Assembly (NCBI GenBank): GCA_030390025.1
Contig: CM059432.1
Coordinates: 78,432,001 to 78,496,000, forward strand
Direction: 5' to 3'
DNA length: 64,000 nt
DNA from: Squalus acanthias
Taxonomy: Eukaryota
The notes below the pieces were generated by a model. The model was not told where the DNA came from. It saw only the letters and a list, made by a program, of their open reading frames with translations, and searched no databases. The translations under genes were made by a program, and so were the position numbers. Of this stretch, positions 1 through 64,000 are shown piece after piece. Positions within the stretch are counted from its first letter, which is position 1. Every line of letters begins with the position of its first letter.

Positions 1-155
1 CAGGCAAAAGGGGTTAAGGGTTACGGAGAGAAGGCGGGGACGGGATACTGAATTGGAGGATCAGCCATGATCTCATTAAATGACGGAGCAGGCTCGAAGG
101 GCAGGATGGCCTACTCCTGCTCCTATCTTCTATGTAATCTATGTAATCTATGTAA
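1..155 (+). mobile_element. CR1 LINE 3' end (runs off window start)
   Basis: GATCAGCCATGATCTCATT..GGAGCAGGCTCGAAGGGC..GGCCTACTCCTGCTCCTAT 3'UTR followed by a (TATGTAATC)n tail, matching other CR1 ends in the window. Confidence 0.9.
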
Positions 156-3100
156 ATACAATGGGAAGAGTTCCTCTGGTCGCTATCGATAGAGATCGTA
201 AACACAATGGGAAGAGTTCCTCTGGTCACTATCGATTGCGATAGTAAATACAATGGGAAAAGTTCCTCTGGTCACTATCGATAGAGATAGTAAACACAAT
301 GGGAAGAGCTCCTCCAGTCACTATAGAACGAGATAGTAAACACAATGGGAGGAGCTCCTCTGATCATTATAGATAGAGATAGTAAACACAATGGGAAGAG
401 TTCCTCTGGTTACTATCGATAGAGATAGTAAACACAATGGGAAGAGTTCCTCCGGTCACTATAGATAACGATGGTAAACACAATAGGAAGAGTTCCTCTG
501 ATCACAATCGATAGAGATAGTAAACACAATGGGAAGAGCAAATCTAGTCACTATCGATAGAGATAGTAAACACAATGGGAAGAGTTCTTCCGGTCACTAT
601 AGATAGCGATAGTAAACACAATGGAAAGAGTTCCTGCAGTCAGTATAGATAGTGATAGTAAACACCATGCGAAGAGTTCGGCTGGTCACGATCGATAGCG
701 ATAGTAAACACAATGGGAAGAGCTCCTCAGGTCACTTTAGATAACGATAGTAAACACAATTGGTAGAGTTCCTTCTGTCACTATTGATAGAGATAGTAAA
801 CACAATGGGTAGAGTTCCTCCGGTCATTATAGATAGAGATAGTAAACACAATGGGAAGAGCTCCTCTGGTCACTTTCGATAGGGATAGTAAACACAATGG
901 GAAGAGTTCTTCCGGTCAGTATAGACAGCGATAGTAAACACAATGTCAAGAGTTCGGCTGGTCACTATTGATAGAAATAGTAAACACAATGGGAAGAGTT
1001 CATTTGGTCACTATAGATAACGATAGTAAACACAATTGGTAGAGTTCCTTCGGTCACTATCGATAGAGATAGGAAACACAATGGGTAGAGTTCCTTCGGT
1101 CACTATAGATAGAGATAGTAAACACAATGGGAAGAGTTCCTACGGTCACTATTGATAGAGATAGTAAGCAAAATGGGAAGTGTTTCCCCGGTCACTATAG
1201 ATAACGATAGTAAATACAATGGGAAGAGTTCCTCTGGTCACTATCAATAGAGATCGTAAACACAATGGCAAGAGTTCCTCTGGTCACTATCGATAGCGAT
1301 AGTAAATACAATGGGAAGAGTTACTCTGGTCACTATCGTTAGAGATAGTAAACACAATGGGAAGAGATCATCCGGTCACTATAGATAGAGATAATAAACG
1401 CAATGGGAAGAGTTACTCTGATCATTATATATAGAGATAGTAAACACAATGGGAAGAGTTACTCTGGTCACTATCGTTAGAGATAGTAAATACAATGGGA
1501 AGAGTTCTTCCTTCACTACAGATAGAGATAGTAAACACAATGGGATGAGCTCCTCTGCTCACTATAGATAGAAATAGTAAACATGATGGGAAAATCCTCT
1601 GGTCACTATAGACAGAGATAGTAAACACAATGGGAAGAGTTCCTCCGGTCACTATAGATAACGATAGAAAACACAATGGGAAGAGTTCGTATGGTCACTA
1701 TAGGTAGCGCAAGTAAACAAAATGGGAAGAGTTTCTCTGATCACTACCGATAGAGATAGTAAACATAATGGGAAGAATTCCTCTGGTCACTATCGATAGC
1801 GACAGTAAACACAATGTGAAGAGTTCCTCTGGTCACTATAGATGGTGATAGCAAACATCAATTGGTAGTGTTCCTTCGGTCACTATCGATAGAGATAGGA
1901 AACACAATGGGAAGAGTTCCTCTGGTCACTAAAGAAAGAGATAGTAAACACAATGGGAAGAGCTCCTCCGGTCACTATAGATAACGATAGTAAACACAAT
2001 GGGAAGAGTTCCTCCGGTCATTATAGATAGAGATAGTAAACACAATGGGAAGAGTTCCTCTGGTCACTGAAGAAAGAGATAGTAAAATCAATGGGAAGAG
2101 TTCCTCTCGTCACTATAGATAGAGATAGTAAACACAATGGGAAGAGTTCCTCTGGTCACTATAGATAGTGCTAGTAAACAAAATGGGAACAGTTCCTCTG
2201 GTCACTAAAGAAAGAGATACTAAACACAATGGGAAGAGCACCTTCGGTCACTATCGATAGAGATAGTAAACACAATGGGAAGAGCACCTTCGGTCACTAT
2301 CGATAGTGATAGTAAACACAATGGGAAGAGCTCCTCCGGTCACTATAGATAGAAATAGTAAACACAATGGGAAGTGTTCCTCTGGTCACTAACGATAGAG
2401 ATAGTAAACACAATGGGAAGAGTTCCTCCGGTCACTATAGATAGAAATAGTAAACACAATGGGAAGTGTTCCTCTGGTCACTAACGATAGAGATAGTAAA
2501 CACAATGGGAAGAGTAATTCCGGTCACTATCGATAGCAATAGTAAACAAATGGGTAGAGCTCCTCAGGTCACTATAGATAACGATAGTAAACACAATGGG
2601 AAGAGTTCCTCCGGTCATTATAGATAGAGATAGTAAACACAATGGGAAGAGTACTTCCGGTCACTATAGACAGCAATAGTAAACAAATGGGAAGAGCTCC
2701 TCAGGTCACTATAGATAACAATAGTAAACACAATGGGAAGAGTTCCTCCGGTCATGATAGATAGCGTTAGTAAACACAATGGGAAGAGTTCTTCTGCTCA
2801 CTACAGATAGAGATAATAAACACAATGGGAGGAGCTCCTCTAGTCATTATAGATAGAGATAGTAAACACAATGGGAAGAGTTCCTCTGGTCACTATTGAT
2901 AGAGATAGTAAACATAATGGGAAGAGTTCCTCTGGTCACTATAGATAGTGATAGTAAACACAATGGGAAGAGCTCCTCCGGTCACTAAAGAAAGAGATAG
3001 TAAACACAATGGGAAGAGTTCCTCTGGTCACTAAAGAAAGAGATAGTAAACAAAATGGGATGAGTTCCTCCGGTCACTATAGCTAGAGATAGTAACCACA

Positions 3101-5412
3101 ATCGGAAGAGTTCCACTGGTCATTATAGACAGAGATAGTAAACACAATGGGAATATTTCCTCCTGTCACTATAGATAGAGATAGTAAACACAATGGGAAG
3201 AGTTCCTCTGGTCACTATTGATAACGATAGTAAACACAATGGGAAGAGTTCCTCCGGTCACTATCGATAGAGATAGTAAACACAAGGGAAATATTTCCTC
3301 CTGTCACTATAGATAGAGATAGTAAACACAATGGGAAGAGTTCCTCTGGTCACTATTGATAGCGCTAGTAAACAAAATGGGAAGAGTTCCTCCGGTCACT
3401 ATAGATAGAGATAGTAACCACAATCGGAAGAGTTCCACTGGTCATTATAGACAGAGATAGTAAACACAATGGGAAGAGCTCCTCCAGTCACTATAGATAA
3501 CGATAGTAAACACAATGGGAAGTGTTCCTCTGGTCACTAAAGAAAGAGATAGTAAACACAATGGGAAGAGTTCCTCCGGTCACTATCGATAGAGATACTA
3601 AACACAATGGGAAGAGCACCTTCGGTCACTATCGATAGAGATAGTAAACACAATGGGAAGAGTTCCTCTGCTTACTATCAATAGTGATAGTAAACACAAT
3701 GGGAAGTGTTCCTCTGGTCACTAACGATAGAGATAGTAAACAAATGGGAAGAGCTCTTCAGGTCACTATAGATAACGATAGTAAACACTATGGGAAGAGT
3801 TCCTCCGGTCATGATAGATAGCATTAGTAAACAAAATGGGAAGAGTTCCTATGGTCACTATAGACAGCGATAGTAAACACAATGGGAAGAGCTCCTCTGG
3901 TCATTATAGATAGTGATAGTAAACACAATGGGAAGAGCTCCTCCGGTCACTAAAGAAAGAGATAGTAAACACAATGGGAAGAGTTCCTCCGGGCACTATA
4001 GATAACGATTGTAAACCCAATGGGAAGAGTTCATCTGGTCACTAAAGAAAGAGATAGTAAACACAATGGGAAGAGTTCCTCTGGTCACTATTGATAGCGC
4101 TAGTAAACAAAATGGGAAGAGTTCCTCCGGTCACTATAGATAGAGATTGTAACCACAATCGGAAGAGTTCCACTGGTCATTATAGACAGAGATAGTAAAC
4201 ACAATGGGAAGAGTTCTTCCGGTTACTATCGCTAGAGATAGTAAACACAATGGGAAGAGTTCCTCCGGTCACTATAGATAGAGATAGTAACCACAATGGG
4301 AAGAGAACCTCTGGTCACTATCGATAGAGATAGTAAACACAATGGGAATATTTCCTCCTGTCACTATAGATAGAGATAGTAACCACAATCAGAGGAGTTC
4401 CACTGGTCATTATAGACAGAGATAGTAAACACAATGGAAGAGTTACTCCGGTCACTATCGATAGAGATAGTAAACACAATGGAAAGAGTTCCTCTGGTCA
4501 CGATAGATAGAGCTAGTAAACTCAAGGGAAGAGTTACTCTGGTCACTATAGATAGAGATAGTAAACACAATGGGAAGAGTTCTTCTGGTCACTATAGATA
4601 GAGATAGTAAGCACAATAGGAAGAGTTACTCCAGTCACTATAGATAGAGATAGTAAACGCAATGGGAAGAGTTCTTCCAGTCACTATCGATAGAGATAGT
4701 AAACACAAGGGAAGAGTTCCTGTGGTCACTGTAGAGAGAGATAGTAAACACAATGGGAATATTTTCTCTGGTCACTATAGATAGCAATGGTAAACACAAT
4801 GGGAAGAGCTCCTCCGGTCACTATAGAGAGAGATAGTAAACACAATGGGAAGAGTTCCACCGGTCACTATAGATGGAGATAGTAAACAGAATGGGAATAT
4901 TTCCTCTGGTCACTATTGATAGAGATAGTAAACACATTGGGAAGAGTTCCTCCGGTCACTATCGATAGAGATAGTAAACACAAGGGAAGAGTTCCTGTGT
5001 TCACTGTAGAGAGAGATAGTAAACACAATGGGAATATTTCCTCAGGTCACTATAGATGGAGATAGTAAACAGAATGGGAATATTTCCTCTGGTCACTATA
5101 GATAGCGATGGTAAATGCAATGGGAAGAGCTCCTCCGGTCAGTATAGAGAGAGATAGTAAACACAATGGGAAGAGTTCCTCTGGTCACTATGGATAGAGA
5201 TAGTAAACACAATGGGAAGAGAACCTCTGGTCACTATAGATAGCGATAGTAAACACAATGGGAAGAGTTCCTCTGGTCATTATAGACAGAGTTAGTAAAC
5301 ACAATGGGAAGAGTTCCTTTGGTCACTATTGATAGAGATGGTAAACGCAATGGGAAGAGTTCCTCCGGTCACTATAGATAGAGATAGTAAACGCAATGGG
5401 AAGAGCTCCTCT
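152..5412. repeat. Tandem satellite, 46-bp unit (consensus ATAGTAAACACAATGGGAAGAGTTCCTCTGGTCACTATAGATAGAG), roughly 114 copies
   Basis: ACAATGG recurs at 158, 204 and onward with period 46 until ~5412; units differ by scattered substitutions. Confidence 0.98.
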
Positions 5413-6644
5413 GAATGCTACTGATGGCAAATTGTAAACTATTCTTTCGAATGTTTTTCTATGCATTTTTCTCCCTTCCCTCTTGAAAGCATTGACTCCT
5501 TGCTGGGTGTATGGATTGCTCACATTATTTGTGAGCCATGATGATGAGTCAGCAGTGTATGTATCCATTTGTTTAAACCATGACCAATCCTGTTCACACT
5601 TTACATCCACATATTTCCAGCTGGCGATTCTGGATAGTAGTCTGGAGTTGAAATCCTGACTGATTTTCCCCTCTTCATCCAGGGTAGGAGCCCAATTTTA
5701 GAGATGTCCTGGTGAAGATCACCTAACTCTACATGAAACAGGAATCAAAGCATGGAACCTTCCAGGTCTCCTGGCTGAACTGGTCACTGAATAAACTCGT
5801 TAAATTATTTGGGAACCCTTTAAATTAATTATTTGAAAATACCCAACCTTTACAATTGCATAAAACTAACCATAAGTTTTTGTTGCTCTTTCATCCCTTG
5901 AGCCAGAGACAATCATACTCTGAGAGTGTGATTTAAAAAAAGTGATTTGTTTTAGGGTATGATTTAACAGTTAGCCATAGTAAAACCATTTGTAGCTGGG
6001 ATATTAACTATGCAGAATACTGTTCTACTGGTGGATTTATAATCTCAAGGTATCAGTCACAGCAAATTCTGTTTGGCTTAATTAGAAAACAAAGTAGATT
6101 TGCACACAAAGTGACACCAATGCAGATATTTTTTGATAGAATCTGTTTCTAGATGTGGATGTGAGATTAACTAAATTATTGATGCAAAAAAGACATCTTT
6201 GATTCACTCTGCTTGAATGAGTCAATTAGATCATTGCATTATTATTTTGAAATAAATAGAAGATTTGTTAACAGTTATTTCACGTCAATCAGAATGTGAC
6301 GTATTTAAAGTATATAAAATGTGCTGAGATCAAAGAGTTCTGCAAAGTAAGATGACCCTTTCATTAAATCCATTGCATTTGAAATATGTTAATGAACAGA
6401 GAATAACAGCTGTTATCAGTTTTAATTTCATGAATAATTTCTTATCAGAAATAAATAATTGTACTTTTCAACACTTGTTATATTTAATATGTGTAATTCT
6501 TCATAAATAAAAACAACCAATTAATTTATAGCTTTGTTTTTGAATGAGGAAGCAGCATTGCGATATCATAATGCTATGATTGAAATTGAATGATTTTAAT
6601 CTAGCAAAATACCAATAATATTTTCATTAATATCTGTATTTAGA

Positions 6645-6750
6645 TGAGGAAAGAAAAGAGGAGGCTCGAAGTGAGCATAAACGCCAGCATGGACTGGTTG
6701 GACTGAATGGCCTGTTTCTGTGCTGTATATCCTATGTAATTCTATGTAAT
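6645..6750 (+). mobile_element. Short CR1-type 3' end fragment
   Basis: GAATGGCCTGTTTCTGTGCTGTA followed by a TATGTAATTCTATGTAAT tail; similar to the end at ~62530-62605. Confidence 0.65.
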
Positions 6751-7070
6751 GTATTAGAATTAAACAACACCTCTGTATGATGACCCATTAAGAACCAGAT
6801 AACAGGGTCTGTGACTTCCAGATAACAATCCAAACATAGTTATGTATTTAGAACGGTGTATTTAATAATAGGTATAATTAGTAACAATGATACAAATCAA
6901 TAACTGCAACAGCACTTCACCATCCATCTCTCTATATATTTCTCTCTACACAGAACTATCTGGGTTTTGACTTATATACCCAACTTTCAACATCCCTTTC
7001 CCATGGGTAAGAGGAACCACAAACTTCACTTTCCTACAGAATTGTTATAAATGTCATGTTAGCTTTAAAT

Positions 7071-7475
7071 GTCAGTTTGGCTCAGCCAGTAGCATTCAGT
7101 GTTAAAAGGCGGACTTGAGCAAATAATCTTGACTGACACTTCAGTCCAGTATTGAGGGACAGCAGCATTGTCAAAGGTGCTGTCTTTTGGATGAGATGGT
7201 AAACTGCTTGTTCAAGATCCCAAGGTCACTATTTGAAGAAGAGCAGGGAGTTCTACTGGTGTCCTGGCCAACACTCTTCCCTCAGCACCAGCAAAACAGA
7301 TTACCTGGTCATTTATCCCATTTGATGTTTGTGGAACCTTGCTGTGTACAAATTGGTAGTCACTTTTCCCTACATAACAACAGTGACTACAATTCAAAAG
7401 TAATTCACTGGCTGGGAATCATTTTGGGATGTCTTGAGAACATGAAATGTGATGTATTATATGAATCAAGTTCTT
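7071..7475 (+). mobile_element. Degenerate DeuSINE (SacSINE1/AmnSINE-like)
   Basis: Colinear with the better copy at 13296-13750 (GTCTTTTGGATGAGATG, CACTATTTGAAGAAGAGCAGGG, AACAGTGACTACA). Confidence 0.8.
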
Positions 7476-8104
7476 CTCATAAAAATTAGTAAAAATTATT
7501 AGAAGCCAGCCTGAATCATAATAACATGGAACCCTCCTCCATGCTAAAGGCCTGTTTAAATCCCATTCTTAATTGTTCGCCTCAATGCAAATTATATTGC
7601 ATAAGACCCAAGCTAGTTTTGTCAGGTTCCCTAAGGATGGGTCTTGCACAAATGTAATAATGATGAGACTTGCTAGGACGGTCTACCAGGAAGACCAGTT
7701 TTTAGCATTCTTACATTTGACTTGCAGATGGCTACACATGATCTATCCTTCCGGAATCCTGTGACACTAGTGCAATTAAAAGTGCTCGAGTGACCCACCT
7801 CTCAGAAGGATAACCTTCTGCTAGACAATTACACTATAGCATATCAGTGACAGTGGCTCTGGAAAAGTTTACTGTTTCATCTCTCTTGTCCCAATGGCTG
7901 AAAACGGAAGCATGGGGAGATCTATGAAAAAAGGCAACTAAGGGTGCATTTACAAGTCTAGCATTGGTATTTTGCCCCAATGTTATGATTGTATCATAAA
8001 TGCAACCTAAATCCAGAGTCAGAGCAAGAGTCCCTGGAAGAAGGAGTCTCTCTCTACTTTGCAGTGGAATTACCTCAACATTTGCAATACACAAATTTTA
8101 GTGA

Positions 8105-8939
8105 AATAACAACTTGCATTTATATGATGCCTTTAACATAAGAAATGTCCCAAGGCACTTTGCATACAAGATTGAGGAAAATGGATGTTGATTCAGGAAG
8201 GGAGAGATTGGTCAAAGAAATGGGTCTTGAGGAGGTTTGTAAAGGTGAAAACACAGGTGGAGAGATTTAGTGAGGGAGTTCAAAAGTGTAGGACCCAGGC
8301 GGCTGAATACTCTCCCCCCAGTGGTGGGATGAAAGGGGAGGAGAATGCACAGAAGGAATCAGAGGAACAAAGTGTTTGGGAGGAGGTATAGGCCTGGAGG
8401 AGAATGCAGAGGTAGAGAGAATGGATTTATAGATAAGGACAAGGATTTTAAATGTGATATTTTGGAGCAGGGTGCATGATAAGTCAACAAGATTAGAAGT
8501 GATTAGCAAGTGGGATTTGGTGCAGGATAGGACATGTGCGGCAGAGTTTTGGATAAGTTGGAGTTTATGAAACATGGAGGATGGGCGGCCAGCAAGGTAG
8601 ATGTTAGAGTAGTTGAGTCAAGAGGTGATGAATAAGGTTTCCAGCAGTGGAGAAGTTGAGGAAGGAGTGATAGCGGACAATGTTGCAAAGGTTTTGTGAT
8701 GGATGGGATGTGGAGTCTAAAGCTCAGGTTAAGTTTGAACCTAATGGTAAGGTTAAGGACGATCTAGTTCAGCCTGAGAGAGTTGTTTGGCAGAGGGATG
8801 GAATCAGTGGAAAAGAAGTGGCATGTTTGGCGAGGGAAGTCGTGAGCCATCCAAGATTGGATGTTGGATTGGCAATCTTACTGCATGAAGACAGCAAGAG
8901 GGTCGAGAGAGTTGGTGGATAGGTAGAGCTGGGTTTCAT
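8105..8939 (-). mobile_element. L2-clade LINE, 3' piece (1 of 3)
   Basis: Minus-strand KLQLIQNSAAHVL..ITFKILVLIYK and SRLDY-like motifs; 3' tail AAGTGCCTTGGGACAT..TATAAATGCAAG. Confidence 0.8.
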
Positions 8940-10134
8940 TGAAAGGGATATTTACTAGTCCTAGCCCCTTTGGGGCTATCCCGGATCAGGCGTATTTCTC
9001 AGATGTTCACTTTCAACTAAAGGTTGAGGTAGCCGAATCCTAAAGACGCTTAACTGGGTCTAAAGGTCTGGGCTATCTCTCCCTAAAGGGAAGGAGCAAT
9101 CCAAGAATGTTACCATCCTCCAGATAGCACTTTTAATAAGTTTAGCTAGACTGTAACGTCCCGGATATTATGAGGGTCCGGAGATCTCCCCTCAGAAATG
9201 TAACTCTTCACCAAAGAATGTACAGAGATTGAGTTCACGAGTTATTGATACAGAAGACTTATGTGAGACAATTCTAAAAATATATAAGAACCGACATGCA
9301 ATTTACAGTTGGTGAATCAGTCAATCGCAATGTTAACAGTTCGAAAAAGAGAAAAAATACGATCTTTTTAACAGAGAATCTTACTTTTAAATCTTAACTT
9401 CGCTACAGTATTACAGTTCTTAAAATTTTCTATACAGGATATCCATCAATATCAAAATACCTTTGATCCCCGAGGTACAAAGAGTGGAAGACCACAGAGC
9501 CACCTCTGTAGTCGAGAATCGCTTTGCCCGATTAAAGCGACTCTGATATCCCATTTGAGACTTCAATATTTATACCCTTTTTCAGTTGTATCCCAGAAGG
9601 TTTCTGCTGATCCAAGTTAATTATCACTATTCATCTTTCTGCTGACCTCGCAATTCTTACTGCTACATCGGCAATAGTGATTGGGAGTTTTTACTATATA
9701 GGTGTGAAGGCAGATGTTCCTTATTTCATGTGTCATCTTTACGAGGGCAGATGTTCCTTATTTTATGTGACATCTTTAAGAGGTTTAATTGAAATCACTT
9801 ATCCAGGGCTGACCATTGTTTTGTTCCCAAAAGTTCAGCCACTCGTAGCCATCCATTCTTCTGTTTCAATAAGGTTATTTATTCAGTGTCAACAACTTGT
9901 CCTGTTTCAATAACCAGAATTCTTTCATAGCTATTTCATAGTTAGGTTTCTAAATTTCCAAACCCAGTTTGTCACATTTTAAAGAATTTATACGGTAGAG
10001 TTCCTTATAAGGTACTCTTCAGGGTAAACCATTGTCTTATCTCAACAATGTGGAGATGCCGGCGTTGGACTGGGGTGGACAAAAATGAGAAGTCGCACAA
10101 CACCAGGTTATAGTCCAACAGATTTATTTAAAAT

Positions 10135-10170
10135 TACAAGCTTTCGGAGCTGTCACCCCTTCCTCAGGTA
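10135..10170 (-). ncRNA. Minimal type I hammerhead ribozyme, mirror copy
   Basis: Reverse complement reads UACCUGAGGAAGGGGUGACAGCUCCGAAAGCUUGUA. Confidence 0.8.
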
Positions 10171-10709
10171 GAGTAACTGTGAGAGAATCTATCAGAATTC
10201 ACAGAATATAAACACAGAGAAAATGCATTCAAATCTTTCCCTACATCAAAGACACACTAAGAGCACAGCCAAGACAATGAGATGTGTCCCAGGGGGTCCA
10301 ACGTGTCAAAACACCTGCTGGCTGCATATCCTCTCCAGTTGGGTTTATTTCTTGTGTTTGTTTTTTTTTAAAAAGCTGGAAAGACCGGCAACGATGTCAA
10401 GTCACGTTCTGTATCGTGACATGAACCCGATATGGCCTCAATCGGGATATCGGGTTCATGTCACGATACAGAACGTGACTTGACATCGTTGCCGGTCTTT
10501 CCAGCTTTTTAAAAAAAAACAAACACAAGAAACAAACCCAACTGGAGAGGATATGCAGCCAGCAGGTGTTTTGACACGTTGGACCCCCTGGGACACATCT
10601 CATTGTCTTGGCTGTGCTCTTAGTGTGTCTTTGATGTAGGGAAAGATTTGAATGCATTTTCTCTGTGTTTATATTCTGTGAATTCTGATAGATTCTCTCA
10701 CAGTTACTC

Positions 10710-10745
10710 TACCTGAGGAAGGGGCGACAGCTCCGAAAGCTTGTA
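10710..10745 (+). ncRNA. Minimal type I hammerhead ribozyme (Penelope-associated)
   Basis: UAC-CUGAGGA-A-GGGGC(GACA)GCUCC-GAAA-GCUU-GUA: conserved core, stem II, palindromic AAGCUU stem III, UAC/GUA stem I. Confidence 0.8.
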
Positions 10746-10873
10746 ATTTTAAATAAATCTGTTGGACTATAACCTGGTGTTGTGCGACTTCTCATTTTTA
10801 TCTCAACAAGGCCAGAATTCTTTCATAAGATAGTATATTTTTCTAAAAAGGTTATATAGTATATTCCTTCACA

Positions 10874-10968
10874 TCATCGATGTACATGTGGAAGCTGACA
10901 CCATGCTTGTGGATGATGTCGATGAGGGGCCGCATATAGATAAGGAAGAAGAGGGGACTGAGGATATA
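10874..10968 (-). mobile_element. L2-clade LINE, middle piece (RT core)
   Basis: Minus strand reads ILSPLF..IYMRPLIDIIHKHGVSFHMYID and joins ETQLY at 8939. Confidence 0.75.
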
Positions 10969-12876
10969 GGATAAAAGGTGACAAACGGATAGAAAAAGCT
11001 ACAAAAAGGGAGTATGAAAAGAAACTTGCAAGGGATATCAAAATCAACACAAAAAATGTTTACAATTATATTAGATCAGGAGCAATGGTGGCCCCTTGAA
11101 AACTGATCATGGTGATATTGTCAATGAAAATAAGGAAATGGTGGACATGTTGAATAATTACCTAACGTCAGTATTTACAGTAGAGGAAGAGGTCAACATC
11201 CCAAGGAAACTAATATAGAATCAGGGACGGGGACTCACCAAAATTAACGTAAGCAAAATAACAGTAATGAAGAAAATAATGGCACTAAAGTGTGACAAAT
11301 CCCCAGGACCAGATGGTTTCCATCCCAGGGTTTTAAAGGAAGTAGGTGAGCACATTGCAGATGCCCTAACTATAATCTTCCAAAGTTCTCTCGATTCAGG
11401 AACCGTTCCTTTAGATTGGAAAATTGTGCATGTCACTCCGCTATGTAAGAATGGTGAGAGAGGGAAACCAGAGAATAATAGACCATTTAGCCTAACATCT
11501 GTTGTCGGGGAAATTACTATAGTATATAATTAAGGATAGGGTGACTGAACACCTTGAAAATTTTTAGCTGATCAGAGAGAGCCAGCATGGATTTGTAAAA
11601 GGTAGGTCATGCCTGACAAACCTAATTGAATTTTTTGAAGAGGTGACTAAAGTAGTGTACAGGGGAATGTCTACTGATGTTATTTATATGGACTTCCAGG
11701 AGGCATTTGATAAAGTCCCTCATAAGAGACTGTTAACTAAAGTTGAAGCCCATGGAATTGAAGGTAAATTATTGACCTGGTTAGGAAATTGGTTGAGCAG
11801 CAGGAGACAGAGAGTAGGGATAATGGGCAGCTACTCTAATTGGCAGGATGTGACTAGTGGTGTCCTGCAAGGATCTGTTTTGGGGCCTCAACTATTCACT
11901 GCATTTATTAATGACTTAGATAATGGGATAGAAAGCCACATATCCAAATTTGCCGATGCCACAAAGATAAACGGCATTGTAAGCAGTGTAGATGGAAGCA
12001 TAAAATTACAAAGAGATATTGATAGATTAAGCGAATGGACAAAACTGTTTGAAATGGATTTCAATGGAGGCAAATATGAGGTCACCACTTTGGACCTAAA
12101 AAGGATAGAACAGTGTACTTTCTAAATGGTGAAAAGCTAAAAACAGTGGAGGTCCAAAGAGACTTGGGGGGTCCAGGTACATAGATCATTAAATGTCATG
12201 AACAGGCACAGAAAATAATCAAAAAGGCTAATGAAATGCTGCCCTTTATATCTAGAGGACTAGAATACAAGGGGGTAGAAGTCATGCTGCAGCTATACAA
12301 AGCCTTCATTAGACCACACCTGGAGTACTGTGAGAAGTTCTGGGCATCTCACCTTAGGAAGGATATATTGGCCTTGGAGGGTAGGTTTACCAGAATGATA
12401 CCTGGACTCCAAGGGTTAAATTACGAGGAGAGATTACACAAACTAGGGTTGTATTCCCTGGAATTTAGAAGGTTAAGGGGTGATTTGATCGAAGTTTTCA
12501 AGATATTAAGTGGAACAGATAGGGTAGATAGAGAGAAACTATTTCCGCTGGTTGGTGAGTCTAGGACTGGGGGACATAGTCTAAAAATTAGAGCCAGACC
12601 TTTCAGGAGTGAAATTAGGAAACACTTCTACATACAAAAGGTGGTAGAAGTTTGAAACTCTCTTCTGCAAATGGCAATTGATGCTAGATAAATTGTTAAT
12701 TTGAAATCTGCAATAAATAGACTTTTGTTAACCAAAGGTATTAAGGGATATGGGGCAAAGGCGGGTATATGGAGTTAGGTCGCAGATCAGCCATGATCTC
12801 ATTGAATGGCGGAACAGGCTTGAGTTGCTAAATGGCCTACTCCTGTTCCTATGTTCCTGTGTTCCTATGTTCCTAT
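10969..12876 (+). mobile_element. 5'-truncated CR1 LINE (frameshifted ORF2 RT)
   Basis: [33 protein letters not shown] motifs; (TATGTTCC)n tail. Confidence 0.95.
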
Positions 12877-13205
12877 CCTTGGGAGACCCAGAAGGTTACA
12901 GTAAGGGAGGTAGGAAAGTGGAGCCATTGCTAGAAATGCACTGGCTGCATTCAGATAGGTAGGAAGGGAATTTTGAAAGAAAGTCTCATGGAGCTGGAAA
13001 ACGGAGGAGGATGGTATGGTTGACTGTATTAAATACCATGGAAAGGTCAAAGAGGATTAAGAGGGATAATGCATGGTCATAGAGAATGTCGCTCATGACT
13101 TTACCTAGAGCTGTTTCGGTGCCAGGAAGGGAAGAAGTCAGACTGGAAGGATTTGAACTGGGAGTTTTGGGAAAGAGGGGCATGGAGCTGGGTGATATTG
13201 ACATC
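12877..13205 (-). mobile_element. L2-clade LINE, 5' piece (3 of 3)
   Basis: Minus-strand TETAL..SLLILFDLSMVFNTVNHTILL and VSQG, continuing into SILSPL at ~10960. Confidence 0.75.
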
Positions 13206-13295
13206 AGTGCTAAGCTTGTAGTTTAAATGGAACCTAAGTGAAGCAAAGTAGAAAAACCTTTATGCTAAATTTTCTTTATCCTCTTATTTCTTCTG

Positions 13296-13314
13296 TGTCA
13301 GCTGTGGCTCAGTT

Positions 13315-13345
<31 letters not shown>

Positions 13346-13750
13346 GTGGGTTCATAGTCCCACTCCTGGGACTTGAGCACATAAATCTAAGCTGACACCG
13401 CAGTGCAGTACTGAGGGAGTGGTGCACTATTAGAGGCGCTGTCTTTCGGATGAGATGTTAAACTGAGGCCCTCTCTGCTCTCTCAGGTGTATGTAAAAGA
13501 TCCCATGGCACTATTTCGAAGAAGAGCAGGGGAGTTCTCCCTGGTGTCCTGGCCAATATTTATCCCTCAATCAACATCACTAAAAAAAAAAGATTATCCA
13601 GTCATTGTCACATTGCTGTGCGCAAATTGGCTGCAGCATTTCCTACATTACAACAGTGACTACACTTCAAAAGTATGTCATTGGCTGTAAAGTGCTTTGG
13701 GACATCCTGAGGTTGTGAAAGGCGCTATATAAATGCAAATCTTTCTTTTA
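13296..13750 (+). mobile_element. tRNA-headed DeuSINE (SacSINE1-like) with L2-type tail
   Basis: A box TGGCTCAGTTGG, B box GGTTCATAGTCC, Deu-like core GTCTTTCGGATGAGATGTTAAACTGAGG..AAAGATCCCATGGCACT, tail GAAAGGCGCTATATAAATGCAA. Confidence 0.85.
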
Positions 13751-14566
13751 ATTTCTAAGTGGAAGTTCACAGAAGGTGAAGTAGGAAACGGTAACTGCTC
13801 ATAATCTTTTAGAATCAGCCATTCATCAGTATGGATTAAGTCAGCTGTAATGGCTTTTAATGACCAATTTTTCATTGTAACCAAAGGTAAAGGCAATAAT
13901 TGGATTGTCTTTATGCAATCTGTGACTCGCGTCTCTTGACTAGCTCTAGTTTGGGGTTATGAAGAAAAAAGATGATTATTGTCAATGTATTTATTTTGTA
14001 TTTAAGAAAATGACATGCGTTAGACCAATAAGTATTATACTGGAAAAAAATATTCAAAAGGAGAAGGCTATGGGGGAAAAGTTCGGTTGGTTAGCGTCTC
14101 CCGTTAGCGCCTCCAGGGGGCAGTAACGTGGCACTAACGACTTAACACCCATGTGCGGTAATTTTAGCGCTGCCCGTGAAATTCAAATGGCGGTTTGCGG
14201 TGGCACTAAACACTACCGCCACGATCTCCTGCGCCCAGAGATCGTGACATCATCCAAGCGCGCATCGCCCCGGTAGCGCCCCGGACCGGAAATTGATTCT
14301 TGCCCCCTGCTTCAGCGCCTGCCGCTAGGAACGACAGGTAGAGGAGGACAGTTTGCAGTCGGCTGGGGGCTGGGGGAGCCCTATTTAAAGGCGTGCACTT
14401 CTTGTTTTTTCCTGTCGGCAATCAATTCTGACTTCGCACGTTGACAGAAGCAGAGAGGCATTTGGAGAGATTTGACAGTTTCTTACTTGAAGGAGTTTTG
14501 CTCGTCAGCAAAACTTATCAGGTTGCATTTCTCTTACCTTTGGTACTGCAACATTTACAAGAGTTA

Positions 14567-15705
14567 ATGGGGGCTGCACTGGCACGGGGCCTCGCCCTCC
14601 AGCTTCACAGTCGGAGGCAGTGGAGGCGGAGAGAAAGATTGGAAAATGTGGCCAGAGGGAGGAGGGCCAACAGGGCTCTCCATAGGAGACCTTACCCTCC
14701 CAGGGTATTCCGGGAACAGTTCTCATATAGTCATCTCTCAGAGGAGCAGTGCCTTAGAAGGTTCCGCTTCAGCAAGGAGGTGGTCACAGAGCTCTGCCAC
14801 CTCCTGCAGCCAGAGCTCCAGCCTCAGCTCAGGACCAGGACGTCTCTGTTGGTGGCAGTGAAGGTCACAGTCGCTCTCAATTTCTACGCCAGCGGCTCCT
14901 TCCAGGCTTCAGTTCGCTGTCCACTGCTGCATCCAGGAGGTCACAGATGCTCTGTACAGAAGGAGAAGGGAGTACATCTCATTCCCCATGACCCGAGACA
15001 AACAGCATGAATGCACAAGTGGCTTTGCAAGGATAGCGGGCTTCCCCATGGTTCAGGGCGCCATTGACTGCACGCACGTGGCATTGTGGGCACCTCATCA
15101 AAATGCAGAGATGTTCCACAACCACAAAGGCTACCACTCTCTGAACGTCCAGTTGATTTGCGACCACAGACAGCGCATCCTTGCCGTCAATGCCCGCTAT
15201 CCTGGCAGCAGCCACGATGCATTCATCCTGTGCCTGACTGGTGTCCCAGCACTGTTCCAACAACTGCATCAAGCTCGCGGCTGGCTCCTCAGGGACAAGG
15301 GTTATCCACTCGCCACCTGGCTGATGACACCGCTCCGTAACCCCAAAACTCCTGCTGAGCTCGCATATAATGACATAATGGCATAGCGCCACCAGGAACC
15401 TGATCAAACACACCATCGGCGTGCTAAAGCAATGGTTCCACTGTCTTGACCACTCTAGAGGAGCCCTGCAGTACTCCCCTGATCGAGTATCCGTTTTCAT
15501 AGCATGCTGCACAACCTCGCCATTCTGAGGGCCCAGCATTGCCACCAGGGATTGATGGACCACCTCAGGAGGAGGAAGAGGGAGAGGAGGAGGTGGAGGA
15601 GGAGGATAAGAGGAGGAGGAGCAGCAACAACGTAGGAGGGAGGCGCTCAATGTTGCTTCTGCAAGGGCCATTCGTGAACGCCTCATTACACAGCGCTTCC
15701 AATGA
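14567..15705 (+). pseudogene. Harbinger DDE transposase (HARBI1-like), frameshifted
   Basis: CLRRFRFSKE, VALNFYASGSFQ, GAIDCTHV, KGYHSLNVQLICD, YPGSSHDAF, DKGYP motifs spread over several frames. Confidence 0.93.
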
Positions 15706-16004
15706 ATGAGAGAGCAGATGGCATTTGGGATCAGCAACCACATCATTACAGCCAGCTCGCAGCCCCTATGACCAGCCAAAGTGCCAATGAGAAAAATGAT
15801 CAAATAACATTGAAATAAACATTTATTATTCTGCACAACTCTGTCTTATTAAACACAACCAATAACAAACAAACACAGCAATTTATGAACAAACAGAACT
15901 GGTTCTTACACATGGAAATACTTCTTACCAAAATGAACAATATATTTACAAACACATACAAATTTGGTAAACACACTCCCCCTATTTGCTCTAAAAAAAT
16001 GTAT

Positions 16005-17867
16005 TTACTGAGCCTTCCTCAATGATCTCCCTCCCCTTTGCACTTCCCCCCTTCCAACCCTACTGCTCCTCCGTATTGTGGTCCCAGTGGCTGCAGCAAG
16101 GCTGGTGGAAGGCTGCTGAATGCTGGATCCAGAGACTGCAGATGGCCTTGAAGGACGCCCTCGACCAGCTCTGGGCCTGGAGGGCCCGGCTGCAGACTGC
16201 ACCAACTCTGCATGGGTGGCAGCAGTCTGGGCTGGCTGGGTTACAGGCTGTGGCAAGTGCAATGGCGGAGTGGCAGTGGTGGGAGCAGGAATGCTGTCAT
16301 CCTGAGAGGACAGCACCTTCCTGCTTGACCAACACACTGCCACACCCCAGGGCAGAACCTCAGCATCCGGAGCAATCTACTCGAGCACAGATTGTTGGCC
16401 TGCTGCGGCACTGTGAGATCCCTGGTGGACAGTGGGCGACCCAGCCACGATGGCAGCAGTCAGCGCTTGCGTGGCATCAATCAGAGACTGCATCAGAGCA
16501 GTCTGAGATTGGATGGCACCAACCAATGACTCGATTACAGCACTAAGCCGTTGCATTGCCTCGGTCTGTGCTGCAATAGATGCTGCCACCTCACCCATGA
16601 CACGTGGCATAAGGTCTGGGTCCCCACGGTCTCCCTGCAAGTCAACCATCCTCTGCAAAGTGGCAAGGATGCGTTTGAGGGTTTGCGCACAGATGGCAGG
16701 AATGCTGGCTGCGGACTCCTCCACACTCCTAGCCAGTGCATCCATGCTTTCGGGCACCCTTGCCATTACACCCATGAGCTCAGTATGCATGCTCATCGCC
16801 TGTGTGTTCATCGCCTTGACATCAAGGTCCTCATTCGAGTCCTGTGCAGCACTCACCCTCCAGGGAGATGGCCCCCGAGCTTCCCTTTCCTCATGGCGTT
16901 GCTGCAGCCTGCTGGGTCCCAGAGCTTCACCCACATCAGAGCCGATTCCTCTGCTCCCCCCCAGTATCCGATGTGTCGCCCTCGGGAGACGCAGGTAGTG
17001 AGGCTCCGGCTTGGTGTTCCCCCTCCTCTCCTGCATCGCTGCCACTGGGAGGCTGAGGGACAGGCTGGTTAGATGGTGGCTCACTATCTGAAAGCAGGAA
17101 GGCACAAGAGTGGGTTTAACGTGAGGGGAGGGGGGCAGGAAGGGAGCAAGGAATGGAGACAGTATACTTAGATGGAAAGTGGGAAGGGCTCATGTTGTGA
17201 GGGGGAACTGGTATGAGAGAGGAGGGAGAGGTGATGAACATACTGTTGCTGTCCCCAAGGGGGTTGACCTCTCCGACTGCCACAGCGCCCACGACATGGC
17301 TTGCGATGATTCTGTGCACTCGTTCCTCCAGCTGCGTGAAGGGGTGCAGCTCCATCTGACCTCCCATGCATAGCTGCTCCCTCCTGTTATGAGCAAGCTT
17401 GGCCTGCAAGAAAAATGACAACGTGTGAGTGAGTGTGCAGCCATGTGTTTGGAAGATGTGCGTACCATAGTTGAATACCCATTAATGTCTGCAAGGTGTG
17501 CGATATGGATGTGACTTTTAGTAGATGGGCATAGTTGGTGTTGGGGATTTAGCAGTTTATACCGTCTGTGCACAGAGTGAGATTGAGATGGTGGGATGTA
17601 GAGGTATTTCAAGTATGTACTCACCCTGACCACCTGAGTGAGGTCGTTGAACTTCTTGCGGCATTGGGTGTGAGTCCTTTGGACCACGCTTCTGGACGAG
17701 ACGTACAAGGCAACCTCCCACCACACCCTTGTGAACACCCGGGGCAATGGCCTCCTGCCAGTGTCTGGGAACAGCATTGCCCGTCAGCGTTCCACAGCCA
17801 TAACCAGAGCCTCCAATGCCTGGTTGCTGAACCAGCGAGCTCTCTCCCTGGGCCTCTGAGCAGCCAT
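16005..17867 (-). pseudogene. Harbinger Myb/SANT-like DNA-binding gene (intron-containing, decayed)
   Basis: MAAQRPRERARWFSNQALEALV start, RTHTQCRKKFNDL followed by a GTGAGT donor, second exon AKLAHNRRE, coiled-coil-like third exon. Confidence 0.85.
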
Positions 17868-18605
17868 GAGATTCCTGGTTGAAGAATTGCACCTCCTTGC
17901 AAGCCCAGATCACAAGCAGCAATGATCAGGGTGAGGCTGTGCAGCATGATTGAACCTCCCCTTTAAGAACTGGAAGGTGCCAATCTGTCTGAGTATGAGG
18001 TAATTGACAGCGCCTGAGCTTGAGTAGTGCTCTGAGGTAGCGCCCTGTTCCCCAACTTTAGCGCCCTAAGAGAAGTGTGTAGCGCTTGATTTAGCGCACC
18101 AATCACCTCCAGGGGCACTGGAGACGAATTTCGCGGTCGATGGCGCTAATTTGCGATGGGCGCTAAAGTTTGCGGCTGGCCGATGTTAGCGCCCCAAAAT
18201 GGTCGATACCGAATTTTTTCCCTATGTCACACAGAAAAGTTCATGCCAAAACTAAATCTGGCATGGATTAAATTGACATTTTCCAGAATTCTTGTGAAAC
18301 TCAGCGCAGATTTCCTGGGGGAAACTATTCCAGTGAGTTCATTTCCCACCCAGATGAGGCAGCAGGAGGCCAGGGTGATTTTAACTGCTGGGTCTCATCT
18401 ATATGCCCCATAACTGGCATGAAGAAGGCACAGGTGAAGATTGGGCAGTTCTTGACTACCCGCCAGCTTCTAGGTAAGTGACGGGAAGGAGGTATCAGGA
18501 GGGTCTTGTGGGAGGTAAGAGAGGAGTCCGGGGCTGGGGAAGCCACAACTTTCCATGTGGAACCTAAAGGAGCACTCCCGGTCTTCCAGGCTCTATGAAA
18601 GAAAG

Positions 18606-18962
18606 TTTTTTTTTATTCGTTCATGGGATGTGGGCGTCGCTGGCAAGGCCAGCATTTATTGCCCATCCCTAGTTGCCCTTGAGAAGGTGGTGGTGAGCCA
18701 CCTTCTTGAACCGCTGCAGTCCGTGTGATGAAGGTACTCCCACAGTGCTGTTAGGGAGGGAGTTCCAGGATTTTGACCCAGCGACGATGAAGGAACGGCG
18801 AAATACTTCCAAGTCAGGATGGTGTGTGACTTGGATGGGAACTTGGAGGTGGTGGTGTTCCCATGCGCCTGCTGCCCTTGTCCTTCTAGGTGGAAGAGGT
18901 CGCGGGTTTGGGAGGTGCTACCAAAGAAGCCTTGGCGAGTTGCTGCAGTGCATCTTGTAGAT
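18606..18962 (-). mobile_element. 3' end of a CR1/L2-group LINE distinct from the main CR1s
   Basis: Minus strand ..SFIVAGSKSWNSLP..LQRFKKVAHHHLLKGN-stop, then GGGATGGGCAATAAATGCTGGCCTTGCCAGCGACGCCCACAT and an A-rich end. Confidence 0.8.
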
Positions 18963-19959
18963 GGTAAACTTACCAGAAGGGCCTCTTCTGTCTGCAGACC
19001 TGCTTCTGCCTAGCAGAGAAAGCTGCGGCGGTTTCCCAGTCAGGCCCCGGTTAAAACTGCATTGGTGTCCTATTTACGTAAGACGACCTCGATTTGTATA
19101 AATTTATGGGAACTTCATCCACCTGCAAAACCCTGCAAGTTAATATCGGAAATTATAAAAGGACTGCTGGGGCCACAGCAAAGTTTTTCTGGGGAAGGGG
19201 GATCTTGGTACTCCTCCCTTGAACCAGCACGTTGCAATGTACTTTCCAATCTGTGAGGCAAGGTTGGTATCGGAGATGCGCCACTGGTGGCGTGGACACC
19301 ATTGGGCCCATTCAAATGAGGTGACCCCACAAAAACTGGCAGAGTCAGCACTGGAGTCACCAGCGGGCAGAATCCCAGCATAAATGCCAGGATCATTGAC
19401 TAATGCATTTTCTAGACCAATTTGTCTTTTCCAAACGAAAGCTAGTTTCAATATTGTTTGTGCTTATTATATTATCGTAATTGACTGCAGGTTATTTCTT
19501 GAAACACCAGGGTAGGAAGGCCACATGATATATGCTAAAGGTTAAAGTATATATGATAAACTATAAAAGCTGAAAAGTAAACTTAACCTAAGGAATAATT
19601 TCTTCATGCTTGGTGTCATCCATGGAAGGAACAGAGAGACGCCTGGAGACAGATCTTTCTCTGTAATTTACAACACACTACCAAAATTGGGGAAACATGC
19701 AGCTTTGAAACATGTGATTCTTGAGAATATGATTTTGTTAATGGTAATGTCAAATAGCAGCCAGTCACAGTGAACCTGCAATAATAATCCTTTAACATCT
19801 CTCAAGTAGTTAATCAGTCACTTAATCGGTATAAATGTCAAAAACTTTGTTAAGTTATAGAAGTCACAGGTCAACTGACTGTTCGCATTTTCTATTAACA
19901 TTAGACTCATTTTAGTCATATCTAAACTTCCACATGTGGTTAATGTATTGGACAACCCT

Positions 19960-20115
19960 GCTTTACCAAACCAGTTGGGTTTTAATAACAATCCAGTAGC
20001 TTTCATGGTCATTTTCAAAATTTTTGTTTAGTTAAATTTCCTAAATTGATTTAATGAGATTTGAACTTTTGATCTCTGGGTTGCTAGCTCAAGCCCATAA
20101 CCAGTAGGCTATCAT
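19960..20115 (-). mobile_element. Degenerate SINE fragment related to 20275-20572
   Basis: Reverse complement contains GACCATGAAAGCTACTGGATTG..AAAACCCAACTGGTT. Confidence 0.5.
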
Positions 20116-20274
20116 GCCCTATAGATAAGATGTGCTTATGTTTCATAAAATTACCACTAAAATGTTTTTTTTAAATCTACTATTTATTTTTTCAGTATAG
20201 GATTAATAGTTCAAGAACAAAGTTACTCCTGATATTTGCATATCTTTCTTATTGTAATCGCTGTGTTGACTTGG

Positions 20275-20572
20275 GGGAATTTAAATTCAGTTAATTGAAT
20301 AAATCTGGAATAAAAAGCTAGTATCAGTAATAGTGACCATGAAACTACCAGATTGTCATAAAAACCCATCTGGTTCACTAATGTCCTTTAGGGAAGGAAA
20401 TCTGTCCTCTTTACCCTATATGTGACTCCAGAACCACAGCAATGTGGTTGACTCTTAACTGCCCTCTGAAATGACCGAGCAAGCCACCACCTTCTTAAGG
20501 GCAATTAGGGATGGGCAATAAATGCTGGCCTTGCCAGCGACGCCCACATGCTGTGAATGGATTTAAAAAAAT
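20275..20572 (+). mobile_element. 5'-truncated SINE (possibly MetaSINE-type core) with a tail shared with the LINE at 18606
   Basis: Core AAAACCCATCTGGTTCACTAATGTCCTTTAGGGAAGGAAA; last ~85 nt nearly identical to the LINE 3' end. Family name is from recall only. Confidence 0.7.
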
Positions 20573-21122
20573 TTCAGCATCAAATGGGGCATGTGGAAAA
20601 TTAAAAAATAATCAGGGAGACTGGAACTTTCCTGGATCTGTCAGCAGTCTTCTGATTAAACATATTTCTGTTTTCACTACAGTTTTGTAAATGCAAGTTC
20701 TTTCTTTTCTTTTAACTGTGTTGTTTTGCTGTAATGTCGATAGACTGTAGATACTGATTAATGTAGAATAGTAGCGGTAATCTTAACTATAAATAAACTG
20801 TTCTGTAAATATACATTAATGTGACAAATGAATTTGCATTGTAAGAGGAGATCCTTGTTATAGCATCAGTTCAAATTGTCCATTCAACTTATTTAATTGA
20901 GGTTTAAATCGTGACATGCTATTAGCTTTGTATGGTAATTACACTGTCACCGTTGACGTTATTAAATGATTTAATTTAACATGCTTTAGTATTGGAGTCT
21001 TCAATCAAGTCCAGTGTTTTACTTCACAGCTTATGTCTTGCTCATTTTTCTTTCTATTGGGATTAAATTGCTCTATGTGTAAGTTAGCTCACCTATTAAG
21101 TATGAGTTAAGGATAGCTATAA

Positions 21123-21634
21123 TGGGGGAGATTTTCATATAGAGCGAATATCGGGAGGGCAGGGCATCTGCTCCATTCGCCTGATGATGTCAGCAGGAGG
21201 CCTGATCAACCTTTGTGGTCGGGTCGCATCTGTATTCAAGAAGCGAGCTGTCAACGCTAATCACACTGTTTCTAAGCAGATCACCATTTGGGAGATCTGG
21301 TGGCTGGAAATACGATGGCTCCTCCAACACTTAAAGGCAACCTACAGCACTTAATGAGGAGGTTCACTTTTCAAAGGTGGTCAGTCGAGAGTGCGCCACT
21401 GCGACAGTAGGCAGTATGACTACGTGCAAGGCCCCAGAATATCTGATACAGCTGTGGAGGTTCTCATGGAGCAAATAAGGAACAGGAAGGGGGTCCTCTT
21501 TCCCTCCTATGGGCAACAGGTGCCCTATTAAAGTCAACAAAGGAGGCTGAACAGGTCAATGCTGGCAGCATAGTTCCAAAGACCTCGCTGCAGTCCATGA
21601 AGTAATTTAACAACCTTACCAGGACTGCCAAGGT
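21123..21634 (+). mobile_element. Old Harbinger remnant (left end and Myb exon 1); continues at 30431-30640 and ~35978-36300
   Basis: GGGGGAGATTTTC TIR-like start; AVEVLMEQIRNRKGVLFP..FNNLTRTAK, with its GTAAG donor displaced to 30439; CAG-GAGAAGCTG exon-2 acceptor near 36070. Confidence 0.6.
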
Positions 21635-24134
21635 TTTCCAGGTGAAACAGCGATTTACTTGTACTTCTTACAATTTAGTATACTGTATTCGCTGCTCACG
21701 ATGCGGTCTCCTTTACATTGGGGAGACCAAACGCAGATTGGGTGACCGCTTTGCGGAACACCTCCGTTCAGTCCGCAAGCGTGACCCCGAGCTTCCGGTC
21801 GCCTGTCACTTCAATTCTCCACCCCACTCCCACTCTGACCTCTTCATCCTCGGCCTCTTACATTGTTCCAATGAAGCTCAACGTAAGCTTGAGGAACAGC
21901 ACCTCATAGAAACATAGAAAAATAGGAGCAGGAGTAGGCCATTCGGCCCTTCGAGCCTGCTCCGCCATTCAATATGATCATGGCTGATCCTCTATCTCAA
22001 TACCATATTCCCACTCTCTCCCCATACCCCTTGATGCCTATTGTGTCTAGAAATCTATCTATCTCCTTCTTAAATATATTCAATGACTTGGCCTCCACAG
22101 CCTTCTGTGGCAGAGAATTGAAGAAATTTCTCCTCATCTCAGTCCTAAATGTCCTACCCCGTATCCTGAGACTGTGACCGCTCATTCTAGACCCCCAGCC
22201 AGGGGAAACATCCTCCCTGCATCCAGTCTGTCTAGCCCTGTCAGAATTTTATACGTTTCAATGAGATCCCCTCTCATTCTTCTAAACTCTAGTGAATACA
22301 GGCCAAGTCGACCCAATCTCTCCTCATATGACAGTCCTGCCATCCCAGGAATCAGAGTGGTGAACCTTCGCTGCACTCCCTCTATGGCAAACTTGGAAAT
22401 ATTACATTTGGTTCCCTCATCCAAATCATTGATATATATTGTGAATAGCTGGGGCCCAAGCACTGATCCCTGCGGTACCCCACTAGTTACCGCCTGCCAC
22501 CCCAAAAAAGACCCATTTATTCCTACTCTCTGTTTCCTGTCTGTCAACCAATTTTTAATCCATGCCAGTATATTACCCCCAATCCCATGTGCTTTAATTT
22601 TGCACACTAACCTCTTATGTGGGACATTATCAAAGGCCTTCTGAAAATCCAAATACACCACATCCACTGGTTCTCCCTTATCTATTCTACCAGTTACATC
22701 CTCAAAAAACTCCAGTAGGTTTGTCAAACACGATTTCCCTTTCATAAATCCATGTTGACTTTGTCTAATCCCGTTGATATTTTCTAAGTGTCCTGTTATC
22801 ACATCCTTTATAATAGACTCTAGCATTTTCCCTACTACTGATGTTAGGCTAACCGGTCTGTAGTTCCTGTTTTCTCTCTCCCTCCTTTTTTAAATAGTGG
22901 GGTTACATTTGCCACCCTCCAATCTGCAGGAACTGTTCCATAATCTATAGAATTTTGGAAGATGACAACCAATGCATCCACTATTTCCATGGCTACCTCT
23001 TTTAGTACTCTGGGATGCAGATTATCAGGCCCTGGGGATTTATCGGCTTTCAGTCCCATTAATTTCTCCAGCACTATTTTTTACAAATATTAATTTCCTT
23101 TCATTCCTCCTTCTCACTAGACCCTTGGTTCCCTAGCATTTCTGGGAAGTTATTTGTGTCCTCTTCCACGAAGACAGAACCAAAGTATTTGTTTAATTGC
23201 TCTGCCATTTCCTTGTTCCCCATTATAAATTCTCCCGTTTCTGACTGTAAGGGACTTACATTTGTCTTCACTAATCTTTTTCTTTTTATATACTTGTAGA
23301 AGCTTTTACAATCCGCATTTATGTTCCTTGCAAGTTTACTCTCATACTCTATTTTCCACTCTTAATCAATTTCTTGGTCCTTTTTTGCTGAACTCTAAAC
23401 TGCTCCCAATCCTCAGCCTTGCTACTTTTTCTGACAACTTTATATGACTCCTCTTTAGATCTAATACTATCCTTCATTTCTTTTGTTAGCCATGGTTGGG
23501 CCACTTTTCCTTTTGTGTTTTTGTGCCAGAAAGGAATATATAACTGTTGCAATTCATGCATTCGTTCTTTAAATGTTAGCCATTGCCTATCCACCGTCAT
23601 GCCTTTTAATGAAGTTCCCCAATCTATCATAGCCAACTCACTCCTCATACCTTCGTAGTTTCCTTTGTTTAGATTTAGGACCCTAGTTTCGGATTGGACT
23701 TCTTCACTTTCCATCTTAATGAAGAATTCTATCATGTTATGGTCACTCTTCCCTAAAGGACCCCGCACAACAAGATTATTAATTAACCCCTTCTCATTGC
23801 ACAATACCCAATCTAGGACAGCCTGTTCCCTAGTTGGCTCCTCAAGGTACTGGTGTAAAAAACCATCTCGTACACACTCCAGGAATTCATCCTGCACAGT
23901 ATTATTGCTAATTTGGTTTGGCCTGTCTATATGTAGATTAAAGTCATCCATGATTACTGTAGTGCCCTTGTTACATGCATCTCTAATTTCCTGTTTGATG
24001 CCATCCCCTACATTACCACTACTGGTTGGAGGCCTATAGACAACTCCTACCAATGTTTTCTGCCCCTTGGTGCTTCTTAGCTCCACCCAGACTGATTCTA
24101 CATCTTTATTTTCTGAGCCAATATCCTTTCTCAC

Positions 24135-24352
24135 TGACATGAATCTTGTCATTCATGTATGAAGTAATACTGGGCAGCCTGCTGGTGGTGCTGTCCAGGG
24201 AGAGTATAAATACTCGGGCATAGGCCCAGTTTGCTTAGGACATTCCTCAACAGGAACTAGTGAAGGACACAACCAGATCTCCATGTTGATAAACAGTTGA
24301 TTAAAGCTTTGTTTAACGCTTAGACCAAGTGCCTAGTAGTTTTCTTACGTCA
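24135..24352 (+). repeat. 5' LTR (218 bp)
   Basis: TATAAATA at 24205, ATTAAA at 24300; 8 substitutions versus the 3' LTR by eye. Confidence 0.97.
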
Positions 24353-24418
24353 ATTTAATCAACTGGTCCTGCTCCACGCTCTGAGTAGAAGGGAACCAGA
24401 TATAGTAATCAATCCATC

Positions 24419-27400
24419 ATGGAGAAACTACTCCGACCCACTCGTCTTGATCTGGACCCGAATTCACCTACAACTGCTAAGGTATGGAAACACTGGTATC
24501 GTACCTTCAGCAACTACCTCAGGGCATGTGGTGAGAATGTTCCTGATAAGTTAGAGATACTTGCCAATTATGTATCCCCTTATGTATTTGACTATATCGA
24601 AGACTGTGTAAACTATGACTCCGCTATCCGAATACTACAGCAACTATATGTTAAGGCCCCAAACGAAATTTTTGCTTGGCATCTACTGGCCACAACTCAA
24701 CAACAACCCGGGGTATCACTTGACGAATTCCTTCAAAAGCTTCGCAGGCTCAGCAAAGATTGTAATCTCAAGGCTGTCTCAGCTGAGTAGTACCAGGAGG
24801 AGTTAATTCGTGATTCTTTTATTAATGGAATTGCATCTCCCTTCATACGCTAGCATCTGCTGGAGAATAAAACCCTCGAGTTACAAACTGCCTATGACCA
24901 GGCATATTCTCTGGACTTGGCAAAAAGAAATGCAGATGCCTATCTTTTACCACGTGCACGGACTGCTGCCATCACTTTTAGTGACTCCTCCGATAAGCCT
25001 CAGCTGGAAGCCCTCACTGATGACGACTCTATCCTAGCTGATGACGACCCTACCCTAGCGGCATCTTGGCAATCTAAAAGTAAGTGTTTCTTTTGTGGAG
25101 GTGCATTTCATTATAGGAAATTTTGTCCTGCTCGTAATGCAATCTGCAATCATTGTAGTAAGAAAGGCCACTTCTCGAAAGTATGTCAGTCAAGAGCCTC
25201 TTCTAGGGTTACAGCTGCTCCCTATAAAACTGCTCCTCCCCCAAGAGCCACTACCAATGTTACAGCTGTCATCTATAAAACTGCTCCTCCCCCAAGAGCC
25301 ACTACTAATGTTACAGCTGTCAAGGAGAAAACTGCCCCTCCTCCCATCACAGCTGTTTTTCCCCAAACCCTGTTCCATGCAGCCATGAATGTTTCGGTAA
25401 ATGGACACATTTTGAGTGCATTAATCGACTCATGCAGCTCTGACAGCTTCATCAGTAAGCAGGCTGTCAGTAAGTTAAAACTGCGTATTTACCCCTCGGA
25501 CAGGGAAATTGCAATGGCTCTGACGACACTGACCACTAACTCTTCCGGCTTTTGTCTTGTCGACCTTATTCTCAATGGCCGCATTTATTTCTCCACCCGG
25601 CTCGGGGTGCTCAAAAACCTATGCAGTGATGTGCTCCTGGGACAGGATTTCCAGAAACAACACAAAAGACTCACTTTCGAGTTTGGAGGATCAAAGCCGG
25701 AGCTTACTATTTCCAAAGTACCATTTTGTGCACTTTCGGCGGCTTCGCTCGATGAGCCCTCCTTGTTTGCCAATCTTTCCCCCCGATGTAAGCCCATAGC
25801 CACTAAATCACGACGTTTCAGCCAAGATGATCTATCCTTTATCGAGGCAGAGATCTCTCGCCTTCTAGCTGACGGTATCATTGAGCCATGTTCATCTTCC
25901 TGGCGGGCTCAAGTCGTCGTTGTTAAAAATCCTCTGAAGCAACACAAGAAACGTCTTTGCATCGATTACTCGCAAACTATTAACCAGTATACCGACCTGG
26001 ATGCCTACCCACTACCACGCATCGATGACATGGTCAATAACCTTGCTAACTACAAGGTATTTCCAACTTTTGACTTAAAGAGCGCATAACATCAAGTACC
26101 GTTAAAGGACTCTGACAAAAAAGTATACGGCTTTTGAGGCCAATGGTCGGCTTTACCAGTTTCGTCGCCTTCCATTCGGGGTCACCAATGGGGTAGCCGT
26201 CTTTCAACGGGCAATGGATAGCCTAGTCAAATAGGAGAACTTAACAGACGCTTTTCCATATCTGGATAATATCACCATTGCTGGTCATGACCAGAAGGAG
26301 CATGATGCCAATCTCCAGAAATTTCTTGACGTTCTCCGTCGTCGCAACTTAACCTTAAATGAGTCCAAATCTGTGAAATCAGTACCATCAGTCAACATCC
26401 TTGGTTACTGGGTGGGTAATGGTGTCATCAAACCGGATCCAGAGCGACTTCGTCCGCTTCAGGAGCTCCCTCCTCCTACGAATCTCAGCTCTCTTCGTCG
26501 GGCCCTCGGCATAGAAACATAGAAACATAGAATCTAGGAGCAGGAGTAGGCCATTCGGCCCGTCGAGCCTGCTCCACCATTCAATACGATCATGGCTGAT
26601 CATCCAAATCCAGTACCCTGTCCCTGCTTTAATCCCCACAGTACACATATCCCACCCTACCCCCGTAACCCCACGTATTTAATTCCCCCTAACATATCCC
26701 ATCCTATCCCCATAACCCCACATATTTAATCCCCCCCTAACACTAAGGGTCAATTTATCATAGCCAAATCAACCTAACCCGCACATTTTTGGACTGTGGG
26801 AGGAAACCGGAGCACCCGGAGGAAACCCACGCAGACACGGGGAGAATGTGCAAACTCCACACAGACAGTCACCCGAGGTCAGATTCGAACCCGGGTCCCT
26901 GGCGCTGTGAAGCACCAGTGCTAACCACTATGCCACCGTGTTGCCCATTATGCGAAGTGGCTACCTCACTTTTCCGACAAGATCCAGCCCCTGCTTCACG
27001 CGAAGTCATTTCCGTTGGAGGCGAGGGCTATTTCAGCTTTCGACCTCCTCAAGCAACAACTGGAAAAAGCAGCGCTTCATTCCATCGATGAAAATCTCCC
27101 TTTCATGGTCAAGTGCAATGCATCGGAGGTGGCGATCTCGGCTACCTTGAATCAAGGCGGTCGACCCGTTGCATTTCTGTCTAGAACTTTGCAGGGTAGC
27201 GAGCTCCATTATCCTCCTGTTGAGAAGGAGGCTACGGCTATCATCGAAGCAGTACGTAAATGGAGTCATTTTCTCGCCCGTCGCCATTTCACGCTCATAA
27301 CCGATCAGCGCTCGGTGGCCTTTATGCTGGATAACCGGAAACGCACTAAAATCAAGAATAACAAAATACAGCTCTGGAGGATGGAATTGGCCGCCTTTGG

Positions 27401-28655
27401 CTACACCATCCAGTATCCACCCGGCAAGGAGAATGTGGCCCCGGATACCCTCACGCGTGCATTCTGCTCTTCCATGTCAACTTCGACTCTTGTGGATCTT
27501 CATACTGACTTATGCCATCCTGGCGTTACCCGTATGTTGCACTTTGTGCGATCTAAAACTCTCCCATTTTCTACGGAAGACGTGAAAAGAACATGCTCCA
27601 CTTGTAGAATTTGCGCAGAATTAAAACCGCAATTTTTCCGTCCGTCGGATGGCTCGCTCATACACGCTACACAGCCTATGCAGCGACTCAGCATTGACTT
27701 TAAAGGGCCATTGCCTTCCTCAATGCGAAACACCTACTTGCTTACTATGGTGGACGAATATTCACGCTTTCCCTTTGCTTTCCCCTGTCCCAATATGCTT
27801 ACTTCCACAGTGATCAAATGCCTCGATCAGGTCTTTTCCCTCTGCGGTACGGCCAATTTCATCCAATCTGATCGGGGTCCCTCCTTCATGTCAAGCGAAC
27901 TCAAAAGTTATCTTTCCCAACAGGGAATCGCCACAAGTAAAACGACACCGTATCATCCTATTGGAAACGGACAGGTTGAGAGATACAACGCTATCATTTG
28001 GAATGCTGTTCGTCTTGCACTGAGGTCACGCAATCTCCCAGACCAGCAGTGGGAAACCATGCTCCCTGATGCGTTGCATTCCATCAGGTCTCTTCTTTCT
28101 ACATCCACCAATGTTACTCCTCACGAACGATTCTTCGGGTTCCAGCATCGCTCCACTCATGGGATGTCTCTACAATCATGGTTGGCAGCTCCTGGCTCCG
28201 TGCTGCTCTGAAGATTCGTCCGATCCTCCAAGAGTGATCCCCTCGTCGACAAGGTGGAACTAACGGATGTCAATCCTACATATGCGTACGTGCGGTACCC
28301 TGATGGCCGGGAGTCCACAGTTTCACTTCGGGATCTGGCTCCCTGCCCAACCGGTCCCACGGACCCAATCAATAGAGAGATCCGTATTAACGACGCCGAT
28401 ACTCCGCGCTCCTCCGAGGATGACGCCCTACCTAGGACATCAAGGGATCTGCCAGCTACTCCGCTGGATCAACCCGGGGAACAGAGCGCTCCCTGCGGGA
28501 TGGCCACCCGAAGCCAGGACGCCGGTCAATCACTGGCTACTGAGCAGGATGAAGCCCGCTCTGCACCGGTGGGGACCCGCACCCAGAGCCACGATCTCCC
28601 CAGTCCCCCTCAGGTCGATCAAGGCGATACGGACTTTGCCAGCCCGCCAGTATGA
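24419..28655 (+). pseudogene. Gypsy gag-pol (gag with two Cys/His knuckles, protease, RT, RNase H, integrase); stops, frameshifts and a SINE insertion
   Basis: CFFCGGAFH..C / CNHCSKKGHFSKVC, LIDSCS, RLCIDY, DLKSA, PFG, YLDNI, EKEATAI, TDQRS, HHCC, IDFKGP, QSDRG, GNGQVER. Confidence 0.95.
26509..26946 (-). mobile_element. HE1/V-SINE-type tRNA SINE with CR1-derived tail, inserted in Gypsy pol
   Basis: Minus-strand head CACGGTGGCATAGTGGTTAGC..GGGTTCGAATC, V-domain GTGTGGAGTTTGCACATTCTCCCCGTG..CCGGTTTCCTCCCACAGTCC, CR1 3'UTR and (TATGTTTC)n. Confidence 0.9.
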
Positions 28656-28800
28656 ACCAAGCGACCCAGGGACCAAAACACGGTCCGAGGAGAGGTGCCT
28701 TCCGGCCTCCAATGGAAATCCAAACGACTGCGTCTATTCTTAGTCCGGCTAATTCGGTAGAAGGAAGCCGCCGGACTTCCAATCTTTCAGCCGGGAAGAA

Positions 28801-29018
28801 TGACATGAATCTTGTCATTCATGTATGAAGTAATACTGGGCGGCCTGCTGGTGGCGCTATCCAGGGAGAGTATAAATACTCGGGCATGGGCCCAGCTTGC
28901 TTAGGACATTCCTCAACAGGAACTAGAGAAGGACACAACTAGATCTCCATGTTGAAAAACAGTTGATTAAAGCTTTGTTTAACGCTTAGACCAAGTGCCT
29001 AGTAGTTTTCTTACGTCA
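28801..29018 (+). repeat. 3' LTR (218 bp)
   Basis: Direct repeat of 24135-24352. Confidence 0.97.
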
Positions 29019-30332
29019 CTCACTATTGCTCTGATTTCATCCATTACTAACGCCACCTGACCTCCTTTTCCTTTTTGCCTGTCCTTCCCAAATATCGAAT
29101 ATCCTTGGAAATTCAGCTCCCAGCCTTGGTCACCCTGCAGCCATGTCTCCGGAATCGCAATTATATCGTATCAGTTTACATCTATTTGCGCTGTTAATTC
29201 ATCTACCTTATTATGAATGCTTTGTGCATTCAGATACAGAGCCTTCAGATTTGTCTTTTTAATATTTTTAGACATCTTAACATTTTTTTGTACTATGGCC
29301 CTACTTGTCTTATTACCATTTTTTCTTACCCGGACCCTATTTGATAGTGCAGTCCTTTGTTTGTACGCTCTGTCCCTTCCTGACACAATCTGGTTATCCT
29401 TACCCCAATCACTTTCCTGCATTGCTTCCTTGTCTTTTCTCTTTAGCATTCGAGATTTCTCTCCACCAGGACCCTCCCCCCCCCCCCCCCCTTATTTACT
29501 TTAAAGCCCTATCTGCCTCCCTAGTTATTCGATTCGCTAGAACTCTGGTCCCAGCATGGTTCAGGTGTAGTCCGTCCCAACGGAACAGCTCTCTCTTTCC
29601 CCAATACTCGTGCCAGTGCCCCACGAATCGAAACCCACTTCTCCCACACCAATCTTTGAGCCACGCATTCATCTCCCTGATCCTATTGACCCTATGCCAA
29701 TTTGCTCGTGGCTCTGGTAATAATCCAGAGATTATGACCTTTGTGGTTCTGCTTTTTAATTTAGTCCCTAGCTGCTCAAACTCTCTCAGCAGAACCTCTT
29801 TCTTTGTCCTACCTATGTCGTGGTACCTACGTGGACCACAACAACTGGATCCTCCCCTTCCCACTCCAAGTTCTTCTCCAACCCGGAGGAGATGTCCTTT
29901 ACCCTGGCACCAGGTAGGCAACATAGCCTTCGGGACTCACGCTCCTGGCTGCAGAGAATGGTGTCTATCCCCCTAACTATACTGTTAGGGGGATAAACCC
30001 TAACATTCTATTAGGCACTTTACAGCCTTCTGGACTTAACATCAAGTTCAACAATTTCAGACTATGAATTGGCCCCTGCATTTCTTTATATATTTTTTTC
30101 ACTTCTTTCCTCACATGGTAGCTGTTAATATTGCTGCCATCATCATTCACACATCATCTCGAGCCATCTTTTGTTTCTTAACTTGTCCCATTACCATCTC
30201 CTTTTGCCTTGCACTATCATCCCTTTTGTCAGTCAATCTCTCCTGCCTTCCAGCCTATCACAGACCTTCCCTTTGTTCTTTCCTCCCCTCCTCCCTGCCC
30301 CTGCTTAAAAATCTCTCTTCCCTAACCTTTTC

Positions 30333-30369
30333 CAGTTCTGACGAATGGTTCAACCCGAAACATTGACTG
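30333..30369 (+). ncRNA. Minimal hammerhead ribozyme remnant in the Penelope pseudo-LTR
   Basis: CAGUU-CUGACGA-AUGGUUCAACCC-GAAA-CAUU-GACUG; stem I CAGUU/GACUG; stem III palindrome apparently decayed from ACGU to ACAU. Confidence 0.7.
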
Positions 30370-30641
30370 TTTCTCTCTCCTCGATGCTGCCTGACCTGCT
30401 GAGTGTTTCCAGCACTTTCTGTTGTTATTTCTGCCAAGGTAAGACTCATCTTCACATCTCTCTTACTCTCTAAACAGCCCTGCAACACCAGACTTTAGAC
30501 ACAGCACTAGCAATCCTTCCCTTCCACACTTCCCAAGCCTATTCTTCAATCACAAGGAGACACTACACTACACATCCTTCTGTTTGTACTCACATGCTCA
30601 TCAACTGTCATTGGCCTTACAACTACTTCTCCCTCTTGGCC

Positions 30642-33600
30642 ACAGAGGCGGCGGGCCTGGGTGGAGCGGCTGCGGCGAGGCGGAGCAGATAAAAGAGGCG
30701 GTGGCGACCAGGTAGGCTTACCAATCTGAGCCCCCAGAGCGGGAGAGAGAGAAGTAAAAAATAATCAAAGTGTGACGTCACCAGAAAGCAGGTAAGTGTG
30801 TGGTTGGTGAGTATTTCTCTTTTTCTCCATTTTCCAAACTTAAATTTTTTGGTTTATAGTTTCTAGGGTCTCTGTGGTGTAGCGGGGACAGTTGGTAAAC
30901 AAGGGCCCTATATCATTTAATTATAGTATAATTGGTGGGATTGATTTGATATAATTTAAGTTCAATTAATTAAAGGGTAAGTCATGGCAGCACAGCTCGG
31001 CGCTGTGCTATGCTCCTCCTGCGCTATGTGGGAAATCGGGGACACTTCCTGTGTCCCTGACGACCATGTGTGCGGGAAGTGTATCCAGCTGCAGCTACTG
31101 GCAGACCGCATTGCGGCGCTGGAGCTGCGAATGGATGCATACTGGAGCATTCGCGATGCTGAGGACCTCGTGGATAGCACGTTTAACCAGTTGGTCACAC
31201 TGCAGGTAAAGGCTGCACAGGCAGAAAGAGAATGGGTGACCACCAGGCAGAGTAGTAGGCGCAGGCAGGTAGTGCAGGAGTCCCCTGTGGACATCCCCCT
31301 CTCAAACAGATATACCGCTTTGTAAGTGGGCAGAGATTTGGCAGATGGAATACAACACTGGAAAGTGTGAGGTGATGCACTTTGGCAGGAAAAATCCTAG
31401 AGCAATTTATTATCTTAATGGCAAGAAACTGGAGAGTACTGAAGTGCAAAGGGATCTGGGGGTCCTGGTGCACGAAACTCAAAAGGTTAGTATGCAGGTG
31501 CAGCAAGTGATTAAGAAGGCAAATGGAATGTTGGCTTTCATTGCTAGGGGGATAGAATATAAAAATAGGGAGGTATTGCTTCAGTTGTACAAGGTATTGG
31601 TGAGACCGCACCTGGAATACTGCATACAGTTTTGGTGTCCTTACTTAAGGAAAGACATCCTTGCTCTCGAGGCAGTGCAAAAAAGGTTCACTCGGTTAAT
31701 CCCGGGGATGAGGGGGCGGTCATATGAGGAGAGGTTGGGTAGATTGGGACTCTACTCATTGGAGTTCAGAAGAATGAGAGGCGATCTTATTGAAACATAT
31801 AAGATTGTGAAGGGGTTGGATCGGGTGGATGCGGGGAGGATGTTCCCGATGACGGGTGAGACGAGAACTAGGGGACATAGTCTTAGAATAAGGGGCTGCT
31901 CTTTCAAAACTGAGATGAGGAGGAACTACTTCACTCAGAGGGTGGTAGGTCCATGGAATATGCTGCCACAAAAAGCTGTAGAAGCTACAACATTAATTAA
32001 ATTTAAAACAGAAATAGACAGTTTCCTAGAAGTAAAGGGCATTAAGGGTTACGGGGAGCGGGCAGGAATTTGGACATGAGTCTAGGTTCGGATCGGTCAT
32101 GGCCCTGTGGTTAGTGGAGCGGGCCCAGGGACTGTGTAGCCTGATTCTGCTCCTATTTCGTGTGTGCAATTCTGGTAGATGCAGGAGATGGTTCTGTGAT
32201 AGATTGTAGATTGGCGGTTAGGATCAGATCAGCCATGATCTTATTGAATGGCGGAGCAGGCTCGAGGGGCCGATTGGCCTACTCCTGCTCCTATTTCTTA
32301 TGTTCTTATGTTCTTATACTGTTGAGAGGGATGGCTTATCAGGGGAAGGCAGCAGCAGCCAAATTCCTGGCACCAGGGGTGGTTCTGCTGCACAGGACGG
32401 GAGGAAAAAGAGGGGTAGAGCTATAGTGATAGGGGATTCTATTGTACGGGGAATGGATAGGCGTTTCTGCGGCCGCAAACGAGACTCCAGGATGGTGTGT
32501 TGCCTCCCTGGTGCAAGGGTCAAGGATGTCTCAGAGCGGCTGCAAAACATTTTGGAAGAGGAGAGTGAACAGCCAGTTGCCGTGGTGCATATAGGTACCA
32601 ACGATATAGGTAAAAAACGGGATGAGGTCCTAAAAGCTGAATATAGGGAGTTAGGAGATAAATTAAAAAATAGGACCTCAAAGGTAGTAATCTCAGGATT
32701 ACTACCAGTGCCACGTGCTAATCAGAGTAGAAATAGAAGGATATTTCAGATGAATACGTGGCTAGAGGAATGGTGCAAGGGGGAGGGATTCAAATTCCTG
32801 GGACATTGGAACCGGTTCTGGGGGAGGTGGGACCAGTACAAATCGGACGGTTTGCCACCTGGGCAGGACCGGGACCGATGTCCTTGGGGGAGTGTTTGCT
32901 AGTCCTCTGGGGGGGGGGCTTAAACTAAAATGGCAGGGGGTTGGGAACCTGAGCAGGGAGACAGAGGAAAGGGAAACAAAAATAGAAGCAAAAGTCAGGA
33001 AGGAAAAAAACAAAGGTGTCAGTCAGAGAAATCAAGGGTTAAAATCAAACGTGGCCACAGTAAAAAAAAATTCTAAAAGGTCTAAGAGCGTTAAAAAAAC
33101 AAGCCTGAAGGCTTTGTGTCTTAATGCGAGGAGCATTCGTAATAAGGTGGATGAATTAGCTGCGCAAATAGAGGTAAACGAATATGATATGATTGGGATT
33201 ATGGAAACATGGCTCCAGGGTGACCAAGGCTGGGAACTCAACATACAGGGGTATTCAATATTCAGGAAAGATAGGCAAAAAGGAAAAGGAGATGGGGTAG
33301 CATTGCTGGTTAAAGAGGGGATTAACACAATTGTAAGGAAGGATATTAGCTCTGATGATGTGGAATCTGTATGGGTAGAACTGAGAAATATCAAGGGGCT
33401 GAAAACGCTAGTGGGAGTAGTGTATAGACCCCCAAACAGTAATATGGAGGTTGGGGATGGCATTAAAAGGGAAATTAGAGAAGCGTGCAATAAGAGCACA
33501 GCAGTTATCATGGGCGACTTTAATCTACATATAGATTGGGCTAACCAAATTAGTAACAATACTGTGGAGGTGGAATTCCTGGAGTGTATTTCCTGGACCA

Positions 33601-35977
33601 ATATGTCGAGGAACCAACTAGAGATCAGGCCATCTTAGACTGGGTATTATGTAATGAGAAAGGATTAATTAGCAATCTTGTTGTGCGAGGCCCCTTGGGT
33701 CGGAGCGATCATAATATGATCGATTTCTTCATTAAGATGGAGAGTGAAGTAGTTGACTCAGAGACTAGGGTCCTGAATTTAAATAAAGGAAACTACGATG
33801 GTATGAGGCGCGAGTTGGGTAGGATTGATTGGGGAATATCACTCAAAGTGTTGACGGTGGAGAGGCAATGGCAAGCATTCAAAGATCGCATGAATGAACT
33901 ACAGAATTTGTTCATCCCAGTTTGGCATAAAAATAAAACAAAAAAGGTGACTCAACCGTGGCTAACAAAGGAAATTAGGGACAGCATAAGATCCAAGGAA
34001 AGGACATATAAATTGGCCAGAAAAAGCAGAAAACCTGAGGATTGGGAGCAGTATAGGATTCAGCAAAGAAGGACAAAGGGATTAATTAAGAGGGGGAAAA
34101 TAGAGTATGAGAGTAAGCTTGCGAGGAACATAAAAACTGACTGTAAAAGCTTTTATAGATATCTGAAGAGAAAAAGATTGGTGAAGTCAAGCGTAGGTCC
34201 CTTGCAGTCAGAATCAGGGGAATTTATAATGGGGAACAAAGAAATGGCAGACCAATTAAATACATACTTTGGTTCTGTCTTCACAAAGGAGGACACAAAT
34301 AACCTCCCAGAGATGTCGGGGAACATAGGGTCTAATGAGAAGGAGGAACTGAAAGAAATCAGTATTTGTAGGGAAATAGTGTTAGGGAAATTGACGGGAT
34401 TGAAGGCCGATAAATCCCCAGGGCCTGATAATCTACATCCTAGGGAACTTAAGGAAGTGGCCCTAGAAATAGTAGATGCATTGCTGGTCATCTTCCAAAA
34501 TTCTATAGACTCTGGAACAGTACCCATGGATTGGAGGGTAGCTAATGTTACCCCACTATTCAAAAAAGGTAGTAGAGAGAAAACAGGGAATTATAGACCA
34601 GTAAGCCGGACATCGGTAGTGGGGAAAATGCTAGAGTCCATTATAAAAGATGTAATAGCAGAGCACTTGGAAAACAGTGACAGGATCGGACAAAGTCAAC
34701 ATGGATTTACAAAAGGCAAATCGTGCTTGACTAATCTACTGGAATTTTTTGAGGATGTAACTGGTAAAATGGATAAGGGAGAACCAGTGGATGTGGTGTA
34801 TTTGGACTTTCAGAAGGCTTTTGATAAGGTCCCGCATAAGAGATTAGCGTGTAAAGTTAAGGCACATGGGATTGGGGGCAAGGTATTGACTTGGATAGAG
34901 AACTGGTTGGCAGACAGAAAGCAAAGAGTTGGAATAAATGGGTCTTTTTCCGAGTGGCAGGCGGTGACTAGTGGGGTACTGCAGGGATCGGTCCTAGGAC
35001 CCCAGCTATTCACAATATATATTAATGATCTGGACGATGGAATTGGATGTAATATCTCCAAGTTTGCAGACGACACAAAGCTGGGTGGGAGTGTGTGCCA
35101 TGAGGAGGATGCCGAGAATCTCCAGTATGATTTGGACAGGTTGGGTGATTGGGCAGAAGCATGGCAGATGCAATATAATGTGGATAAATGCGAGGTTATC
35201 CACTTTGGTGTCAAAAACAGGAAGGCAGATTATTATCTGTATGGCAATAGATTGGGAGAAGGGGAAGTGCAACGAGACCTGGGTGTCCTTGTGCACCAAT
35301 CTGAAGGTAAGCATGCAGGTGCAGCAGGCGGTTAAGAAGGCAAATGGTATGTTGGCCTTCGTAGCGAAAGGGTTCGAGTACAGGAACAAGGATGTCTTGC
35401 TGCAGTTGTACAGGGCCTTGGTGAGACCACATCTTGAGTATTGTGTGCCGTTTTGGTCGCCTTATGGAGGGAGTGCAGCGAAGATTCACCAGGCTGATAC
35501 CCGGGATGGCAGGAATGGCGTATGAGGAGAGATTGTGTCGATTGGGGTTATACTCACTGGAATATAGATGAATGAGAGGGGATCTCATTGAAACTTATAA
35601 AATTCTAACAGGACTAGACAGACTAGATGCAGGAAGGATGTTCCTGATGGCCGGGGAGTCCAGAACCAGGGGTCAGAGTCTAAGGATAAGGGGTAAGCCA
35701 TTTAGGACTGAGATGAGGAGGAATTTCTTCACCCAGAGAGTGGTGAACCTGTGGAATTCTCTACCACAGAAGGCAGTAGAGGCCAATTCATTAAATATAT
35801 TCAAGAAGGAGTTAGATATATTTCTTAAAACTAAAGGGATCAAGGGATATGGAGAGAAGGCAGGGACAGGGTACTGAATTTGGATGATCAGCCTTGATCT
35901 CATTGAATGGCGGAGCAGGCTCGAGGGGCTGAATGGCCTACTCCTGCTCCTATCTTCTATGTTTCTATGTTTCTATG
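30642..35977 (+). mobile_element. Near full-length CR1 LINE (GC-rich 5'UTR, ORF1 zinc finger/leucine zipper plus esterase, ORF2 EN-RT), decayed
   Basis: ORF1 from 30984 CSSC..CGKC..LQLLADRIAALEL, GDSIVRG/GTND esterase, ORF2 LNARSIRNK..SKFADDTKL..WNSLP, (TATGTTTC)n tail. Confidence 0.95.
31322..32315 (+). mobile_element. 5'-truncated CR1 inserted in ORF1 of the previous CR1
   Basis: ORF2 C-terminus 31345-32079 and its own (TATGTTCT)n tail; host ORF1 NRYTAL resumes as TVERDGLSGE. Confidence 0.93.
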
Positions 35978-36442
35978 TGCTGCTTCTTCCTCTCATCATG
36001 CACAATATGCGAACCTGACTCATACACCTTCAGTAGGGCACACAATAACCCAGTCACACTCTTCTTGCAGGAGAAGCTGGTGAGTAAGATTTCAAAATGG
36101 TTTATCATTTTACTGGCTCACACAAGTGCCTTCATAGGAATTATCACCTTTGTGTGAGTCTATAATACCTTTCTAAAGCACTCTCTTACCTCCTCTACTG
36201 CTCGAATGAGGTGCTCCCCCAGTGCCTTCGGCATGGAGTATGGCAGGCTGCTGTGAATAGGAGGAGATCACGCTACATTGTAACCTCTGACACCAATGAA
36301 GGACACGGCCATCAATATCATTGGTAGGGAGAGGGCACGCAGAATTGGAGATGGCAGGGCTGAGGGCCACGCACAGCAGGGTATTTGGGCATTTTTCCTT
36401 CGTTTTCTCTTTCTATTTAACTCTCTCTCAAGCACAGAGGGA

Positions 36443-36510
36443 CGCACATGCACACACATGCTCACACACATGCGCACACACACACGTACACGCATGAATA
36501 CATGTGCACA
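36443..36510. repeat. Imperfect (CA)n microsatellite
   Basis: CGCACATGCACACACATGCTCACACACATGCGCACACACACACG. Confidence 0.8.
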
Positions 36511-36584
36511 CTTGATTTATTCCCTCCTGCTGTTTTTCCCAAAGTCCATCACCATAATGATGTTAACGTTTGAGGGGGAGACAG

Positions 36585-38732
36585 AATCATAAAATCATAG
36601 AATCATAGAATGGTTACAGCATGGAAGAAGGCCATTCGGCCCGTCAAGTCCGTGCCGACTCTCAGCTAGTCCCACTTCCCTACCCTTTCCCCGTAGCCCT
36701 GCAAATATTTTTCCTTCAGATACTTATCCAACTCCCTTTTGAAAGATAAAATTGAGTCTGCCTCCACCACCCTTTCAGGCAATGCATTCCAGATCTTAAC
36801 CACTCGCTGTGCAAAAAAGTTTTTCTTACGTCGCCTTTGGTTCTTTTGCCAATCACCTTAAATCTGTGTCCTCTGGTTCTTGACCCTTCTGCCAATGGGA
36901 ACAGTTTCTCTCTATCTACCCTGTCCAGACCCCTCATGATTTTGAACACCTCTATCAAATCTCCTCTCAATCTTCTCTGCTCCAAAGAGAACAACCCCAG
37001 CTTCTCCAGTCTATCAACGTAACTGAAGTCCCTCATTCCTGGAATCATTCTCGTAAATCTTTTCTGCACCCTCTCTAAGGCCTTCACATCCTTCCCAAAG
37101 TGTGGTGCCCAGAATTGGACACAGTAATCCAGTTGGGGCCGAACCAGTGTTTTTTACAGGTTCATCATAATCTCCACACTTTTCTACTCTATACCTCTAT
37201 TTATGAAGCCCAGGATCCCGTAAGCCTTTTTAACTGCTTTCTCAACCTGTCCTGCCACCTTCAATGATTTGTGCACACATACCCCCAGATCTCTCTGTTC
37301 GTGCAACCCCTTTAGGATTGAACCATTTAGTTTATATGTCCTCTCCTCATTCTTTCTACCAAAATGCATCACTTCACACTTTTCTGCATTAAATTTCATC
37401 TGCCACGTGTCTGCCCATTTCATCAGCCTGTCTATGTCTTCCTGAAGTCTATCACTCTCCTCCTTACTGTTCACTATACTTCCAAGTTTTGTGTCATCTT
37501 CAAATTTTGAAATTGTGCCCTGTACACCATGTCCAAGTCATTAATATCTATCAAGAAAAGCAGTGGTCCTAGAACCGACCCCTGGGGAACATCACTGTAT
37601 ACCTTCCTCCAGTCCGAAAAGCAACTGTTCACCACTACTCTCTGTTTCCTGTTACTTAGCCAATTTCGTATCCAAGCTGCCACTGTCCCTTTTATTCCAT
37701 GGGCTTCAATTTTGCTGGCAAGTCTATTATGTGGCACTTTGTCGAACGCCTTTTGGAAATCCACGTACACTACGTCAACTGCATTACCCTCATCAACCCT
37801 CTCTGTTACCTCATCAAAGAGCTCAATCAAGTTAGTTAAACACGATTTGTCTTTAACAAATCCGTGCTGGCTTTCCTTAATGAATCCACCCCTATCCAAG
37901 TGACTGTTGATTTTGTCCCTGATTACTGTTTCTAAAAGCTTCCCCACTACCGAGGTTAAACTGACTGGCCTGTAGTTGCTGGGTTTATCTTTACACCATT
38001 TTTTGAACAATGGTGTACATTTGCAATTCTCCAGTCCTCTGGCACCACCCCCGTATCTATGGAGGATTGGAATATTATGGCCATTACCTCCGCGATTTCC
38101 ACCCTCAATTCCATCAGCATCCTAGGATACATCCCATCCGCTCCTGGTGATTTATCTACTTTAAGTATAGCCAGCCTTTCTAATACCTCTTCTTTATCAA
38201 TTTTTATCCTATCAAGTGTCTCCACTATCTCCTCCTTCACTATGTCTATGGTAGCATCCTCTTCCTTGGTGAAGACAGATGCAAAGTACTCATTTAGTAC
38301 CTCAGCCATGCCCTCTGCCTCCATGCGTAGGTCTCCTTTTTGGTCCCTAATCGGCCCCACCCCTCCTCTTACTACCCATTTACTATTTATATGCCTATAG
38401 AAGACTTTTGGATTACCTTTTATGTTGGCTGCCATTCTATTCTCAGATCCTCTCTTTGCCCCTCTCATATTCTTTTTCACTTCTCCTCTGACCTTTCTAT
38501 ATATAGCCTGATTCTCAGATGCTTCATCATATTCTCTATCTGTTTCGTCATCCAGGGAGCTCTGATTTTAGTTGCCCTACCTTTCTCCCTCATGGGAATG
38601 TACCTCAAATATACCCAAACTATTTCCTCTTTAAAGGCAGCCCATTGTTCCACTACAGTTTTGCCTGCCAATTTTTGATTCCAGTTTACCCGGGCCAGAT
38701 CCGTTCTCATCCCACTGAAATTGGCCTCAGCA
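36585..38732 (-). mobile_element. 5'-truncated CR1 LINE
   Basis: RT ORF fragments on the minus strand ([19 protein letters not shown]); (TATGATTC)n tail at 36585. Confidence 0.95.
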
Positions 38733-39506
38733 ATAAACAGTGAACTATTCTCAGAAAATTGTATCTCCAATTGGATTGTTACCTATCAGTGTTGACTGCA
38801 GGACTCCTATTTTCCTTGGGTACCTTGCTCAATGAATTTTCAATAACTTACTCTTTGGTACTTTGTTGTCTGACAATGGGCCTTTAGCTTCCTTTTTCAC
38901 GGAGAGCAGTTTCAATGCTTCTCTGCCATTTCAATTAATGTTTTAAAATCTTATAGTGCCAAGGAATTAGATGCATAGACTACCACTAGGCTTCCACAAG
39001 ACGGCATTAGATAAAAAAAACAAATAAAGCAAATGGAAAGAGACCAAAACAAATAGCTATTAGTGCATTATAAATGGAATAATAGAAGAACAATTTCAAG
39101 GAACACCAGGAATATATGCTGCTCAAAGTTTCCCACCTTGCTGAGCTTTGGCACAAGGAAAGCAATATCACGAGAGTTATTAGGATAAATGTAACTTAAC
39201 AGAACAAATAGGAACAATGGGCTTGATTTTAACATTGGTGGCGGGTTGGGTGCGGAGTTCAGGTGGTCGGCGGGTCCCGATCCCGCCTCCGCATTCAGGC
39301 GGGAAAAAATTGCGATTTTGCCCTGATTGGGCAATTGATTCCCAGCGTGTGCGAACTCCTGGCCCAATTAGTCTTTTGGGTCTGAAACTCGCCTCCGATG
39401 ACATCATTACTTCAGCTGTATTTAAGGGCTCCAAGCAGCCTTGGTTCATTTAGTACCTAAACGCTTGTGATTGCTTCTGTTGAGAATAGTTTTTGGAGCT
39501 ATTGCA

Positions 39507-41731
39507 ATGTCTACTTCAAGGCCCAAGGCCTCACCTCGGTTTAATGATGACTCACTCCATGCTCTGGTGGAGGGAGCCAGAGCACAAAAGGAGGTGCTCT
39601 TTCCGTCCTGGGAGGAAAAAACCTCCTCAGCAGACCAAAGCTGTGTGGCTGCAAGTTGCCCAGGAGGTGAGTGCCAGATCGATGTGCAGCAGAACCTGGC
39701 TAAGTGCCGAAAGAGGTTTAATGACCTTGTCCGAACAGGCAAAGTGAGTATACCATCACCATTATCCTCATTCTGCTCCCCATCTCCTCTCAGCACCATC
39801 ACTCTGAATTGTCAACCTACTCCTACACATCCCACTTTACCCTTACATCCCTTGCACCCTTAACCATTCCCTCTCTCTCTATGTGCACAATCACTTAACT
39901 ATTCGACTATGCTGCCCTCACACTCCCTATCACTATGACAACAACTAACAACACACAGGGAGGGCCCTTAGTATTTGGACCTCACTCCATCTTTGTGTCC
40001 TTCTAAGCATCTATGCTATGGATTATCTACACTCACTCCATCATTCTCACTCAAACTCCACTTGTGTCCCTCATTGCAGGAAAAGAGAGCCCACAATAAG
40101 AGGGAAAGGGCGAAGACCGGAGGAGGGCCAGCCTCAATAGCCCATCTTACCAGTGCAGAGGAGGCGGCCCTAGAGATCGTTGGCGCCGAGGAGGATATGG
40201 AAGTGGGGGACGGGCAGACGGGCACATCAGAGCAAGCTGGTGACAGAATAGTTTTGCATCTCTCTCATTGACATTGCATGAGTGACTGATATGGCTTCTG
40301 ATGCTCAAACAGATTGACTTATGATCATCTGCACTATTCAATGTGCATGCTACGTTTATATCACATGTCTAACTCATGCCTTTACTCCCCCACAGGACCA
40401 TCGACAGCCCCTCTGCTCACTGTCCAGGAGGAAGATGCTGAGGCGGAAGACTCCTCAGAGGAACCTGCAACCTCTGAGGGCGCAGCGTCAACAGAATTAA
40501 GCGTACCCAGCCCCAGCACCAGCACAGATACGCACACCTCGGTGGGACCTTTGGGACATAGAGTAGTGTTGTCACCTGGTGTGTCACAGCTCACAAGTGA
40601 GCATCAGCAGATGGTGGAGACAGGGACAGCATTGGAGAGTCCTCGTCGGAAGTGCAGGGCACTCCCAGCTCGGCTCAGCTGCATGTGGACCCTGTGCCTC
40701 TGGGTCCATCCAGAAGGAGAGCAGTGCTGGAACTCCAGGAACAGGTGCAGGAGTCTCTGACAGGTTTTGTCTCCAGGGTCACGGCGAGTGTGCTGCGGAT
40801 GGAGGAGTCCAACGCTAACATGAGCAGAGCCTTTGTGGAGGCATTGGTGAATCAACACATCACAGCGGAAACCTCCGTGGAAAGAATGGCTACCTCCCTG
40901 GAAAGGATGGCTACGGTAGAGGAGAGGATGGCTACGGCCATGGAGGAGCTAACTCGCCAGAGTGTGGAAAACATGGTGAATGTTCAGAATAGACTGACAT
41001 CTCCAGAGGAGCGACAGACAGCTATTGATCAGAGAAACCAGACCTTCATGGAAGTCCTCTGGAGTAGGACTTCCAGTGCAGAAACGGGTCCTCATGGCCC
41101 CCTTGATGTGCAGCAAGGTGCTGTTAAGCTACTTGCTAGCTCTGAAGTGGGGCTGACCCATGAGAGGGATGTTGGTGGCAGAGAACAAGGAAGTGGAGGC
41201 TCCTCTCCAAGTGCTCACACTCCCATGCCACTGCGGAGCCCTCAGGCAGAGCCCCACCAGAGTCCTCACCCAACTCCTATTTTTCTCTGTTGCTCCTATT
41301 TTTCTATGTTTCTATACAGAAGGCTGTGGAGGCCAAGTCACTGAATATATTTAAGAAGGAGAAAGATAGATTTCTAGACGCAAAAGGCGTCAAGGGGTAT
41401 GGGGAGAGAGTGGGAATATGGTATTGAGATAGAGGATCAGCCATGATCATATTGAATGGCGGAGCAGGCTCGAAGGGCCGAATGGCCTACTCCTGCTCCT
41501 ATTTTTCTATGTTTCTTCTTTCTAACTGAGATGGGCATCTCAGCCCCTGCACAGCAGCAGGAGGAGCAGATTGTTGGCGAGCCCTCACAAACTCGCAACC
41601 TTAGAGGATGCCTGCCAAAGGTGTCGAAGCAGGAGCAGCATGAGAGTGGGCAAGGTGCCTCCACATCTGCTGAAGCCACAGGGGAAGCACCACGTAGGAG
41701 CACACGTAAGAGGAAGATAATGCACAAGTAG
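39507..41731 (+). pseudogene. Harbinger Myb/SANT-like gene, 3 exons (39507-39743, 40080-40239, 40396-41731), frameshifted and CR1-interrupted
   Basis: MSTSRPKASPRFNDDSLHALVEG..W..KCRKRFNDL; GT/AG junctions; heptad coiled coil; RRSTRKRK basic end. Confidence 0.88.
41273..41520 (+). mobile_element. Short CR1 3' end insertion preceded by two extra tail fragments
   Basis: CR1 3'UTR and tail absent from H4 at the equivalent site; AACT on both sides. Confidence 0.85.
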
Positions 41732-41989
41732 TCACAAGGGTAGTCACTTGGGTGTTTAGTTGTGTTTAATTGTTAAATGCCATCCTTTAGTCAATGTATT
41801 AAAATGAAGTGATGGCAAACTGTTGAAGTTCTGGACTCAGTCATTTCTGAAATGGAAGTTCCACATTGAGGGTTCAGGGCGAATTGTCTTTGTCTTGATG
41901 GTGGTCAGAGTGGTAGGAAGCCACAGGTTCTTGTCCATTGTCTATGGTGTGGTAAGAAGGTGCCAGGCACATGTGTTTGATTGGGCAAC

Positions 41990-43204
41990 TTAAGCAAATC
42001 TGGCTAAGATGAGTGCATCCCTTGCATCCCGGGCAGCAATGTGCTCGCGTGCTGCTGCAGCTGGTTGATGCGCATCCGCAAGGTCTTTGTTCTCATTCTC
42101 CTCCTCCTCCTCCTCCTCCTCCTCCTCCTCCTCCTCCTCCTCCTCCTCATCTGAGGAGGCTATGCGCTGAGCCAATTGTTCCTCAGGCAGCTGCAAGCCA
42201 CGATGCCGTGCAATGTTGTGCAGTGCACAGCAGACCACGACGATTCTGAATCGCATCTTCAGCAAGCCGATGGTTTGCTCGATAATGAATCTGGTCGAAA
42301 TGTGGCTGGAGTTGTAGCGCTCCTCAGCTTCGTTGGATGGCCTCCTGACCGGTGTCATTAGCCACGTCTTCAGGGGATAGCCCTTGTCTCCAAGTAGCCA
42401 TCTGCAAAGTTGGTCTGGCGGACTGAAGAGCGGAGGCACACTAGACTGCCGCAGGATGAACGAGTCATGGCAACTGCCAGGGTACTTGGCGCAAACATGC
42501 AAAATGTCCTTGTGGTTACACACCAGCTGCAGGTTGAGGGAGTGGAAGCCCTTGCGGTTGACAAAAAGAACTGGGTTGTGATGGGGTGTCTTAAGGGCCA
42601 CATGTGTGCAGTCAACGACGCCCTGCACCATTGGCAAGCCTGCCATATTTGCAAAGCCAACCACATGCATGGTTATACTTGCTTGATCCGTGGAGAAGTT
42701 TATGTAATTGTGGGCCTTTGCAAAGAGGGCATCGGTAACCTGCGTGATGCAAGTGTGTGCAGCTGACTGGGAGATGCCGCTGATGTCTGCTGATGATCCC
42801 TGGAAGGAGCCTGAAGCAAAAAAGTTGAGTGCGGTGGTGACTTTGACAGACACTGGTAAGAGGTGTTCACCCGCTCCTCTGGGCTCCAGGTGTTGGTGCA
42901 GCATTGCGCAGATGTCACCGCCTACCTCTCGCGAAAGTCTCAGCCTCCTTTGGCACTGCTGCTCACTCATGTTGAGGAAGCTCATCCTCATCCTGTAAAC
43001 CCTGTTTTGGAGGTATCTCCTGCGGCGATGTACTTCCCTGAGCTGGCGCCTTCTGCCCTGTGCACCATCAGGTGGGTGAGCAGCAGGTTGGCGCTCCTGT
43101 TGTTGGTGCTGTTGGTGCTGCTGTTGTGCCTGGTGCTGCTGCTGCCGCGGCTGCTCGTCCTCCGAATCTGAGGACCAGGATGAAAGGAAATAAATGGTTC
43201 CCAT
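41990..43204 (-). CDS. Harbinger DDE transposase (HARBI1-like), open 404-aa ORF with an in-frame internal deletion
   Basis: [28 protein letters not shown] present; lacks the [18 protein letters not shown] segment found in H4. Confidence 0.85.
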
Positions 43205-44147
43205 GCTGCAGGTAGATACCTCAGTTGAGGAAGCGCTCAGTCAATGTGGGGAGAGGGTTTTCCCCAGGAGGTCACAGTGGAGATGGATCTCAGCTTCACC
43301 ACTTCCAAGATCATTGAATGTGCAAAAAGTTCTCCAAGATCTGAAAAAACAAAGTTCTGCCACCTGCAACTGATCCTTGTTGAAAGCTCCGTTTTTATGG
43401 TGGAGCTGCAGCTGTTAGGAAGCCAGCCACTTGTGAACCCGACAGGATAAGCTGCCGTGTTTTAGGAGAGCTGTGCAGCACGCTGAAAATGTGGCAAAAT
43501 TTGAAAGGCCTCTCAAAATGGGATTATAGAGGTAGTTAAGTGGTAGTTAAGTGCCTTAAGGGCCCATCCCGCCGCCTGGAGGCGCGACAGAAACTAAATC
43601 TGCAAGCCCACCTCTGGCGAAGTTGCGTGGAGGCGGGTTGATGGCGGATCGGAATTGGAGGTGTTAGCGCCGGCCATTAAGGCCCACTATGGAATAAAAA
43701 TACTGGCCACCTCACTTCCGCCTGCTGCCGGCAGTTCCCGTGGCGTCTGTCATTTTCGGCTGGGGGGTTGCGCTGCCGATGTCCACGCTCACTAGAGATA
43801 TGTAGATTATGCAGATCGTGACGTCAGTGAGCATGCAACGCTCACCTGATGCTCCATCTTCCATTTTCACATTCGCCGCTCCACTTACCAGCCTGTGTTA
43901 ATTACGACCAGCTAACCAAGCGTTCACAAGCAGGAAGGAGTTCCAGCAGCGCTATTTAAAAGGATCATCAGCAACAACTTGCAGCTGACATGGTTTTTCA
44001 GTTTGACTCGCTTTGTGTAACTTTCTGCAATTCTAGCAGCTTTCTAAACTTGCTTAAAGTTCCTAAGGTTACAGGTAGTGTTGGTGCAAGTGGAGAACAC
44101 CTTCATTCTTATTTAAAGGCTTCTGCTCACAACACTTGCTCACAGTC

Positions 44148-45288
44148 ATAGCGGCTCTACTGGTAGCCTCCCTCGCACCTGAGTATCTTCGGGACAGGGA
44201 GCAGAGTTAGCGAAGAAGAGGAGAAGATTTGCACAGAGGGAGGAGGAGGAGAGCCAGAACAGCTTTCAACAGGAGACCTTACCACCTATGGTCTTCAGAG
44301 AGCACTTCTCTTACCTCCACTTACATGAGGAGCAGTGTATTAGGAGGCTCTGCTTCACCAAGGAGGTGGTCACAGAACTCTGCCATCTCCTGCAACCAGA
44401 TCTGCAGCCTGAGAGCAGGGCGACCACAGCTCTCCCAGTGGCCCTCAAGGTCACCGTGGCCCTCAATTTCTTCACCAACAGATTCTTCCAGTCTGCAGCA
44501 GGAGACATAGCTAACATCTCCCAGTTCGCTACATCTGGGAGGTCACTGAGGCTCTCTACACCAGGAGAAGGGACTATGCTGTCTTCTTTCTTAACAGAGA
44601 GAAGCAGGACGAACGTGCATGTGGCTTTGCCAGGGTAGTGGGCTTGCCCAAGATGCACGGCAACATCGACTGCACCCATGTGGCTTTGCAGGCACCGTAT
44701 ACCAATCCTGAGATGTTCCGTAACCACAAAGGCTACCACTCACTTAATGTGCAGTTGTTATGCGACCACACCCAGCGCATCCTGATGGTCAATGCCCGCT
44801 ATCCTGGCAGCAGTCATGATGCCTTCATCCTGCGTCAGTCCGGTGTGCCAGCAATCTTCCAGCCACCACGTCAAACCCGAGGCTGGCTGCTCGGCGACAA
44901 GGGCTATCCGCTCTGCACCTGGCTGATGACTCCCCTCCGCAATCTCACCATTCCTGCCCAGCACTCATATAATAAGAGCCATGCTGCCATGAGGAACATC
45001 ATCGAACAGATCATCGGGCTGCTGAAGCAGCGGTTGCCCTGCCTTGACTGCTCGGGAGGAGACCTCCAGTACTGGCTGGACAGTGTGTTACAATTCGTGG
45101 TGGTCTGCTGCATGCTTCACAACTTGGCCATCATGAGGGCACAGACCTTGCCAGCAGGGATTGTGGGACTACCTCAGGAGGAAAAAGAGGGAGAGGAGGA
45201 GGACGAGGAGGAAGGGAGGAGGCAGGCAGCAAATCCCCCTTCCAGACGGGCTGTCCGTGAGTGCCTCATCAGACTCCTATTCCAATGA
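44148..45288 (+). pseudogene. Harbinger DDE transposase, frameshifted
   Basis: [47 protein letters not shown]. Confidence 0.92.
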
Positions 45289-45488
45289 ATGGAACCCCAG
45301 ATCCCCGTTGCGCACCACATCCCCAACAACCACAACCCCATCATATCATTCCTATGTCACAGAACATCACAGTGTCCTCCTGGGCACAAAGCTGAAATGA
45401 GAGCCAGCACAAAACAAACATTTCTAATATAATTAATACATTTTTAAGTATTCAATTAAAAGTACAACATCAACTAATCACCCTTATG

Positions 45489-47160
45489 CTATCCGTCAGT
45501 GCCTGTTGCACGTGTGCCCTTTCCTACTCTAGTGCTCCTACGCAGTGCTCCCCCAGTGGCTGCAGCATGGCGGGTGGAAGGCTGCTGAGCTTTGGCGGGG
45601 GAGACTACAGATGGTCTTGCAGGATGACCTCGACCAGCTCTGGACCTAGAAGGCCCGATTGTAGACTGCACCACCTCAGCATGGGCGGCAGCAGTCTGGG
45701 CTGGCTGGCTGACAGGCAGCGGCAAAGGCAATGGCGGAGTGGCAGTGGAGGGAACAGCAATGCTGTCATACTGAGAGAGGACAGCAGGTTCCTGCTCCAC
45801 AGACCCACTGCTACTTCCCCGGGGCGGGGCCTCAGCATTCCTAGCAATCTGTTGGAGGACAGATTGCTGGCCTGCTGCAACACCCTGCAAGCCCCTTTCG
45901 AGACTTGTAAATCCAGCCACGATGGCACTGGTCTGAGCTTCCACTGCAGCACTGAGATGTTGGGTCGCTTCCACCTGTGCTGCAATGGAAGCCATGACAT
46001 CGCCCATCACACGCAGCATCATGGCTGGGTCCACAAGGTCTCTCCTGGAGTTATCCATTATTTTCAGCCTGGAAATCATGGGCTCCAAGTTCTGCGCAAA
46101 GCCCCGTCCAATGTTGGAAGCGCACTCCTCCATGCTCCTTGGCACTGACAAGAGGCTCTCTGGCAGGCTTGCCATTGTACCTCGGACTTCCGTGTGCATG
46201 GCTATCACCCTTCTTCTGAAAGCCACCCCATCGAGGTCATCATCTGAATCCTGTGCAGCAGAACTCGTGTGCGAACTCGCCCTCCGAGGAGCTGGCCCCC
46301 GAGCTACCCTTTCCCCCTGGCCTTGCTGCAGCCCACTCGTGCCCAGTGCCGCACCATGTGCAGATCCCGCCTCTATACTACCCTCTAAATTCCGGGCAGT
46401 GCCAGTTTCTGAGCTGGTGTCTGCGAGTGTCCGATGCAGTGACGCTGTGCCTTCTTCTTCATCTCCACTGTCCTCCATGACTTGGGAGGCAGGCTGTGCT
46501 GCTGGCACTTCGTGGTTATCTGAAAGCAGAAAGGCACAAGAGTTGTATTTTGGTGAGGGGAGGGATTGGGGGAAGCAAGATATCCAGGCACACACCATCA
46601 GCAGCTTGTAAGTGAGAAGAGATTGTGGGATGAGGGGAAAGTGGGATGTGAGAAGAAGGATTAGGAATGACCAGACCATTATTGTCCCCAAGGGCTTCAA
46701 CTTCACCCTTTGCCACGACCTCGGTGACTTCCCCTCCAATGATGTTGAGCACTCTCCTCCAGTTGTCTCAAGGCCTGTAAAGCAGCTTGGCCGCCTCCTG
46801 TCAGCCGCTGCTCCCGGCTGTTATGAGTCACCTTGGCCTACAAGAGAAAGGGAAATGTATCAGTGAGTGTAGTGCAATGTGTTTAGGTGATATGCATGCC
46901 ATAGTTGAAGAACTGTCAATGTGTGCAAGGTGTGAGATGTGAGTGTGAGTGTTGCAGCTGTGGTAAGGTTGTGAGGGTGAAGTGAAGCCATGATTGTGAG
47001 GTATGAGTGGTGAAAGGTAGAGATTGTTGGTAGGTGAGTGATGGGGGTGTGGTGCATTGAACAGTGTGTGAGGTTTGTGGTGCAGATGGTGGATATGGCA
47101 TTTGCTGAAGCCTTTACTCACGTTGACCTCCCATGTGAGTTGGAAGTAGGTGAAAGCAAG
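45489..47160 (-). pseudogene. Harbinger Myb-partner gene; exons 2-3 present, most of exon 1 apparently deleted
   Basis: Long exon-3 ORF homologous to H1 (SAAQDSDDDLD..MGDVMASIAAQ..GPSRSRAGRG..RRSTR); exon 2 AKVTHNSRE near 46835. Confidence 0.8.
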
Positions 47161-47727
47161 GCGGCTGCCATTTTTCCTTCAAAACAGGCTTTAAATGCCA
47201 GCGCTAAACCCCCGAATTTCTCGGCCCTTATGTCATCAGAAACATTACACAACCTGCAATTCTTATAACATTGTCCAAGTTTTACATCAGAAAGGTAAAA
47301 GTGGGTGCTGAAAGGATTGTTATTATAATTGCCCAATACATCAAGAGTGCAGTTAATGTAATTATGTTAGACAGGCTTAAATGTTATGTGCTCTTTATAA
47401 ATGTTAATAACACAATTTAGCAAATCATTTGGGTTCTATACACACTCAAAATGGGTGATTGGCTTTGAGAATATTCACTGTACACACAGGGAGTTGTGCT
47501 GAAGAAAATATTCTAGAAGTAAATTATGACTGAGTCACAGAATTTGTTGGAGTTTTGCAATAGTGTGCAATATTTAAAAGCTGATGTATCTTTGACAATA
47601 CTAGTCTGGGTAGCAAATTACAACATAGTTGAATTGATGTATTTTCTTCTACTTTTGGGACACTTTTTTAAAGAAGTTTTTGGGATTTTTTATTTATTTA
47701 AGGACAAACACAACCATTAACTATGAT

Positions 47728-47940
47728 AGATAATGTTGGAGATATACAGCAGATTGGGCAGCATCTGGAAATAGAAAAGATAAGGTCACATTTCGGGTTC
47801 AAGAATGAGCATGTAAAGCTGAAGAATCCTGCACCCAAATATTACTCTGCCTTTACTGTTTGCAGCTGCTGATTGACCTACCGAGTATCACCAGCATTTT
47901 CTGTTGTAGTTTTAGATTTCCAGCATTTTCAGGTTTTTTT
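47728..47940. mobile_element. Highly degenerate inverted Penelope pseudo-LTR remnant
   Basis: CAGCAG..GGCAGCATCTG..TTTCGGG followed by CTGAAGA..GCTGCT..GACCT..GAGTA..CCAGCATTTTCTGTT, resembling 30335-30430 in both orientations. Confidence 0.5.
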
Positions 47941-48102
47941 CTCTGAAATATGACAGTTTAATATTTACTGATAAGTAAATGATGTATGGCAGTGATAAAC
48001 TTTGTATATATTTTTCCTGTCACCAGAGATTGTGAATCACAAATCCATTCATTTGTATAATATATTAATTTTTGCAATATAACGTGTTTTATGTCTTTTT
48101 AG

Positions 48103-48132
48103 ATCTCAGAGGAAATTAGTTGTTTCTTTAGG
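48103..48132 (+). other. Candidate 30-nt microexon of an unidentified host gene
   Basis: AG-free pyrimidine-rich tract ending TTTTTAG, donor AGG|GTAAAT, length divisible by 3. Confidence 0.3.
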
Positions 48133-48317
48133 GTAAATAGAATTTTCTTTTCATTGTTTCATCTGCCTTTTCACATATAATCCTTTAATTTAATCCTAAT
48201 ATATTTACCCTGGTGGCACTGGTTAAATATGCATCTTAGTCTAAATTCATGTCAAGAATAGTTTATGTATTCAGTACTAATGGACTTTCAAACATATTCC
48301 CTGTGTTTATTGTGCAG

Positions 48318-48338
48318 AGGGCCACACAAGCTGCTTCA
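48318..48338 (+). other. Candidate 21-nt microexon of an unidentified host gene
   Basis: TACTAAT branch-like motif at 48275, AG-free tract to TGTGCAG, donor TCA|GTGAGT, no stop in any frame. Confidence 0.4.
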
Positions 48339-50721
48339 GTGAGTCATTACCATCAGTTCATTTGAAAATACGTCATTGCTGCTGTAAATCGGCTGAACAA
48401 CTTAAGTTGAAATCTTTTAAGCTGTGCATTTCTTCACAGTGGGTTTAGGTCTATTAAGAATATTTCAATTTGTTCTTCTTTAAATTATGCAAATTCAACT
48501 TCTCCCTTTGGTCTGAAACTTGAGGTCTGGGAAGTGCAGTAATGTAATACCTCTGTGTTCATGCATTTAAAGAGCAATAATCAAAGAGGGAAGGGATGAG
48601 CTTATTTCCTGAAGGACAAAATGCAAGCAAATAAAAGGCTGTTACCTTATCACTGTTTTAGCAATGCTAACGGGAGACAGTTTCTAATGTTTTAATGCAA
48701 ACCTGAAATTATACTACCTCTGTTGATTAATATGTACTGACACTGAAGGTAATTTTAGAACTCTATAGTCTAGCATCATGAAGCAAAAATTATACTTTAT
48801 TAGAAATGACATGTTAAATAAACAGATATCCCTGTATGATATCATTCTAAACCAATGAAAAATATATTTATTTAAATTAGGTCTATCGTGCTGTCACATT
48901 GTTTAATGCAGTTAAATTAAAAAATCCAAACTCTATTTACAGATTCATAAGAACAGCAACTGATTTACTTGGCCAGTTTTAATAAAACTGATTGTGCATA
49001 ATATGATAATTAATTGAGACTTATATCGATTCATGTATTTAGAACATAAGATAAGAACATAAGAAATAGGAGCAGGAGTAGGTCATTTGGCCCTTCGAGC
49101 CTGCTCCGCCATTCAATAAGATCATGGCTGATCTTCTACCTCATCTCCACTTTCCTGAACTATCCCCATATCCCTTGATTCCCTTAATATTCAAAAATCT
49201 ATCGATCTCTGTCTTGAATATACTCAACGACTGAGCCTCCACAGCCCTCTGGGGTAGAGAATTCCAAAGGTTCACCACCCTCTGAGTGAAGAAATCTCTC
49301 CTTCTCCTCATCTCAGTCCTAAATGGCTGACCCCTTATTCTGAGACTGTGACCCCTGGTTCTAGACTCCCCAGTCAGGGGAAACATCCTCCCTGCATCTA
49401 CCCTGTCAAGCCGTGTAAGAATTTTGTATGTTTCAATGAGATCACCTCTCATTCTTCTAAACTCTAGAGAATATAGGCCTAGTCTACTCAATCTCTCCTC
49501 ATAGGACAATCCCCCCATCCCAGGAACCAGTCTGGTGAACCTTCGTTGCACTCCCTCTATGGCAAGTATATCCTTCCTTAGGTAAGGAGACCAAAACTGT
49601 ACACAATACTCCAGGTGTGGTCTCACCAGGGCCCTATATAATTGCAGTAAGACGTCTTTACTCTTATACTCAAATCCTCTTGTAATAAAGGCCAACATAC
49701 CATTTGCTTTCCTAATTGCTTGCTGTACCTGCATGTTAACTTTCAGTGATTCGTGTACAAGGACACCCAGGACCCTCTGAACACCAACATTTTCCAATCT
49801 CTCACCATTTAAAAAATACTCTGCTTTTATATTTTTCCTACCAAAGTGGATAACTTCACATTTCTCCACATTATATTACATTTGCCATGTTCTTGCCCAC
49901 TCACTTAGCCTGTCTATAACCCCTTGAAGCCATTACATTACATTTGGTCCCCTCATCCAAATCATTGATGTAGATTGTGAATAGCTGAGGCCCAAGCACT
50001 GATACTTGCGGTACCCCACTAGTTACAGACTGACAACCTGAAAATGACCCGTTTATTCCTACTCTCTGTTTTCTGTCCGTTAACCAATCCTCAATCCATG
50101 CTCGAATATTACCCCCAATCCCATGAGCCCTAATTTTGTTTAATAACCTCTTGTGTGGCACCTTATCGAATGCTTTCTGAAAATCCAAATACACCACATT
50201 CACTGGTTCCTCCTTATCAATTCTGCTAGTTACAATCTCAAACAACTCCAACAGATTAGTCAAACATGATTTCCCTTTCATAAATCCGTGTTGACTCTGC
50301 CCAATCCTATTATTATTTTCTAAGTGCCCTGTTACCACGTCCTTAATAATAGATTCTAGCATTTCCCTACTACTGATGTCGGGCTAACTGGTCTGTAGTT
50401 CCCCGTTTTCTCTCTCCCTCCTTTCTTCAATAGTGGGGTTACATTTGCTACCTTCCAATCCGTGCGAACCATTTCAGAATGTATGGAATTTTGGAAAATG
50501 ACAACCAATGCATCCACTATCTCTATAGACAACTCTTTCAAAACCCTAGGATGTAGGCCATCAGGTCCAGGGGATTTATTGACTTTCAGTCCCATTAATT
50601 TCTCCAGTACTATTTTTTTACTAATACTAATTTCTTTCAGTTCCTCATTCTCACTAGACAATTGGTTGTCCACAATTTCCAGGAAGTTTTTTGCATCTTC
50701 TTCCGTGAAGACAGACACAAA

Positions 50722-51545
50722 AGCCGGAATTTTGCTGGCACTCAGGGGGCAGGCAGTTAACAGGCTGTTTTTCAATTTTGACACTTCTACTTCGGATTCC
50801 CGACGTCCGGACACCACACCAGGTAAGTGTGGTGTGTTTTGAGTCTGCTGTAATGTTTCTGCATTGACGACAGCTGCAGAAGTGGTGTGAAGGATCCAAT
50901 GGTGCACTGGTGAGTTTCAGAGGTAAGAAAATGTTGGGAAATTCATTTTAATGCATTTAGACTTTTCTGTAGGTAACAGATTTTGAATTGTATGTGTAGT
51001 CCCACCTCATTGGGAGAACGTCTCTCACCAGTGACAGATCGCTTCTGTAACCTCACCTGTAGCTGCCATCTGTTCTAGCCTAAGGAGGGAGTCACTGGAG
51101 AGCCTGGGTGCAAGAGCTCACCTGTGAACAATGATTGTCAGTGTTTGCAGCACCTCAATGCTGTCATACACTGAGAAATCAGCTGTCAAAAAAAAATTGT
51201 GTGCGGTCCCTTTTAAGAAAACCGGCAGATGACGCATCATCAAATGACGTGCTGTATAACTCTATGACTCTATATGGGATTAGATTAGACAGGGCTTGAT
51301 GGCCGGCGTGGACACGATGGGCCGAAATGCCTCTATCCGTGCTGTATAACTCTATGACTCTCTATGACTCTATGACGTCATCTGACCGGCTTCCTCTTAA
51401 TTGGCCGGCAAGCCCACAGGGCGAGCTTAACAAGGTCAATTGACGTGAAATCACGTCTGTGGGCTGGATGTTGTTGGGCACCGGAATGGAACCCGGAAAC
51501 CAGCTGACCCGCTCCCGAGTCGCATCGATCAAGAAAATCGCGGCT
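50722..51545. mobile_element. Non-autonomous Harbinger-type element (MITE) containing a small CR1 3' end (51250-51375)
   Basis: Imperfect TIRs AGCCGGAATTTT / AAAATCGCGGCT, 3-bp TSD AAA restoring the CR1 sequence ACACAAAGTATT; related copy at 58075-58721. Confidence 0.8.
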
Positions 51546-52214
51546 AAAGTATTTGTTTAATTTCTCGGCCATTTCCTTATTCCCCATTATAATTTCTCCT
51601 GTCTCAGCCTGTAAGGGACCCACATTCACTTTTGCTAATCATTTCCTTTTTACATACCTATAGAAGCTTTTACAGTCTGTTTTTATGGGCTGGATTTTGC
51701 CAGGCTCGAGGAGGCGGGTTTGGAGGCGTGTGAGTTGTTAAAATTGCAAAAAATGGCGGTCGGATCCGATCCCGCCTCCAGCCCGCCTCTGAGCAATTTT
51801 CCCACAATCGGTTTCAGACGTCGTTTCCATCCCGCCTCCAAGAGGCGGAATAGGCCCTTAAGGCCCTTAACAACCAGTTAAGTACCTCTATAATCCCATT
51901 TTGAGAGTCCTTTCTGAATTTAACACATTTCCCCTGTGCTGCACGTCTCCTCTGGAACACACCAGTGAATCCTGGCGGCCTCACAAGTGGATTGCTTACT
52001 AACAGCTGCAGCTCCACCATTAAAAAGGAGTTTTCAGCAATCATCATTTGCAGGTGGCAGAACTTTGTTATCTCAGGTCTGGGGGAACTTTTAGCAGGCA
52101 TACTCATTGTTGTGGAAGTTTGGAGCCCGAGACCCATCTCCAGTGTGACCTCCTGGGAAACCCTTCTCCCCACCTTGACTGAGCGCTTCCTCAACTGAGG
52201 TATATACCAGAAGC

Positions 52215-53482
52215 ATGGGAACCATTTATTTCCTTTCCTCCTGGACATCAGATCCGAATGAAGACCAGCCACGGCAGCAGCAGAACCCTGAACAACAGCA
52301 GCACCAACAGCAGGAGCAACAACAGGAGCGCCAAGCTGCTGCTCACCCACCTGAAGCTGCACAGGCCAGAAGGCGCCAGCGCATGGAAGCACGTCGCCGC
52401 AGGAGATACCCCCAAAACAGGGTTTACAGACAGAGGATGAGCTACCTCAACATGACTGAGCAGCAGTGCCAAAGGAGGCTCAGACTTTCGCGAGAGGTAG
52501 TGGGTGACATCTGCGCAATGCTACAGCAAGACCTGGAGCCCAGAGGACTGGGTGGACACTCCTTACCAGTGGCCGTCAAAGTCACCACCGCACTCAACTC
52601 TTTTGCTTCAGGCTCATTCCAGGGATCAACAGCAAACATCAGCGGCATCTCCCAGGGGGCCGCACACACTTGCATCATGCAGGTTACCGATGCCCTCTTT
52701 GCCATCGCGCACAATTACATCAACTTCTCCAAGGATCAAGCAAGTGTAAGCGCGCGTGCGCTTGGATTTGCTAATCTGGCAGGCTTTCCAAGGGTGCAGG
52801 GCGTCGTTGACTGCACACATGTGGCCCTTCAGGCACCCCATCACAATCCAAGTATTTTTGTCAACTGCAAGGGCTTCCACTCCCTCAACCTGCAGCTGGT
52901 GTGTGACCACAAGAAGGAAATTTTGCATGCTTGCGCCAAGTACCCTGGCAGTTGCCATGACTCCTTCATCCTGCGCCAGTCTAGTGTGCCTCCGCTCTTC
53001 AGTCCGCCAGACCAACTTTTCGGATAGTTACTTGGAGACAAGGGCTCTCCCCTTAAGACGTGGCTAATGACGCCATTGAGGAGGCCATCCAACGAAGCTG
53101 AGGAGCACTACAACTCCAGCCACATTTCCAACAGATCCATAATCGAGCAAACCATCGGCTTGCTGAAGATGCGATTCAGATGCCTTGATAGATCAGGTGG
53201 AGCCCTGCAGTACTCAGTGGCTAGGGTCTAGATTCTATGTTTCTATGTTTCTATGTCTCCAGAATGGTCGTGGTCTGCTGTGCACTTCACAACATGGCAC
53301 AGCATTGTGGCTTGCAGCTGGCTGAGGTACAAGTGGCTGATCGCATAGCCTCCTCAGATGAGGAGGAGGAGGAGAGCGACAACGAACAGCTTGCGGAGGC
53401 GCATCAACCAGCGGCAGCAGCACGCGAGCACATTGCTGCCCGGGAGGCAAGGGATGCACTCATCGTGGCCAGATTTGCTTAG
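52215..53482 (+). pseudogene. Harbinger DDE transposase with a premature stop (53025) and a CR1-tail micro-insertion
   Basis: Close homolog of the H2 transposase; [39 protein letters not shown]. Confidence 0.93.
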
Positions 53483-53727
53483 CCTGCCCAATCAAACACT
53501 TTTGCCTCGCACCTTCTTACCAGAGCATCGACAATGGACAAGAACCTGCGGATTCCTATCACTCTGACCACCATACTGACAATTGCAAGTTGCCCTAAGT
53601 CCTCAATGTGGAAGTCCCATTTGCGAAATGACACAGGCCACAACTTCAACAGTTTGCCATCAAATTTTTTATCATCACAATTCACGGATGGCTTTTCAAA
53701 ATTAAACACAACATAACACCCAAGTGA

Positions 53728-55715
53728 CTACCCTTGTGACTCCTTGTGCATTATCTTCCTCTTACGCGTGCTCCTACGTGGTGCTTCTCCTGTGGCTTCA
53801 GCACATGTGGAGGCCCCTTGCTCACTTTCTTGCTGCTCCTGTCTTAACACCTTTGGCGGGCGTCCTCTGGGGTTGCGAGCCTGTGAGGGCTCGGCAACTG
53901 TCTGCTGCTCCTGCGGCTGGGCAGGGGCTGAGACGCCGATCTCAGTTGGGTGGGGACTCTGGTGGGGCTCTGACCGAGGGCTCTGCAGTGGCATGCTCAT
54001 GTAAGCGCTTGGAGAGGAGCCCCCACTTCCTTGTTCTCTGCCACCAAAATCCCTCTCATGGGTCAGCCCCACTTCAGAGCTAGGAAGTGGCTTGAGAGCA
54101 CCTTGCTGCACTTCAGGGGGGCCATGAGGACCCGTTTCTGCACTGGAAGTCCTACTCCAGAGGACTTCCATGAAGGTCTGGTTTCTCTGCTCAATAGCTG
54201 ACCATCGCTCCCCAAGAAATGTCAGTCTATTCTGAACAATGACCATGTTTTCAAGACCCTGGCAACTTAGCTCCTCCATGGCCGTAGCCATCCTCTCCTC
54301 TACCGTAGCCATCCTCTCCTCTACGGTAGCCAGCCTTACCACGGAGTTAGCCATCCTTTCCACGGAGGTTGCCATCCTTTCAGCGGTGATGCGTTAATGC
54401 GCCAATGCCTCCACAAATGCTCTGCTCATGTTCGCGATGGACCCCTCCATTCGCTCCACACTTGCAGCGACCCTGGAGACAAAACCTGCCAGAGACTCCT
54501 GTACCTGTTCCTGGAGTTCCAGCACCGCTCTCCTTCTGGATGGACCCGGAAGCACAGGGTCGACATGCAGCTGAGCCAAGCTGGGAGAGTCCTGCACCCT
54601 CCGACGAGAACTCTCCACTACTGTCCCTGTCTCCACCATCTGCTGATGCTCACTTGTGAGCTGTGATACACCAGGTGACAACATTACTCTGTCTCGCGAA
54701 GGTCCCACCGAGATGTGAGTTTCTGTGCTGGTGCTGGGTGCGCTTAATTCTGCTGACGCTGCGCTCTCAGAGGTTGCAGCTTCCTCTAAGGAGTCTTCTG
54801 GCTCAGGCTGCTCCTCCTGGACAATGGGGAGGGGAGCTGTCGATTATCCTGTGCGGGAGTAAAGGAAAGAGTTAGACACATGAGATAAACGTTGCATGCA
54901 CATTGAAGCATCATAATCCATATTAGTCACTCATACAATGTCAATGAGAGAGATGCAAAACTATTCTGTCACCAGCTTGCTCTGATGCGCCCGTCTGTCC
55001 GTCCACCACTTACGCATCCTCCTCCACTCCCACGATCTCCAGGGCCACCTCCTCCGCAGTGGTGAGCTGGGCTATTGAGGGTGGCTCTCCTCCTGTCCTC
55101 GTCCTCTCCCTCTTATTGTGGGCTCTCTTTTCCTGCAATGAGGGACACAAGTGGAGTTTGAGTGAGAATGAAGGAGTGAGTGTAGAGAATCCATAATATA
55201 GGTGCTTAGAAGGACACAAAGATAGAGTGAGGTGCCAAGACCAAGGGCCCTTCCTGTGTGTTGTAAGTTGTTGTCATAGCATCACAGTGATAGGGAGTGT
55301 GAGGGCTGCATAGTCGAATAGTTAAGTGAATGTGATCATAGAGAGAGAGTGAATGGGTAAGTGTGCAGAGATATAAGGGTGAAGTGGGATGTGGAGGAGG
55401 AGGTTGACAAAGCAGAGTGCTGGTGATGAGAGGCGATGGGGATCAGATTGAGGGTCATGGGGATGGAATACTCACTTTTCCTGTGCGGAGAAGGTCATGA
55501 AACCTCTTTCTGCACTGCAGCCGGGTTCTGCTTCACATTGAAATGGCATTCACCTCCTGTGCCACTTGCAGCCACAAAGCTTTGGTCTGTTGTGGAGGCT
55601 TTTTCCTCCCTGAGGAAGGAAAGAGCATTTCCTTATTTGCTCTTGCTCCGTCCACCAGAGCTTGGAGGGAGGCCTCATCGAATCTGGGTGCACACTTTGG
55701 TCTGGTGCTGGACAT
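53728..55715 (-). pseudogene. Harbinger Myb/SANT-like gene, 3 exons, decayed
   Basis: MSSTRPKCAPRFDEASLQALVDG..LWLQVAQEV..QCRKRFHDL; exon 2 EKRAHNKRER; heptad repeats; same structure as H2. Confidence 0.88.
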
Positions 55716-56498
55716 AGTTGCAGTAGGAATCCCTCAGAAGTATGTTGATAAAGTTGAAAGGCTGAAAAAGAACCAAGGCTGCTTGCAGGCCTTAAATCCA
55801 GCTGCATAGATGACATCATCGGAGGCGAGTTTCAGTATCAAAAGACTCATTGGGCCAGGGGTTCCCACACACGGGAAATCAATTGCCCAATTCGGGCAAA
55901 ATCGCACTTTTGTCCCACCTCACATCGGAAGCAGGGTCCTGACACACCAACCACCTGACACGCCCCTAGCCCGACCCCAATGACAAAATCCAGCCCTATG
56001 TCTCTCGCTAGTTTAATCTCATATTCTATTTTCCCTTTCTTTATCAATTTCCTGGTCCTCCTTTGCTGAATTCTAAAATCCTCCCAATCCTCAGGCTTAC
56101 TACTCCTTTTGGCAGCATTATAAGCCTCTTCCTTTGATCTAATACCATCTTTAACTTCTCTTGTTTGCCACGGTTGGACCACTTTTCCTGTGGGGTTTTT
56201 GTGCCTTAAAGGAATGTATATTTGTTGTAAATTATGTATTAATTCTTTAAATGCTAGCCATTGCTCGTCCACGGTCCTACCTTTTAATGTAGTTTCCCAA
56301 TCTACCTTAGCCAACTCGCCCCTCATACCTACGTAGTTTGCTTTGTTTAGATTTAAGACCCTAGTTTCGGATTTAACTAAGTCACTTTCAAACTCAATAT
56401 AAAATTCTATCATATTATGGTTACTCTTCCCTAAAGGCCCCTTTACTACAAGATTATTAATTAACCCTTTCTCGTTGCACAATATTAGATAGAGTCAT

Positions 56499-57259
56499 GG
56501 GCTGGATTTTGATACTGGGGCGGGTTGGGGTCGTGTCATCCACTTTTCGTGTTATCCACCCAACTGCAATTGGATGTGGGAGATTGATGCGATTTTCACC
56601 TAATTGGGCAATTGAGTTCCAGCATGTGGGAACCCATGAACTAATTAGTGTTTTCAGTCTAAAAGTTGCCTCTGATGATGTCATCATTGCTGCTGCATTG
56701 ATGGTCTGCAAAGACTGCCTGGCCTTTGCTATGAGAGGACCTGGATGCAAAATGAGCAGCAGCAGCCCTAAGTCTGCTCCCAGATCAGTCTCCCATTCAC
56801 CACCACTCCCAGATCAGTCTCCCATTCACCACCACTCCCAGATCAGTCTCCCATTCACCACCACTCCCAGATCAGTCTCCCATTCACCACCACTCCCAGA
56901 TCAGTCTCCCATTCACCACCACTCCCAGATCAGCCAGCCAGCCAGCCAGCCATCCAAATGTGCTCCCGTCAGGTTTCACATTCGTGGTTCAGAACAGGCG
57001 TGCTTAACGTAGAAAAGGGGTTAAAATCACAAAGGCCTTTCAAAATGGCATTATAGAGGCAATTTAGTGCTTGTTAAGGGCCTTAACAGTCTATCCCGTC
57101 TCTAAGAGGTGGGATGGAATCGGGACCAGCAAATACAATTTAATGAAAATTGCGTGGAGGCGGGATGGAGGCGGGCTTGTGCCCACCCACCAGTTTTCGC
57201 AATTTTAACCTCCCACACGCCTCCAAACCCACCTCCACGGGTCAATGAAAATCCAGCTC
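56499..57259. mobile_element. Internally deleted non-autonomous relative of the H2/H4 family
   Basis: TIRs GGGCTGGATTTT / AAAATCCAGCTC; both subterminal regions homologous to H4; retains the Myb start MSSSSPKSAPR. Confidence 0.85.
56777..56933. repeat. 29-bp minisatellite, ~5 copies (CAGATCAGTCTCCCATTCACCACCACTCC)
   Basis: Unit recurs at 56781, 56810 and onward. Confidence 0.95.
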
Positions 57260-57262
57260 TAA

Positions 57263-57933
57263 ATAGAGTCATACAACACAAATGGAGGCCATTCGGCCCA
57301 TCAAGTCCGTGCCGGCTCTCTGTAGAGCAATCCAGTCAGTCCCACTCCCCCGTTCTATCCGCGTAGCCTTGCAAGTTTATTTCCCTCAAGTGCCTATTAT
57401 CCAGTCTCTCCTTGAAAACATTGAGTGTCTCCACTTCCACCACCTCTGTCAGCAGCGAATTCCAGGCCCTCACTACTCGCTGCGTAAAAAAGCTTTTCCT
57501 CACGTCCCCCCTGTATCCCTTGCCCAAAACCTTAAATCTGTGTCCCCTAGTCCTTGTACCATCAACTAGTGGGAACACCCTTTCCCCGTCTAGCCTATCC
57601 AAACCCGTCATAATCTTGTACACCGCTATCAAATCACCCCTCAACCTCCTTTGCTCTAATGAAAACAAATCCAGCTTCTCCAACCTGTCCTTGTAGCTAA
57701 GATCCCCCATCCCCAGAACCATTCTGGTAAATCTTCTCTGCACCCTCTCAAGGGCCTTCACATCCTTCCTAAAGTGTGGTGACCAGAACTGGACACAATA
57801 CTCCAGTTGTGGCCTAACCAGCGCTTTATAAAGGTTCAGCATAACTTCTCTACTTTTGTACTCAATACCTCTATTTATGAAACCCAAGATCCCATATGCT
57901 TTGCTAACCACTCTCTCAATATGTCCTGCCACC
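57263..57933 (-). mobile_element. 5'-truncated CR1 with (TATGACTC)n tail; the tail extends to ~56489 beyond the MITE
   Basis: ORF2 C-terminus 57336-57932; ATAGAGTCAT on both sides of the MITE. Confidence 0.9.
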
Positions 57934-58074
57934 TAAAATAGCCTGTTCCCTAGTTGGTTCCTCAACATACTGATCTAGAAAACTATCTTGCATACATTCC
58001 ATGAATTTGTCCTCCACACTATTACTGCAAATTTGGTTTGCCCAGTCTATATGTAGATTAAAGTCTACTATTTA

Positions 58075-58721
58075 TACAGGTAGTTAACAGGCAGTTAAGA
58101 GGCTTTTTCCCATTTTGAGACTTCTGCTGCGGGCTTCCTGATGTCGGGGAACCCCACCAGGGTAAGTGAGGCATGCTGTGGGTCTGTTGTTATGTTTGTG
58201 TATTGATGACAGCTGCAGAAGTGGTGTGAAGGATACAATGGGACACTGGTGAATATCAGAGGTAATTAAATGTTGGGAAAGTCATTTTTAATGTGTTTAG
58301 ATTTTTCTGTAGGTGACAAGCTTTGAAGTGTTTGTGTGGCCTCACCTCATTGGCAGAAGTGACAGATCACTTCTGTACCCTCACCTACAGCTGCTATCTA
58401 TTTTATCCTAAGGAGAGAGTCGTTGGTGTGTCTGGGTGCAAGGGCTCACCTTTGTACAGTGATTGGCAGTGTTTGATGGCACCTCAATGCTATCAAACAC
58501 TGACAGATCATCTGTCAAAAATAAAAGGTTCATGTCACTTTAAGAAAGCCGGCATCTGACACCAGCTTTCCCTTAATTGGCTGGCAAGCCTGCAGGGCGG
58601 GCATAACACGGCCAATCAGGGGAATATAGCGTTTGTGCGTCGGACATCGCTGGGGGTGGGCCTAGAACCCGGAAGGCAGCAGTCCTGCCCCCAACTCGTC
58701 TCGGCAGATAAAATCCAGCCC
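58075..58721. mobile_element. Harbinger-type MITE, left end lost; relative of 50722-51545
   Basis: Shared blocks GACAGCTGCAGAAGTGGTGTGAAGGAT and TTAATTGG; right TIR AAAATCCAGCCC. Confidence 0.75.
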
Positions 58722-58844
58722 ATAGTGTCAGAGGACTATTTTACCCATGAGGGCACCACAGCCAAATCCAATCCTGTACTCACTAACATTCACACAAACC
58801 TTCCAGAAGTGGTCAGGGATCAGGACCAGGAACCCCTTTTGGTT

Positions 58845-59902
58845 CAACAGGATGAGAAACTATAGTTATGAGGAGAGACTTGATCCATGGGACTATTTCC
58901 AATGCATCAGAGAAGGATAAGAGGAGATTTAATAGAAACATTTATTTACACAAAGCAAGATAGATTTATTGGATTGCACACTGGTGCTATTTCGGTGGGG
59001 AGAGAAGCAGAATAAATATTGTGTTTAAGTATGCAGAGGAGTGAAATACTTAGCAATACCAGGTAAAAGCAGAGCGCTGTTAGTGCCTGTTGTGAGAGGT
59101 AAGTGTGTGATTGGAATGAGAAGAAGAGTTGGTGCAGTGTTCCCTGTGATTGGTGGCTACAAAACAGAAAACAGAGGGTAGGAGTTCAGGGAAGTTTCTT
59201 GAACTGGCAGAAACAGAGTGGTGTCCCGCAGAGATCCATGCTGGGACCACTGCTGTCAACCATAAATATAAATGACTTGGACCCATAAATTGGAGGTATG
59301 GTGTCAAAATTTGCAGATGCTACCAAACTGGTGGTATAGCTAATAATGTAGAGGATTGCACCAAAATATAAGACAACATAAACAGGCTTGCAGAGTGAAT
59401 GGATAAATGACAATGAAAGTAAGTAGACCACTTATTCCTTGGAAGGTAAGAAACTAAATCATAGAATGATATAGCACAGAAGGAGGCCATTCAGCCTATC
59501 GTGCCTGTGCCCTCTCTTTGAAAGAGCTATCCAATTAGTCCCACTCCCCTGCTCTTTCCCCATATACAAGAGTATTGGTTTTTTTGCACTGAGAGTCTTG
59601 CTCACTTCAATCTTCGAAATCAAACATTTCCCCTTCAAGTATTTATCCAATTCAATGAATTAGAGAAGCAAAGAGATCTGGGAATACAGATATATAAATT
59701 TCTAAAAGTAGCATCACAAATTGTTAAGACCATAAAGAATGCAAACAAAGTACTAGGGTTTATTTCTAGTGAAATAGAATACAAAAGTGTGAGGTAATAT
59801 TAAATTTATATAGAACCTTGGTTAGACCATACTTGCAAAAGGATTTTGAAGTACTAGAGAAAGTGCAGAAAAGTTTTACAAGGATGTTACCAGAATTGAG
59901 AA
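58845..59902 (+). mobile_element. Old degenerate CR1 fragments (continuing at ~62190-62605) with a minus-strand CR1 3' end at ~59455-59655
   Basis: Decayed RKQRV, GVPQRSMLGPLL, SKFAD, LVRP motifs. Confidence 0.7.
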
Positions 59903-62187
59903 GATGATAGAATTTCAAATTCAGTTTGAGGGTGAGAAACTTGGGTCTGAAACTAGTATCCTAAACTTAAATAAAGGCAATTACAAAGGTATGAAGACAG
60001 AGTTGGCTAAAGTGGACTGGGAAAATAGATTAAAGGGTAAGATGGTAGATAAGCGGTGGCAGACATTTAAGGAGATATTTCATAACTCTCAGCAAAGATT
60101 TATTCCAGTGAGAAAGAAAGACTCTACGAGAAGGATGAATCATTCGTGGCTAACTAAGGAAGTTAAGGATGGTATCAAATTGAAAGAAAAGGCATACAAT
60201 GTTGCAAAGATTAGTGGTAGGACAGAGGATTGGGAAATTTTTAGAAACCAGCAAAGGATGACTAAAAAAATAATAAAGAGGGAGAAGATAGATTATAAGA
60301 GTAAACTAGCAAAAAATATAAAAACAGACAGTAAGAGCTCCTACAGGTATATAAAAAGGAGGAGAGTAGCTAAAGTAAACGTTGGTCCCTTAGAGGCTGA
60401 GACTAGGGAATTAATAATGGGAAACAGGGAAATGGCAGGAGACTTTGAACAAATATTTTGTGTCGGTCTTCACGGTAGAAGACACTAAAAGCATCCCAAT
60501 AATAATAGATAATCAAGGGGCGATAGGGAGGGAGGAACTTAAAACAATCACTATCACTAGAGAAAAACTACTATGCAAAGTAATGGGACTAAAGGCTGAC
60601 AAGTCCCCTGGACCTGATGGCCTGCATCCTGGGGTCTTAAAAGAAGTGGCTGCAGAGACAGTGGATGCGTTGGTTGTAATCTACCAAACTTCCCTGGACT
60701 CTGGAGAGGTCCCAGTTGATTGGAAAACCGCAAATGTAACTCCCCTATTCAAGAAAGGAGGGAGACAGAAAGCAGGAAACTATAGACCAGTTAGCCTAAC
60801 ATCTGTCATTGGGAAAATGCTGGAATCCATTATTAAGGAAGTAATAGCAGGACATTTAGAAAATCATAATACAATCAAGCAGAGTCAACATGGTTTTATG
60901 AAAGAGAAATCATGTTTAACAAATTTGCTGGAGTTCTTTGAGGATGTAATGAGCAGGGTGGATAAAGGGGAATCAGTAGATGTTGTGTATTTGGATTTCC
61001 AGAAGGCATTCGATAAAGTGCCACATAAAAGGTTACTGCATAAGATAAGAGCTCACAGGGTTGGGGGGTAATATATTAGATTGGATAGAGGATTGGCTAA
61101 CTAACAGAAAACAGAGAGTCGGGATAAATGGGTCATTTTCAGGTTGGCAAACTGTAACTAGTGGGGTGCCACAGGGATCAGTGCTGGGGCCTCAACTATT
61201 TACAATCTATATTAATGACTTGGATGAAGGGACCGAGTGTACTGTGGCCAAATTTGCTGATGATACAAAGATAGGTGGGAAAGCAAGTTGTGAGGAGGAC
61301 ACAAAGAGTCTGCAAAGGGATATAGATAGTTTAAGTGAGTGGGGAAACATTTGGCAGATGGAGTATAATGTGGGAAAATGTGAGGTTATCTACTTTGGTA
61401 GGAAAAATAAAAAAGTAAATTATTATTTAAATGGAGAGAGACTACAAAATGCTGCGGTACATAGGGATCTGGGGGTCCTCGTACATGAAACACAATAAGT
61501 TAGCATGCAGGTACAGCAAGTAATTAGGAAGGCAAATGGAATGTTGGCCCTTATTGCAAGGGGGATGGAGTATAAATGTAGGTAAGTCTTGCTACAACTG
61601 TACAGGGTGCTGGTGAGACCACACCTGGAGTACTGTGTGTAGTTTTGGTCTCCTTATTTAAGGAGGGATATACTTGCATTGGAGGCAGTTCAGAGAAGGT
61701 TCACTAGGTTGATTCCTGAGATGAAGGGGTTGTCTTATGAAGAAAGGTTGAGCAGGTTGGGCCTATACTTATTGGAGTTTAGAAGAATGAGAGGTGATCT
61801 TATTGAAACATATAAGATTCTGCGGGGGCTTGACAGGGTAGATGCAGGGAGGATATTTCCCCTCGTGGGGGAATCTAGAACTAGGGGGCATAGTTTCAGA
61901 ATATGGGGTCGCCCATTTAAAACGGAGATGAGGAGGAATTTCTTCTCTCAGAGGGTCGTGAATCTTTGGAATTCTCTACCCCAGAGAGCTGTGGAGGCGG
62001 AGTCATTGAATATATTCAAGGCTGAGATAGACAGATATTTGAGCTACAGGGGAGTCAAGGGTTATGGGGAGCGGGCGGGAGAGTGGTGTTGAGGCCAAGA
62101 TAAGATCAACCATGATCTTATTGAATGGTGGAGCAGGCTCGAGGGGCCAAATGGCCTACTCCTGCTCCTATTTCTTATGTTCTTATG
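59903..62187 (+). mobile_element. 5'-truncated CR1 LINE (ORF2 RT, frameshifted)
   Basis: ORF fragments 59904-62092 with complete RT motifs; (TATGTTCT)n tail. Confidence 0.95.
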
Positions 62188-63496
62188 CAACAATCAGGAA
62201 AGGTTGAGGAGGCTGAGGCTCTTTTCTCTGGGAAAGAGATGACTGAGGAGATGTGAAAGAGTTCTTTAAATAGTAATAGGGTGGATGTGGAGAAATAGCT
62301 TCCAGTTGTGGAAGAGTTCTGAACAAGGGAGCATGAATATTAGATAGCCACTAAAATAAAGAATTTAGGAGGAATTTCTTTACACAGAGAGTGGTGAGAA
62401 TGTGGAACTTGCTGCCACATGGAGTGGTTGTAGCAAGTAGCAATGATACATTTAAGGAGAAGCTTACTCGTACATGAAGGAGAAGGGAATAGAGAGAAAT
62501 AAGGGTCAGGGTGGGATGAGGAAATTAGAGCGGGAGGAGGCTGGTGTGGACTATAAACACTGGGGCCGAATGGCCTGTTTCTGTGCTGTTATTTCCATGT
62601 AATATGAGAAGCATGTGGAGTGGGGGAGGTAAGTGTTTAAAGTGCTGGGGGAGGGAGGGCAATGCTGAGAAATAGAGATAGGAAGACCTCATGCTCACCC
62701 TTGCTATCTAGTTCAGGCCATTAAAGCGCTTGCAGCACTGAACCCATGTCCAGGGGGTGACATTGCCGCCTCCGTCCAGGCCCATCTGTTTTGGCAGCTG
62801 CCTGCTATCTGAGGGGAACAGGATGTGCCTGTGTGCCTTCACCTGCTCCACAAGTGCCTTAATTGCTGTACCAGAGAAGCGAGATGCTGTTGCCTGATAC
62901 GTATTGCTCCCCAGAAACCTCCCAGCAGCTGCACAGAATTGAATGACATCTTACTTTAAGACATGCATTCACTCTTAAATGGGCAGCAGGTCCGCAAGAA
63001 ATCATGGCCTCCAAGTGGGGCGGCATCCTGTCACCGCTGGAAATGTCTGGGTAGCCCGTCAATGAAATATAAATGGGGCTCAACCATCAGAATGATCCGG
63101 GCCTCAGACTGATGACATCAGGCAGGCAGCCCGATCGCCCTGTTCACTTCATTTCTCTGGTCTTTCTGCCCATCTTCCACCAAAATGACAGCAGACGATT
63201 GGATGAACCCCCATGGAAATTACTGGCAATTGTGTCATAGCTGTGGGTCCTCCCTGCTGCCTTAGTTTCCAAATTTGGTTGTGCTGTTGTGAGGACTACA
63301 GAGCAAGAGACTATGATTTGCAGAGTTTAACGCCATCTCACTGTAAGAGGTGCATTCACTCTTTCAATGATCAAGGAACCCCCAAAGGAATTCTACCCCA
63401 ATAAGTTGCTGTTCTAATTCATTCTGCCACTCCATTTCTTATCTGTGATTTAATTTAAAAAATATATGTAATAGACGTAGAAATATTGGAGATATT

Positions 63497-64000
63497 GGGC
63501 TAGAAATTCGGTGCATTTGTGTCTCTCGTTAGCGACCCCGGGGGGCGCTAATGGGGCGCAAACAACTTTTCGCCCAGGCGCGGCGCCGCTAACAACTCCC
63601 GCTAAGTTCAGCGGGAGTTTAGTGGCGGTGGTAACCGGTAGCGCCCCACGCCGCTGCAGAGGCGATGACGATGTCATCAGCGTGCGCTGCGCCCTGTTTT
63701 CGTCCCGCCTGCAAAATTGGCCCGCGCCCCCGAATCTACGCCAGGCGATGACAGCGACCGATTCAGGGGGCGGGAACGGAGCGGCAGGAGGCTCGCGGGA
63801 CGCTAACTAAAGTGGAGGTGGCAGGCGGGGAAAAACAAATCGTCCAACTTACTTGTCACGGCCCATTGTGTCTTTGAATGCGGGGTCCATGCCGTGATCT
63901 GGCAGCCCGGCACTCCTCTTGAGTGCCAGGCTGCTGGCACAGCACCCCGCTCCCCAGTGGTCCAGGTAGGGCCCCGCAGAGATGTGGGCTTGGGTCCTCC
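63497..64000. mobile_element. Left end of another Harbinger-type element (runs off window)
   Basis: GGGCTAGAAATTCGGT resembles the H1/H3 TIRs; abrupt GC/CpG rise; TTAGCG/CGCTAA subterminal motifs. Confidence 0.7.

Follow-up and report, generated by a model that had tools for sequence, protein, structure and literature searches.

Covarying complementarity between the LTR and the primer position suggests self-priming in an animal Gypsy clade without a chromodomain

A Gypsy element of Squalus acanthias carries, directly behind its 5' LTR, a short sequence complementary to its own LTR at the position where a primer would bind, and diverged relatives preserve this complementarity by compensatory change. 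The duplex is a real, conserved feature. Judging from sequence comparison, we propose that this family and its relatives would prime reverse transcription in the manner of Tf1, with the LTR arm acting as primer after a predicted cut, and we give this reading a probability of roughly 0.65. Self-priming of any form we consider highly probable. The same inference had been drawn in the preliminary description from a single copy, and it is now supported both by pairing kept through compensatory change and by the lack of any tRNA 3'-end match longer than 1 nt.

The element occupies positions 24135-29018 on the plus strand of the window, by which we mean the whole stretch of 64,000 nucleotides analysed. 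Its 218-bp LTRs (5' LTR 24135-24352; 3' LTR 28801-29018) run from TG to CA, with ends common to 30 genome loci, and are 96.3% identical (210/218 positions, 8 differences). The insertion is flanked by the target-site duplication CTCAC (24130-24134 and 29019-29023), and a polypurine tract at 28793-28800 ends in AA before the 3' LTR. A single gag-pol region, from 24419 to approximately 28760, encodes two CCHC knuckles, protease, RT, RNase H and integrase. In the window copy it is interrupted by stops, frameshifts and one insertion, marking a decayed copy. The 426-bp insertion of other repeats in the RT/connection part (26513-26938, no strand assigned) is missing from copy L137, and its first 90-120 bp are seen eight times in the window. 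The RT catalytic motif at 26259-26270 reads YLDN and not YxDD; by pattern match in 110 close relatives, its fourth residue is N in 85 and D in 17, with no call in 8. The protease-RT-RNase H-integrase order, the TG..CA LTRs, the purine tract and the target duplication place the element in Ty3/Gypsy, and its closest solved-structure match is Ty3 Gag-Pol. The preliminary description saw no chromodomain; Pfam agrees, with no Chromo domain in the open pieces of the window, in the full-length relatives P0015 and P0031, or in seven deep clade members. Rfam gave no match over the element. The leader of the window copy lacks, at 24385-24388, about 30 nt that nearly all other copies have and that resemble a hairpin arm, and a 51-bp unit is repeated in 2.7 tandem copies at 25208-25346, between the knuckles and the protease.

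The features originally described at the primer position hold up on re-examination. The primer-binding position, 24354-24365, is the exact reverse complement of the LTR arm at 24294-24305, and the pairing gains no base on either side. The arm is the same in both LTRs (second copy at 28960-28971) and closes with ATTAAA (24300-24305), a single base, A24353, separates the LTR from the complement, and a TATAAA lies upstream at 24205-24210. As had been claimed, the 5' LTR is not followed by TGG, the first of which comes at +12. We rejected a tRNA site at that TGG (24364), which is 12 nt away from the LTR, occurs in 46 of 68 copies of the family and has no counterpart in a sister family described below. 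The expectation of finding the 12-mer in the LTR by chance, over four registers, is about 1e-4, and a chance match as the source of the complement is ruled out by the covariation and shuffles described below. The local fold is not unusually stable when compared with shuffles (z = -1.25), so we place the weight on position and covariation and not on folding energy.

We examined how well the duplex is kept within the family. Across the 3.7-Gb S. acanthias genome, an exact pattern for the LTR-leader junction matched 213 places; among 73 loci examined, the junction was present in 72, and 68 were distinct. The perfect 12 bp is kept in 47 of these 68 copies. The duplex is imperfect in the other 21, three of them by a lost LTR or a parsing error and the rest by one-sided changes, and these 21 copies count against the self-priming reading. 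The same genome also holds the sister family, which is younger (LTR pairs 98-100% identical) and has a different LTR with a TATAAA at about the same distance. It forms a 13-bp duplex, in which the base preceding the invariant AG (24295-24296 in the window) is altered in both arms together.

More importantly, the pairing is found in far more diverged elements. A Gag alignment yielded 69 metagenome loci, many sharing contig-name prefixes and hence not independent hosts; we used the 52 whose match extended close to the start of Gag, together with the window family and the sister family. In 8 of 13 upstream clusters, a search anchored on a site 1-2 nt after a CA, with its partner 20-120 nt upstream, detected a duplex with a score of 12.5-16, which none of 40 shuffles reached in any of the eight. 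The five negative clusters, which speak against the self-priming reading, are L064, L072/076, L100, L102-105 and L116-120; by eye only, most look like truncated, replaced or decayed LTRs, with L064 and L102-105 unexplained. Upstream of Gag in L102, L103 and L105, two arms appear to be joined, with the intervening loop deleted. For L067/068, L093 and L094/097 a second LTR confirmed the LTR ends.

Ten families, represented by hand-picked, best-preserved copies with two clusters contributing two each, were placed in an ungapped alignment that begins at the duplex's inner end. Here 119 of 120 cells are paired (118 Watson-Crick and one G:U). Permuting the rows in 20,000 draws gave a mean of 93.9 and a maximum of 113 paired cells, a control that is not a probability because the families are related. 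Compensatory changes with two or three pair types occur in seven columns (3, 5, 6, 7, 8, 9 and 12), while the AG at columns 11-10 is invariant and a GC follows the arm in nine families. Pairing extends to column 12 or further in all ten, and the best pairing partner of the site is the element's own LTR in 9/10. The complementarity noted in one element is therefore kept in its relatives through compensatory change, in a fixed register.

We then compared the primer site with tRNAs. No TGG lies within 5 nt of the LTR in any of the ten families, and among 55 host tRNA calls, which do not cover the full set and were in part selected for this comparison, the best 3'-end pairing is 1 nt. The outcome was divided: conventional 3'-end priming finds no match, yet a D-arm fragment could pair with the site of the window family. 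Under one alternative, the primer would be the 5' part of tRNA-Thr(AGU) or tRNA-Ile(AAU) as far as the D-arm, and the LTR arm would just resemble it. At the window-family site such D-arms pair over 13 nt with two G:U, at -14.3 kcal/mol versus -13.9 kcal/mol for the self duplex, and host D-arms also pair with the sites of four further families (11-15 nt, one to five G:U). Moreover, the arm from its AG together with the following GC (24295-24307) matches the D-arm of the host tRNA-Thr(AGU) (L239:1492-1565) at 12 of 13 bases, a likeness that may reflect mimicry, ancestry or chance. Against a D-arm primer, the remaining five families reach at best 7-9 nt with these tRNAs as against 12-16 bp of self pairing, although those five come from other hosts and were compared with S. 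acanthias tRNAs. The site sequence also follows the element's own LTR, and the 12/13 match was spotted post hoc, where an initiator-like AGT beside a poly(A) hexamer could yield it by chance. On these sequence grounds tRNA fragments do not seem to explain the clade as a whole, and we regard a D-arm primer as very improbable, if still conceivable for the window family.

The arm is also tied to the poly(A) signal. A hexamer stands at its inner end in 8/10 families; L089 has AATAAA 8 nt outside its 15-bp duplex, and L094 has none. Masking of the 5' poly(A) signal by the duplex, as proposed earlier, could be a side effect, but the signal lies outside the duplex in L089 and is absent in L094. Alternatively, the duplex could serve regulation, as a hairpin by which the poly(A) signal is concealed in just the 5' LTR, with some other primer in use. 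The position of the hexamer in eight families fits such a hairpin, as does the fact that the partner arm exists solely behind the 5' LTR. In contrast, L089 keeps a long duplex with its signal outside and L094 keeps one with no signal at all, the register stays at 1-2 nt from the end of the LTR, the place where a primer must stop, and no alternative primer site is seen. We consider the hairpin improbable. In L069, L089, L091, L094 and L104, pyrimidine tracts followed by YAG, resembling splice acceptors, occur upstream of Gag at or just before the arm, and one such site in L104 is preceded by a GTATGT 46 nt upstream; an intron of small size within the LTR or a poly(A) upstream element could account for these sites. 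A primer made by splicing was considered and rejected, since the unspliced sequence already pairs and no RNA-type joint inside the LTR was found in public-run contigs, which show presence only and not starts.

A distinct line of evidence comes from aberrant insertions. We searched the genome for places where the LTR arm runs on into the LTR end in reverse-complement form and found 19 such fold-back loci of the window family and three of the sister family (two of them near-duplicates), with none for a reversed control pattern. Every fold-back contains the complement of the spacer base, which is present only behind a 5' LTR. Among the window-family loci, 12 of 19 have an exact 5-bp target duplication and three have one with a single mismatch. 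Three types were distinguished. Eight loci (type i) carry some 18-28 nt of inverted U5 before the normal LTR resumes, which it does at A24305 in six of the eight, five of these six without microhomology. In five loci (type ii) the whole LTR is inverted. In six loci (type iii), at different target sites, the inverted part is 70 nt long and stops at bases complementary to the TG at 24284. The aberrant side of types ii and iii mostly has integrase-like ends, so these two types likely formed before integration. The fold-backs with target duplications indicate that arm-to-site pairing was extended before integration.

The ends of these fold-backs offer two candidate coordinates, to be read with the caveat that integrase shows only ends with CA. 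Type i hints at a strand whose end was A24305, which a cut separating A24304 from A24305 would produce, although any switch within the arm yields the same junction, and DNA template switching at a quasi-palindrome could also produce type i. Such a cut would leave an 11-bp duplex and a 2-nt spacer (24353-24354) instead of 1 nt, in keeping with the AA in front of the 3' LTR and with L094, whose +2 base is unpaired; the +1 base is A in 10/10 families. Type iii hints at an uncut template whose 5' end lay one or two bases before 24284, which makes 24282-24284 a candidate RNA 5' end. The preliminary description had considered a start set by the TATA about 60 nt upstream of the primer. This now appears doubtful: TATAWA occurs in just four of ten families, 101-173 nt from the inner end of the duplex with about 200 nt searched, and the fold-back ends hint at a start near 24283 rather than at a TATA-set site.

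Taken as a pathway, Tf1-like self-priming would proceed as follows. Transcription would begin within the 5' LTR, with a probable start near 24283, and the RNA would then fold so that the arm pairs with 24355-24365. The RNA would be cut near 24304/24305, probably by the element's own RNase H, as judged by analogy to Tf1 only. The freed 3' end would then prime minus-strand DNA two bases from the LTR end, and the short strong-stop DNA would transfer via the 10-30 nt that separate the poly(A) site from the cut. Since plus-strand synthesis would copy the primer, each cycle would rewrite the primer site, which would explain the tight covariation.

Some features of the fold-backs fit this pathway poorly. 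The primer-side strand carries a full U3 in all 22 loci, four of which run on into internal sequence, and a short 5' primer fits this only with an extra strand transfer. Furthermore, six fold-backs copied an uncut arm, through to 24284, which counts against a cut primer; in two of these six, L284 and L292, the arm-flanking copies differ, and primer and template thus came from different LTR copies. These observations would be accommodated if the element primed itself from its 3' end, where the arm of the 3' LTR, trimmed or cut back to ATTAAA, would pair with the primer site of the same or a partner RNA and no cut in the 5' LTR would be needed. An arm that closes with a poly(A) hexamer in most families would suit such a primer as well. 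On the other side, resumption at A24305 in six of eight type i copies is what a cut 5' template would give, plus-strand strong-stop DNA mis-annealing to any arm copy explains the long fold-backs too, and we know of no precedent for self-priming from the 3' end. We think 3'-end priming unlikely, if slightly less so than the hairpin, and retain the cut 5' arm as the preferred primer.

Next, we sought to place the clade. Its members have in common an RT signature, DYSxTIN, and one ORF of roughly 1,200 aa, and lack GPY/F. Among the best 150 representatives, RT-RNase H identity to the sister family is 36-71% inside the clade and 28-34% outside. In the RT tree the clade is long-stemmed and forms one side of a 100/100 branch, apart from the Mag-like copies of the same genome and from a chromodomain-bearing RT. 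Members named at the protein level come from crustaceans, a snail, cnidarians, a nematode, a tunicate and a shark; the duplex evidence covers the S. acanthias families and the metagenome loci, these named relatives being known by protein. An Atlas search returned unnamed Gag-like clusters only, viral contigs yielded no relative, and none of the 16 Pfam Chromo matches in the genome lies beside an integrase, which left the tree with no chromovirus reference from S. acanthias itself.

The element had first been described as Mag-like, and this label is not supported. Mag-like elements of the same genome are 20-45% identical to it in RT pieces (mostly 24-32%) and group separately elsewhere in the tree with 100/99 support, the reference rows being ones that we take to be Mag from their RT motifs. 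The element resembles the Mag lineage in its two CCHC knuckles (seen in SURL) and in its 5-bp target duplication, the length typical of Mag, whereas the RTs are far apart. As to the suggested origin independent of Tf1/sushi, the clade is separate in the best tree, but sisterhood with chromodomain-type RTs is not rejected: constraining the clade with two chromo-type rows (one chromodomain row and one neighbour, the tree holding no named Tf1 or sushi sequence) costs 14.4 log units, with a p-AU of 0.116. An independent origin of self-priming is thus no more than possible.

Self-priming itself is an established mechanism. In passages of PMC7175516, PMC4600332 and PMC5341516, the primer sites of Tf1 and Tf2 of Schizosaccharomyces pombe and Tj1 of S. 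japonicus are described as complementary to their own 5' LTR RNA, and Tf1 as using an 11-base primer released by an RNase H cut (PMC7175516). Like these Tf1/sushi chromoviruses, as far as those passages describe them, the clade has no tRNA site and a primer site complementary to its own 5' LTR, with a duplex near 11 bp and a cut (here predicted) needed for primer release. Unlike them, it has no chromodomain or GPY/F module, and its RT belongs to a long-stemmed clade of its own. Its duplex of 12-16 bp usually ends in a poly(A) hexamer, in further distinction from Tf1, and whereas the Tf1 primer consists of the RNA's first 11 bases, the primer of the clade may carry about 11 extra unpaired 5' bases. 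Clade LTRs seen whole also differ from Tf1/sushi, measuring 210-280 bp with just 23-48 nt behind the arm. Self-priming has been predicted outside Tf1/sushi as well: a section of PMC6317226 gives LTR complementarity within 5 nt of the LTR end for plant Tcn1 (Gypsy) and TAR/Houba/Osr-1 (Copia). By that account their hosts are plants, Tcn1 being chromoviral and TAR a Copia element, which sets them apart from the present clade.

In domain features, the clade comes close to Cigr-1 of Ciona intestinalis, whose row in supplement 3 of PMC2774666 lists two CCHC knuckles, a lost GPY/F, no chromodomain and an integrase after RNase H, all shared here. In contrast to that row, the protease flap pattern TANG is absent from seven clade protease regions. 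Parts of PMC6238403 and PMC8556966 report the Cigr-1 clade in molluscs and annelids, and a motif search of the supplements and full text of four papers gave no named Cigr-1 reference. By feature description, our clade is possibly Cigr-1. The length of its single ORF is likewise that of the Cigr-1 ORF, about 1,200 aa. We found no description of self-priming in this clade in the literature searched, which included portions of PMC5006619 (Skipper), PMC8220671, PMC12471100, PMC13524379 and PMC3601003. Subscription papers, Repbase, the GyDB pages and the original Cigr-1 paper lay outside this scope. Self-priming of Cigr-1 has reportedly perhaps been suggested already, which would lower the novelty here. 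In the papers searched, we met neither self-priming of this clade nor its link with the poly(A) signal nor the two candidate coordinates; the mechanism itself is known from Tf1.

Considered jointly, these observations would also allow a wider picture, which we hold to be less likely than not. A large, old, non-chromoviral animal Gypsy clade may have evolved self-priming independently, with the poly(A)-signal arm as primer, so that a single duplex would serve priming and at the same time conceal the 5' signal. A tRNA D-arm may be the ancestor or the model of this arm, and both the cut at 24304/24305 and an RNA start at about 24283 may be recorded in aborted genomic products. Self-priming has been shown experimentally for Tf1 and predicted mostly for its chromoviral kin. 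If the same holds for a widespread animal clade that lacks a chromodomain, it would inform the questions of which is older, tRNA priming or self-priming, and how frequently the one gives way to the other. Such elements would have no need of host tRNA and would evade control by tRNA 3' fragments. Annotation that demands a tRNA site misses them, and the fold-backs supply two concrete coordinates, one for the cut and one for the start.

Other repeats surround the element in the window. It is inserted in a minus-strand LINE-type element (22185-24152) with endonuclease and RT pieces, and plus-strand LINE-type endonuclease and RT frames lie at 32766-35335. Two DDE_Tnp_4 transposase frames, at 41990-43240 and 52179-53027, are presumably Harbinger-type. 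A satellite at 152-5413 consists of about 115 copies of 46-bp units with 84% matches.
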